In this document: in pieces, positions 1 to 64,000 of the stretch | Layout of the letters: every line of letters begins with the position of its first letter | Position numbering within the stretch: the stretch's first letter is position 1 | Assembly: GCA_026936335.1 (NCBI GenBank) | Contig: JAPMXV010000063.1 | Span: forward strand, 124,001 to 188,000 | Direction of reading: 5' to 3' | DNA: 64,000 bases | Source of the DNA: Mantamonas sphyraenae STR306 | Taxonomy: Eukaryota > Protista > CRuMs | Program-made: the position numbers and the translations under genes | The notes under the pieces: generated by a model | Seen by the model: the letters and a program-made list of their open reading frames with translations, nothing else | The model's database searches: none | What the model was told of the DNA's origin: nothing

Positions 1-1793
1 CACGTCGTTTGCCGCCACTCCCTGCCGTTGCATGTCCTCGTAGAAGCCCATCGCCGCCTTGACATCCTCACGCTGCGCACACGCGCTCATCAACGCCACA
101 TAAGTCGCCACCGTCGGCCTCGGCGCCGGAGCCGTGCCTCCCACCAGCGACGGAGATGATGATGATGACGACGACGATGACGATGATGACGATGACGATG
201 CGCCACGGTTGCCCTTGGTGCCGCTATTGCGTCGTCTTCGACGTCGACCTCGTGGCCGCGATGCATGCGAGCCCTGAGTCATGCGGTGATAGATCGCGGT
301 GGCGTCGCGGAGGCGCCCGTGCTTGCCGTACACGTGGATGAGTGAGTTGAGACACACCTCGTTGAGGGCAACGCCCATGCGGGTGGCTTCGTCCATGAGC
401 GCCTCGGCCTCGTTGATGTCGCCGATCTTTGCGGCGCGTGCGAGGAGCAAGCCAAAGGTGACGACGTCCTTTTGCACGCCGTGCACACGTGTCATGTCCT
501 GTGCCAAGCGCAGGGCACTGTCAAAGTCGTTGTTGAGCAGGAAGCCGTTGATCATGATGTTGAAGGAAAACTGGTTGGGCTTGAGGCCGAGCATGCGCAG
601 TTCGTCGAGCAGGGCCATGCCTTCCACCATCCGTTGCGTCTTTGCATACACGTCCAACACCGAGTTGAAACAGATGACGTCGGGTCGCACGCCTTCCACT
701 TGCATCTGTGTGTACAGATCCAGGGCCTGATCGTACTCACCCATGCGTGCGCACGTGTTGATCATCGCCGTGTACGTCCGTGTGTTGACAGATCGCCCGT
801 GGCGTGCGGTGGCACTGTGTGGCGACGTGCGCAGTTCCTCAAACAGGTCCCACGCCAGATCCAAGTCGTTGACACGTGCACACAACGAGATGAGAATGGT
901 GTAGGTGATTTCGTCCACCTCGTCCACCTTGTCCTTCATCGTGGCAAACAACGCCAACGCCTGCTTCTTTGTCTCTTTGATCCGTGCGGCCGTCTCGCCA
1001 CTGTCGCCCGTGTGCGCGTGCCGTTCCAAGTGTTTCAGGCACGCGTTGATGAGCGTCGTGTACGTAAACTGATTCGGCGTCAACTCTGCCTCCCGCATCG
1101 CCTCGTACAGTTGCATCGACCGCTTGAGGTCGCCGCGTTTGGCCAGCCCGTTGATCAACGCCGTGTAGGTGACAATGTTCGGTGTGATGCCTGCTCCCTG
1201 CAGCGTGTGCAACACCTCAAAGGCACGATTCACGTCGCCGCTCCGCACACACGCCGTGATCAGATGGTTGTATGTGGGCAGACGCACCTCCACGCCTGCC
1301 TCTTGCATGTGCGCAAACACGGAAAACGCCCGTTCCAGCTGTTTGTGTCGTCCGCACACTGCAATCAGGGCGTTGTACGCTTCCGGCGACACGTTGACCC
1401 CAGCGTTGCCTGCCTTGGCAAACAACTCAAACGCACGACTCAACTGATTGCGTTTGGTCGCTGCCACAATCAGGTTGGCGTACAACACCTCATCCTTGGT
1501 CTCCTGGGCCACGGAATCGTCGCCAGCTGCCCTTGCGTCACTCTCGTCCACCTCTATCTGCTGTATGCCAGCCTGTGCCGCCATACCACACCGCTGCACA
1601 ATGGCACCATGGATTCCATGTGCTGTGCCACTCACCTGTGCACACGTGCGACTGCCCATGGCCAGGTGCAGCGGGTGCATTTTGAGACGGATTTCCGCGG
1701 CCGTGGTCTGGCTGCGTTCTTGCCACGTGCACAGGCGGCGAGGGTGCGTGACACGTTCCACCTGCGCATGCACACGTCGCACCACCGCCACAT
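1..1793 (-). CDS. Pentatricopeptide-repeat (PPR) protein, probably mitochondrial; 3' end runs off the window; one intron near 1635
   Basis: Absent from the ORF track because the frame is open at the window edge. Manual minus-strand translation gives tandem ~35-aa PPR units, e.g. 'MQVEGVRPDVICFNSVLDVYAKTQRMVEGMALLDELRMLGLKPNQFSFNIMING' and 'PTVATYVALMSACAQREDVKAAMGFYEDMQRQGV'. Putative exon 1 (ATG at 1793, MWRWCDVCMRRWNVSRTLAACARGK...) is Arg-rich and acid-poor like a mitochondrial presequence and ends at CAG|GTGAGT. Confidence 0.88.
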
Positions 1794-1901
1794 GCACACA
1801 GGCACGGCGAAGGGTGGAGCGTTTGCGAAGGAGAATGGCTGCTGGTGGCCCGCCGGGCGCTTCCGGGCCAAATCCAACCTCCTCCCATCCAAAACGTACT
1901 C

Positions 1902-2120
1902 ATGGCTTCGGTGGAGGAACTGAAGGACGCGTTGACCGACGCCTTGCAAAGCAAAGGGGTCATGGGCGACATGAAGGCACAAATCCGCGCAGAGATTTAC
2001 AACTGCCTCAGTGACGAGGTGAGTGAACGACGATGCTGGGCAACGGATGGGTTTACATCGCACACGGCGTCACACACGCGTGCTATGGACACCCGAGAAG
2101 GATGGGTGGCACGTGCAGGG

Positions 2121-2155
<35 letters not shown>

Positions 2156-2837
2156 GCCGGTTGGCGCCAAAACGCGGGAAACGGCAACGGCGGGGCACTC
2201 ACTCACACAACGCGCGGGGACACACACGCACGTAAAGACGGAGGAGAAGCCGAGGCTGTCGAACGAGAACCTGTTGATCAACGAGCTGGTGCGTGAGTAC
2301 CTTGTGTTCAACGGATACAAGCACACGGCGTCGGTGCTGATCCCCGAGAGCGGCCAGCCCAAGGACGGCCTGGATCGCGAATTTATTGCCAGCGAGCTGA
2401 ACGTGCGGGAAACCAACAGTTCGCGAAGCGTGCCTCTCCTCTACTCCCTCGTGCACGCCTTTCGTACGGAGCAGATCGAGGCGTTCCGCGTGCGCAAAGA
2501 GAACAGCGGGGCGTCGTACAACAGCACAGCCGCCAGCCAGCAGCAGCAGCGCAGGGGCAACACCAGCACGACAAAGGCAATGCAGACGAAAGGACAGCAG
2601 ACACAAACACAGGGGAAGAACATGGAGGAGGTCGTCTACGGTGCCGTCGGGTCCATGGCGGGCTTCCGAGCGAGTGCCTACGACGACGACGACGACGACG
2701 ACGGGGCAGACTTTATGTATCAGCAAGACAACAAGGGCACCACCAACAACCACAACGAGGACACCGGGTACGACGACGACGGTGAGGAGCAAGAGGCATA
2801 CGCGGGTCAAACAGTGACGTTTTCTCATCTGAAATGA
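1902..2837 (+). CDS. CEP20: FOR20/FOPNL/CEP20-like LisH basal-body protein; in-frame intron ~2019-2237
   Basis: MASVEELKDALTDALQSKGVMGDMKAQIRAEIY...ENLLINELVREYLVFNGYKHTASVLIPESGQP matches the FOP-dimerisation/LisH family. GAG|GTGAGT donor and a (GT)n-containing intron. Confidence 0.85.
2124..2152. repeat. (GT)n microsatellite inside the CEP20 intron
   Basis: Direct dinucleotide run. Confidence 0.9.
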
Positions 2838-2862
2838 ACCACCGCACACACACACACACACC

Positions 2863-5800
2863 TTACTGGCTGTTGAGCACCTTGCGGATGACGTACTGCA
2901 GGATGCCACCATGACGGAAGTAGTCGAGTTCGATGGGGGTGTCCAGACGCAGGGTGGTGGTGAAGGAGCTGCCTGTGCTGACCTCGACGGTGACGTCCAT
3001 GCCGGGCTTCAGATCCTCGGGCAGCTTGATGGTGAACTGCTCCTCGCCCGACAGACCCAGGGAATCGGCGTCCTCGCCGTCCTTGTACTGCAGGGGCAGG
3101 ATGCCCATGCCGGCAAGGTTGGAGCGGTGGATGCGCTCGTAGGAGACGGCAATGACGGCCTTGACACCCTGCAGGTAGGGACCCTTGGCAGCCCAGTCTC
3201 GCGAGGAGCCCGAGCCGTACATGGCACCACCCAGCACGACGAGGGGTGCGTTCTGCTCCTCCTTGTAGCGCATGGCGGCGTCAAACACGTCCATGACGTC
3301 GCCCGACGGGATGTGCAGGGTCTTGGGTGCGGCCTTGCCGATAAACTTGTTCAGCAGGCGCACGTTGGCAAAGGTACCGCGTGCCATCACCTCGTCGTTG
3401 CCACGGCGGGAACCGTAGCTGTTGAAGTTCTTGCGCTCGATGCCACGCTCCTCCAGGTAGCGTGCGGCGGGCGAGTTCTTGGCAATGGCGCCGGCCGGGG
3501 AGATGTGGTCCGTGGTGATGGAGTCGCCCAGGTTGAGCAGGGCGTACGCGTTCTCGATGGTGTACTCGGGCGTCAGCTCCATTTCCATGGTTTGGAAAAA
3601 AGGGCGGGTTGTGGATGTACGTGGAGTCGTCCTGCCAGTCGTACGTGAGTCCGCTGCCAGCCTCCAGGGCGTTCCACTGCTCCGTGCCCTCTGTCACGCG
3701 CTTGTACACCTTGCGGAACATGTCCGGCACGACCACGGAGCCCACCAGCTCGTTGATCTCCTCCTTCGAGGGCCAGATGTCGGTGAGGAACACGTCGTTG
3801 CCCTCGCCGTCCTTGCCCAGCGGCGTGCTGTCAAAGTCAAACTTGGTGCTGCCTGCAAGGGCATAGGCAACCACCAGGGGCGGCGACGCCAGGTAGTTGG
3901 CCTGCACGTACTGGTGGATGCGGCCCTCAAAGTTGCGGTTGCCCGAGAGGACACCCGACACAATCAGGTCGCCTTCGGTGATGGCCTCCTCCACCTCCTT
4001 GGGCAGGGCACCCGAGTTGCCAATGCACGTGGTGCAGCCGTAGCCCACGGTGGCAAAGCCAATCTGGTCCAGGTACGTCTGCAGGCCGGCGTCCTCCAGG
4101 TACGAGGTGACCACACCCGAGCCCGGGGCCAGCGAGGTCTTGATGTACGGTGCCACCGAGAGACCCTTGGCCACGGCGTTGCGTGCCAGCAGACCGGCAG
4201 CCAGCATGACGGACGGGTTGCTGGTGTTGGTGCAGCTGGTGATGGCGGCGATGCACACGTCGCCGTGCGTCAGAGCGTACTCCGTGCCCTTGTACGTGAA
4301 CGGCACCGACTTCTTCTGCGCCTCGGCATCCACGTTGAAGCCCTTGAAGCCCACGGGGTTGTCCAGGCAGGCCTGAAAGTCGGTGGGCATGTCCTTGAGC
4401 GTCACGCGGTCGTGCGGGCGCTTGGGTCCGGCCAGCGAGGGCACCACGTCGCCCAGGTCCAGCTCCAGGGTGGTCGAGTACGTGGGCTCCGGTGCCTCGG
4501 TGCCAAAGAACATGCGCTGCGCACGGTGGTACTCCTCCACGTAGGCGCAGGTCTGCTCGTCGCGGCCGGTCTGACGCAGGTACTCCACGGTGACGCCGTC
4601 CACGGGGAAGAAGCCCATGGTGGCACCGTACTCCGGGGCCATGTTGGCAATGGTGGCACGGTCGGCCAGGGTCAGCTGGCTCAGGCCCTCGCCGTAGAAC
4701 TCGACAAACTTGCCCACCACGCCCAGTTGACGCAGCATGTCCACCACAGTCAGCACAAGGTCCGTGGCCGTGGCACGCGGGTCCAGCTTGCCCGTGAACT
4801 TGAAGCCCACCACCTCGGGGATGAGCATGGTGACGGCCTGGCCCAGCATGACGCTCTCGGCCTCGATGCCACCCACACCCCAGCCAAAGACACCCAGACC
4901 GTTGATCATGGTCGTGTGCGAATCGGTGCCCACCAACGAATCCGGGTACAGCAGACCGTCCTTGTTGAACACGGAACGGGCCAGGAATTCCAGGTTGACC
5001 TGGTGCACAATGCCCGAGCCGGGCGGGACGATGGTCAGGCCGTCAAACGCCTGGGCACCCCACTTGAGGAACTGGAAGCGCTCTCGGTTGCGGTTGAACT
5101 CCATGTCCTGGTTCTTGCGCACAGCGTCCTCGTCGGCGAAAAAGTCGACCTGAACGGAGTGGTCGATGACGAGATCGACGGGCACGGCCGGGTTGATGCT
5201 CTTGGCCTCGCCGCCCAGACGGACAACGGCGTCACGCATGGCGGCAATGTCCACGACGGCAGGCACACCTGTGAAATCCTGCAGGATCACACGGCTGGGC
5301 ACAACCGAGATGTCCTTGTTCTCCGTCGAGGTCTTGCTCCAGTTGAGCAGGTCCTCCAGGTTGGCCTCGGTGATGTTGACCCCGTCCGCGTTGCGCAGCA
5401 CGTTCTCCACCATCACACGCACGCAGTACGGCAGCGCGTCTGTATGCGTGCACGGCATGCGTACACAGGGCACATGATCCAGGCGTGGGACACACGTGTG
5501 AGTGTGTGCAGACTCGCATGCGTGCGTACGCGGCGTTGGCAAGGGCGTTTTTTCCGCTGCAAGCGCCGCGGAGAAATCGTCTTCGGAGGGAAAATCCAGG
5601 AGCAACGGAACGCACGCGCCTGCACGGCAGCACGACATGCAGTGCAGTCCCGAGGGGCATGGGAATATGGACACGTACCGTAGCGCTCGTCCGACGGCAC
5701 CTGGTAGTACTTGTAGGTCTCGTCGTTGACCTTGAGCTCGGTCAGAGTGGATTCAAACGGGTTGGCAGTCGCTGTGTGCGCAAACGAGGGTGTGCCGGAA

Positions 5801-5894
5801 GGGTGTGAGCGCACATACGGGCGGCCATGGTTGGGGCACAGGAGGTGGAACGCCATGGGAAATTTGGAACAATGGCTGTGGATGACTTACACAT
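2863..5894 (-). CDS. ACO1: Cytosolic aconitate hydratase / IRP1 (AcnA-type); exons ~5894-5891, ~5771-5679, 5439-2863; apparent 1-nt insertion at 3596-3601
   Basis: Motifs [98 protein letters not shown]. Spliced N-terminus [11 protein letters not shown]... has no presequence. ORFs 3281..5674 and 2863..3588 join if one T is removed from the T6 run. Confidence 0.95.
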
Positions 5895-6046
5895 TTGAGT
5901 GTGCTGAGGTTTGAGGTGGTTGCGACGGCGTGGTGCGGGTGTGTGGGGTGTGTGGGGTGTGTGGGTGGGACAATGTGAAACACGGTTGGGGTCCATTGCC
6001 AATTGTCGTTCGTTGCCCCGTTTGCTTCCCTCTCTCTTCTCACGGG

Positions 6047-7258
6047 TCACACTTGCGACGTGGTGGTGTTTCCGCCGGCGAGGAAGAGGTAGAGGGTGAT
6101 CATGAGGCTGATGCTCTGCGTGGTCAGACGTGGGGTGATGGCGATGACACCTCCGATCTTGAGAAAGGTGATGCGGTTGGCAATGGCCAAAATCAGGCGC
6201 TGGATGGCCTCGTTGCTGGTGCTGGACACAGGCGACAGATGTGCAGCGAGCTCGTGTCCCAAATCGGAGCTGTATGCGTGCAAGCGTGCACCCAATCCCA
6301 TGAGGATGGAAAACACGACGAGGTAGCTTATGAGAAAGGCAAACACGTGTGGCAGCCAGGCCAAGGAGAGCTGCTGGATCATCAACACCATGAGCAGGGC
6401 ACTGCCGCCAATCAAGGCTGTCAACATGGCGCCAAACACGCTGTTGGCCGTGCGCAGATCGCAGCACGCACGTCGGTGCAGGATGTCCAGGTGTTCCACA
6501 TCCACAGCTGTGAGGGAACCGTGCTCAATGTTGCGCAGCTCGCGCAACACCGCTGCCAGACGCTTGTTGGCAATGATGCCAAAGAGAAAGAGACCCATGA
6601 TGGGCGTGACCATGGATTCGATCAAGTAGCAGCGGAAAAAGGCCTCCAAGACAATCAGGGGCGAGGTTCGAGGTCCCAAGTAGGCGAAAAGCAGCTCGTA
6701 GGACTTTTGCATGTCTGTGTCCAGGTTGCCATCCACAAAGTTGGAGAACAACACAGCACAGAACGCAACGTTGGCACCAATGAACACGGTGGCGGAGTAG
6801 AAGAGGAAACGAAGCTTGTCGTGTGCCTTGGGATGATCCTTGACAATGTCCCACACGCGATCCCACCACTGTTTGGGAGCAAGCCAGAACATGCTGATGG
6901 TGATCACCGTGGCTTGGATGTCAAAGAGGAAGAGGATGAGGCCCTGCGAGAAATCAAACGTCTTGGTCTTGGGCGAAAGCACAGCCACAGCCTCAAAGAT
7001 AATGCGCAAGACGTGCAGCAGGTGAATAATTATGGCGTAGATCATAATGCTGGGGTGTGAGCATCGTTGGACCGCAAAGGCGTAGAGAACGCCGTTGGTG
7101 ATTCTGTGTTCCAGTGAGTGGGTTGCCTTTGCCTCCGCGCTCCCGAGCGGGGGCCCAGTCTCCTTGGCAGCGGCCACCAGCTCCACGAGACTGCCGTTGC
7201 GTGCAGGCAGCAAGTCAGCGTCACTTTGGTCGTGGACCTGACTCTTTCCCTGATTCAT
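6047..7258 (-). CDS. Multi-pass membrane protein, gustatory-receptor-like (7TMIC/GRL) candidate 1
   Basis: About 7 hydrophobic segments and a long helical loop (RELRNIEH...HRRACCDLRTANSVFG). The C-terminus 'ITFLKIGGVIAITPRLTTQSISLMITLYLFL' resembles the GR/OR TM7 region (F..G.f.i...l..si...TY.iil.Q). Start uncertain (7258 or 7294). Confidence 0.6.
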   Translation of the reverse strand: MNQGKSQVHDQSDADLLPARNGSLVELVAAAKETGPPLGSAEAKATHSLEHRITNGVLYAFAVQRCSHPSIMIYAIIIHLLHVLRIIFEAVAVLSPKTKTFDFSQGLILFLFDIQATVITISMFWLAPKQWWDRVWDIVKDHPKAHDKLRFLFYSATVFIGANVAFCAVLFSNFVDGNLDTDMQKSYELLFAYLGPRTSPLIVLEAFFRCYLIESMVTPIMGLFLFGIIANKRLAAVLRELRNIEHGSLTAVDVEHLDILHRRACCDLRTANSVFGAMLTALIGGSALLMVLMIQQLSLAWLPHVFAFLISYLVVFSILMGLGARLHAYSSDLGHELAAHLSPVSSTSNEAIQRLILAIANRITFLKIGGVIAITPRLTTQSISLMITLYLFLAGGNTTTSQV

Positions 7259-7342
7259 GGGGGGTTTTGGGTTTGGACCACCGGCGCTGCGCATCAGGTG
7301 AGTGTGCAGGGTGAGGAGGGAGGGAGGGTTGGGGTGACGATG

Positions 7343-7344
<2 letters not shown>

Positions 7345-7388
<44 letters not shown>
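7345..7388. repeat. (CA)n microsatellite in the divergent GRL1/MYG1 intergenic region
   Basis: Direct run of about 22 CA units. Confidence 0.9.
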
Positions 7389-7390
<2 letters not shown>

Positions 7391-7464
7391 GGGGAGAGAA
7401 TCGCACAGGGGCGCCCGGAAGACCACGCTAAAAGCCCCATTAACCCACCCACACAGCACAAAGG

Positions 7465-8488
7465 ATGTCTGTGAGCGATTCTGGAAAGCGCAAGATCACG
7501 CGCATTGGCACACACAATGGCAAGTTCCACTGTGACGAGGCACTGGCGTGCTACATGCTGAAGACCCTGGACGAGTTTGCGGATGCGGAAATCACGCGCA
7601 CGCGGGACAGCAAGGTGCTCAACGACATGGATGTGGTGGTGGACGTGGGTGGCGAGTACGACGCAGAGGCAGGACGGTTCGACCACCACCAGCGCGGCTT
7701 CACAGACACGCTGGTGACGGATCGAAAGACATACAACACGAAGCTGTCGTCGGCAGGGCTGATCTACAAGCACTACGGCCACCAGGTGATCAGCAAGTTG
7801 ACGGGCTGCACGGACGAGGAGACTGTGGATGAGCTGTTCCACCGCGTGTACGAATCGTTTGTGGAGGCGCTGGACGGCATCGACAACGGGATCTCGCAAT
7901 ACCCGGCGGACCTGGAGCCGGCGTACAAGTCGAGCACGGACCTTCCCTCGCGCGTGGGACGCCTCAACCCTAGCTGGAACCAGGAGGATTTGGATGAGGA
8001 TGTGCTGTTCAAGCAGGCCATGCAGTTGGCCGGTGGGGAGTTTGCCCAGTGTGTGCAGGAGTTTTACACCTCCTGGCTGCCTGCACGCAACATTGTGGCC
8101 GAATCGTTGGACGCCAGCAGCGAGTATGCAGCCGACAACGAGATTCTTGTGCTGCAGCGCATGTGCCCGTGGAAGGAGCATCTGGTGGATCTGGAAGCCA
8201 AGCGAGACATTAACGTCAAGTATGTGCTGTTCCCCTGACCGTTCCAAGGGCTACCGCATCCAGGCTGTGCCCATTCGACCCGATTCGTTTGAACTGCGTC
8301 TGGGTTTGCCCGAACCATGGCGTGGAATGCGCGACGAGAAGCTGGACGAGGTCACAGGTGTGCCCGGCGGCGTCTTTGTTCACATCAACGGATTCATTGG
8401 CGGCCACAGCACCTTTGAGGGTGCCCTTGAGCTTGCTCAAAAGGCCCTGGCATTCTACAAGGAGAAAGAGATGACGTTGGAGTCGTGA
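7465..8488 (+). CDS. MYG1: MYG1 family exonuclease, interrupted by a +1 frameshift at TTC-CCC-TGA (8230-8238)
   Basis: IGTHNGKFHCDEALAC, VVDVGGEYD...FDHHQRGF, KLSSAGLIYKHYG, IDNGI. The C-terminal 'PDRSKGYRIQAVP...RLGLPEPWRGMRD...FVHINGFIGG' lies in the +1 frame (ORF 7829..8488). Confidence 0.92.
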
Positions 8489-8617
8489 ATGCAGTCGATT
8501 TGTCTTTTTGGGGTCAGGTCGAGACACACGGAATGTGATCGATGATGGTCATCACCCGTGTGTCCCTCCGGTTTTTGATTTATTTGTGGGGGTTGTTGTT
8601 GTGTTTTGTGTGGCAAC

Positions 8618-10399
8618 TCACCTGCCAGGCGACATGAGAGGCTCCATGCCGACGCGTTCCTCATCGTCGTCCTCGAGGCGATGAAACTCGTCGCTGAGTC
8701 GCTCGGGCTCGATGTCTTGGCCAAACTCGGCGTACATGAGGTCCATGCGGTTTGTCTCACCCTCGTAATGGGGCATGACGATGTAAACAAAGAACGGGTA
8801 GAGGATGGCACAGCCAACGAGGGCGGCGCTGCCGATGAGGATGGTGAACTGGGATGAGATGGAAATGAGGGTGATGCAAAGGATGATGGGTGGGATGGCG
8901 ACCATAAAGGCGCCTGTGAGGCCGCCCGGAACGAGAAAGGGACGTTCCATGTCCGGGTGACTGATGCGCAGGTAGACAAACGCGAGAAACTCGATGATGA
9001 GGGAGAAGAGCGAGGTGAACACGTCGAGTTGCACGAGGGCGTCAAAGTCGGGCAGGAGCAGACAGACAATGACCGAGATGGAAATGATGAGGAGAGAGAC
9101 CCACGGGGTGGCCCAGGTCTTGTGCAGAATGGAGACGACGGGAGGGAGCATGCGGAGGTCGCCCAGGCAGGCGAACGCACGTGCCACCACGGGCAAGGTG
9201 ACGTTGAACATGCCCACACTGGCACACATGCCTGCAATGGACAGCCAGACTTGAAGCCAGCGAGCCTGGGGGCCGCCGAGCTTGATGGAGAGCAGCCGGG
9301 CAATGGTCAGGAAGTAGCCATCGTCCCAGTCGGCGTAGTTTGTGTCGACACAGACAGCGACCATGACGGGCAGGACGTAGGAGAGGGACACGGCCCCCAG
9401 ACCCATGATCATGCCGCGAGGGTAGGTTTGCTTGGGATCTTCGACCTCACCGGCGACACAACCCAACGAATCCGCACCGCTGAGGTTCCACAGGAGTGTG
9501 GAGAGGAGCAGGGCCCAGTCGGCACGGTATCCCTTGGGCAGGGGTGAAATCCACACCGCGGGACGGATTTCGGTCACGCCAGCCACGAAAAACACAAAGA
9601 AGGGCAGCAGGACCATGACGGCGAGGATAATGGCCCCGGAACCGACGAGCTCGAGACCACGCACATTGACCATGGTGAGAATGGCTACAAAGGTGATGAG
9701 GACGGTCCACTCGACGACGGGAGGGAGCTTTCCGAGAAGAGGTTCGCCATAGGAAAGAAAGAGCAGTGGGTAGAGGGCGAGGTCAAAGATACCGGCGAGG
9801 AAGGAGGAGCAGGCGGTGAGCCAGGCCCAAAAGTTGCCGAATGCACTGTGACGGGTGGGCGTGGGCAGTGGGAGACGTGTGTGAGACGTGCGAAACGGAC
9901 GGTGGGCAGTCTGCACAATGCAAGGTTGGTCCATGTGCGTGCTGGGACACAGGAAGGACGCAGACACGCCGTAAAGGGTGCACACAGGTGGTACGGATGA
10001 CAGAAAACCACGCAGACAGGTTTTTACGACGGCAGGGCTCGCATGTGGACAATAAAGGGAGTTCACCGGAAGTTGACGGGAAAAAGGGCATCTTCTCGGC
10101 GCGGGGAGTAAAAATGATGCACACACAACGTACCGCTGGCTCCAGCCGACGTATCCGGCATTCCCCGGCATAGCGGTGGACAGTTCTGCTGTCATGAGAG
10201 CCATGGGCATGCTCCAAATCCAGGGGATGATGAGAATGCCGAGCAGGGTCCAAGCAGCGCCGCCGCCTTTGATGGCGGGTTCGAGGCCGTACGCTCCGCC
10301 GGCAATGGTGAAAAAGACAATTGCCGCAAAGCGGTACTGGCCGATGGTGCGCTCAGGCTTGGTGTATGGGAGCGTGGTTGATTGGTGTTCGGTGTCCAT
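8618..10399 (-). CDS. APC-superfamily amino acid/polyamine transporter (PUT/LAT-like); intron ~10133-9846
   Basis: 'FFTIAGGAYGLEPAI', 'PMALMTAELSTAMPGNAGYVGW', 'LWNLSGADSLGCVAGEVEDPKQTYPR', 'LRISHPDMERPFLVPGG'; about 12 TM segments. Confidence 0.88.
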   Translation of the reverse strand: MDTEHQSTTLPYTKPERTIGQYRFAAIVFFTIAGGAYGLEPAIKGGGAAWTLLGILIIPWIWSMPMALMTAELSTAMPGNAGYVGWSQRYVVCASFLLPAPRRCPFSRQLPVNSLYCPHASPAVVKTCLRGFLSSVPPVCTLYGVSASFLCPSTHMDQPCIVQTAHRPFRTSHTRLPLPTPTRHSAFGNFWAWLTACSSFLAGIFDLALYPLLFLSYGEPLLGKLPPVVEWTVLITFVAILTMVNVRGLELVGSGAIILAVMVLLPFFVFFVAGVTEIRPAVWISPLPKGYRADWALLLSTLLWNLSGADSLGCVAGEVEDPKQTYPRGMIMGLGAVSLSYVLPVMVAVCVDTNYADWDDGYFLTIARLLSIKLGGPQARWLQVWLSIAGMCASVGMFNVTLPVVARAFACLGDLRMLPPVVSILHKTWATPWVSLLIISISVIVCLLLPDFDALVQLDVFTSLFSLIIEFLAFVYLRISHPDMERPFLVPGGLTGAFMVAIPPIILCITLISISSQFTILIGSAALVGCAILYPFFVYIVMPHYEGETNRMDLMYAEFGQDIEPERLSDEFHRLEDDDEERVGMEPLMSPGR

Positions 10400-10643
10400 G
10401 GTGGTGGGGAGGTGGCTAGGCGACAGGGAAGTTGCAGGGGGGTTGATTCTCTGGGCGAGGGAAGCAGCACCAGTGGACACGAGTGACGAAACAGATGGGG
10501 GTACGAACGAGCGCGGAGCCGGTATGTGGCTGAATGAGTGGCTGTCCGGGACGGGAAGGCGGGTGTTTGTTTGCGTCGAGTGTTTGTGTGGCGGACGTGA
10601 CGCCTGCGACGGGAGTGGCAGCCAAAAGAACCAACCCCACACG

Positions 10644-12865
10644 ATGCGCAAATCGATCGTTGCACTGCTGGTCATTTTGGGACTGATGATGGCACATGCC
10701 ATTGCCGCAGAAGAGGAGGCCAAGGAGGCCGCTGGAGCCGAGACCAAGGAAGAGGAGGGAGAAATCCCCTCTGACGCGGAGGACGGCGAGGAGGGAGCCT
10801 CGGGCGAGGAGGGCATCTCGGATGCCGAAGACGACAAGGAGGCTGGCTCCGACGAGGAAGAAGCAGGATTCTCGGACGAGGACGAGGAGGGTAAGCTTGT
10901 CAACGGGAGGGAGAACGTGGGCGGATTCCGTCGTTTGGGGCTCGCATTTCCGCTGACACGCTGCGATGGCTTGGTGTGCCACGATGGTGCACGTGTGCAT
11001 GTGCATACAATACACACAGGCATGAACTTCTCCGACGACGACGAGGAAGGCTTTGACGACGAGGAGGACGGTGAGTTTTGAGGCCGTTTGGGCGGCGTGG
11101 GAGCCGTAAAAAGGCCCTCCCACGTCATCGGCAGACACAGACACGGTTTTCTGCCTGCTGCATGCAAGCAGCGGTGCAAAGGCACATGCAGACGCGAGCG
11201 CAGTCATGTGCACGGGCGCGTGTACACATGACTGCGCAGCGGGTGGTGTGTGTGTGTGTGTGTGGCGCGATATGGGTGGGGCAAGAGAGTGGGAAAACGA
11301 TGCTGACGTGGAAATCACGCAAAAACACACGGAGAGCAGACTTTAGCGGAGACGTGGGCCTGGCCGACGGCGAGTTTGGCGACGAGGAGCAGGACGAGGA
11401 GCCTTGGGTGGACGATCCCAACTCCAAGGTGGTCAACGTGAACGGCACGGAGGCGTTTGAGAGCGCAACCAAGTCGGGCGTGGTGATGGCCGAGTTCTAC
11501 GCTCCGTGGTGCGGCTACTGCAAGCAGCTGCGCCCGCACTACGACGCAGCGGCGGCAGCTCTGGAGGGTAAGGTGACGTTCATCAAGGTGGACGCCACCC
11601 AGAACGAGGAGCTGGCGAACAAGCTGAACGTGGAGGGCTACCCGACGCTGATGGTGTACAACGAGGGCAAGAAGCAGGAGTACGACGGCCCCATGAACAA
11701 GGAGGGGATGGTGTTCTACCTGAACCGCCTGAACGAGCCGGACGTGACGGACATCGACAGCGTGGATGCGTTCAACGCGTTCAAGGAGGCCAACAAGTTT
11801 GTGGTTGTGTCGACGCACAGCGCCGAGAGCGAGGAGGGCAAGGCCTTTGCCGATGCCGCCAAGGAACTGCGTTCGCGCTACGCGTTGGCTCGCGTGGTGG
11901 ACGCAGGCGTGCAGAGCGCACTGAAGCTGAACGCAGGCAAGGTTGCGGTGCGCAGCGCCGAGGACGCCGAGCAGGTGAGCGAGTACGAAGGCGAGAAGCT
12001 GGACGCGGAGAACCTGGGCAAGTTTATCAGCGTGGCGAGCACGCCGCTGGTGATTGACTTTGAGGCAGACAACGGCGACGGACTGGCCAACCTGGACGAG
12101 AACACGCCGCTGCTGTTTGCGTTTGTGCCCAAGGACGACGAGACCATGGCTGCGCTGACCAAGGCGGTGGCCAAGCAGTTCAAGGGCAAGCTGTACGTGG
12201 CGACTGCCTCGTCGAGCAACTCGGAGCTGCAGGAGCAGCTGGACATGAAGGATTCCGGGGCGCAGTTTGCACTGATCCCCACCAGCGGACGCTTCCTGTT
12301 CCCCACCAAGCAGGGTGGCGAGACGGTGAGCGAGGCCACAGTCAAGGCGTGGCTGGAGGACTTTTTCGCAGGCAAGCTCAAGCCGACGGTGAAGAGCGAG
12401 CCTGTGCCCACGGAGCAGACCAGCGACTCGTACAAGCTGGTGGCCGACTCGTTTGAGGAGGAGGCTCGCAAGTCGCCGAAGGACGTGCTTGTGTTCTTCC
12501 ACCTGCCGTGGTGCGGCTACTGCAAGAAGATGCGCCCCACGTACATGAAGCTGGCGGAGGCGTTCAAGGGTGTGGAGAACATCCGCATTGCCGACATGGA
12601 CGGCGACGCCAACGACGTCGACCCCGAGCTGGGCATCGAGGGCTTCCCCACAGTGATCCTCTTCAAGAAGGACGGCACTCACGTGACGTTTGAGGGCAAG
12701 CGCTCGCTGATTTCGCTGGCCAAGTTTGTCAAGGACAACGCAGGCAACGAGTTTGAGATGCCCGCCGAGATCCAAAAGGTCATCGACGAAAAGGCTGCCA
12801 AGGCCGCCAAGGGTGACGCCAAGGTTGGCGAGAGCCTCAAGGCTGAGCAGGCCAACGTTGCGTGA
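10644..12865 (+). CDS. PDI: Protein disulfide isomerase (a-b-b'-a') with signal peptide and acidic N-terminal extension; two introns (~10891-11020, ~11071-11339)
   Basis: Signal peptide MRKSIVALLVILGLMMAHA, followed by EFYAPWCGYCK and FFHLPWCGYCK thioredoxin motifs and GYPT/GFPT cis-Pro loops. Confidence 0.9.
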
Positions 12866-12987
12866 TGAGGACGACGACCACCAACACACCATGGAACAAA
12901 AACGACTTTTGCCACCTTTCCAATTTTTTCTCCTGAACGGGATGGGTTTGCGCGGATGGGTGCAAACCAGAGAAACGCAAGGGAAGC

Positions 12988-14424
12988 ATGGATGGGAAAC
13001 AAGGGATTGTAGAGATGGAGGCCGAGGTTGTGAAAGGTGACAGCAGGGGGGAAGAGGGCGGCACGGTTGTGCGACGGCCTGGAAGCCGTGGAGCGTTGAG
13101 GTCGACGACGGGCGTGTCTGTGCGTTCGATGCGCACGGGGGAGCAGAAACACATGGAAGTGCCGTGGGCGGTGGCAGCGACAGATATGATGCTGGCAGCG
13201 GTGCCACTGTTGCGCAAGGAGGGGGACTTTTGTGTGGTCAACTTGCGCGGGAATTGGAACGTTCGCGTGGTGTATGCGCTGTTGGTGCAGGTGTTGACTG
13301 TGGTGCGGTTTGTGACGTATCTTGTGTCTGCACTGACGTCGCAAGTGGACTTGGGTCTGAGTGTGACGATGGTGGTGGTGATTCTCGGGTGGCACGGAAT
13401 GACGTCGGTGCTGCTCCTGCTGTACTATCACATGGTGCCAGCGGACTGGTTCTTGAAGCTGTACCACCAATTGGTGCACGAGGGCACGTCTGTGGAGGCA
13501 CACAAGCTGTCGTCGGAACTGGAGGAGGAGGACGTGGACCTTCAGATGGAAACGCAACAACGGTTATCTGGCGAGGTGACGTGGACGACGGCCGTGACCA
13601 TGTTGCTCATTGTGGCGTTTATGCTGACCAACACCATCCTGACGATCCAACTGGGGGGAGCGTACGTGCAGCGTCTGTTGGTGCCTGCGTCGGAAAACCT
13701 GATTTTTGACGCGATCCTGGGGACGATGGGCGGCGACGCAGGACTGATCCAAGCCGACTTTGTGATGTGGATGTGGAACACGGCGGTGTGGGTGGGCACG
13801 ACGCTGTGCATCATCATGCCGTCGCTTGCGCTGACAAACCGACTGCAACGGCTGCACCACAAGGTCCGGTCGTGGGATCGCATGACGCTTGCACGTGTGC
13901 AATATGTGAGCACAAACCATGTGTTGACGTGCAGAGACATCGAAACGGTCAACAGTTGGTTCTCGGTGACGTTTGGCATTTTCACGTCGATGACCGCGTT
14001 TCTGATTGTGCTGCTGCTGAACCGGTTGTCCATGGCCGAGCCCTCTCCGTTCTCCGTGTACTTTTGGTTGTCGGGCAACATCATCACGCTGTTTTCGCAG
14101 CTTTTGGCAGCTGGACGGATGCATAGCAAGAGCATCCGGCTGTCCGAGGCCGTTGCGCTGCATCATCACGTGCCCGCCGACTCGTCGTTGTCTGTGGGCC
14201 GCATGGTGCACGCTGCCGCTGCGCAGTTGAATGCCGTGGACTCTGTGGCTTCGGAGGACCACCGGTTTCCCAGCGAGGCGCAGATGTCCGGTTTGCTGCA
14301 AGGGATCAACCAAAGGCCCACGGGTGTGAAGCTGTTTTCTGGGTTGACAGTCACCACACGGTTGGTCAGCGAGATTTCGTCGATCACCTTTACCCTGTTC
14401 CTGTTTGCGGCCCAACTGAACTGA
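12988..14424 (+). CDS. Multi-pass membrane protein, gustatory-receptor-like (7TMIC/GRL) candidate 2
   Basis: About 7 TM segments, loop 'HVLTCRDIETVNSWFS', and C-terminus 'NQRPTGVKLFSGLTVTTRLVSEISSITFTLFLFAAQLN' resembling the TY.....QF motif of GR/GRL TM7. Shares layout and motifs with 6047..7258. Confidence 0.62.
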   Translation: MDGKQGIVEMEAEVVKGDSRGEEGGTVVRRPGSRGALRSTTGVSVRSMRTGEQKHMEVPWAVAATDMMLAAVPLLRKEGDFCVVNLRGNWNVRVVYALLVQVLTVVRFVTYLVSALTSQVDLGLSVTMVVVILGWHGMTSVLLLLYYHMVPADWFLKLYHQLVHEGTSVEAHKLSSELEEEDVDLQMETQQRLSGEVTWTTAVTMLLIVAFMLTNTILTIQLGGAYVQRLLVPASENLIFDAILGTMGGDAGLIQADFVMWMWNTAVWVGTTLCIIMPSLALTNRLQRLHHKVRSWDRMTLARVQYVSTNHVLTCRDIETVNSWFSVTFGIFTSMTAFLIVLLLNRLSMAEPSPFSVYFWLSGNIITLFSQLLAAGRMHSKSIRLSEAVALHHHVPADSSLSVGRMVHAAAAQLNAVDSVASEDHRFPSEAQMSGLLQGINQRPTGVKLFSGLTVTTRLVSEISSITFTLFLFAAQLN

Positions 14425-14451
14425 AGGAATGGAGAGTTTCAACCCAGTTTT

Positions 14452-16308
14452 CTACTCAGTGTGAGAACGCACGCGCTCCCCGCCACGCCTCACCAGCCAG
14501 CCGATCACTCGTTCCATCACTTCGTCTGGGACGGTGCTCCACAGGGCAGAAGTTGAGTATGACTCCATGCCGCCCGCGAGGAACATGCGGTCTCGTTCCG
14601 TGCTGTTCATCAACAGTGCCGTTTCCAGGATCAGATCAAGCGTGGAATCATGCACACAGTGAAGATTGGTCGTCCATGGTTGCAAGAGCAAACTTGAGGG
14701 CACATCTGCGCCACGAGCGATCAGGGTTTGCGCGATCCGCCACGCTCTCGCTTCCACAGCGGCCTGAACGGGTGTCACCGGTGCTGTCGGGTGGGGAGAA
14801 TCTACGGAAATGGATGCATCTGGATGCACACCCTTGTCCAAAAGGCTCACTACTGAGATCAAGTCGTCCTCGGCGATGGCTGTGTGGAGATCTTCAACCA
14901 GCTTGTTGTTGCGCTTGTGGATTGGGCTCAGAGAATCCACGTACGATTTTCGCAGCGTGTAGTTTGCGGCTGCCGCTGCCTTCAGGGTTGCCAGTGCTGC
15001 TTCATCGCCATCAAACAAGCGCGAACCTACGATGAAGGACATCAGAGACCGATTGTTGGCCAGTACATCGGCCACCGCATCCACAGACTCGACGGTGCAT
15101 TCTTTGCCAACCAACCGCACACTGTGCATGGTCGTGTTTTCCAGCAAGATCGTGCAGACGGCGCGCAACCCAATGTCGCCGAATGGATTTCCCTCCAGCG
15201 ACAACGAGCGCAATGTTGTGTTTGTGGCGAGAACGGCTGCAAGATCGCTCACTCCCTGATCACTGATGCGATTGCGGGCCAGAGTGATGTGTTTCAGCGT
15301 GTTGTTCTGAGCAAGGCCCTTGGCGACGAGTTCGGCTCCTTCGTCCCCGATGCGATTGTTGTCGAAATACAGTGCCGTCAGTGTGGTGTTTGCTGTCAGG
15401 GTGTCGCGCAGCGAAAGGCATGCGTCCATTTTTGCGCCGTTTTCGCTCAGATTCAGGGTTTGAAGGCCGCAGTTCCTCTTCAAGCTGTCCAACAGGTGAA
15501 CTACCGACTCCCAACCCACCTCATTGCATTGGATGTCCAAGCTGCGCAAGGTGTGGTTGACGCGCAACATCAATCCAAGCTCTCCGGCGGCTGGCAGCCC
15601 AGTGAAGCAGAATGGCAGTTTCAGCTCACTCAGCGTCGTGTTTGTCTGCAGTCCGCGTGCAATATGCATCACCCCATCGTAACCGACAGAGCCGTTGCCC
15701 CACAGATCGAGCCTGCACAAGGTGTTGTTGCACGCAAGAGCCTTTCCAAGTGCTTCTCCGCCGGCCTCGGCGATCTGGCCATCGGTGACCGTCAGCTCCT
15801 GCAAGCTAGTGTTTGTAGCAAGTGCATGTGCAAGTAGCGTTGCACCCTCGTCGCCGAGGGGAACGCCATAGAGCCCCATTTTGCGCAGGCAGGAGCTTGT
15901 GGACGAGACCATGGACACCATGGCGTCGAGCTCGCCCTTGGAGGGCTCCCAAAACTCCATGCAGAACTCCCTCAGCGTCCCATTGCTTGCCAGGGCCTCC
16001 ATAAAGGTCTGCAGCTGCCCTTCAGGTGCTGACATGTGCTTGATGCGCACAGAATCGAGTTGCACGTTTTCTTTGGCGATAGTACACGCGAGATCTGCGA
16101 GGACGGAGCCTGTAAAATCGATTCCGTATGTGTCGATGGCGATGCTGGGAGCATATGCAATGTAGTACTGGAGCTCGCTGGGCTCGTCGACCAAGTAGTT
16201 CAACGGCAGCTCGCCACCCGATTCCTCCAGACTCTCCCGAACGCACTCACGCCAATACTCTTCCTCCTCTTCACTCAACTGATCCACAGGTGGATTGATT
16301 TCATCCAT
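14452..16308 (-). CDS. RNI-like leucine-rich-repeat protein (NLRC3-like LRRs) with C-terminal ankyrin-like and F-box-like segments
   Basis: Repeated 28-aa units 'L..NTTL..L.L..N.IGDEGA..LA'; 'VVSLLDKGVHPD...TPVQAAVEARAWRIAQTLIARGADV' is ankyrin-like; 'LWSTVPDEVMERVIGWL' is F-box-like. Confidence 0.82.
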   Translation of the reverse strand: MDEINPPVDQLSEEEEEYWRECVRESLEESGGELPLNYLVDEPSELQYYIAYAPSIAIDTYGIDFTGSVLADLACTIAKENVQLDSVRIKHMSAPEGQLQTFMEALASNGTLREFCMEFWEPSKGELDAMVSMVSSTSSCLRKMGLYGVPLGDEGATLLAHALATNTSLQELTVTDGQIAEAGGEALGKALACNNTLCRLDLWGNGSVGYDGVMHIARGLQTNTTLSELKLPFCFTGLPAAGELGLMLRVNHTLRSLDIQCNEVGWESVVHLLDSLKRNCGLQTLNLSENGAKMDACLSLRDTLTANTTLTALYFDNNRIGDEGAELVAKGLAQNNTLKHITLARNRISDQGVSDLAAVLATNTTLRSLSLEGNPFGDIGLRAVCTILLENTTMHSVRLVGKECTVESVDAVADVLANNRSLMSFIVGSRLFDGDEAALATLKAAAAANYTLRKSYVDSLSPIHKRNNKLVEDLHTAIAEDDLISVVSLLDKGVHPDASISVDSPHPTAPVTPVQAAVEARAWRIAQTLIARGADVPSSLLLQPWTTNLHCVHDSTLDLILETALLMNSTERDRMFLAGGMESYSTSALWSTVPDEVMERVIGWLVRRGGERVRSHTE

Positions 16309-16451
16309 GGGTGCTTTGTTTTGCTTTGGTGTGTGTGTGTGTGTTTGTGTGTGGGGTTGGTTTCACGGGCGCAACTCATCCATCTCCTCATCTCCTCAAC
16401 GTCTCACTGCATCTCCATGCGTTGTTGCTCCCCCCCCCCCGGACTTCATTC

Positions 16452-19400
16452 TCAAAGTGACGGCTTCTGCACAGTGTCTCCGTTGCCATGATTCTTGTTG
16501 AAACCGTGTCCATGGCCGCCCGCGTCGCCGGCCTGGGACCCAGCTTCAGCCTGCGCGTGCTGAGCGGCTGCATTCTGCGCCGCAATGGTGTTGGTCATCG
16601 TCAACCCGGGTCGAATGAGCAGCTGTTCGGGGTCGCTGTTGTCAAAGATGTCGCTCATGTGCAGCCTGTCTCGCACGCGCACGTCATCGTACACCTGCTG
16701 TGCCGAATACATGTGCCTCCATGGGTGGTTCTTACTCCAGTAGCGCGAGCGGGGTGTTTCGTTGTCCACAGAGCCCGTGGAGGAGGAGGCCAGGTTGAGC
16801 AACGACATGTTGGCCACGCAGGCATTCATGTGCAACATCGTCGAGTTGATCGAGTCGTGCTCGTGCGTCGGTGCACGTTCGCTCAGGTAAAAGGTACGAA
16901 GGACCACAGCCATACGCGAGTGTTCCAGGGCATCGGCGTAGCAGCCCAAGACAAACAGCTGGCCGGACAGCCACGCCAAGATCTCCGGCAGCTCCTGCAG
17001 CATGTCGCAGCAGCGCAATGAGCGATGCAGTTGCATCAGTGCCCACACGGCACCCACAGCAATGTCCACTGCCCCTTGCGACACTTCCATGGTGATGCGT
17101 CCGCGCAGCTCACGCACGGCTTGATAGCGCGAGATGGGACGGCGGTTGTGCATCACAAACAGCTCTGCCTCGCCACGCAGCACCCACCACTGCGGCCGCT
17201 GCGCCTCAAATGCAAGTGTGGCCAGAGTGGACAGGATGTGCGAGATCAGGTAGCTGCGATGGCTCATGTCCACGCCGCGTGAGATCCACACGTCCCGCGC
17301 TCGCTCCAGAATGGCAAACGCCTTGGGACGCATGTCACTGTCGTGCATCAACGTGGTGGCCAGCTGATACGCAGCCGCAAAGTATGCGGTTGTTTCCACG
17401 CCCTGCAGACGCATCACTGCACGCAACACATCCGAGTACAGGTCCACGGCCGTTGCCACGTCGCCCATGCGCAAGCATGCGTCAGCATACGTCTCTACCA
17501 GGCTCTGAAGACGCAGCACGCGCTTGCGGTACGCATGCCTGGCCTCTTTCACAGCCTGCCTGCCAATGACCACCGGCGGCGCCATCCACGTCCGCGGCTC
17601 GGGCTGTCCCCCCAACAACACAATCATGCGTTGCGTCCACACACGCAACTCCTTCCATGCCTCTGTGGTGCCAATCTGCCTCAGTGTCTCCTTGTGCACC
17701 GCGTATGCCTCGCGTGTGCGTGCCACAAGCACCTCAGTGCTGGTGTGGCCCGTCGTCGTCGAGGATGACGGGCGGGCACCCGTTTCGACCAGTGTAAACA
17801 GCACATCCAATGCCATCGCACTGAGACGACGTGCCCGTCGCCTGCGGCCCTGCTCGCGATACACGGCGGAGACGTCGACCCATGCGGTGGCCACATGGAC
17901 GTCCATGTGGTGCTCCACACACCTCGACACAATGTCTGCCTCCTCCTGGGCCATGCTCAACAGCTGCGACGCCGTGCGGTGGCCATTCAGTCCCAGACTT
18001 GACGATGACTCACGCAGAAGCCACGTCATTTCCTGCAGGATGCAATGGTGCAGCGATGTTGCCCACTGCAGGCTCTGCGACCGCCCTGCGCCCACAAGCC
18101 TCTCCTGTGTGCGCAGCAGTGCCTCAAACGACGTCCGGTCGCAACGTGCCCGTTGAAAGTACAACAGTTGGTTGCCCAGCACCGCCAAGGCGCTGGACGG
18201 AGGCAACCGGGTCACCTGGTCGCCATCGTTGTCATCGGCCTGTTCCACTTCCTCTGCAGTCGACGGCGCCGGTTCGTACAGGCTTTCCCGCGCAGCCAGG
18301 TAGTAATGGTGACAGTGTGCAAACATGGCGCCTGTGAAGCCGTGCATGCTGGCGGTGCCATGGTGAAATACAAATTCGCGTTGAAGCGCCATCTGGGCGG
18401 CCACCACAAACGCGCGTGTGGGCTCGTGAGACGGACGATGGTGCAGCAGCGTGCTGTGCCACGTCGATGCGCTGTACATGAGAGTGCTGTGCACTGCCGT
18501 GCGTTTGAGCAAACCCACATCCTGGAGCAGCTTCACACACTGTGTGGTTTGTGCGCGCGTGCTCTCCTCCTCCTGGGGGCGCATGTAAAAGTGCACAAAC
18601 GACTCGAGCAGGCTGAAGGGGATGTTGTGGTGGTGCAGCCAACTGACAAAATCGGCCAGTGCCCACACGCCAGGCTGCTTCTCTTCCAACACATCCAGCA
18701 ACAGTGAAAGCACACACATGCACCACAAGTCCGCTTTGCGCATGACAGGCAAGGGCACACGCGCACACGCTCGCCGTGCGATCTGTTCAGAGCTGTTCCA
18801 CAGCTCGCTAAAGGCAAGCAGCTTGTCAAACAGCGTCGGCAGATGGAGGGTGTCGGGCGAATGCCGCACCAGCGCACCCAGCATCTGCGCCGTGTGTGGT
18901 GTGCCAAACACAGCCGCCAGTTCGTGGAGAAGGTTGAAGTTGTGCGGCTGCAGCAGGGTGTCGTTCATGCGGCCCGAGTGTTGCAGAAAGACCATCAGGA
19001 GCGCCGTGTTGTTCAGTGACAGCGACACACGGAAGCAGGCACGTCCGGCACTGACTGGAAACAGCTCGGGTGGCGACAGACCCATCAGCACCACGTGGCC
19101 ACGTGCCAAGGTGCGCAGCGGAGGAAACCATTCCAGAAGCGTGTGTTCGTCGGGCGCATCGTTGACCAGCAGCAGCCACGGCATGTCACTGCCCGGTCCA
19201 CGAGCACGGTACGCTGTGTTGAGATGCAGGAGGAGAGCACGCACAATCAGCTCCGTGTCGCCCTGCTGACACGCCAACAACGACGCGTGCTTGTGCTTCG
19301 GCGCCACTCCCAACGCCACCGCAAGGTCCAACAGACCCGCCGTCGCCGTGTGTTTTGTGCTTGCGTCCAGCCACCACACAAACTGTCGTCGTTGGCTCTG

Positions 19401-20745
19401 CGACAGTGCCGCATACGCAAACTCGGACAGAATGCTGTGCCTGCCACCGCCTCGACGTCCCCACACGTACGCCGACAACGCCGACGGCGCCAAGTGCTCA
19501 TCTTGCGCCCCTGTGCCACCATTGGCATCATTGCCGTCATTGCCATCACTGCCATCGTCCACATCCGTGTCCACGCCACGCTCCTCGTCCCATCGTCCCA
19601 GACGGCCCTGTTTGTGCAAGTAGCACCATTGCAGGACTGTGGACAGCGCATCTGTGCAGCCGTACTCCTCACGCAGTGCCACAAACTCTTTGTACATGTT
19701 TGCATACATGCGCCTGCGCACTTCCGTGGACCTGTCCCTGCGCGTACGGTGTGGCAGACGCGGCAGTTGCGAACGCGCCGTGTGCAGCTGCGTCACCTCG
19801 TGCAGCGACGCCAACACACGATCCAATGGGGCGTCTCGGATGCCCACCAGACCCATGCGAGGAGCAGGCGGCAAGTTGAAGTGGCCCTGCACACGCGGCT
19901 GCCGCAGCATCTGCAAACTCGTCACGTCGGTCGACGCCCAGTGCATCATCAGCGGGGCGTCGCGAAAGTTGCGCGGCAGACGGGAACAGGCGTAGGCAAA
20001 GGCAGCGTCCAGGGTGTGGGTGTGGAACACACACGCATACAGGGCGTGGGTGAACAGCAGCTGTACCGTCGCCGGGGTGTCGTCGTGGAAGCCAATGACA
20101 GTGGGCACACATCGACTGAACTGGTACACCAGTCGTTCGTGGTGTTGTCCGGTGAGCACCAGACATTGGATGCCACAATGCTGCAGCTTGGCGTCCTGCG
20201 ACTTGTCCAGCAACTCCTGCACGTCCGCCACGCTCACCTGCGACAGGTCGTGCATAATCAGATTCTTGCGGCTGCTGCTCACGTCCATATGGTCCAAATG
20301 GACCATGGACGGCGGTAGCTGGCGCAGTTTGGCCAGTAGCCGCGGTACATCGAAGCAGTTTGTGTGCGACACCAAAATGCGATTCCGGTACCACGCCTCC
20401 CGTGAGCTGCGAGCCACTTCGATCACACTGTTGACACATGGATCCAATCTATACCACTCCCACGTCCAGTCCTTGTCATACAGCCGTCCCATCACCATCA
20501 CGTGCAGGTGGGACGCCGTCCGCGCTGGCGACTTGCTGCTTGCTCGCCCACGCACTTTCTCGCTGCTTGTTTCCTCCGTCCCTGCCAATGCCACGGCCAT
20601 GTCTGCACTGCGCTTGGCTGCCCGTCGATGTTCCGCCCTCGTCAGCCGGTCCCGTTCCTCTGCCTCCACGTACTCCCAGTACGGCGGGTCGTACAACCCA
20701 TCCCGCGGCACACTCGGCAGCTGCTCCATTGCCACAGACCGCACG
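16452..20745 (-). CDS. Degenerate CHAT (caspase-like)-STAND/NB-ARC NTPase-TPR protein; probably the 3' exon of a gene starting at 22803
   Basis: CHAT-like: 'PPSMVHLDH', 'CLVLTGQH...VPTVIGFHDDTP...LFTHALY...TLDAAFAYA'. NB-ARC-like: 'FNLPPAP..GLVGIRD', Walker A remnant 'VWGRRGGGRHS', 'FVWWLDAS', Walker B remnant 'WLLLVND', 'GHVVL'. TPR-like helices at the C-terminus ('YADACLRMGDVATAVDLYSDVL', 'LFVLGCYADALEHSRMAV'). Confidence 0.62.
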
Positions 20746-20817
20746 CTTGTGTCCCGGTACGTGTATGCTTCGTACACATGCGTCATTTGCGTCTGTATTC
20801 GTCGGGTTCGTTTGTGG

Positions 20818-22803
20818 CTACCTGCGCCATTCTGACCTGCCCTCCATCCTCCCCACTTCCGGTCCAACTTCCACCTCCACGTCTGTCCGTGTGCCTCGCA
20901 GCCCCACAATCCAATCCAACACATCCGGTGTGATGTGTCGCCAGTTGTTTGCGTTGCTGCGAAACTTGAAATTGTCCGCCCGCGCACCCGGTGCCGTTCG
21001 TGCCAGAGACGGAGCGTAGTAGTTTGCTCGCATGCTCTTTGTGCCTTGTCGCCTTTCCATCCCCGCCACCCGTGGTTGCTGTCTGCGCATGTGTGACCTG
21101 CTGCTGCCACGTCGTCGTTCTTGTTCCCTCTCAGGCGACAACCACGGCGCGTGGAACGATGCTTGGTGGTTGTCCTCCTCTTCTTCGTCCTCCTCTTCCT
21201 CGTCCTCCTCCTGTCTCCTCTTCTCTCTCCTTTCCTTTCTGCTTCCACGCTTTGATCCACGCTCTCGTGTGTCCTGCTCCGCCAACTCGTGCAGTCGCAT
21301 CGGCGTCGACGACGCAATCGACGGCACACGTCCGTACTCCATCGCCAACGTCCTCTCTTCCTCGTCATCCTCTCCCTCGTCATTTTGTACACGTGCCAGA
21401 GCCACATCCTCCTCCTCCTCTTCGCTGTCCAGCACAAAGGTGTCGTCGTTGGCAATATCAAACAGCGATGGCGTCGCGGCACCCCGTGGCAACCCTTCTC
21501 CCGTTTCAAGCCCCTTCTTTGCACCCACCTTTGGCATTGGCATCGGTGTCAGCGCCGTCCTGGTTGCCACGGCTGACGTGGCTGTGACTGCAGATTGTGA
21601 CGACGCAGACGGCTGCGACGGAGTTGCCGGCTTGGCAGGTCGGTTGCTCTGCTGTGGCAACGCACGGAGCCTGGGTGTGTCCATGTTTGGTTGTGTGTGG
21701 TCCGGTGGATGTCCAAGTGGTTGATTCGTGGTGGGCACGGACGACGACGACGACGACGACGTGGATGCGGCGGCGGCAAAGAGCACCGTCCGTGGCAGCA
21801 GCTGGCTGCTGCCTGACATGATGGACATGTTCTGTGGCACCGCCACCTGTGTTCCCGTCTGCAACTTCCCCTGTGGCATGTGTGTCTCTTGTGTCGCTTG
21901 CTTCCTGCGCTCCCGTGCCACCTGTTCCATGCGGATGGCCGGCGACATGGGTCTGCGGATGTGCGCTTGGTGCGCCGCAGCTCGTGGCACCTCCACGCCA
22001 CCATGGCCATACACTCCGCCACCAGCCCCCACCGAACCGCTCGCACGTGCCATCAGCTGCGGTGCACTGATGCCCGTACCCGTTCCGTCCACCAGTCGTG
22101 CTGCCTGCGCTTCGTCTCTTCCGCGCGCCATGGGGAACGGTCGAAACAAGCGCAAAGGCTGCTGCTGGCCACGAAACGCACTCTGCTCACGCACAGGCCC
22201 CTCTGCTTGATTCGTATCCATCTTTCCTTCTTTGTCCATTGCCCTCTCTGTCTCAATGCCCGACGCTGGTGTCTCTGTGGCGGCCGTGGACGTTGACTCG
22301 GTCGTCTGGGAAGCCTCCTGTGTTGTCTGCTTTGGCGATCCTGTGGCTGCTGCTTGCATCATCACCTGCTGCTGTGCAGACAGCAACGCCTGCATGTTTT
22401 CCCTGTACTGGCGCAACATCTCCTCCTGCTGACTGATCCGCTCTTGCAGCAGGTGGTTCGTCAGCTGCAGCTCCCGCAACGCACGCGGCGACTCGGCCAC
22501 TCCCTCTCCCAGTGCCTCGCTCATGGGCGACATGAAGAATGACTGGTCCTGTCCCAGCTCCCGCTGCGCTGCACCGGAACGTTGCGTATCCGACGATGCA
22601 TGCAACGACGGCGTCGACGGAACCTCGGCCGCCGTCGCCGTCGCCGTCGCCTTTGCTGTCGTTGTGGTTGTCGTTGTCGATGCACTGCCCGCAGATTGTT
22701 CATTCACCACGTCCAAATATTTGACCATGCTGGCCACGTTTGTGCGCCAATTGACCAACAATTCCGACAGCTCCTCCTCCGCCTTTTCCTTGTCGCTCTC
22801 CAT
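20818..22803 (-). CDS. Low-complexity/coiled-coil region, probably the 5' exon of the CHAT-STAND-TPR gene (putative intron 20821-20746)
   Basis: Long ORF beginning MESDKEKAEEELSELL..., with a coiled coil (LRELQLTNHLLQERISQQEEML) and an acidic tract. It ends in CGC AG|GTAG, and the acceptor CACAAG|C at 20746 restores the downstream frame (WRSVRSVAMEQ). Confidence 0.55.
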   Translation of the reverse strand: MESDKEKAEEELSELLVNWRTNVASMVKYLDVVNEQSAGSASTTTTTTTAKATATATAAEVPSTPSLHASSDTQRSGAAQRELGQDQSFFMSPMSEALGEGVAESPRALRELQLTNHLLQERISQQEEMLRQYRENMQALLSAQQQVMMQAAATGSPKQTTQEASQTTESTSTAATETPASGIETERAMDKEGKMDTNQAEGPVREQSAFRGQQQPLRLFRPFPMARGRDEAQAARLVDGTGTGISAPQLMARASGSVGAGGGVYGHGGVEVPRAAAHQAHIRRPMSPAIRMEQVARERRKQATQETHMPQGKLQTGTQVAVPQNMSIMSGSSQLLPRTVLFAAAASTSSSSSSSVPTTNQPLGHPPDHTQPNMDTPRLRALPQQSNRPAKPATPSQPSASSQSAVTATSAVATRTALTPMPMPKVGAKKGLETGEGLPRGAATPSLFDIANDDTFVLDSEEEEEDVALARVQNDEGEDDEEERTLAMEYGRVPSIASSTPMRLHELAEQDTRERGSKRGSRKERREKRRQEEDEEEEDEEEEDNHQASFHAPWLSPEREQERRRGSSRSHMRRQQPRVAGMERRQGTKSMRANYYAPSLARTAPGARADNFKFRSNANNWRHITPDVLDWIVGLRGTRTDVEVEVGPEVGRMEGRSEWRR

Positions 22804-22906
22804 TCGGGGGCGTTTTTGTTTTGCATCACACATCGCACACATCGCACACTGCACACTGCACACTGCACCACCCACCCACGTCCCCGTGTTTTCTTTGTTT
22901 GTGCTC

Positions 22907-24889
22907 TCACCCCTTGATCACGCCCAGACGCACCAGCTCGTGGTACATCTTCTTGGTGTACACCGTTCCGTCTGCTGCCTCGATCTCCTCGTCCTCCTCC
23001 GGGTTGAACACCTCCACGTCCGCCTTGGTCTTCAGCTTCTCATACAGCTCCTGTGCCTCCTTGATCGATGTGATGTCGTGAAAGTGTGCCGTGTTTGGAA
23101 TGCCCAGGCAGCGCATGCCGTGTGCGTGGCGCCATTCTCGAAAGTGCTTCTCAAACGCTCGCCTGCCCCAGTACGACTCGTTGCCGCAGATTTCACACTT
23201 AAACTCGATGCCCAGGCCGTACAGCTTCCACAGCCAGTACGGGATCGGTTTGCCGTCCACACCCAGTGGCAGGTTCTTCGGGTTGGCCTTGACGTCGTCG
23301 TACACGTCTTCGTCCTCGTCGTCGCCCCCCACGTATCCGTCTGCATGCAGTCCCTCCTGCTCCTCGGCGTACTTTTCTGCCTCCAGTTCGGCCAGCGTCA
23401 TTGTCTGCTTCTTTTCCACGTTGCGTACGGCAGAGTCCACCTGCGTGCCAACCATCTCTGCCACTCGCTTCACCAGAAACTCTGCCTCTGCAACCTGCTT
23501 CTCCACCGCCGCCAGCGCCTTGTGCTTGCCTCCGTCCTTTTCCAGTTTCTTTGCAAACCGTTCGTGCTTCTTGCCCGGCAGATGCGCGTCGTACGTGCTC
23601 TCCTTGGCAAACAGCCGCCTGCACGCCACACAGAACAGGGCTTCGTCCTCCAGCAGCGTCACGCGTGCTGCCTCCTTTGCCGATTCACTCACTTCGTCCT
23701 CGTCCACCCCCAGCTTTGCGTCATCCACACCCACCACCTTGCTTCGCTCCGCCGTCCCTGTTCCCGCAATTGTTTCCGTGTCCATCAGCGAGGACGATGA
23801 TGACGATGATGATGATGACGACGACGTGGCTTCCGTATCCATGGCATCGCCATTGTCGGCTTCTTCTTCACCCTGAGCCTGTGCCTTGGCCAGAGCCAGG
23901 TGTGCATCGCGCGCTGCGTTCCGTTCCGCCCACCATGCCTCACCCCATCCGGGCAGACTCTGTCCCTCGGTCCAACTGCGCTCAAACTCTTCCCTCAGCG
24001 AGCGTAGGATGTCATCCAGATTGTACAGAGGTCGCACCCTGCGCACAAAGTCGCACAGGTACTCCAAGACGGACGTCACATACGCCAGGAACGCCTGGTC
24101 CTTGTCGTACCTTGAGATCTGCTCCAGTTTGTCAAACGTGCGCAGGTACGTCAGGTAGTCCGTGTTCCTGTGTGCCCCGCCTCCTCCTTGCAGCTTCAGG
24201 TTCTGGTACTGCGTGTGCAGCGTGTGCATGTCCACACGCTTCCCGTATGCCTCCTCGCCAGAAAACTGCACCTCTGTACCGTCGTGTGTCCCCGTGTGTA
24301 CCCATCCTCTGTGTCAGTGTCACCAAAACTCTGTTTCCATCGCCCTCATCGCCCATGCGGCGTCTCGCCAGCTCTGCCGCGCGCTTTCCGTCGCCCGTGT
24401 CTTGCCCCCCCCTCCCCGTACGTACCATTCAGCACCTCCGATGCGTCCTCTGCATCCTCATCCACAATGATATCGTATCCGGCCTCGGGATGACGCCTGT
24501 GGTAGTCTTTGAGCTCACGCAGCTGCTCGTAAAAGTGGGAAAACTGCTCGTTTGTGTTGTTGCCTGCCGCAAGCGCAGCCACCTCCTGCTGCATCAGGCT
24601 CTTCTCGCCCGTGTGCATTTCCACCAGCCTTTGGTTTGTGTCCATCAGCTTCTCCACCAATTTGTTGATCCGATGCTGGTTCAGCACGCTTTGCCGTTGC
24701 TGTAGAATCACACACACACGTCGAGGATGTCAGCCACAGCCACAGCCACTCACTCCATCCCCCCCTCCCGCCCTCTTTCCACACACTCACCGTCCTCTGT
24801 TGGTCTCCCATCAGAGCGCAGATCTCCTGCTCGAAGCGCTCCACGTCCTCGTGCAGCGTCCGTGCGTGTTCCAACTGCGTCGAACTCAT
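22907..24889 (-). CDS. SF3A3: Splicing factor SF3A3/PRP9; two introns
   Basis: MSSTQLEHARTLHEDVERFE, 'FYEQLRELKDYHRRHP', 'FSGEEAYGKRVD', 'NPKNLPLGVDGKPIPYWLWKLYGL', zinc finger 'CEICGNESYWGRRAFEKHFREWRHAHGMRCLGIP'. Confidence 0.95.
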
Positions 24890-25094
24890 GACGGCTTTTG
24901 GCTGCGCAGCCGCTCGCACTAAAAAACACACGGCGATGATTCCTGCGTGAAGGACCACAAACAACACAACACGTGACTCATCCATCTACACTCCCCCTCC
25001 TCTCCCTCAACTTCCTCCCGTCCGCACTCGTGCGCTGTGGACCAAGGTATGTGCCGGACCCACTCGGTTCAACTCCCGACGACCGCCTACAGGC

Positions 25095-25184
25095 CACGTG
25101 CAGATGATTATAACAAGACGCACCATAGATCTGAAAATATATGATCGAAGCGTCGTTAAATGCACTACCACGATGATGCACGTG
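25095..25184 (+). ncRNA. Box C/D snoRNA candidate, SNORD33/snR55-like (18S rRNA guide)
   Basis: 8-bp terminal stem CACGTGCA/TGCACGTG; C box ATGATTA (25104), D' CTGA (25131), C' ATGATC (25141), D-like ATGA (25173). Guide ATGCACTACCAC is complementary (one G-U) to conserved 18S GUGGUGGUGCAU. Lies between a GTATGT donor (25047) and a CAG acceptor (25210). Confidence 0.65.
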
Positions 25185-25460
25185 TCCAGGCGCCTTTTGC
25201 ACGCACTCAGGTTTTCCTCCTCGCAACGCCACATGCAAACTCACCACCCACGTTTCCCCTCTCCCACCGTTTTCCTCCCGTGATTAGCGTCCCCACGGCT
25301 GTGTACAAGCACAGCTGCCCACGTGCACCCCACAATCCGCCACACGGCCACATGCACCAACACAACCCGTCCCAAGGTGAGTCCCCCATCGTACACCCAA
25401 GCCTCAGCCGGCATCCCGTTCTCGCCCTTCCCGCCCTTCCCGCCTTGCACCTCCTCTCAA

Positions 25461-25564
25461 GTCACCTGAGAGGATTAGACCTTACTTGGTTCGTGTTTCC
25501 GAGACAGGCATTGTATGCCTTGTCCATGATATCACCTATTATTCAAGACCTATGATCTCGTGAC
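25461..25564 (+). ncRNA. Box C/D snoRNA candidate, SNORD18/snR18-like (LSU rRNA guide)
   Basis: Terminal stem GTCAC..GAGA/TCTC-GTGAC and C-like GGATTA. Guide CTTGGTTCGTGTTT before D' CCGA is complementary to conserved LSU GAAACACGGACCAAG, and the D'+5 base pairs with the A equivalent to yeast Am649. Internal hairpin GACAGGCA/TGCCTTGTC, C' ATGATAT, second element TTCAAGAC complementary to the adjacent LSU GUCUUGAA, and D-like ATGA. Confidence 0.72.
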
Positions 25565-25589
25565 GTTGCCTCTGTTGTGTTCCCGTTTT

Positions 25590-27110
25590 TCAAGTTTGCA
25601 CCGACTTGCCCTGCAGCCAGTCCCACCGCTCAGTCCTCACACCGCCCACATTCTTCTCTGCGTCTGCCCACCAGGCAGGGTCCACAATCTCGTTGGCGTG
25701 GCTTGCCGGAATACGTGCCTTTGTGCAAAAGTGCGACGGCGGATCCGTGTTGTCGATTTCCAGCCGGCTGTTGACGTCGCGTGTGGTCTTGTGGCATCCG
25801 AGATGCGTTAGGGTGTTGAATACAAGGCCTCGTTCGCCGCGTCTGTACATCAATACACTGTCCACAATGCGGGACACCTTGTGTGCGCACGTCATGCCCC
25901 GATCCAGCAAACTCTGGCTCAGTTTCATCCTCTTCTTGATCCCTGCATGGTCGTTCAGCCAGCGATTCAGCGTGGACACAATCACGTCAGGTGGCACGTT
26001 GTGGCGCAGCTCAAACATGGCACTCCTGTACATCGCATCGTCCTCCAGCGGCAGATCAGAGACCACCGCTGTGCCCACCGCAAACGCCTCGGCGTACTTC
26101 ATGATGGCGTAGCGAAACACAGACGCATCGAAAATCACCAGTCTGGAGTTTCCCAGCTGCCTGAGAAAGTCACGTGTCTGGTTCATCAGCGTGCCTGTGT
26201 CCGCTTCGATGTCGATGTACCCCTGGCCGTCGTTGTCCACCCTCAGTCCCATACCCAGCCGTTCCTGCTCACTGAAATGATCCGGATAACCTGGGTGCCC
26301 ACGTGAGATGATCACCTTTGCGTCCAGCTTGCCAGCCATGGCAGCCGCACGCAACGCTACGCGCAACGGATAGAATGGCGCATACAGACTGCCCACAAAG
26401 AGGACATCCGTCGTCCGCTCCTCATAGGGTTTGTGGTAGCGCTTGTGAAAGTCCCCTGCACAGAACGGCAGCTGGTAGATCAACCGCTGCGCCCACATAG
26501 GCTTGTCCTGGAAGAACAGGTAGTTTTCGTACCCGTATGTGGAAAAGATGATGTCTGCCGACTTGACCTCTTCGTAGCACAGTCCATCCTGGCAGTCGCC
26601 CGCTCGGATGGCAATCAGAGTCTTGGGTGTGAGTTCGTCACGCTCCCGTACGATTTGAGCTCGGCTCACAGAGTGCAGTTCCTTCGTGTTTGGAAAGGTC
26701 AGGAAGCAGTAGATCACATCAAAGTGGTTCCTGCCGTACCGGTCCACCACATTCTCGATGGCACTGCGGTTGTTGTTGTACCCTGGCCACCCGGGCCCAA
26801 ACACCTCGGCTTCCCGCACGCACGGATGAACACGCGTCTCCTCAAACACAAACTGTTCCTGCTTGTCCATGCGCGACGCATAGAACGAATACTCGTACCA
26901 GAACAGCAGGGCCACTCCCTCGCCTCCTTCCTCCATGCACTTGACGCGTTCGTCGTCCCACGGGTTCGGCTCCCCGGCAAGCCGTCTGCTTCGTCCACCC
27001 TCCACACTGCTGCTCGTCATCAGCGGCCCGTGTGCGTACCGGCCCACGTACACAAACACTATACACACACACATACACAGCGCCATGCGCTTCAGCGTCT
27101 GGATGCCCAT
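25590..27110 (-). CDS. Type II membrane glycosyltransferase-like protein (GT-B, Glyco_trans_1_2/YkvP-like)
   Basis: N-terminal TM anchor; 'DVLFVGSLYAPFYPLR', 'GHPGY', 'LRQLGNSRLVIFDASVFRYAIMKYAEAFAVGTAVVSD'. Confidence 0.65.
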   Translation of the reverse strand: MGIQTLKRMALCMCVCIVFVYVGRYAHGPLMTSSSVEGGRSRRLAGEPNPWDDERVKCMEEGGEGVALLFWYEYSFYASRMDKQEQFVFEETRVHPCVREAEVFGPGWPGYNNNRSAIENVVDRYGRNHFDVIYCFLTFPNTKELHSVSRAQIVRERDELTPKTLIAIRAGDCQDGLCYEEVKSADIIFSTYGYENYLFFQDKPMWAQRLIYQLPFCAGDFHKRYHKPYEERTTDVLFVGSLYAPFYPLRVALRAAAMAGKLDAKVIISRGHPGYPDHFSEQERLGMGLRVDNDGQGYIDIEADTGTLMNQTRDFLRQLGNSRLVIFDASVFRYAIMKYAEAFAVGTAVVSDLPLEDDAMYRSAMFELRHNVPPDVIVSTLNRWLNDHAGIKKRMKLSQSLLDRGMTCAHKVSRIVDSVLMYRRGERGLVFNTLTHLGCHKTTRDVNSRLEIDNTDPPSHFCTKARIPASHANEIVDPAWWADAEKNVGGVRTERWDWLQGKSVQT

Positions 27111-27261
27111 GGGGGGAGCGGGAGGGGACTTGGTTCGCAAAAGGGCTGCGTGAGTTGGCGCGTCGCCAATCCCACGCAGCCTTTTGGCACTGCAATGCAC
27201 GCCCTAGCGCCAAGTCAACGGATCCACAACTCCCGTCGTAGTACGCTGTTGGGGAAATTGC

Positions 27262-29013
27262 ATGGACAAGGCCCCGTCACAGCGACATCCCATGCTGCGC
27301 GTTGGGGCCCAGCTCACCAGCCTCTGTTCGGAACCCCACCTCCCCGACCCGATGTGGATTGCACAGGCGTGGCGGGCGCTATCTGCCTCGCCTCAGATGC
27401 TGCTGCTTTTGGGGTTGAGCATGTTGTTGGGCTTCAACATCGGGTTCTACTCGCAGATGGAAGGCAGCAGCTTGGTGGCGGCGGACCATTCGTCGAATCC
27501 AGACGTGAGGCACGAGGGCGTGCTGGTGGACGACACGCTGCCCATGATTGAGTGTCGCCGCTACAAACCCATCCCCATTCTCTTTTTTGTACAGGACGAG
27601 GATCACATGACCGCAGAGGTGCGGGATACGCTGGAGAGTGCCCGCAAACACCCGTGTGTAACCCACGTCACCCTGGTACACACCAAACACTACTCCTACC
27701 AAAGCAACCAGTCGCCTGCAGAGAACATCCAGCGTATGCTCGGCACACAGTTTGACTACAAACTCATTTACTCTTTCATGACTCCGCCCGTGGACCTCGG
27801 CGGGTGGGACCCGCCCCCTCCCCCGCCGCCGGACGGCTTTGCCCACATGGAAAACGACAAGGACCCACGCTTCCCCGTATCATCTGCATTCTACTCCCAG
27901 TGTGAAATGAGCCAGTGCATGGTACCTCTCGGTGTCTTTCACGACAAGCTCAACTACCACAACCTCGAGCTCCATCGCGTGCACCGTCTGCCTCGCTCCT
28001 CCATTGTCTTTGTACCCAACACCTACGAGTTTCTGCGCCTGACCCACGCCGACCCTTCCCGTCTCTACGTCCACCTGCCCAGCTGCGTCTCTTCCCATTA
28101 CTTTGAAACAGACGTCATCGACGGCACCCGCAAGATCGACCTCCTCCTCGCCATCGGCCCCAAGGGCGACACCCTCAACCCCATCACCGTCACTCTCAGC
28201 CATGCTCTCAAACAGGGTCACTTTGCACAGTTTACCTCCCGCTGGAACGTTGCCATCATGCATCTGCAGACCGACGGCGTGAAAAAGGTCGTCTACAACG
28301 TCGGCCGCACCAACCAGCGCACCCTGCGCGTGCCCAGCATCGCCAAAATCCTTCGCGACGCTCGCGTTATGGCCTTGGACACAACCATGTACCGTCTCGT
28401 GCCCAAGCTCTTTCCCAAGGCCTTCCTCAGCTGGACTGCGGTGGCGTCCGACGTGCCCCTCGAGGCCCCTGGTGCCATGCACCGTGCTCTGCTGCAGATG
28501 CCCCAACACTGGACCCACGACCAACGCATCCACAACCTCGACCGCTGGCTGCAGAACCTACACCTGCTGCGTTCCAAGACACGGTACGCCCACAACTGGG
28601 CCAGCACACACTACAGTTGCCGCCAACGCGTCGCTCGCATCGTCAACGCCTACCACGCCTTTGTCTCTGCCGAACGTGGCCTCAAGATGAACAGCAAGAT
28701 GCGCTTTGGTTGCCAAGTGGAGAATCTCGACGAAGCCCTCAAGTCCACCCAGCAGGTTGCCCAGTGGCGCGCAGAGAAGTTTGAGCCATCGGGCAAGCAG
28801 TGGAAGGCTGCTGGATACAACGAATTTTGTCGCTGGGAAACCCTGCCTGTGGTCAGTGTCGAAGACCCGCGTGTGCAGCTGCCCAACACTAAGGATGGCA
28901 GTGCCAAAGCCGACAAACCGAGCCCCAACCACGACAACGACGACGACGACCACCACGACAATGTCACACCAAACGACGACCACCACGACAAAAAGAAGCC
29001 TACAGATGAATAG
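27262..29013 (+). CDS. Divergent paralog of the neighbouring glycosyltransferase-like protein
   Basis: N-terminal TM; shared motifs ETRVHPCV/ESARKHPCV, TAVVSDLPLE/TAVASDVPLE, CAHKVSRIV..GERGL..LGC/CRQRVARIV..AERGL..FGC. Confidence 0.6.
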   Translation: MDKAPSQRHPMLRVGAQLTSLCSEPHLPDPMWIAQAWRALSASPQMLLLLGLSMLLGFNIGFYSQMEGSSLVAADHSSNPDVRHEGVLVDDTLPMIECRRYKPIPILFFVQDEDHMTAEVRDTLESARKHPCVTHVTLVHTKHYSYQSNQSPAENIQRMLGTQFDYKLIYSFMTPPVDLGGWDPPPPPPPDGFAHMENDKDPRFPVSSAFYSQCEMSQCMVPLGVFHDKLNYHNLELHRVHRLPRSSIVFVPNTYEFLRLTHADPSRLYVHLPSCVSSHYFETDVIDGTRKIDLLLAIGPKGDTLNPITVTLSHALKQGHFAQFTSRWNVAIMHLQTDGVKKVVYNVGRTNQRTLRVPSIAKILRDARVMALDTTMYRLVPKLFPKAFLSWTAVASDVPLEAPGAMHRALLQMPQHWTHDQRIHNLDRWLQNLHLLRSKTRYAHNWASTHYSCRQRVARIVNAYHAFVSAERGLKMNSKMRFGCQVENLDEALKSTQQVAQWRAEKFEPSGKQWKAAGYNEFCRWETLPVVSVEDPRVQLPNTKDGSAKADKPSPNHDNDDDDHHDNVTPNDDHHDKKKPTDE

Positions 29014-29138
29014 AGAGTAGAATGATTGGATCATTGTGTGCGTTCATGAGTGCATTTTCCGCCCCTTTGTCGCTCCAGCTTCCGGACCCCGCGGCAATGG
29101 ATTTTTCAGATGCTGCTGCTGGCTGCTGCAAGCACACC

Positions 29139-30065
29139 TCAGTACCCGTCCCTTTCATCCAACTTTGTCTGCCGAATAAAGTCGCTCAGTGCGTCCTCCG
29201 ACTCGTGTGTTTGCACCCAACGCATGCCGGCGACGTCAAAGTTGCTGTCCACCAGCCATTCCAGATTGCGCAGCGAGTTGTCGTTGGACACCACCAGCAC
29301 ATACAACTTTCGTGTCGACGAGCATCGTTGAAGGTCCATGCCCATCTGAAACGTGATCGCATGGTCTGCTGCGTCCTTTGCCGCGTCTCGCGACGCCGAG
29401 TAAACGTCCGCGTTGATGATGTCCACCTTGCCCTTCTTCTGCCTCTCAAACACCCCCTGGCCATAGAACAGACCAAACCACACTCGGTGTACATCCTCAT
29501 CATCCACAAGAGACGCCATGGATGTGGCGTCGAAACTGTCTGCATCCACGTAGCACCAGATCTGCTCCGGCTTGCTAAAGTCGCGTGTCGCAAACACCCG
29601 TTCCGGTTCGGGCTGCGCGCTGCTGCTACCAAAGCTGCTGGTAAGCTCTTCAAACTTAAAGTTGGGTGCGTTGCTGGCATAGAGCGTGTGGCCGAGCGAG
29701 CCACTCGTGGTACTGTTGCTACCGCTGCTGCCGACGTTGTAACCACTGCTGCTCTCCACGTCAACATCCATTTCATACTTTCCTCCGCTGCTGCTGTTCT
29801 GCGCAGCCGCTACTGCAAACCGATGCTGCGAGTACGATCCACCCATGGCCTCAAACACCATATTGGCTGCCGTCTTCTGCGCCGACTTCTTTGAAGACCC
29901 TGTCGCCGCCCTTGCAATTTCGTGAACGCCATTGCTCACTGTGCAACGGCAGGCAAACACAGGTTGGTGGTCAGTCCCCCCCACCTTGCTGTGTTCGTAA
30001 TCCACAGTCAGCCGCGCGTGCTGATCGGTCATCTCTTTCAAGGCGCCAATGGGATTAGTCGTCAT
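29139..30065 (-). CDS. dsRNA-binding domain + NYN/PIN-like nuclease domain protein
   Basis: dsRBD: 'NPIGALKEM...GGTDHQPVFACRCTV...ATGSSKKSAQKTAA'. Ser-rich linker. PIN/NYN-like acidic motifs 'WCYVDADS', 'AKDAADHAITF', 'VLVVSNDNSL'. Confidence 0.7.
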   Translation of the reverse strand: MTTNPIGALKEMTDQHARLTVDYEHSKVGGTDHQPVFACRCTVSNGVHEIARAATGSSKKSAQKTAANMVFEAMGGSYSQHRFAVAAAQNSSSGGKYEMDVDVESSSGYNVGSSGSNSTTSGSLGHTLYASNAPNFKFEELTSSFGSSSAQPEPERVFATRDFSKPEQIWCYVDADSFDATSMASLVDDEDVHRVWFGLFYGQGVFERQKKGKVDIINADVYSASRDAAKDAADHAITFQMGMDLQRCSSTRKLYVLVVSNDNSLRNLEWLVDSNFDVAGMRWVQTHESEDALSDFIRQTKLDERDGY

Positions 30066-30905
30066 TGCCGATTGGTTTGTGTTTGCGGAAACTGCGCGCC
30101 GCGGATCGCGAAGAGTTGAACCCGTCCCTGACTGCATCCTCCGCAAACGTCACTCCACATGTTGTCAACGAGGAACTGACTGCATCCATGGCACCCAGTG
30201 CAACTCAAACCAAAGCATCATTGCAATGAAAACATGGCATTCCATTCACGGTCATCTCTTTCAAGGCGCCAATGGGATTAGTCGTCATTGGAGATTGGTT
30301 TGTGTTTGCGGAAACTGCGCGCCGCGGATCGCGAAGAGTTGAACCCGTCCCTGACTGCATCCTCCGCAAACGTCACTCCACATGTTGTCAACGAGGAACT
30401 GACTGCATCCATGGCACCCAGTGCAACTCAAACCAAAGCATCATTGCAACGAAAACATGGCATTCCATTCATAACCAACCGATGCTACTGGTACGATCCA
30501 CCCATGGCCTCAAACACCATGTTGGCTGCCATCTTCTTCGCCGACTTCTTTGAAGACCCTGTCCCCACCATTTCAATTTCGTAAACGCCATTGCTCACTA
30601 TGCATCGGCAGGCAAACACAGGCATGTGGTCGGGCCCCCCCACCTTGCTGTGTTCGTAGTCCACAGTCAGCCGCGCGTGCTGATCAGTCATCTCTTTCAA
30701 GGCGCCAATGGGATTAGTCGTCATTGCCGATTGGTTTGTGTTTGGGGAACCTGCGCGCCGCGGATCGCGAAGAGTTGAACCCGTCCCTGACTGCATCCTC
30801 CGCAAACGTCACTCCACATGTTGTCAACGATGAACTGACTGCATCCATGGCACCCAGTGCAACTCAAACCAAAGCATCATGGAAAATCTGGCATTCCATT
30901 CCACA
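29820..30905. repeat. Tandem partial triplication of the dsRBD gene 5' region (A ~29820-30248, B ~30249-30472, C ~30478-30905)
   Basis: The near-identical ~220-nt block 'ggtcatctctttcaaggcgcc...ggcattccattc' occurs three times; copies A and C also share the dsRBD coding segment. Confidence 0.92.
30485..30724 (-). CDS. dsRBD-only paralog (about 79 aa), truncated copy or pseudogene
   Basis: MTTNPIGALKEM...GGPDHMPVF...GSSKKSAKKMAANMVFEAMGGSYQ*, with a CAG->TAG stop immediately after the domain. Confidence 0.6.
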   Translation of the reverse strand: MTTNPIGALKEMTDQHARLTVDYEHSKVGGPDHMPVFACRCIVSNGVYEIEMVGTGSSKKSAKKMAANMVFEAMGGSYQ

Positions 30906-30935
30906 CAGCGTTCATCCCGCCTCCTTCACACACAG

Positions 30936-33900
30936 CTATTCTCCAGTCAATCTGGACATCACACTGCACAGCTCGCCGTACACAGGGCTCTTGCGAATTG
31001 TGGTCGGCTCGTTGTCGCTCCCGGCTGAAAGCAGCTGGTCCAAAAGCATCAGCAACTGCGTGGCCTCCTCCATCTCACGCACCTCTTCGCTCATGTACAA
31101 CACGTCCAGCGCTTTGACCAGGTGCAGCACAGAGCGCAGTGCAAAGTCCACACTCGACACTTGGTGGTTGTCCTCGTCCTCCGACGGCTCCATAAAGATG
31201 TACTGCTGCACCTGCTCCAGCGCCACAGCCAGCTGGTCTGTGATGTTGGTCACATAGTTCTCCAGCGTTTTCCTCTCCATGTTCTCCAGAACCACGGGGA
31301 ACACCAGCTCCGCAAACGTCGCAGCGCTCTTGCTGCCCAGCTGGTGCAGGTGCTGCGAGAACACACGCTCAAACCACTGATCCACATACATGCACTCCTT
31401 CACCATGTCCGACACAGGATGCGACGTTTGGTTCACCAGGCTCACCAACAAGGCCGTGAGGTCCACGCGCAGCAGCGCAGGGTGCAGGAACGTAGTTTCG
31501 ATCGCCAGCAGCATCGCCAGTTGTACAATACGCTCCAGATGGCTGCGGCTTGCGTGGAACGCCATCAGTGCGCTGCGGCAGATGTTGTCCGCAAAGCGGT
31601 AGTACACCGTGAACTGCTCCTCTTGTTCGAAGCTCACGTTTCGCAACACCTCAACCATTGCAGCCGGCTCCAGCTCCCGGCCATCCCTGTCCAGCATCAG
31701 CTCGCACACACGGTATCGCATTTCCGGGTCGTACACCTCGCTCGGCATCTCCTGCAGACCATCGTAGCCCTCGTCCTTGGCACGGCTGTTTTCAATCTCC
31801 GCGCTGCGCAGCCGGATGAAAAACTGCTCGTGCTCCTCAATCATGCAGCGCACAGCCTCCTCATACAAGCTCGTGTCCACAGCGCACAGAACTGTCACAC
31901 ACTCCTGCGCCTGCATGCGCACAGAGAACGGTGTGCCAGGGTTGCACACGTGGTACATCGCCTTGCTCACAACACCCAGGCGCAGATCCCATGCGTTCAG
32001 CACCCGCGCCTTCACCTGTGCCATCGATGCGCTCAGTCCGCCCTCCTGGCTCTCCACCATCCACGCGCTTGCACGCGTCACCACATCGAAAAAGTCCGTC
32101 ACCATCTGGATTTCCGAATCCTGCCACACCACGCTTGAGCGCGTGTCAATCCACATGCTAAATGTTTCCAAGTTTGCCTCAGCAAACACCACGCAGTCGC
32201 GCTGCGTAGGCAGAAGCACCTTGGCCACGCGCAGGATGTTCTGTGTGTTTTCCTTCACCCGATCGAAGCTGTGGACAAACGTCTTGCTCAGCTGTGTGCG
32301 GTATGCCTGGTTGACGCGCACCAGCTCCTGAATGCAGTTGAAGATCTGATCTGCCGCCTGCGGATACATGTTCGACTGCAGATACAGGTTCTCCGTTGCC
32401 CATGCCCAGTTTGTGTGCCCTGCAATGTACTCTGCAAACTCCTCGTCCACACGCATTGCCCAGAAGATAATCTGGTAGAAAGGCGCAAGGGCAAGTGTGT
32501 TGTAGTACACCAGCCTCGGGATGCCCGGATTCATCGAAATGAAGTTGTCCATGAAGCGCTGGCGCACAGACGGACGCGTCACCAGACGCAGATTCTGTTC
32601 GCATCCTTCACACACGCTTGCAAAGTAGCTCATCAGCTCCTTCTTGCTTTCGTCATGCGCCACTTGCTGGCTGTCGATGGCCTTGTACAGCGGCCAGAAC
32701 TGGGTGTCAAACACCTCACCCAGAGCAAGCTTGTTCTCCTCGCTGTGCACACACCAGCGCAGCAGCTTAAAGTACTGCGCAAGATGGAACGAATCCGCCG
32801 TCGCCTGACTCTTGTTCCCTGAGATCTTGGCGTACGGCTGCAAGTTGGCCAGCATCGGCAGCAGCTCATCGTACAGCGTCTGCAGCTCCTGCAGCGCAAC
32901 CTGCAGCTGCTCCCCACGCACTTCGGCTCCACTGACCACACGTGGGTCTTCCGAGCCCAGATCTTCGGCAATCTCGGCCTGGATCATAGGCACAAGGATG
33001 CTCGCCGGCGTCTCCTCCTCGTCGCCCTCTTCGTTTACAGGCAGGGCCACCAGCTTATGCAGCAGCGATACAGTCGACTCGCGCACCTGTTCGCTGTTGT
33101 TACACACCAGCCAGTCCAGCATCCACATTTGCCGGTTGCGGCGCATCCAATCGGCCACAGTCGGCTCCTCCCCTACCAGTTCTTGCACGTACATCAGGCA
33201 CTTGTGCACAATGTGCGTGTAGTTCATGTTCTCCTGCACAATCTTGACATACTCCGACAACAGATACTCACGGCGCGTCTCGCGCACGCTATCCTGCATC
33301 TGCAGCAGCGCCGTCATCACAGCGTTGTATGTGCCGTACTTCTCTGTGCTCACCATGTCGATGCCCTTCACCAGCTGGTCCACAATTGCCTGTGACATCG
33401 GCACGCTTTCCCAGCACAAGTGCACGCACAGATCCACCAGCGCCTCCGGGTTGCAGCCGTCCGCAAGCGCCTTCTTAAGGAAGCCCGGGTGGAACACCAG
33501 CTCCTTGTCGATGTCGCTCATCTCCTGGATGTCCGACGCAGACATGCCCTCGTCCAGCAGCTGCTTCGGCGACGGGCCCATCTCGCGCGTCTGTTCCGTG
33601 TGGCAGCTGCGCACCAGGTTCGACACCATCGACACCATGTAGAACGTGTCCGGCGTGTTGTACTTGTCGCCCATCTTCTTGGTGTGCTTGCGCACCATCT
33701 GGTCCGCGTACGGCGACTCCTGGTCCAAGTAAAAGTCCACCATGCGCGCCATCACCTGCCTCTGCAGCAGATACTTGCGCTCCGGCAGGCCCAGATTGCC
33801 AAAGTCGCGGAATACCATGAAATAGTGCGAGAATGTTTTCCACGAAAACGCAGCCGACGGCAGCATTTCCAGAAGGTTGTCCATGAAGCGCACGATCACC

Positions 33901-35045
33901 GAACGGGGCACGCCCACAGTTGCCGCACGCAACGGGTTTGCAGGCTCGTCCTCATCCATGGCGTCGCCTGCAGCAGCCACGTCCGCCACACCGCTGCCGG
34001 GACCTCCACTCACGGTCTTGGCCCCCTTGCCGGCCAGTTCTGCGTCTGCACCAACGGCTTCCGTTGCGGCCGCACCTCCTTCCACTTCCATGGACGCCTC
34101 GTCCTCGTCCACCTCCAGGTACAACGGCCGCTCGTCTTCCACCAGTGATTGGATGGCACTCACAATCAGATTGGCAAAGCCTGTGCGCACGATGGACTGG
34201 GAGCACGCAAACAGCATTTGCCGCACCCAGTGCGCCTCCTCCGTCAATGTTTCCAGCAGCATGCGCGCCATGTCGGTGCGCTCCTGCATCAGGTCACACA
34301 GGTACGTCACAAGCGGCTTGAACTGCGACTTGTACTTGGCGTGCGCAAGGCACTCCACAAGAAACTTCAGTGCAAGTTCGACGGTCAGCGCCGAGCACGC
34401 GGCTCCGTCGGCCGTGTCTGCGTCGTACACCACGTGCAGCACATTGACCACAAACCCAAAGTAGTTGCTCTCAAACAGGTTCTTCTCCGTGCAAAACTGC
34501 TGGTTGCTCTTCCAGATGTCCGCGTAGATGCGCGGATCAATCATCGCCGCGGCCTCTTCGCTGCTCAGCGCCTTGTACAGGTTGGCCGGCGTGGCCACAG
34601 GCACCTCGGCCACTGCATCGGCTTCCAACACGCCCTCGCTTCGTTGCTGCTCGGCCACAGCCGCCGCGTCGAGGTATGCCTTGGGGTGCAACAGAGGCGG
34701 TGTCTTTTCCGTGCGTTCGTACACCAGCATGTAGCCAGAGTACATCTTGTCCACCATCTGCAGCTGCTGTTGGCCCGTCTGCTTGTCCGTGACCCAGTGC
34801 GGTTCCTTGCCGCCGTAGCACTGGCTGTCGATGTCTGCCGGCGAGAACGGCTCCACCATCGTGTCGTTGAACTGGAACCATTGCAAATTGTCGCATCCGG
34901 GCGACGGCTCTCGCTCTTTGATGAACGAGTAGTAGTGGCCGCTGTCGGCCGTGCCCATGTGCACCAGCACGCCGCTGAGCGTGTAGTTGTAGTACGAGTC
35001 CTCCTTGTGGGCATCCGACTTTTTGTCTGCGTTCCCCGGTGCCGG

Positions 35046-35089
<44 letters not shown>

Positions 35090-38000
35090 ACGATGCCGCG
35101 TCGCCTGCTTCGCCTGCGTCGCCTGCATTGCTTGTTTCCGGGCCTCCGTTTTCGCGCAGGGCCAGTCCCTCCTTTGTGTACGGCTCCATGTCCAACTTTT
35201 CCGGAAACACCAGGCGGTCGTTGACTTTGGCGCGCATAAACGTCTCCAGGTTGAACTCAAAGCGCTTGAGATGCACAATCAGCGTGTTGGGCAACTCGGC
35301 GATGCAAGCGCGCTTCAGCGCGTCCACGCGTCCACACTCCTCGCACTTGTACTGGTTGTCGCCGTCCAGCATGTCGCCCTTCACATACAGCTCCAGGCAT
35401 TCCTCCAGCGTCGACTTCTTCTGCATGTCCACGCTGAGCGCCAGAAAGTTTTCGGCGCGCTCGCTCACGTGCGAGCAGCCGTCACTGCGTCCGATCACCT
35501 GGTGGCTCAGTTTGCCGCCAAACACGTCGCGCACAATCCTGTGCTGCGGCGACTTGCTGATCGAGTTTTCCACCTTGTCCATGAGGAAGTTGAGAAACTC
35601 GTCCACGTCCTGCTGTTGCGTTGGGTTCATCGGCTGGCCGTCGGGACCCTTGTACGCCAGCGTGAACGGCTTGGTGTCGTAGTAACGCTTTTCGCTCTCC
35701 TGCAGGTTTGCAAACAGCGTCTGCATCTGGTAGAGCACCGAGTCGGCCGTGTCATCTGCGTCCGCAAGCGTCTCGTCGCGGCACGTAAAGAGTGCGTAGC
35801 GGAACGCGGGGATCATGTAGCACTGCTGCATGAGCGAGTTCATGTAGCAGGTTGCGCCCAGGTTCTTCAGTCCCGTGTAGTGTGTGTTCTGCTTGTCAAA
35901 CTGGAACGGGTCGTACGCCCACGTGCTGTGCGACTTTTCCAGGGTGTGCTGCTCGATCAGGCGTACCACAAGCGCGTTGTAGTTGGCTGTGCACTCGGTG
36001 GCCAGCTCGGTCAGCAGACCAAACGCCTGGCGCCTGCTCGTGTCTGTCTTGCACTTGGGTGGGGCCAACAGGCCGTGGTTCTCCTGCGTGGGGATGGCAA
36101 AGAGGCACTCGGTGAACACATGCTCGATGAGCTGCTCGCCTGCAGACACCTTGATGGCCTGCGACTGCGACGCAAGCGTGCTCAGCAGCAGCATGAAGCC
36201 CACAAGCACCTTGTCCACCTCGAAAGAGAAGCGCTGCTCCGTGATCGGATGTGCCTGCACCTGCTCCACCAGCCACTGTGCAAGCTGCACATGATCCTGA
36301 ACCGAGCCCGACGCCGCACCCTGGCACGACTGCAACACAAGCTTGTTCAGCAGGCCAAAGTAGTGGTTGCACGTGCTCGCTTGCGTGCCCACATTGCCAA
36401 TCATGTCCAGCAACATGGCCAGAAACACGGCCTGGGCCGTCTGCGCGTTGTCCGACACCCCCTGGCCCGTGTACTTGGACAGGGCCAGCACGCCTTCGGT
36501 CACAAAGTAGCGCACCGACGGGTCGTTGCAAAACAGGCACAGGCGCGCCCATGCCTCCAGCGGCGACCACGTAAGCAGGGCACTGCACGCGCTTGCGTCC
36601 GTCATGCACACGCCCACCAGCAGCCGCATGCACTGCTCCACAAGCAGGCCTGCTTGCGACTGCGTGCTGGCTTGTGCGTTTGCGCCCTCCTCCTCCTGCA
36701 CCTCGGCGCACTGTTGCACCAGGCCAAGCATGTGCACCATCACCTGTTGGCCGTCAAAGCCATGCTCGCTCAGCGCACCTGCGCGCAGCGCTGGGAACTC
36801 GCTTGTTTTCTTGGCGTCATGGTCGAGCAGGAAGTGGTTGATGCTCTTGAGCAGCAACGTCACACACTCGAAGCGCCTGCTGCCTCGGCTTGCGTCCAGC
36901 AGGTCCTGGCCTTCCATCAGGAAGCGCACCAGATGTGTCACGCCACCCAGCGACACAAAGCGGCTGCTCCATTCCGAGTCTACGCTCACGTCGATGCTCA
37001 GCGACGCCTCCAGGCCGTCGTTGCCTTCCATTGCATCTGCGCCTCCGCTCGGGCTAGCGCCGCTCTCGTCTGCAGCCGACACGCGTCGCAGGCGATCCAC
37101 AATCTGCAGGGCGTACAGCATACGGAACGTGGAGCCCGTGTTGAGCAGCTCGTCCCACGCCACCTGTTGCGAAGCGTCCACGCCAATGTTGGCCAGATCA
37201 GCAAGCATGTTGGCGTTGGTAGGCAGCAGCATGAGCAGATCCCACGTCAGGGCGCCGATCTCCTTGCTCAGCGTGAGCAGCTCAAACAGAAGCTCAAAGT
37301 ACTCTTCACGGGCCATCAGGTTGCTCGGAAAGTGCTCGGGCTGCCCGATCTCCTGGAAGATCTGCTCCAGTCGCTGGAGGCGCGTGGCTTGCTGCTCCAT
37401 GTACCTCAGCTGCGCCGTTTCCCTCTGGCTCTGCTTCAGGTTACGCAGCGCAGACACCGTGCACGATTGCACGATGCCCACTTCGGCCAGGCTCGCCTCC
37501 GTGTCGTACAAGCCCAGGCGGTTGTACACAAGGCGGAAGTTGTCCAGGTTGTCCAGTTCGGGCACCTCCTGCAGCGCACGCGCCTTGACTGCGCCCACTG
37601 TCTCGTGGATGCCAAACTGCGCGCTGAACGACTGGCCGGCCACGCTGCGCACCTGCACGTTGATCAGTGGGCCACGCCAGTCCACACCGTGGCGCTGTAG
37701 CGGCGTGCAATCGTCGATGGCCCGGCAGTGAGCAGCCAACTTCAGGTCAAACTCGTCCAGGAAGGTCTTGAGCACGCTCAGCGAGCGGCGGATCGGCAGT
37801 TCGTTGCTCGTCGATTGCGCCAGTGCCTTGCGCATGTTTTGCATGCAGCTGTGCACGTACTCTGCACGCTTGGCATCCCTGTCCAGGCGCGCGTCCACAC
37901 ACTGGTGCAGCACGTTCAGCGTGGTGATGGCCGTGTTTCCAACCTCGGCATCTTCTGCGTTCAGTGCAATTTCCCACAGGTGATCCACGCCCATCAGCGA

Positions 38001-40900
38001 GTTGCTTGTCACGCGTGTGATCTCAGCCGTGTTGTCGTCGAAGCGCAGGTGCACGCGGTTCACATAGCGAAAGTAGTAGATGAAGAAGCTCATGCCAGTG
38101 GAGGTCAGCGTGCGCACGTCCAGCGAACTCATCTTTTCCGTAAAGATGTACTCGGTGGTCTCATCTGAGAAAGGCGTGCCCATTGTGTGTTGTCGCACAC
38201 GCTCCAGCCAACCCAGGAACTGCTCCTGCTCGCGCACGTCCACCGCCTGGTTGACCAAGCACTGCCACAGCATGTCCACCTGCATGTCGTTCAGTTCCAG
38301 CTGCGAGTTGATCAGCACAAACTGCAGAAATTCCAGGCGTTCGTTCAGCTGGGCCTGGTGGTTGTGGCGCTTGCCCACGAGCAGCTTGCTGCCCAGATTT
38401 GTGCGTTCGTCCTCGCTCAGCGCCTGCACAGCTTTCGCTGCCTCTTCTTTGTACCACTGCAGGTCAAAGAAAAACTCCTCGAGCAGGTTGTGCTTCTCCT
38501 CCAGGCCGACGATGACGTCGTCCTGCAGGATGAACTTTTGGCGTGGTTGGCCCTGCTGCGGCTGAGGCTGACGGAACGGATAGCTCGTGAGGATGGTTTT
38601 GGCCACGCGCAGGGCAGCCACAACTGACTTGTGCTGGCCCAGGTTTTCCAGGCACAGCGCAAGGAACTTGTTGCGCTGCGAGTTGACCAGGGGATAGGCC
38701 ATAAACTCTTGCAGGTGGTACAGGGCTGTGCCGGCGGCCGCTTCGGTGCACTCGCTCTCCTCCTGACCCAGCTTCCACAGCAGGTCCAGGCCGTACCAGC
38801 GGAAATCGTCGAGCGCCACCTGCATGTTTGTCTGTGTGTTGATGCCATTCAGGGTGAAGTTGCGCACCATGTACAGCGAGGTCTGGTTGAACGAGCTCTC
38901 TTCCAGGGAGGCGATCTTGGGCCACAAGTAGTCAAGGTCGGGCACGCTGAGCGACATGGCCAGACGGTGGATCATGTCAAACACACTGTGTGCCACGGCC
39001 TCGTGCTTGCCCTGGAAGCAGTTCCAAAGGGCGTCCAGTTGCTCGTGCGTCAGGCAGTCGTGGATGGCATAAAACTCGGGCACAGCCACGGCGCGCTTGA
39101 GGATTTCCAGGTGCATGTTGGGGCCGATGAGATACTCAAAGATTTCGTGCTGTTGCAGCCACTGCAGCAGGTACTGCGAGTCGTAGCTGATGTTGAACAA
39201 CTCAGGAAAGTTGTTGCGGTAGTTGTTCCTGTCCTGTGCCGTGCGCAGCTTGCTCTCCGTGTCCTCCTTGCTGCGGATGCGCTGGATAAACTCGCAGATG
39301 TCGGCGATGCCCTGAAGGCGCTTGTTCATGATGTCCGAGTGGAACCAGCGACGCGCAAGCTCCAGTTTGAACTCGTCGATCATGCGGTTGGCCGTGACGC
39401 GGTCGCTCATGCGCATGTACAGCGACTGCATGTACATGGACACCTGGTTCAGGTCTTTCTTTTCCATCAGCTTCATCTCGACGTCGGACAGCCCCAGGAT
39501 GCGTGGCAGCACCAGCGGCCGGAGCCTGTTCAGCAGAGGGATCAGCTCGGCGTCCTGCATGCACTCTTCGCACTGTGGGCAGACGTGCGTATGGTGGAAT
39601 GTGTATATGGGTCAGTCGTGTCACGTGGTCCGTCGATGCCGTGGCTGTGTGCGCCACGTCGGGGCAAGCGCGAGAGTCGGGGGGGGAGAGAGGGGCAAAC
39701 ACAAACGCGCAAGAACGACACGTCGTCGACGCACTGCGTACGCGCATGCACGCGGCACGTGAACAACACAGGGTATGCGTGGCACATATGTGCAACCTAC
39801 CGTGTAAAACGGGGCGACGAGGAGAGCGAGAAAGGCCGAGTTGGGCCTGGTTTCGGTGTTCTCGTCGGCGATGCGGGTCAGCAGAGTTTCAAAGCCACCC
39901 GCGTTGCCAAACGTGTTGAGGTTGATTAAATAGAACACAGAGGTGTCGTAGACGTCATTCTGTGGCACGGTGGTGTGTTGGGTGCGTGAGTGTGAGTGTG
40001 CGCCCCTGTGTGCGCGAGACACGTCCTGCTGCGCGAGAGGGAAAAACTGACCCCTGCGCCCGGCGCCAGAGCAAACAGACGCTCGCCCTCCTGCAAGGTC
40101 ACAAAGCTCTCGTAGTTCTGTGCGGCACAAGGCAAGCGCCCCATCGATTGCGTCGTGATGCCTGTGTGTGTCAGTGTCCCTGTCCATGTGTCGTCGCTCC
40201 AAGGCGTCACGCGTGTTTGCGTGTTCGGCACGTGCGCACTTTTCTGATCACGTTCCCGCGCCTTCTTGCCAGCCCCTCCAAAACCCACCTGGTGCGTGCA
40301 CTGTACCGTCCGCGTGTAAAAGTTGTTGCGCTGCTCGTCCAAGATGCGGCCCATCAGCTCGTACAACTCCAGCATGTCCAGCGGGGCCAGTGTCAACGTC
40401 AGCAGCAAGGCCTGGCTGACCACCACGTTCACCTGCACCACGAGCTCGTCCGAAAACGTCCTGCACACACGCAAACACACGCATACACACACACACACCA
40501 CACCAGGAGCCAAACGCACATGCGTCGGTGTCAGCAACACACGTCTCTGTGCACATCCCTTTGCCACACGCGCTCCTTGCGCTGCTTTTGCGCTCTGCGT
40601 CCGTCTCCCAAAACTCACGAGCGTCGCAGCAGCGCAGACACCAGGCGCGGCAACACCTTGCGCAGAAAGTCGTTCATGTCTTTGTCCAGCGCAGCCGTCA
40701 TGTCCAAGTCCTGTGCAAGCTGGATCCAAGACAGCAGCGTGTTCAGCTCATCCGTGGGCGCTTTGTCTGCGAGGCGCCCGTCTTTCGTTGTCAGTCGAAT
40801 TCCCGCCACGTGGCCGCCTCCCTGCGCCTCACTGCGATGGATCGACACCCCGCACGCTCTTCCTTCTACACTCACCCGTCTTGAACGAGCGCTCCATGGA
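30936..40900 (-). CDS. Large ubiquitin-specific protease, USP9/USP24/USP34 (FAF-like) family; several short 5' exons, start approximate
   Basis: Cys box 'TGLKNLGATCYMNSLMQQ', 'QQDVDEF', 'LKRFEF', His box 'GVLVHMGTADSGHYYSFIK...WFQFND', a UBL-like segment and ARM-like N-terminus. Upstream exons include 'YLINLNTFGNAGGFETLL' and 'FLRKVLPRLVSALLRR'. Confidence 0.92.
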
Positions 40901-41018
40901 CAAGTAGCCTGCCGTAAAAGGCAATTTGCTTGTCATTGCGGGCTGCGGTTCGGTTGGCGGCACAGGCGCGCGATGCTTCATTTTCCTTGGCCACACTCCA
41001 CACTCAACTCATCCCCCG

Positions 41019-43380
41019 TCACGCACTCGTCTCCAACTCGACAGTCACATTTTCAACGCCTGCGTTGGCAAAGAGGGTGTTGACGCGTTGCAGGATAGCA
41101 CGCTGGTCAACACCAGACGCAACTTCCAGCTTGAGCGAGCCCACCATTTCCTGGTCCTTAAACACCCACAAGTGCGGGTTCTCGTAGCTCAACACCCCTT
41201 CAATCTGCGAAACCTTGGATAGCAGCCTGCTGAGCGCCCCCTCCATGTGCGGAGGCGTGCGCTGCAGCAACACCTGTGCGCTCTGTGACAGCAACGGCAG
41301 CGCAGAGCCAAAGATAAGCACGCCAATAATCATGGAGCAGATGGGATCGGCAATCATCCAGCCGTAGTGTTCGATCAGCAGCGAGCTGATGATCACTCCT
41401 ACGCTACCCAAGGTGTCTGCCAGCACGTGCAGGAAGATGCCGTACATGTTTTCGTTGTGGTGATGATGATGATGTCCATGGTCGTGGTCGTGGTCGTGAT
41501 CGTGGCCATGATCGTGGCTGTGATCGTGGCTGTGATCGTGGCCGTGGTCGTGGCCGTGGTCGTGGCCGTGGTGATGATGGTGGTCGTGGAACGCAAACAG
41601 GCCCACCAGGTTGACCAGGAAGCCACCGACACTCACCAACAACAGCCGCTCGGTCGTCACCTCGGGTGGTTCCATGAACCGCTCAAACGACTCGTAGATG
41701 ACCGTGACCGCAACAAAGACAAGGAACACCGCGTTGACAAAGCCAGACAACACCTCGTATCTCCCGTACCCGTACGTATAGGTTGCGTTTGGCTTCCACT
41801 GCGACATGACTGCTGCGTACAGCGCAATGGCCAGGGCGGTGCAGTCAAACAGCATGTGTGCAGCGTCGGAAATCAGGCCCAGCGAATTGGTCCAGATGCC
41901 GTAGATAAATTCGATAAACATGAAGGCCAGGTTGACCAACAAAAAGTAAAAGATGCTGCGGCTCTTTTCGTTGTCCACAATGTTGCGGACCACCGACACA
42001 AACACGGTCCAAGGCGAGCGTTCCGTGGCGGCGGAGTAGAACACGCCCTTGCTGCCTGCGTTGGGCAGCACATTGCCACGCTGGGCAAACACCAAATGGA
42101 AGCCATACAACAGCAGGCCAAACGACACCAGCAGCAGACCCGACTTGTGTGAACCGCCGGCACACTGCTCCAGCAGGACCGCCGTCGCAAACGACGCCCC
42201 AAGCGCAATCTTGATGATCCCACCCATGGACAGGTACGCAGCCACCACGGCCTCCAGATACAGCTCCGATACGACCACAAAGGCCACAGACAGGACCAGC
42301 GCCAGCAGAAACGAGCTCGACCACAGCCTCGCGCGTACCTCGACGTCCGTCTGCACGCTCAGGTGTCAGTCTCATCACTCAGGCTCTCCATCTGCCTCTC
42401 TCTCCATCTCTCGCTCATGATCCCATGTGTGTGTGTGTGTTGTTGTGTGACATGCCTGCCTCGCTTACCATAAAGTACTGCACGAAGCCGACGGGTGCGC
42501 TGATGACCGTAGCTGCACACATGGCCAGTACATACAACCTGCGCATGCCACCAATGTCTGCAGAGAGCAGACGCGACGCGTTCTTGCGCACAATGGTGAG
42601 GATGGTGGCAATGAGGAAGCAAAAAATGCCCGCCGTGGTGGGAGACATTTGCAGCAGCGCAAATTGCACCTCTTGGCTCTCGGCCACGCTCGGATGCGTG
42701 ATATCTGCCTGCGTGGAGGTGTCCACAGATGCGTCGACGGTCGCAGGTGCTGCCACTGCACTCACGGTGGCGTTCTTTGCGCTCGCCAGCTGCGTAGCGG
42801 CCGTTGACGTGGCAGCTCCGCCTCCCCCGCCAAAGAGCATCGTGCTGTAGGCCAGCAAAATCAGCACCGTGCCCTGCAACTGGAGGTGTACAAGACCACC
42901 CGACGGTGGCTCTGTGTCAGTGTCATCGATGGTCAAGTGGACGGCATGTTGCTGTGGCTGTTGCACACTCACCTTGGTAGACGTGGAGCCGGCAAAGTTG
43001 ACCACGACGCCCGCGACACACATGAGGGCAACGTCGGAAAAGTCCATGAGCACCGTGCGCACAGGGCCGCTGAACTGCAGACCCAGGTGCCAAAAGTAGA
43101 ACGTAGCAACCATGAGCAATCCATGGATGGCCACACGCACCCACTGCTTGCTGGACACCTTTGTAAACAGGCTGAAGGGCCGTTCGAGGACCAGCAGCAC
43201 AAGTGTGGAGAAGAACAGCAGCAGCGACAGGTACACCGACAACGGGAACCACACCACCGTGTTGCCCTCGCCTGTGCCGCTCAGGAAATGCAGCACAAAG
43301 AAGATGGCCACCGCTCGCAGCGCCTTGGATAGCGTCAGGGCGATGGGCCAGCGCGAGTTTTTCTTGCTCGTGGTTTGCAT
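41019..43380 (-). CDS. CDF zinc transporter, ZnT5/Msc2/MTP12-like with N-terminal TM extension; at least two introns
   Basis: '[19 protein letters not shown]', '[16 protein letters not shown]', His-rich loop, '[17 protein letters not shown]', 'ADPICS'; upstream multi-TM exons from [12 protein letters not shown]. Confidence 0.9.
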
Positions 43381-43456
43381 TTCTCCTGGGCTGCGCTGCG
43401 CATGGGTCAACGCCGCACACAGGCACACACACATAACACCGCACGCACACTCCTCT

Positions 43457-46400
43457 TTACGCCAGTTTGTTGTACAGGTCCCTGTAAATCTTGCCTTGGC
43501 GCGCCTTGCCGCGGAGATACAGCAAAGATTGGCGCAGGTAGGTGGTCTCCACCACTCCGGAATCGTACGCCAGACGGAACAGGCGCAAGGCCATCTGTGC
43601 GGCCGGCTGCGACATCTGCGCGTGCGCAAGCATGTAGTTGAACAAATCCAGGGCGCACTCCGCCTCTGCACGCAGCCTTTCCTGATCTTGCGTGTCTTCG
43701 CCAATGTCCGAGATGTGCGTCAGGATCTTGTCGAAAATGGTCTGCATGAGCTCTTCCAGCTCGTCGGCAAACGACTGATCGCCTGCGTACAGGACGTCGT
43801 TCGAGTCCACGCGCTCGACGTGGTATGGCAGCTGCGCCTGGTAGAAGGACGACAACAGCGCCAGGGTGTGCATAAAAATCTGGATCTTGGCGTCCGAGTG
43901 AGCCTTCCACTGGTAGGCTTCGACCACGTTGAGGAAGCCCCTCGTCATGTACAGCGGGCCCTGCTCCGGGTGTCCCGGCACCACCACCAGCAGCGACAGG
44001 AACGACTTGAGGAAAGTCACCAGACGAGCCTCTGTCTCAATGACCCCAATGCCCGACGGCGAAGGCATGACCGACGGCACGTCGGGCACAAGTGTAATCG
44101 CCGCTTTGAGAAACGCGTCTGCCTGCGACAGGCTCATGTTCACCAGTGACACCTGGGCACCTAGCTGGTAGAGGTAGAGACGCGAAAACACGTTGTCCAT
44201 CGACGGGATGGTGATGTAGCAGTACGCGAGGCAAGCACGCGCAAAGTTTGCCGTTTTGCGCGTGTGTTTGCCTCGCGTCAGGCTGTGCGCTTGCATGGCC
44301 AGCGAGGCCACCCCGTGCACCAGCTCTCCCTTGACTGCGTCCAAGTTGGCGTACGCCTGCCTGCAGTCCACGTAAAAACTCAGCTTGCCCTCCAAATCCG
44401 TGCCAAAGTCGATTTTGCGGATGAAAGCAATGATGAGGGCGGAGATCTGGCGGACCTCGTCCTTGAAGCTCATGGAGTTGATGGTCTCGTGGAGGGCCTT
44501 GGAGATGTCAAACATGGCCTGGATCTGCACGGGGTCAAACGTGACCTCTGCGTAGGTGCCAAAGTGTGCGAGCACGCGCTTGTACACCTCGATTTTTGTT
44601 TCGCCCTCGAGCAGGTCGAGGATGGGCATGAACTTGGACATGCTGAAGATCTTGCTAAAGTCGTGGTAGTGCACAAGCACCTTGTTGATGACAGACTGCA
44701 GCCGCTCCTGGTAGTCTTTGAAGGCCTTGTCCTTGACAACGCGCTTGTACAGGCCGGAAAGGAGGATGTTGGCATCCTTGTGGCTGAGGTAACGCAGCGG
44801 GTACTCGATGTACGTGTCTGCAATGGGCACAAACACCTCTGGGTCTGAGATCTTGTTGACAGTCTTCCACACCTGGTTGAGGATCTCGAGGCGGTCCTCT
44901 TCGGGGGGCGGCGAGAGGCACAGGTGGATCCCGAGGGTGTTGAAGAGCTCGTGCTTGGGGAAAGTATCTGTTTCCGCGTCTGCAATCAGGGTGCATAGGT
45001 TCTGTGCGTTGTTGCTAATCCAGGGCGAGGGGAAGCTCTGGATGATGGAGTTGAGGACCATGGCGTTCTTGGTGAACTTGCGGTAGTTTTTGAGCACTTG
45101 AAAAAGGATCTTCTTGGGCGACTTGTAGGCGATGCACTGGAGCATCCACTCTGCGGCAGGCTGGTACAGGGTCAGGTAGGTGTCCATGTCGCATTGCCTG
45201 CGCGCAAGGTAGCTTGAGAAGCGCGGGTGGTCGAGCTGGCGCAGGGTGAAGAGGTAGTCGTTGAAGTTGTGGACGAGGTAGTCCTTGACGTCGGGGCACA
45301 CCTGGTGGCCCTTGCGTGCAAGGTAGCAGCGAGCGTAGGCGGCCACGAGCGGGTCGCCGACGCCTCGAATCATGGAGGCGATGCGCTGCAGGGCGTTGAC
45401 GTACTCGGTGTCGGAGTAGAAGCGGTAGCACTCGAGGATAGCCAGCTCGACGTAGAGGCGAGGCAGGAGTTCGCGGATGCTTGCGATTTTGTAGAACCAG
45501 TTGCGGCAGGTCTCCTTGGCGTGGGAGTTGACCATGCTTGCGGTAAAGTCGTCGGGCAGGGGCTTTCGCTCGCCCGTGTGTGGGTTCTCGATGCTTGCGC
45601 GCGACTTGATGCGGTTGAACACGAGGGTGCCAAAGGTTTCGAGGATCTCTGTGATCAGCACAAACTGGGACGGGTAGAACTTGATGACGTCTGTGTTGCC
45701 CAGCAGCTTGGCGGCCTGGATGGCCATCTTGAGGGAGGTAACCTTGTCGTCGTGGGTCCATGCCGAGCGCAGCTCGTCGTTGAGGGACTCGATGTGTGAG
45801 ACGTACTCGTTTTGTGACAACTCCATGTACTTCTTCTCCGTGTCCTCCTTCTCTTCCAGCTGCTCCAGGCGCGACTTGACCTTGTCGACGTTGACCTTGG
45901 CTGTGTAGGCAAGGGCAAGGGGGATGGGGGGAGGTTCATGGAGGTCGGGATCGAGCGTGTGGCACGGAGGTGAGGGGAGCTGTGGCGTGAGCAAAGGGAG
46001 GGAATTTTGGGTTCGGGGCGACGGGGGTGGGGTTTGGGGCGGGCGCACAGGAAGACGGAGCAAGGAAACGTACGGTTGGCAGCCTCGTCATCGGGAATAA
46101 AGTTGACTTGGATGGCGAGGAGGTCGGAGGTGGTGTACTTGTTGAGAATGGCCGACTTGCGTGTCTTCCACGGCACAAAGTCTTCCTCGTACTCGAGCTT
46201 GGAGACGGTGTGGGCAAGGGCGGTGGCGTCTGTCACAGCCTGGACATGGTCGGCAGAGAGGGCAGCGACCCCAGTGAGTGGGGCACTGTCCTTGGCCTTG
46301 AGTGCGCTGAGAGGGTCGATGGCGTCGTTGGAGGAGGCGCCAGCCGAAGAGAGAGGGTCAAAGTCGGCGGCTGCCGAGCTGCTGCTGCTGCTGCTGCTGC

Positions 46401-46701
46401 TGCCACTGCTGCCGCCACCCAGCTGCACGCCACCACCCAGTTTCTTGGTCTTGCGCTTGCCCTTGGAGGCGCCCTTTGTGTCGCTGGAAGAGACAGCGGA
46501 GGAGGAGGAGGAGCCAGCGCCCTGGTCAGCCTCCTGGTCTGCGCCACCTTCCTCCGCCAGCTCTTCTGCAGACAGCTTCATCATGGAACGACGCAGCGGA
46601 TGGTCCTTTGTGCGACTGCCCTGCATGCTGGCAGCGACGAGTTCTGCCTCGTACTCACGTGCAATCGGGATCCAGCGCTTAGGCTTCTCCTTGCTTGGCA
46701 T
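43457..46701 (-). CDS. VPS35L: VPS35L (C16orf62), Retriever/Commander subunit; intron ~46072-45902
   Basis: 'DHPL', DPLS repeats, 'PWKTRKSAILNKYTT', 'ELSQNEYVSHIESLNDEL..AW..DDKVTSLK', 'KFYPSQFVL', 'ETCRNWFYKIASIRELLPRLYVE', 'GVGDPLVAAYARCYL'. Confidence 0.92.
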
Positions 46702-46872
46702 GTTTGCGTGGATGGGCCAGGGGGAGTGGCGGATGAACATGGACGGACGATGGCCAGGAATGGAAGGAAGGCTGATATGGAGGAGGGCAGGAGTGTGTGA
46801 GTGTGTGTGAGTGTGCGTGTGTGTGTGTGCAACAACAGGTGCATGGGTTGGCCCAGCAAAAACCCTGCGGCC

Positions 46873-49087
46873 ATGTCCTCGAACGAAGGTGAAGAAGACG
46901 TGCAGCACGATCGTGTGAATGCAACCAAGTACTACATCAAGAATTACTACGACAAGCTGTACTCGGATATCCAGCAGCGCGAACTGAGGTGAGTGGCACT
47001 CGGAAATCATGCCTGCGCAGCACACGCGGTGACGTGAATGGGCCAAAGTGGAGATACAAACGGCTGCTCTCGCCTCTGTGCATGTATATGGGTGTGAAAT
47101 GCGAGGGCGATGACATAAATGCCTTGTCGTGGCCGGAGGTGGTGCGGATGCATGTTTGCGCACTTCCTGCGCGCGCATCGAGAAGGCTCCGGACAGGCGG
47201 GCTATGGTCATCATGAGCCCAGGGTGCCGTTGATGAGCCCACATGTTCATAGCATTGGGTGGACAGGGTGGATATGTGACGCAGGAGCACAAGGAGGGGG
47301 CGGCGAGGCCGTGTCTCTCCTGTCGTGCGTTTTCCACGCGCACAAATTTGTGCGATCCCTCCTCCGCGCGGAGATGGCTGACACAGAGACACGACGGCAC
47401 GTTTGCTGCTTCCTGGGCGCACGTGGGATGTCCTGGTGCTATGTGGCGGCTGCACACACAGGCGACAGGAGCTGGAAGATGCGATGCAGCAGAGTGAACT
47501 TACGGAAGAGGAACGCGATCGGCTGCTGAGCGTGTACCTGGAGAAGGAAAGCGAGTACATGCGGCTGAAGCGCAAGAAGATGACTATTGCCGACTTTCAG
47601 ACCCTCAAGGTGATCGGCAAGGGCAGCTTTGGCGAGGTGAGTGCTTTTTGCCGAGAGCGGCCAGCTTTTCGGTTGGAGGGCGAGTTTCTCGACGACACAA
47701 CAAGAGTGTTTCCCCGCGCGATAGAGCGGTGTGCAATGGGCGCGAGCTCACTGTGGCTCACACACGCATGCAAACACATACGTTTACACACATAAACACG
47801 CGCACGCACAGGTTCGTCTCGTGAAAGACAAGGAGACGGGCGAAGTGTTTGCCCTGAAGAAAATGAGCAAAGAAGCTATGATCGAACAAAAGCAGGTGAG
47901 TGGCCACACGGGGACGGGGTAGAACGCACACCACGTGCAAACGCAACATGGGCGTGTGTTGCAGTCGCGTGCATGTGCATGTGGCGTGGCTCTGCGTGAG
48001 GGATGTGGAAAAAGGGTGGAACGTGCAGCTGTAACCCTGATCAGTTGGGCGGACGCACACTCACACGGCACGCACGGCACAACTAAAGATCAACAACATC
48101 CGCAACGAACGCGACATCATGACCATGTTCAACGACAACCCGTGGGTGGTGACACTGTACTACAGCTTCCAGGACAACGACTTTCTGTACTTTGTGATGG
48201 AGTACTACCCCGGCGGCGACCTGTGGAACCTGCTGCAGAACACAGGGCTGAGCGAGGACGAGATCCGCTTCTACTTGGCCGAGGTGGTGCTGTCCATCGA
48301 CAGCATCCACCAGATGCAGTACTTCCACCGCGATCTGAAACCGGAGAACATCCTGTTTGACCGCGACGGCCACATCAAGCTGGCAGACTTTGGCCTGTGC
48401 AAACCTGTGGGTGAACAGCACGAGCCACTGATCAACTCGCTTAAGGACAAGGAGGCGCGGGAAAAGGTGGCCAAGGCGCACGAAAACACCTCCACAAAGT
48501 ACAAAATCGACACGTGGCGCAAGCAGCGCAAGGAGATGGCCTTTTCGGTGGTGGGCACGCCTGGATACGCGGCGCCAGAGGTTATGTACGAAACGGGCTA
48601 CGGCAAGGAGTGCGACTGGTGGTCGCTGGGCGTGATGTTCTTTGAGATGCTGTTTGGGTACCATCCATTCCACGCCGACAACATCGAGGAGCTGTGCATC
48701 AATGTGCTCAACTGGAAGACGACGCTGAAGTTTCCCAGCGACATCGAGGTGACGGAGGAGGCCAAGGACATGTTGACGGGCCTGATCTGCGATGCCAAGG
48801 AGCGTCTCACCGTGGACGACATCAAGGCGCACCCGTTCTTTGAGGGAGTTCCCTGGGACGAGATCCGGTACTTGGACCCGCCGTTCATCCCACGTGTGCA
48901 GAACATCACCGACACCACGTACTTTGGCGAGTTTGCCGACGAGGAGGTCGAAGACGACGACGAGCTGAGCGAAGAGAACACCACTCCGCGCTACAAGCAG
49001 ATGGATGGCGATCAGATGGCATGGGTGGGATTCACCTACAAGAGGTTCGACGCCGTTATGGACAAGCAGACGCGCATGGATGGGTGA
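46873..49087 (+). CDS. NDR/LATS family AGC kinase; three to four introns
   Basis: Mob-binding NTR 'ATKYYIKNYYDKL...RELR...KESEYMRLKRKKM', 'IGKGSFGEV', 'HRDLKPENIL', 'DFGLC', 'AFSVVGTPGYAAPEV', hydrophobic motif 'WVGFTYKRF'. Confidence 0.93.
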
Positions 49088-49151
49088 GGAGGAGAGGAGA
49101 CAACAACAAGCCGACTGCGCCGCGGCCACCAAGAAAGCAACGTTTGAAACC

Positions 49152-49639
49152 ATGGAGAGTGTTAGTGAGTTGAACAGACGGGATGGGATGGCAGTCAACG
49201 TTGGGTTGGGTTGGATGGGTATGTGCTGACTCTTGGGATGGGTGTGTCGTTCTCTGTGTTGCGTGTGTGATTGGCACCAGACCCGCACGCTGAGCAGCAA
49301 AAGGTAGGTGCTCAATGAGCCACACCAAACGGGCCCATGTGTTGAAGGCACACACAGCCCAGGGAGGGAGGGTGGCCACGGGGTGAGTGTGTGCGTGTTT
49401 TGTGAGTGGACGAGACGCTGACGGGTGGCCGTTTGGCGGATTTTCGCGCTTTTTGGCGCGCGCACGCACAGGTCCTCATTGAGCGCATCATCATGAGCGT
49501 GGAAAAGATGAACGAGGTTGTGGACGAGGTGAACAACGAGATGGGCAAGCTGGAGCCGTATGTGGACGACATCCGAACAGTGAACGAGCTGTGGTCGCGC
49601 TACAACCGCAACGTCGACTTTCAGCTGCGCTCGCTTTGA
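49152..49639 (+). CDS. DAD4: DASH/Dam1 complex subunit Dad4; exons 49152-49164, 49281-49303, 49472-49639
   Basis: The spliced product MESVNPHAEQQKVLIERIIMSVEKMNEVVDEVNNEMGKLEPYVDDIRTVNELWSRYNRNVDFQLRSL fits the Dad4 pattern (MENPH..Q..LL.RII.NV.+LNE....N....Y..NV.F.L). Canonical GT-AG junctions. Confidence 0.78.
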
Positions 49640-49710
49640 GTGTGTGGCGCATGCATGCCAAAGGACAGGTGCGGTGACAAATGTACAAACCCGTTGATTG
49701 AACTGGCTGC

Positions 49711-51621
49711 CTAGGCAAAGCCCAGACGGCGCATCTCCCTCTCCAGCTCTTGCTCTTGGCGTCGGGTGAGCGCCATGATGCGATCATTGGCCTGCGACCG
49801 CTCCATGCCGTACTTCTCCTCCAGACGCTCACGTTGGGACTGAGACAGAGCCTGTTGCAGGGTGCGTTCGCGTTCCAACTCCTTGTTCTGTTCGACCTCG
49901 AGCACTCGCAGCAGCTCTTCGTTCTGATGACGGCGGATGTCCTCCAGGATGCGTTCGGCCTCCACCTCGCTCACACGGGGCTTCCTGCTGGTTTGGTCGA
50001 CGGTGCTGTTTGTGCTTCCGTTGCCCGTCTGCTTCTTGGCAGGGCGTCGTCGACTGTTGCCGCTCATCATTGGCTGTTCCCGTTTGATCTGCACCGTTTC
50101 CTTTTCCACGCTGTGCACCTCCTGTTCCGTCTTGCTCGGCGTTCTCGTCGACGACTTGCTTGCCGAGCCAGGTCCCGCCTGTGTGCGCGGCCCCTTGCGT
50201 GGTCCGGGGCTTGCTTTGCCGTCGCTGCCCCTGTTGTTGCGAACACTGCTCTTTGGCGTGCTGCCACTGCTTGGCCGAGTTTGCGTCTTCTGTGGCGTCT
50301 TTGATGGTGTTTTGCTCGCCGTACTGTTGCTGCCTGCTCCGCGACGCGTGCGTGGCTTGCCTGCACTCATTGGCCGATCCTGCTTGATGGAAACCGCGCC
50401 TGGGCCGCCCGTCTTGCGCACCAGTGCACTCTGTGGACGACGTTTGGAGGAGGAAGACGACGACGAGGCCGTGCCGCTGCTCCTGCGTCGCTCCTGGCCG
50501 CCGCCCTCCAGATTGTCTGTGTCGATCTCCTTCAGAGAGTTGAAAAACATGTCCGCCACCTTGTCGTCCACGTGGTTCAGCTTCTTCCTTGAGATCTTCA
50601 CTGTCTTGTTCTTCTTGATGGTTTCCACAAGTTCCAGCATCTGCTCCTTCTCCCGCTTGCTCTCGGCCGCAATCTGCTTCCGTTTCGCCACCAATTCCTC
50701 TTTCTGCTTCTTCAGCGCCTCCGCACGCTCCACCTTTTCCTCAATCTTCTTGGCCTGCATCTCTGCTTGATACTCCCGCTGTCTCTTGAGCCTGGCCAGC
50801 TTGTCCTTGCGCCTCTCCTCCTCCAGCAGCTTGGCCTTGCGTTTCTCCAGCAACTCCTTCTCCCTTGCCAACCGTGCCGCCTCCTTCTGCTCCTCCATCG
50901 CCTTGTTCCTGGCCTCCAGCTTCCGTGCCTCTGCCTCCACTCGCTCCTCTGCACGCTTCTTTGCCTCTTTCCGCTGTCGTTCGCGTTCCAGCTCCTGCTC
51001 GTGCCGCCGTGCCTCTGCCGCTTTGCGTCGCGCCTCTCGCTTCGCCAGTCGCTCCTTGGCCGCCTTTTCACGTGCCTCCAACTCCTCCAGTCGTTGCGAC
51101 TCCATTGTGTCCACCTTGTTCTTGGCCTCTCGGATCTCCCGTGCCCGTTTCTCCGCCGCCTCTCGCTCTCGTCGCCTCTCTTCACGCTTCTTTGCCTCAA
51201 ATTCACGCCGTCGCTTCTCTCGTTCCGCCTCGGTGGCTTCCAGTTGCTCCCTTTGCCGCCGTTCCTGCTCCATTTGGTGCTTGCGTGTCTGCTCCAGCCG
51301 CTTCCGCGTCTCTTCCTGCTTGCGGGCAAGCTCCTCCGCCTTGCGACGACGTGCCTCCTCCAGTTGCTGCGCACGTTCTTCGTCCTTGCGTGCCAACTCC
51401 TCCTCTCGTGCCAGAATCTGCTGTCGTTGGCGCTCCTGCATTGCTTCCAACTGCTTGCGACGCTCCTCCGCCTTTGCCAGTCGCTCCGCTTCCTGCGCCT
51501 GCCGCTCCTTCCGCTTCGCCTCGGCCTCTGCCTCCTCCTTCTTCTTCCGTTCCAGCGCCTCTTGAAAGTTGCGTGCCTCTTGCTCTCGGATGCGAGCCAG
51601 CTCAGCCTCCTGCGTCCTTCC

Positions 51622-51661
<40 letters not shown>

Positions 51662-52538
51662 CTGCTTGGTGGCCAACGTCCTCTCTCCAAAACACAACAC
51701 ACATCGAATCCCCCCCCCTCTCCCACCGTTGCCTTTTGCCCACTCCACACTACGACTCACCTCTTCCTCTTTGCGTTGCTTTTCCATCTCCAGGCGCTTT
51801 TGCTCACGCTCCTTGTTGGCCTTGCGACGTCGTTTGGCCTCCTCTTTCTCACGTCGTCGCTTGGCATCGAGCCGCGACTCCATTTGCCTCTCCTGCTTTG
51901 TGATTTGAATCTCGTGCAGCAGCATCTGTTCCAGCTCCTGTCTTTGACGCTCTTGCAACCGTGCGTTGCGCTTAGCCTCCTGTGAGATGTCCATGGGTGT
52001 CAGCAAGGCGTTTGCCAAAAAGCCACGGCCAACGGATTTCTGCGAGCCTCACCTTTTCCACCATCGACGACTCGACGTCGGCGCCCGTGGAGCCCAAAGA
52101 ATGCACACTGCTGGCAGTGGATGCAAATGACGCATTCAGGGTCTCGCTCTGTCGCTGTAGTATGGGTACGCGTGGAATGGAAGGAAAAGAGAGTGTGTGA
52201 GTGGACGATTGAAAGGGGTGCGAGGTGTGAGAAACATGACGCTTCATCGTCCCCCGTCTCTGCCACCCACACCCACGTACACGCTCTGCATCCTGCTCTT
52301 CCTGAATGATTTGCTTGCGTGCCTCGCGGATCATGCGAATCTTTTCGTGGCGCGCATCCTCGTACTGCTCGAAGCGGGCGCGTTGAAACTCGGCGTCAAA
52401 ACCGAGCGACTCAAACGCAGACACCGGTTTGAAACGCAGCTCGTCGACAAGGATTCCCTGGCGGCGACACGCCTCCACAGAACGAGGTGAGGTCAGCACC
52501 GCGTTTTTGCTTTTCGGATCAAAACTCTCGATGGACAT
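49711..52538 (-). CDS. Long E/K/R-rich coiled-coil protein of unknown function; about three introns
   Basis: Non-repetitive N-terminus 'LTSPRSVEACRRQGILVDEL', charged helical core, basic disordered region and C-terminal coiled coil. Confidence 0.72.
51623..51658. repeat. (GT)n microsatellite in an intron
   Basis: Direct dinucleotide run. Confidence 0.9.
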
Positions 52539-52590
52539 TGGCGCTTTTTGCGTGCGCTGGCGCTTGCGCTGCCACCCATCCGCGGACTGC

Positions 52591-53049
52591 ATGAGCACAC
52601 GACCCACGCTGCATGTGTACAAGCAACTGCTTCGAAAGGCCAGATTGCTGCCGGGGGGCAGAGACAAGGCACAGGCGGCCGTGGAGGAAGTGCGGCGAGA
52701 ATTTCGGAAGCACCGAAACGTTGAGGAGCCTCAGGAAGTTGCAAGACTGATGCATGTGGCTCAGGACAAGCTCAGTTACCTCAACATGATCACTCCTCGT
52801 GTGTACAGCCGCGTAGACCTCGGGTTGGCGAGTGAAAGTGCTGCCACGGGTGGCGGAAGCAGCAGCGACGGGCCTTTGGCCGCGCAGGGCAGCAGCCGCA
52901 GCTTTGTGGTGCGCGATGGCAAAGTGGTGGAGGCGGATACAGTTACAGACGAGTCGGGGCGAGTTGTCTCCGGCAATGGAGTCGATCCAGACGCGTTGAA
53001 GCGTCACCAGCGATTGCTGCGGCGCCAGCACTTTATGGACCGGAGGTGA
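52591..53049 (+). CDS. LYR-motif (Complex1_LYR) mitochondrial protein
   Basis: 'LHVYKQLLRKARLLP...VRREFRKHRN...VARLMHVAQDKLSYL'. Confidence 0.75.
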   Translation: MSTRPTLHVYKQLLRKARLLPGGRDKAQAAVEEVRREFRKHRNVEEPQEVARLMHVAQDKLSYLNMITPRVYSRVDLGLASESAATGGGSSSDGPLAAQGSSRSFVVRDGKVVEADTVTDESGRVVSGNGVDPDALKRHQRLLRRQHFMDRR

Positions 53050-53179
53050 TAGAGAGAGACAGAGAGACAGAGAGGAAATGGTTTATGAGGTAGGCGGGGT
53101 GAAGGGGAATGGTGTGGAGTTGCAAAATGGAATGTGAGCTGCGCGGAAGCGGCCAACCTGCCCTCTTTGTGCCGTTGTC

Positions 53180-54210
53180 ATGGCTCGAAAGCGAAAGCGA
53201 AAGCAGCGCATCTACTGTTACTACTGCGAACGCGACTTTAAGGATGAGGGCACACTGCTGACGCATCAGCGGGCCAAGCATTTCAAGGTAGGCGAAGTGG
53301 AGGGAGCGTTGCTGGCCACCGAGCCGCGGAGGGGTTGACACACAGACCATGCACACACACACAAACCCAAACACAGTGCCCGGTATGCCACAAGAAGCTG
53401 CAGAGTGTGACGTCGTGTGTGATCCATTTTGACAAGGTGCACAAGGAGGTGCTGAAAAGCGTGCCCGGAGCCATGGAGGGCCGCACAAGCGTGCAAGTGT
53501 CTGTGGTGGGCATGCAGGGCATTCCAGGGTCGGAAGAGTCTGGAAGCAGCGGGACTGACGCAGGCAATGGCGTGACAGACACGGGCATGGTTGAACCAGA
53601 CGTCAAACGGATGCGCACAGAGTATCAACCGCCACTCCTGGGCATGCCCAACCCCATGGGCGGCGGAATGATGCCGCCGGCTCCAATGTACGGTGGAGGC
53701 ATGGGTGCGGGCATGGGCATGGGCCCACCGCCGATGGCTCCGCCGCAGTATGGCTACGGCTACGGGTAGGTTTGTGGCAGCGGAAAGCGCGCGCCGGATG
53801 CAAGTGCTGACATAGAGGGTGCCATGGTGGCTGCCACCTCCCACAGGATGAACCCTCAGATGGGCATGCCGATGGGCATGCCAATGCATGGTGGTCCTAT
53901 GCCCATGCCCATGCAGGGGATTCCCCAGCAAGGGATGATGGGCGGCTACCCAGGGATGATGCAAGGCGCCGGCATGCAGGTCAACGGCAATGTGCAGACA
54001 CAAGCAAACACAGCCAGCAGCAGCAGCAGCAGCAGTGGTTTGGGCGCAGGTACGATCAATGGCAATGGAAGCAGCAGCAGCATCAGCGGAGGCGCAGGAG
54101 GAGAGAGTGACACGCAGAGCGCAGCAGCTGGCAAGGACACGATGGAAACAGAAGGCAGCACGCAGACGCAGGCACAGAGCCAGGGAATGGGCTCGCAGAC
54201 AACCAACACA

Positions 54211-54243
<33 letters not shown>

Positions 54244-54426
54244 GCAGGCGCAGGTGTAAACACAAGCAACGCAGAGGCGAGCAAGAGCACCCAAGACGGC
54301 GTCAAGAAGGATGGCAAGGTCGTGGTCATGGATTTTGATCCCGAGGACGAGGGCTTGTCCATGGAAGAGCTGCGCGCCATGATCTCTCGCTATTCATTCG
54401 TGGACGAAGAGGCCGACGACGAATGA
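53180..54426 (+). CDS. ZNF207: ZNF207/BuGZ/SUF4-like C2H2 zinc-finger protein; introns ~53288-53376 and ~53767-53846
   Basis: MARKRKRKQRIYCYYCERDFKDEGTLLTHQRAKHFK|CPVCHKKL...IHFDKVHKE...VPGAMEGR; Pro/Met/Gly-rich region; C-terminal 'LSMEELRA...RY'. Confidence 0.88.
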
Positions 54427-54746
54427 AGAAGCACTTCCAATTCGCGTTCCAGCGCCTGTCGTTCCAGATCAGCCAGGTGGCATTGTGCACGCAGACGATT
54501 GAGCTCGTCCTCGCCTCCATCACCCAGCTCTTGGAGCACGACAACCTCGCGAGCGTGCTCCAACACGGCACAACTCAGTTCGTGTTCAAGTTCCTGAGTC
54601 ACGCCTCGCAATTCAAGCAAACGGGCCTCTGCCTGTGCCACGAGGTCTTCCAGCTCGCCCACCTGCTGAACCCAGGCAGCGTGTGTCCGATGCAATGCCA
54701 CTGCATCGTCGTCTTGCGTTTGGATGTCGTCGTGGTCGTGGCTCAT
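54390..54746 (-). CDS. Small acidic coiled-coil ORF of unknown function
   Basis: MSHDHDDIQTQDDDAVAL...ELEDLVAQAEARLLELRGVTQELEHEL...LERQALERELEVLL; heptad pattern and coding-like composition; fills the gap between ZNF207 and LC1. Confidence 0.45.
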   Translation of the reverse strand: MSHDHDDIQTQDDDAVALHRTHAAWVQQVGELEDLVAQAEARLLELRGVTQELEHELSCAVLEHAREVVVLQELGDGGEDELNRLRAQCHLADLERQALERELEVLLHSSSASSSTNE

Positions 54747-54786
54747 GCTCAATGCGACACAGACAAACCAGCCACCTCTTGTTGAC

Positions 54787-55892
54787 ATGGTAGGTGATGC
54801 GCACCACACGGACGAATCTGCTGTGGGCAACCCACTGACATCTGGCATGCATTGCACCACCACCCGTCCCATTCCACAGAGCTCCAGTGGCCAGAAGGGT
54901 ATCCCGCTGAAGGAAGCGCTGAAGGAACTCGCAAACGAGGGCTCCAACCCCAGCGATGAGCAGGAGATCCTGTTGTACGGACACAACCCGCCCATTGACA
55001 AGATGGACAGCAGTGTGGGCCAGCTCTCGTCCTGTGTGTACGTTGTGCCTCGTCGCTGGCCCGTCGATGCTCGCCGTTGTGGCCGACCTCGATTTTGGCC
55101 GTTGGCGCCAACGTTGTTCTCTTGCGGCCTCTCACCGCCGCATGGACCCTCCTCATGCGCCGCACCGCAGCTGACACGGTCCAATTCGACTCCTACCACA
55201 GAAAATTGTCGCTGTCCACAAACAACATCAAGTCCATCGGCCCGCTGAACGGCCTCTGTACGTTTCCAGCCGGCGTGGTCGTCGCCAACTGTGCCTCACC
55301 CCTACGCGCACACACATTTGCTGACGCCGTTGCTGTGTCCCCCGTCGTCCTTCCTACACAGCCAATCTCAAAATCTTGAGCCTGGGACGCAACCTGATCA
55401 AGAAGCTGGAGAACCTGGACGCCGTCGCAGGGACGCTGGAAGAGCTGTGGATCTCCTACAACCAGATTGAGCGCCTCAACGGCATCACGCCGCTCAAGAA
55501 GCTCAAGGTGCTCTTCATGTCCAACAACCTGGTCGACAAACAGTCTGAGTTTGACCGACTCGTACGTTTTCCCTCCCAATGTTGAGCGGTGAGCCGTTGT
55601 TTTGTGCAAAAGGCTGGAGGCTGACGTTCCCCCCCTTGTCCCCATCGACCTCGTGCCTCCACAGTGTGACCTGCCCGCGTTGGAGAATCTCCTCATGCTG
55701 GGCAACCCGATCATGACGAAACAGGACGTGAAGGACTGGCGCCGCATGGTGCTGAAGAAGCTGCCGGATTTGAGGAAACTGGATGGTGACACACTGCTGG
55801 CCGATGAAGACGACATCGACGAGGACGACGTTGCGGAGTCGTCAGGCGCCGCTTCCTCTTCCTCCTCGTCGTCGTCGTCGTCCTCCAGTTGA
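54787..55892 (+). CDS. DNAL1: Axonemal outer-arm dynein light chain LC1 (LRR); four introns, first exon is ATG only
   Basis: '[12 protein letters not shown]', '[12 protein letters not shown]', '[38 protein letters not shown]', 'LKVLFMSNN', 'GNP', 'LPDLRKLDG'. Confidence 0.93.
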
Positions 55893-56005
55893 TGGGAAAG
55901 ATGGGATGCAGAACAGGACTTTTTTTGCACACGCTCTCTCCACCAACCACATTGTTTGCACACCTGTAGCATATCCACACGTGCACACACACCCGTTATT
56001 TCATT

Positions 56006-56431
56006 ATGCCCGGTTTGAAAGGTCTGATCAAGGAGAAAGAGGCGGAAAAGTCGTTTTGGGAACGCGCATACGACACGGCGGTGTCTTGGATTGGTCCGCC
56101 GCAACGTCGCGCCAGGATGTACAAGCAGGTCAACGATTCGGTGGGCAAGGCCGCAGAGGTGACGTACAACTACGGCAGCTCGGCGCTGTGGTTTGGAGCC
56201 ACCGTCTTTGTGGTCAGCGCAGTGCCCACTCTGTTTACGCACGAGCTCGAGGGGATCAAGGTGAGTGCTGACGCCAGAGAGAGTCCACAGTCGTACATTC
56301 GCCCATGTGTATGCCCTCCGCACGCAGGGGTGACATCGCAAATCCTCCGACTCTGCTTCCTGCCCCAGTCGGAAGGCAACGGACTTTGGCGAGGAAATGC
56401 GCACGACCCGCAAACACCTCCGGCGCGCTGA
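56006..56431 (+). CDS. TOM22: Tom22-like mitochondrial import receptor; intron ~56261-56368
   Basis: 'SFWERAYD...IGPPQRR...YNYGSSALWFGATVFVVSAVPTLFTHELE' matches the Tom22 core (ER..P..R; W...T.......P in the TM). Confidence 0.65.
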   Translation: MPGLKGLIKEKEAEKSFWERAYDTAVSWIGPPQRRARMYKQVNDSVGKAAEVTYNYGSSALWFGATVFVVSAVPTLFTHELEGIKVSADARESPQSYIRPCVCPPHAGVTSQILRLCFLPQSEGNGLWRGNAHDPQTPPAR

Positions 56432-56538
56432 CACGCAAGGCACCCTTTACACAGCGCGAGCAACGCATGCAGCTGATTGAGTATGGACGTGCACAGGCCT
56501 CTGAGGCCCGCCGAGGATTTGTCATGTGAGCAAGTGCA

Positions 56539-58693
56539 TTACAGGGTGAAGGAAAGTGCCGCACACACACACACCGCCAACAAAGTCCACATGCCGAGGA
56601 CCACACCGCTAGCTGCCGAGTACGTCTTGAAAGGATCGCTGGTGGTCGCCTTGACGGCGCTGGGGCAGGCACGGGAGTACTCTGGGCAGGTGATGGAGCC
56701 CTGAAGGCCGCCGTTGTTGACCTGCACCACGCCGCCCGCCGTGGGGCAATCCACGTAGTTGCTCGTGCCTGTGTCGACCAGCACCTTGAAGGTGTTGCCT
56801 TCGCACTTGGTCTGGTAGCACTTGGGCTCGCTGTTGGCCTGTGCACCTCCGCTTGCCACGTTGCTCATCACACACTTGCTGCCGTCCACACCGTACCGTT
56901 CGCCGTTGTTGGTGCGCGAGCTGGAGCCTGCGCTGCTGTCTGCACACAGACGGTACGGCGTCGACAACGACGGGTAGCCACAGTAGTCATAGAAGGAGGA
57001 CGAGCCACCTGTGGTTGGCGAGGTGTAATGCTGGTACCACGGAGGCAGCGACAGGTGTTGGGTCACATCACAGCTTGCTGCGCCATACAGATTTGCGTCG
57101 CAGTTGACTGCGCCGGAGCTGGAGCAAAAGTAGGCCGAGCTGCGGTCGTTGCAGTCCTTCTCCACAAAGTCGCACCCTGCGCCGTGGCCGTAGGGGAGCG
57201 CCTGGATATGCGACGAGTCCCAGTTGATACTGTAGTGACCTGTGTCCTGCAGAAACGCCAGTGGGAAGGCGGACATGACCGGGTACACGCTGGTGGACGC
57301 CGTCATCATCTCAATACCCAGGATGCGCTTCTCAAAGTGGGACCCAGCCGAGCCCGTTCCTCCGCCATCCTCCAGCGCCACGCCGTTCACGAGTGCGCTG
57401 CATCCAAAGTGTTTCTGGGCCACATCCATCACGGCAGACGTCTTCAGGTACGACACCGTGTGCGACTGGCTGCCGTACGTCGTCGTCACCTCCTTGATGA
57501 CGCTCGAACGCGGCAGGAACGACGTGTACGACGACGGCGAGCTCGGGTTGCGGAACTTCTCGTACATGCTGGACGTAAAGCCCAGGGCGTGCATCACCTC
57601 GTGCATAATCACTTGGATGTCCCCTTCCTTCTCCTCCACGCCCGCCGAACTAGAGGCACCCGTCATGTGCTGCGGCCCCCAGTTGACGTGCCCTGCAATC
57701 GGTCGCGTACGAAACGCCAGGCACTGCGACGTCGTGTGTGCCACGTTTGTTTGTTTATGTGCCGTGTGGCGTGTGTCTGTGTCAGAGAGGTGCTACGGCG
57801 AGTTTGTGTCCTGGAACACTTTTTTGTGGGAAAAGCTGCAGGCGTTCTCGGGTTTCCCGGCTGCGGTGCGTGCCACCTACCTGTCCAGCGTAGGCGACGG
57901 TGCCTCCAAACGTAGGACGGCCTGTGAGGAAGAGCGCAATGTCGTAGGTGTCGAACGCGGTATCCTTTCCGCCGGTCATGGCCGCCGGGACGGGAACACC
58001 GCCGTAGAAGCCGCAGTTTGTTCCGTCCTCAATCTGTGCCGCGTGAGAGATGCAAGGAAATCGTCAGCACATGTGACAGAGAGAGAAAGAGAGAGGGCAC
58101 AGATACTCAGCGGCACGTACCTTGATGCCACGGGGCGTGGGTTCGACCAGAAGCACATCTTCGAGGCGCTTCTCCACTTCGGGCAGGATCTGGTTGACCA
58201 CATAGTCGTGCTTGGCCTGGGTGAGCACAAGGGAGGAGGTACACGTGCCTGAGCAAGCGTCCTCAGTGCCGTCCGCGCACTGGGTGCTTCCGCCAGACCC
58301 GGACTTGTAGGTCTGCCCTGCGGTGTAGCAGGTGCGGTCGCCGTCACTGTTGAGCGAGAAACGGGACAAATCAAAGCGAATTCGGATTTTGCCGCGTGTC
58401 TTTGTGCTCATCAGCGTCAGCTCGCCGTCCTCTGCGGCGTCGCCGTTTTGGGAAAGCGCGCCTGCCGCGTCGCGTGCGTTCAACAGCTGCTGCTGCTGCG
58501 AAGGCTCACCGGCCTCCTTCACCTTCCATCCACTCTGTTCGTGCGTGTGCATCATACGGTCGTGCATGCACTTGTGTTCGCGCGGACGAGCGTCCAAGGG
58601 CTTCTCGCCTGCGTCCAGATGGCCTTGCACCTGTGCCACACACGCAACCATCAGCATCACTGCCAAAATCTGTCCCACATTGTCCTTGTTCAT
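56539..58693 (-). CDS. Leishmanolysin/GP63 (peptidase M8), secreted and probably GPI-anchored; two introns
   Basis: Signal peptide, prodomain 'HKCMHD', 'HEVMHALGF', 'LEDGGGTGSAGSHFEKR', 'EMMTA', 'LQDTGHY', Cys-rich C-terminus and hydrophobic tail. Confidence 0.92.
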
Positions 58694-58758
58694 GGCCACT
58701 TTGCAAGAGGATGGGATTTCGTTGGAGGCGATCGTGGACGCAACCCCCTCCAAACAAA

Positions 58759-60610
58759 ATGTCCGACGAGTACACCTTTGAGGACTTGCAGCAACGCATC
58801 GACGACCTCTCCAACGAGGACCCGTCCACTCTGTTCGAACTCACGGACCTGTTGGGACGTGGCTCCTACGGCTCCGTGTACAAGGCCCGCTACATCCCGA
58901 CCTCGGAAATCGTGGCCATCAAGATGATTTCCCTCGAGGAGGGCGAGGAAGGCATTGAAGACATCAAAAAGGAGATCGACATCCTGCGCCAGTGCGACTC
59001 GGAGTACATCGTTCGCTACCGCGGCTCTTTCTTCAAAGGCTCCAATCTGTGGGTGCGTTACGGGCCCGAGCGTGCAAATCTCCCTCCCGCTCCACACAAA
59101 ATGACCCGGAACTCACACGGACATGCGCCACGCCTTGGATGGCCATGGCAACCAAAACCACACCTATCGCGGCTCCGCCGTGCCACACGTCCGCTGTGTG
59201 CTTCTCTTCTTTGTTCCACAGATTGCCATGGAGTACTGCGGCGGAGGGTCTTGCTCGGACTTGGTGCAGATCCTGGAGGGCCCCATGAGCGAGGACGCGA
59301 TTGCGCTGATCTGCAGGGACGCGCTGCGAGGCCTGCAGTATCTGCACGAGCAGAAGAAGATCCATCGAGACATCAAAGGCGGCAACATCATCTTGACCGA
59401 GGAAGGCCGTGTGAAGCTGGCCGACTTTGGCGTGTCTGCACAGCTGGTCAACACGTTTAGCAAGCGAAACACATTCATTGGGACGCCATTCTGGATGGCG
59501 CCGGAAGTGTTGCAAGAGTCGATGTACGACGGCAAGAGCGACGTGTGGTCGCTGGGCATCACTGCCATCGAGTTGGCCGAAGTGATTCCTCCCAAGGCCA
59601 ACATCCATCCTATGCGCGTGATTTTTATGATCCCACGCGACCCGCCGCCCACCCTTACGGAGCCGCGCAAGTGGAGTGTCACCTTTCGTGACTTTCTCAG
59701 CAAGTGTTTGGTGAAGGATCCGAAGCGTCGGCCCACTGCGGAGCAGCTGCTGCGCCACAAGTTTGTCACCGACGTCAAGTCGTACGGCGTGATTGTGGAT
59801 GAGATCGAACGCATGCGTGCGGTGGTGGAGGAGCGTGGTTACGGTCTGCAGGACGGTGAGGCGGACGAGGGCGAAGGCTTGGACGAGGGAGACCCGTCGG
59901 GCACCATGGTGCTCAACACAACCAAAACCGACGGAAGCGAGGACGTGTTTGGCACAGCGGTCAACTATGGCACGTCGCGGTTTGGGACGAGCGGCAGCGA
60001 AGACGAAGTGCCCGCGTTCATCGCCAACATCCGGCAGAACAAGGGGGCCAGCCGTACCTACGACGAGGAGGAGGATGAGGACGAGGAAGACGAGGAAGAG
60101 GACGAAGACAGCGACTTTTTCGGGGGAGGCACAGTGCGCATGACCTCGTCGGCGTCGTCGGGCAACACAGAGAAGCCGTCGTTTCTGCAGCGACTGCAAG
60201 CAAACGGAGGCTCATCGGCGTCGCTTGTGGCACCGACCACACCCAAAAAGGGCATTGCCGAGGATGCGTCCAAGGGATTTGGGCTGGACGACAACCTGTA
60301 TGGGATCTACCAGAAGGGCTCAACCATCGGCATCCCATTCCTCAACCTGACCTACCTGAGTGCAGAAAACATGCTGGCGACGGACTATGAACAGAACAAC
60401 CTGACGTCGACCATCAACGAGCTGTCCAGCAACTACGAGGAGCTGGCTGAGGAGTTGAACGTGACACCGATGATCAGCAACCTGCTCAAAACGCTTGCGT
60501 ATCACCAGCGTCGGCAGGAGGAGATCCCCATGACGGCCAAGGAGATGGACCAAAACCGACGAGTGGTCACAGAGCTGACGACGGCTCTCAAGACGGTGTA
60601 CAGGGTGTGA
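58759..60610 (+). CDS. STE20/GCK kinase (MST/Hippo-related, plant SIK1-like C-terminal domain); intron ~59053-59221
   Basis: 'LGRGSYGSVYKA', 'IAMEYCGGGS', 'HRDIKGGNI', 'KRNTFIGTPFWMAPEV', 'IHPMRVIFMIP'; C-terminus 'LYGIYQKGSTIGIPFL...NLLKTLAYHQ...ELTTALKTVYRV'. Confidence 0.92.
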
Positions 60611-60660
60611 AGAGGGGAATGAACACATTGCGATTGTGCTGCCAACGCATTGCCCACACC

Positions 60661-62024
60661 ATGGACGTCCGTCCCTTTCATCTCTTGTGCAAACACACAC
60701 ACCAGGCGTTGTGCCGGTGTCCAGAGGGGGCGTCTGCCAAGGAGCATGAGGCACGCGTGGAGAAGGAGAGTGCAGCCAACGCGCGGCTGCTGCGGCTGCT
60801 GGCCACCAACAGCACACGCGTGGCTCGCTTTGTACAGAACCAGGACTCTGGGGAGGAGCAAGAGTCGGCGCCGCGGGAGTTTGTCATGTTTGAGCCCAAT
60901 CTGGAGGCGTACGTGTGCGAGCGGGTGCCGGGAGGGGATTGGGTCAGGATCAGCGCGTTGACACGGCCCACATACGCACACGAACACACGCACACAGGAC
61001 GCCTCCACCTGGCGCAAGTGAAGAGTATCCCGTGCCAAACATGACGCTGTCTGAAGCAGCCAAACAAACAAGCTTGGGCAGGCAGCCGCGGATCCCGTCG
61101 GGGTTCGAGCTGTTTGCGCGCGAGCTCGTGGAGCAGTTTGACGAGAAGGGCGCGGTGGCAGTGCGAAGCAAAGGACAAACAGAGGAACGACAGCAGTCGT
61201 CGTCGTCGTCGTCATCATCGTCGTCGTCGTCGTCGTCGTCGTCATCGTCATCGTCTGCGGCAGTTGTGGAAAGCGGGAGTGGAGACGACGCGGAAGACGC
61301 GTACCTGAGCGAGGAGGACCTGAGCGCGCAATGGATGGCGTTGAGCAAAGAGGTGCAGGAGGGATACACAGCACGTGCAAAGCTGCTGCAGTTGCAGGTG
61401 CAGCAGCAGGAGAAAGAGGCGCGAAGCGTGCTGGAACTTGCCAACTCGGGTCAGCTGGTGCCTCCGCCCGTGGAGCTGTCGCTGGAGCCACGAGCCACCA
61501 AGTTCAACCTGGCCATGAAGGCGGCGTCGAACAGGAGCAACAAGGAGGAACGGCTGCGCATGTACGAGGTGGTGGCCAAAGAATACTTTAGCAGCATTGA
61601 CCAGGCCACGTACAATGCCATCAAGGTCAACGCCTCCCTCGACGTTTACCAGGAATATGAGGCCAAGTTCAACCAAGTGGCACGGGAGCTGCGAGGCAAC
61701 GATCTGCTGGCCTTTGCTGTGCAATTCCCCACCGCTCGACCCTACCTGGCTTCCGTCGACGCCCGATATGCCCAGCAGCTGAAATCGCACCGCGAGAAGC
61801 TGGATGGCCTCAAGAAGCAGGCCAAACTCGGCTCGCTGGACCATGCAGGGGTCCAGTTTGTCATGCAGGGACCCACGCCGCAGAAACGCCAGCGCGAAGA
61901 GAGTGGCGGTGCTCAGGACGACGGCCAGATGGATGTGCAGGACACGAACGAGGCCTACGACCAAGCTGCCAAGAGGCAGCGTGTGGAAGAGAGCGAGGGT
62001 GTGGCCATGGCGCCGGCAATGTGA
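60661..62024 (+). CDS. HMG-box-containing protein; probable intron ~60943-61018
   Basis: 'QPRIPSGFELFARE...LSAQWMALSKEVQEGYTARAK' is an HMG box split by a poly-Ser insert; basic NLS-like tails. Confidence 0.6.
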
Positions 62025-62172
62025 CGCGGTTTCTTGTTCATTCCTGCCGAGCCGATTCTTCATCTTCTTACTGCCGTTGCGCAAACAGCGCGCCGGCGTA
62101 TGTCTGGTTCTGGATAGTTACCTTGTTGCGATATGTGATGCTTCTGTTGTTGTTTAACACGTACGTGCTGGC

Positions 62173-64000
62173 TCAAGTGGCCTTGTCCTTGCTCTTGGCC
62201 CATGTGAGGCTGGCTGGGCGAGTGCCACGATCCATCTGCGTAAGGAATGCAATCAGAATGTTCTCACACGCAGATGTGTCTCGATCCTTGATGATTGGCC
62301 AGCCTGATGCATGCTGAAGTGTCGCTAGCATGGCTGCACCTGCCGTTCGGTCGTTGTACGACACGCTGCAGGCGCACTTGACGCTGCGACCAAACTTGTT
62401 GATGTTCGAGCCGACTTCAGCGACACCCTGGACCTCGTACCCGCAGTTGGAGCAGCACTTTGTTGTGCGGTGCTCGTTCACGAGGAAGACCGGGGAGCTG
62501 CGTGCCAGGTCGTCCCTCACCGCAGCGTCATTTGCACATCCGCGTCTCCAGCCCTGCGTGTTGCCCATCACATACACAATCACGCCTGAGTTGTCACCTG
62601 GTTTGTTTCCCGACAGCTCCTTTGCGGCTCGTTCAACGTTTGACTGCAGCCTCTGTGTCTCCTTCATGCGGCTCAGGTTTACGATGATGCGTCGCTGCCG
62701 ATCCTCCTCGCTGCCGTGAGAGCGCGTTTGGTGGCCCCGCTGGCCTGTCAGATGTTGTCTCTTGGCATGAGTGTGCACAGGCACATTGACCGCTTCGGCG
62801 TACACTTGCGCACCCCTCATCGTGGACTCCAATGGTTTGCTGATTTGCCAGTGCGTTTTCCAGCTGCCCGTGTCCGCCGTGGCCACCACAATGCTCTCGA
62901 GGGCCTTCTTGTGATTCTGCAGCTCCTTGGTCGTGGGTGGTCGTGTTTGGCTTGGTTTGATGACGCCTGTGAATACGCTCGCTTGGGGTAGGCAGCGCAC
63001 AAACCAACTGGGCAATAGTTCTTCCAGCTCCTTCGGCACCCCACATAGCACGCTCAACTTCACACAGAACTCCGCCAGTTTGCTCTTCGACCAGTTTGTG
63101 GGTACGTGGTGTGCAATCCATCCGAGAGAACGCGACTCAGGGAGCACGACGTCCGCGAGCGTCAGCCCAAACTTCTTCACCTGGGCCTTGGTCATCACCA
63201 CGCCTGCGACATGGCTGTCATATCTGAGGATGCGTTTGACGGAACCACACACCTGCACAGTGCCGGTGGCGTGTGCGAGGACATGGCCAGGAAGTACACT
63301 CAGTTGAGGTAGCAACAACGCCGCGAGGGCCACACGGCGGTGCCAGAACGACGTGAGCTGGGCATCTTGCTCGTCGTCCACGTCGCCCTCATGTTCCTCT
63401 TCGTCCAGCTTGTGCATCGTTTGCGCCACCCAGGGAGCCGAACGATGCAGCGTTGCCGAGTGGGTCTCCAACCATTCCCTGGCCGGCTCGAGGCCATCTT
63501 TGGGAAGGGTGGACAGCGTGTGCAACAGAGTACTCGTGCCGACTTCTGTGGTATCGATATGCGACAGCAGCCGGTGGATCAGTGATGGGGTGAAGTTCAC
63601 GCATGAACAGAGAGGCCGCTCACTTGGCATACCACGGCTTCCTCCCTTTTTCAGTCTGTTGGAAATGTACTGTGCTGCATGGTTGGTCAGCTCGGTCCGA
63701 GGTGCGTCCATGGTGTTGGCGAAAAAAGTGCTCTTGGACACGCCCTTGCACACCAGCTTCTTGGCCAGGTTCCTCACCCTCGAACCCAAGGCCTCGTCCA
63801 TCTCGCTGTCTGTGATCCACTTGGTCACCTCGTCGGGAATGCCATCGTCCACACGCTGGTGTTTCTGGCCAGCTTCCGCTTCCGCGGGCTCTGGCGAGCC
63901 CGAATCCATCTCTGATTTCTCGCTGCGCTCCCGCTTGCGCTCGTTGTGCACGCCTGTGCGCGTCTTTTGCGATGTCTTGGAACGATGCCGTGTGCTCCGT
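62173..64000 (-). mobile_element. Fanzor/TnpB-like RNA-guided endonuclease ORF (intronless; frame stays open to the window edge, first ATG 63909)
   Basis: RuvC-I 'SIVVATADTGS' (D ~62873), 'VIVYVMGN', RuvC-II plus zinc finger 'VFLVNEHRTTKCCSNCG...VKCAC' (E ~62474), RuvC-III 'KDRDTSACENI' (D ~62279), and C-terminal 'RGTRPASL', as typical of eukaryotic Fanzors. Confidence 0.8.

What the first reader, a model, noticed from the sequence alone, without database searches (positions are those of the whole stretch)
29139..30065. dsRBD fused to a NYN/PIN-like ribonuclease domain: possible dsRNA-sensing nuclease
Seen: an N-terminal canonical dsRBD, a Ser-rich linker and a ~150-aa domain with acidic motifs YVDAD, KDAAD and VSND, spaced like the catalytic Asp set of NYN/LabA/PIN nucleases. 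I do not recognise this two-domain architecture as a standard eukaryotic gene; it is not Dicer, RNase III, ADAR or PKR. Inference: a compact sensor-effector for antiviral or anti-transposon dsRNA degradation, or a gene of viral origin. It is intronless and sits in a recently rearranged locus.
Basis: partly seen in the sequence, partly recalled or inferred. Interest (0 to 1): 0.78.

Follow-up and report, generated by a model that had tools for sequence, protein, structure and literature searches.

The report
dsRNA-guided NYN ribonuclease in a protist
This protist gene joins a double-stranded-RNA-binding module to a domain that likely cuts RNA; the same pairing occurs in another protist, was tabulated once for a red alga and likely occurs in giant viruses, so it may be an untested weapon in host-virus conflict.

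Summary
29139-30065(-) encodes a 308-aa protein: a dsRBD (Pfam E 2e-7, RNA-contact residues kept), a Ser/Gly-rich linker and a ~150-aa alpha/beta domain. That domain matches home-built NYN and PIN7 profiles above all shuffled controls, not vWA, with D174, D234 and D262 on the three core NYN catalytic positions. Pfam's own models miss it; fold searches of solved structures are only compatible. One true relative was found among 1.84 billion representatives: a 270-aa Mantamonas plastica protein with both domains and the aspartates. A Galdieria dsrm+PIN_7 protein is one row in a 2017 supplement. Fold search with the nuclease domain alone retrieves a pithovirus dsRBD protein (E 3e-3), so giant viruses likely share the architecture; this scan noted that viral family before on other DNA. 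The gene sits among housekeeping genes at host depth, so it is not a recent viral insert; long unbroken reading frames are common here. A tandem duplication left a dsRBD-only copy. Best reading: a dsRBD-tethered, metal-dependent endoribonuclease cutting single-stranded RNA beside duplexes, probably in virus or transposon conflict. Activity and role are untested. New variant of a known kind.

The parts
29139..30065 (-). dsRBD-NYN gene, 308 aa (P0001)
   Evidence: covered by one DNA contig with 1 difference in run X3
29838..30059 (-). dsRBD, about residues 3-76; E11, G30, H33, K59, K60, A62 invariant with P0005, the paralog and a TARBP2-like protein
29595..29837 (-). Linker, residues 77-157, Ser/Gly/Thr-rich, shorter in P0005
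29142..29594 (-). NYN/PIN7-like domain, residues 158-308
29544..29546 (-). D174, Asp after strand 1 (predicted catalytic)
29364..29366 (-). D234, Asp at the start of the crossover helix (predicted catalytic)
29280..29282 (-). D262, Asp after the following strand (predicted catalytic)
30485..30724 (-). dsRBD-only duplicate, 79 aa, 10 amino-acid changes in 78 codons, open frame ending just after the domain
   Evidence: (dsrm E 1.3e-10)
30026..30248 (.). First 40 nt of the gene plus 183 nt upstream; copy 1 of the 223-nt repeat
30249..30471 (.). Copy 2 of the 223-nt repeat (99%): upstream region plus a 13-codon stub; junction with copy 1 not confirmed by reads
30685..30907 (.). Copy 3 of the 223-nt repeat (93%), heading the dsRBD-only duplicate

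Best explanation
A resident protist gene encodes a dsRBD joined by a long Ser/Gly-rich linker to a minimal NYN/PIN7-like domain that is likely an active metal-dependent endoribonuclease; the dsRBD would dock it on RNA duplexes, the nuclease would cut single-stranded RNA beside them, and its role is probably destruction of viral or transposon RNA. Shown: the two domains, the kept dsRBD contact residues, the three core aspartates, the same architecture in Mantamonas plastica, chromosomal embedding. Inferred: Mg/Mn binding by D174/D234/D262 (helped by D176, D231 or D244), cleavage of loops and flanks rather than the duplex (by analogy with MARF1), and the conflict role (from patchy spread, fast divergence, likely sharing with giant viruses and a local duplication). 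I put active dsRBD-guided RNase at about 0.7 and the conflict role at about 0.6 given that.
For: dsRBD with invariant E11, G30, H33, K59, K60, A62. Profile-profile scores of the two-sequence domain alignment: NYN 34.3 (E 5e-5; global alignment over 138 columns), PIN7 29.4 (E 3e-4), vWA 11.6, against maxima of 19.8, 19.2 and 20.4 in 60 column shuffles each. P0001 scores 11.7 bits on the PIN7 profile and P0005 11.6 on the NYN profile, each above 1000 of 1000 shuffles. Language-model neighbours are PIN7 and NYN clusters (cosine 0.87, lead only). Model pLDDT 70, pTM 0.71, with Asp residues after strand 1, at the start of the long helix and after the next strand, the three near-invariant positions described in PMC5499597. 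MARF1 NYN cuts ssRNA with Mn/Mg and needs its aspartates (PMC6294520). Mantamonas P0005: 41 of 136 aligned residues identical in the domain, six Asp kept, complete ORF from a transcriptome assembly. Viral fold matches to dsRBM-annotated proteins. 4 of 6 variants in the ORF are silent (P 0.023).
Against: Pfam PIN7 and NYN models hit neither protein. P0005 does not score on the PIN7 profile (192 of 1000 shuffles reach it) and P0001 only weakly on the NYN profile (33 of 1000). Only 1 of 5 models folded (pLDDT 70 vs 36-39). In solved-structure searches MARF1 NYN (Z 7.5-7.6, rmsd 3.3-3.4, 109-112 aligned, highest identity of the 50 rows) is tied with generic alpha/beta folds and Foldseek listed vWA rows first, none at E<=0.001. 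The second Asp of the NYN 'SxDxD' motif is absent. All viral matches are E 1e-3 or weaker, one set from a pLDDT-35 model, and no viral sequence was obtained to check aspartates. The silent-variant excess drops to P 0.07 if the variant shared with the paralog is left out. Nothing here shows expression of this gene, cleavage, or induction by virus.
Confidence: 0.45

Rival explanations
1. Same enzyme, housekeeping role: a MARF1/DNE1-like turnover or maturation nuclease aimed by its dsRBD at structured cellular RNAs.
For: It lies among housekeeping genes (SF3A3, USP9X/24-like, VPS35-like, aconitase, PDI), is kept in a second protist as a transcript-derived ORF, and characterised eukaryotic NYN proteins act in mRNA decay (PMC6294520).
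Against: Only 1 true relative among 1.84 billion representatives and 1 eukaryotic PIN_7 member in the 2017 survey: too patchy and divergent for a core pathway; likely viral sharing.
Confidence: 0.27
2. Origin reading (compatible with either role): an old capture from a giant virus, where the protein would clear viral dsRNA or shut off host mRNA, since domesticated by the protist; Galdieria would be a separate capture.
For: More family members appear in viruses than in cells: cluster pim0198/NCVOG0527 in 8 pitho-, orpheo- and marseille-like genomes with hits to Klosneuvirus (PMC6401483 supplements), a 71-member Nucleocytoviricota dsrm cluster as top look-alike of P0005 (cosine 0.90), Mimivirus and Indivirus dsRBM rows. 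GC3 0.686 is second lowest of 16 genes.
Against: Closest relative is cellular (30% vs about 20% for viral fold matches); no viral marker gene among the 21 other window ORFs scanned with Pfam; same depth as flanks; GC3 inside the host range 0.67-0.87. Direction cannot be told without a tree.
Confidence: 0.35
3. A dsRNA-sequestering protein whose NYN domain is inactive, working like iridovirus 340R by shielding dsRNA or siRNA.
For: Lacks the second Asp after strand 4; the 2017 survey marks PIN_7 as having both active and inactive members; 340R suppresses RNAi by dsRNA binding (PMC4231766); a dsRBD-only copy sits next to it.
Against: Six aspartates, including all three core ones, are kept at 30% identity.
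Confidence: 0.13
4. The C-terminal domain is another alpha/beta fold (vWA or similar), and the NYN reading is a look-alike.
For: Foldseek's first rows in the PDB are vWA domains; no curated profile hit.
Against: vWA profile scores at shuffle level (11.6 vs shuffle mean 13.1); Asp positions match NYN/PIN7 columns; Foldseek TM-scores to vWA are at most 0.47.
Confidence: 0.05

Closest known systems
Galdieria sulphuraria Gasu_15960 (XP_005707613.1), dsrm + PIN_7, Supplementary Table S1 of PMC5499597
   Same: Same domain pair and order, PIN-like domain at 176-276.
   Different: [quoted passage not shown] Its sequence was not obtained, so kinship with P0001 is untested.
[quoted passage not shown]
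   Same: 213-299 aa proteins with a dsRBD; the LCDPAC01 entry matches the isolated NYN-like model over 143 columns, TMq 0.55; LCPAC103 and Orpheovirus entries top the full-length search.
   Different: Viral, no nuclease domain annotated (NYN 0 occurrences in those supplements); about 20% identity; aspartates not checked here.
MARF1 / DNE1 / NYN-OST-HTH ribonucleases (NYN PF01936)
   Same: NYN endoribonuclease aimed by fused RNA-binding domains; same three core Asp.
   Different: They use LOTUS/OST-HTH and RRM domains, not a dsRBD; P0001 is compact and has no such domains.
Bacterial PIN7 (PF18475) and ZNF451 PIN_11
   Same: Minimal NYN variant; matching crossover-helix and strand-4 motifs.
   Different: Below Pfam's cut-off; bacterial members are of unknown function per PMC5499597. 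PIN_11 was not tested by profile.
RNase III / Dicer
   Same: dsRBD plus nuclease.
   Different: No RNase III domain; different fold and reverse domain order.
Iridovirus IIV-6 340R
   Same: NCLDV dsRBD protein acting in RNA-based conflict (PMC4231766).
   Different: Its C-terminal part is 73 aa and no nuclease is described in the passages read.

Membership tests
dsRBD (PF00035) | Profile score above the curated cut-off | tested here: met
   31.7 bits vs 23
dsRBD (PF00035) | RNA-contact motifs of helix 1, GxxH loop and KKxAxK helix (motifs recalled) | tested here: met
   E11, G30, H33, K59, K60, A62 invariant in 4 of 4 aligned sequences
dsRBD (PF00035) | Binds dsRNA | not testable with these tools
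   needs EMSA
NYN-like group of the PIN superfamily | Asp after S1, Asp/Glu at start of crossover helix, Asp/Glu after S4 (PMC5499597) | tested here: met
   D174, D234, D262, kept in P0005 and aligned to NYN and PIN7 columns
NYN-like group of the PIN superfamily | Profile similarity above controls | tested here: met
   hhalign 34.3 (NYN) and 29.4 (PIN7) vs shuffle maxima about 20; vWA 11.6
NYN-like group of the PIN superfamily | PIN-like fold without a helical insert after S2 | tested here: inconclusive
   Model topology fits but MARF1 NYN Z 7.5-7.6 is tied with unrelated alpha/beta folds
NYN-like group of the PIN superfamily | At least four acidic residues in one pocket | tested here: inconclusive
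   D176, D231, D244 also conserved; their positions in space were not measured
NYN-like group of the PIN superfamily | Metal-dependent endoribonuclease activity | not testable with these tools
   needs assay
PIN7 (PF18475) | Pfam score above 34 bits | tested here: not met
   no hit; home-built profile gives 11.7 bits for P0001, -1.1 for P0005
NYN (PF01936) | Pfam score above 24.2 bits | tested here: not met
   no hit; home-built profile 1.5 bits for P0001, 11.6 for P0005
NCLDV dsRBM family pim0198/NCVOG0527 | Homology over both domains with viral members | tested here: inconclusive
   Foldseek E 1.2e-3 to 3e-2; no viral sequence recovered in 8 of 8 viral scans
RNase III / Dicer / ADAR / PKR | RNase III, deaminase or kinase domain | tested here: not met
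   only dsrm in Pfam; the NCBIfam RNase III row covers only the dsRBD, 28 bits vs cut-off 166

The most novel reading that the evidence does not exclude
An undescribed family of one-chain dsRNA sensor-nucleases (dsRBD + NYN) has been traded between giant viruses and deep-branching eukaryotes: hosts use it as a Dicer-independent antiviral RNase, viruses as a dsRNA-clearing counter-defence, and the adjacent dsRBD-only duplicate is a newly born regulator or decoy.
Probability: 0.2. Interest if true: 0.8.

Novelty: new variant of a known kind. Interest (0 to 1): 0.5.

Why it matters
If active, it is a 300-residue dsRNA-guided RNase built from neither RNase III nor Dicer parts, easy to express and test. 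It would give a function to an unannotated giant-virus gene cluster and to the PIN7 group, and point to an RNA-level arms race between giant viruses and protists, where little about antiviral defence is known. If it is a turnover enzyme, it is a modest addition to the MARF1/DNE1 theme.

Tried and rejected
No whole genome is held, so RNAi genes and other copies outside the window could not be sought. Word-indexed protein searches: 0 of 78 candidates for the C-terminal region; 1 of 6737 at E<=0.01 and 2 of 6737 at E<=10 for the two-sequence profile; lengths above 539 or below 148 aa were not searched. 4 of 5 hits were rejected as summed repeats (two autotransporter PATR, one WAP/SEA, one choline-binding). 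PHROGs, NCBIfam and PDB sequence searches gave nothing for the domain. Locus searches confirmed no relative in viral contigs, metagenomes or prokaryote genomes. Degenerate dsRBD-motif scans of viral contigs gave 90 loci, 53 with the motif in frame, 0 of 53 with an NYN-like score above 2.4 bits; of 16 scanned with Pfam, 7 were RNase III, 3 other dsrm proteins, 6 without dsrm; a stricter pattern gave 1 irrelevant locus. These blanks do not show absence. tblastn in plasmids (best E 0.1-0.2, 30-34% cover) and phages (E>=3) was treated as chance. The full-length model was poor (pLDDT 35); its viral search is used only as a lead. No RNA holder listed. Paper searches for the architecture: 3 papers, none describing it in the two I searched; 0; 1; 0; 0; subscription papers, including the 2006 NYN paper, were not seen, the PMC5499597 supplement was cut when stored, and bioRxiv supplements are closed, so more rows may exist. 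One GC3 row and one Pfam query (48119-49087) were taken on the wrong strand and dropped. Recent viral insertion was considered and rejected.

Full report
Observation. Window 29139-30065(-) is one open frame of 308 codons. Pfam finds dsrm at residues 15-71 (E 2.4e-7, above cut-off) and nothing else; the best solved relatives are TARBP2 and Loquacious dsRBDs. The window is eukaryotic: neighbours include SF3A3, a USP9X/24-like protease, a VPS35-like protein, aconitase, PDI and PPR genes. The protease gene is a single 8,625-nt frame, so lack of introns says nothing about origin. GC3 of the gene is 0.686, inside but near the bottom of the range of 15 other window ORFs, 0.669-0.868 (one wrong-strand row dropped).

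The gene is in the chromosome. Four DNA runs of one study hold the stretch (4 of 6 listed; one may be the window's own source). One contig covers 28600-30070 with 1 difference; in two other runs contigs join the gene to its neighbour at depth 40 and 52, against 46 and 61 on the other flank. Six variants fall in the ORF: 4 silent, 2 replacing (one in the linker, one in a dsRBD loop), none in codons 158-308. That is more silent than expected (P 0.023), or borderline (P 0.07) without the variant that equals the paralog's base.

Relatives. Searching the C-terminal domain against 1.84 billion representatives gave 5 hits at E<=0.001. Four are repeat artefacts. The fifth, P0005, is a complete 270-aa ORF from a Mantamonas plastica transcriptome assembly with an N-terminal dsrm (E 1e-3, under cut-off), although no dsRBD was in the query. 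The two share 41 of 136 aligned residues in the C-terminal domain and 17 of 76 in the dsRBD; D174, D176, D231, D234, D244 and D262 are all kept. In Supplementary Table S1 of PMC5499597 (seen: outline, passages, section 22, supplement searches; file cut when stored) the eukaryotic PIN_7 row is Galdieria Gasu_15960 with Pfam dsrm and a PIN-like domain at 176-276. So the architecture has been tabulated once but not discussed; I could not obtain that sequence.

What the domain is. Pfam's PIN7 and NYN models do not hit either protein. Language-model neighbours are PIN7 and NYN clusters at cosine 0.82-0.87, a lead only. To test this I built profiles from bacterial loci: PIN7 from 13 of 16 matches (3 under the cut-off dropped), NYN from 20 loci, vWA from 15 loci as control. 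Against the two-sequence alignment, hhalign gave 34.3 for NYN (E 5e-5; global mode aligns 138 columns), 29.4 for PIN7 (E 3e-4) and 11.6 for vWA; 60 column shuffles each reached at most 19.8, 19.2 and 20.4. Singly, P0001 beats 1000 of 1000 shuffles on PIN7 but is reached by 33 on NYN; P0005 beats all on NYN but is reached by 192 on PIN7. The domain is therefore NYN-group, not assignable to either Pfam family. D174, D234 and D262 fall on the three near-invariant acidic positions described in PMC5499597, equivalent to MARF1 D358/D426/D452 and B. fragilis NYN D13/D118/D143 (passages of PMC6294520 and 10.1101/2024.04.08.588522). The second Asp after strand 4 is missing, as in PIN7. The AlphaFold model (pLDDT 70, 1 of 5 models) has the expected strand-helix order. 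Fold searches of solved structures are compatible but not decisive: no Foldseek hit at E<=0.001, vWA rows first; MARF1 NYN at Z 7.5 (rmsd 3.4, 112 aligned, 17% identity, the highest of 50 rows) tied with generic folds.

The viral link. [quoted passage not shown] The poor full-length model (pLDDT 35) ranked an Orpheovirus protein and a second pithovirus dsRBM protein first and second, with Mimivirus and Indivirus dsRBM proteins lower (lead only). The top look-alike of P0005 is a 71-member Nucleocytoviricota cluster, 82% dsrm (cosine 0.90). Supplements of PMC6401483 (seen: passages and table rows) put proteins of matching name and length (213 and 228 aa; matching is my inference) in cluster pim0198/NCVOG0527, present in 8 genomes, with alignments of 199-249 columns to Orpheovirus and Klosneuvirus proteins, longer than a dsRBD; no nuclease is annotated. 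None of 8 viral scans recovered a sequence, so viral aspartates and the direction of transfer are open.

Local duplication. Upstream lie a 79-aa dsRBD-only copy (30485-30724) and a 13-codon stub, from tandem duplication of the upstream region and 5' end. The copy differs by 10 residues in 78 codons, pN/pS 0.57 on small numbers, keeps the contact residues and scores higher on dsrm than the full gene (42 vs 32 bits). One junction is bridged by reads in 2 of 2 runs, with a second allele beside it in one; the other is not bridged in the listed pieces. It may be a decaying duplicate or a dsRNA-binding competitor; nothing here decides.

Mechanism. Shown: domains, motifs, conservation, host context. 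Inferred: the dsRBD holds the protein on duplex RNA, the 80-residue linker lets the NYN domain reach nearby single-stranded RNA, and metal-bound aspartates cut it, as MARF1 NYN cuts ssRNA with Mn/Mg. A conflict role is favoured over housekeeping by rarity, divergence, likely viral sharing and the fresh duplication; giant viruses also pair dsRBDs with RNase III and a 3'-5' exonuclease, and iridovirus 340R suppresses RNAi through its dsRBD (passages of PMC4231766). None of this is direct evidence.

Novelty. RNA-binding-domain-guided NYN RNases are a known kind; the dsRBD-guided form is recorded as one table row and an unannotated viral cluster, and my searches found no paper describing it (passages of PMC2848206 and PMC3710099 read concern other fusions; the 2006 NYN paper was not seen). 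Verdict: new variant of a known kind, interest 0.5.

Noticed in passing
window 62173-63999 (-), open at the window end: ORF of 578+ aa with a weak Cas12f1-like TNB zinc-finger match (E 0.004, under cut-off) and a weak transposase PHROG (E 0.17); looks like a TnpB/Fanzor-type nuclease (family label recalled). No PDB sequence support.
   Followed up: partly
window 25590-27110 (-) and 27262-29013 (+): Two divergent ORFs (506 and 583 aa) next to the gene, each with an N-terminal hydrophobic stretch and no convincing Pfam, NCBIfam, PHROG or PDB match; by eye they resemble Golgi-type glycosyltransferases (recalled impression).
   Followed up: partly
window 29080: A 25-nt deletion just downstream of the stop codon in 2 of 4 runs, and two alleles at 30420-30530 in run X1: the locus is polymorphic.
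   Followed up: no
window 56539-57666 (-): Leishmanolysin (GP63)-like peptidase M8, E 1e-47.
   Followed up: no
L247:1-1587:+: Viral contig with an N-terminal dsrm followed by over 430 residues without any Pfam family.
   Followed up: no
PMC6401483 supplement 9, LCMiAC02 and Catovirus rows: Giant viruses also carry a dsRBD fused to a DEDDy 3'-5' exonuclease: a second non-RNase III dsRBD-nuclease pairing.
   Followed up: no
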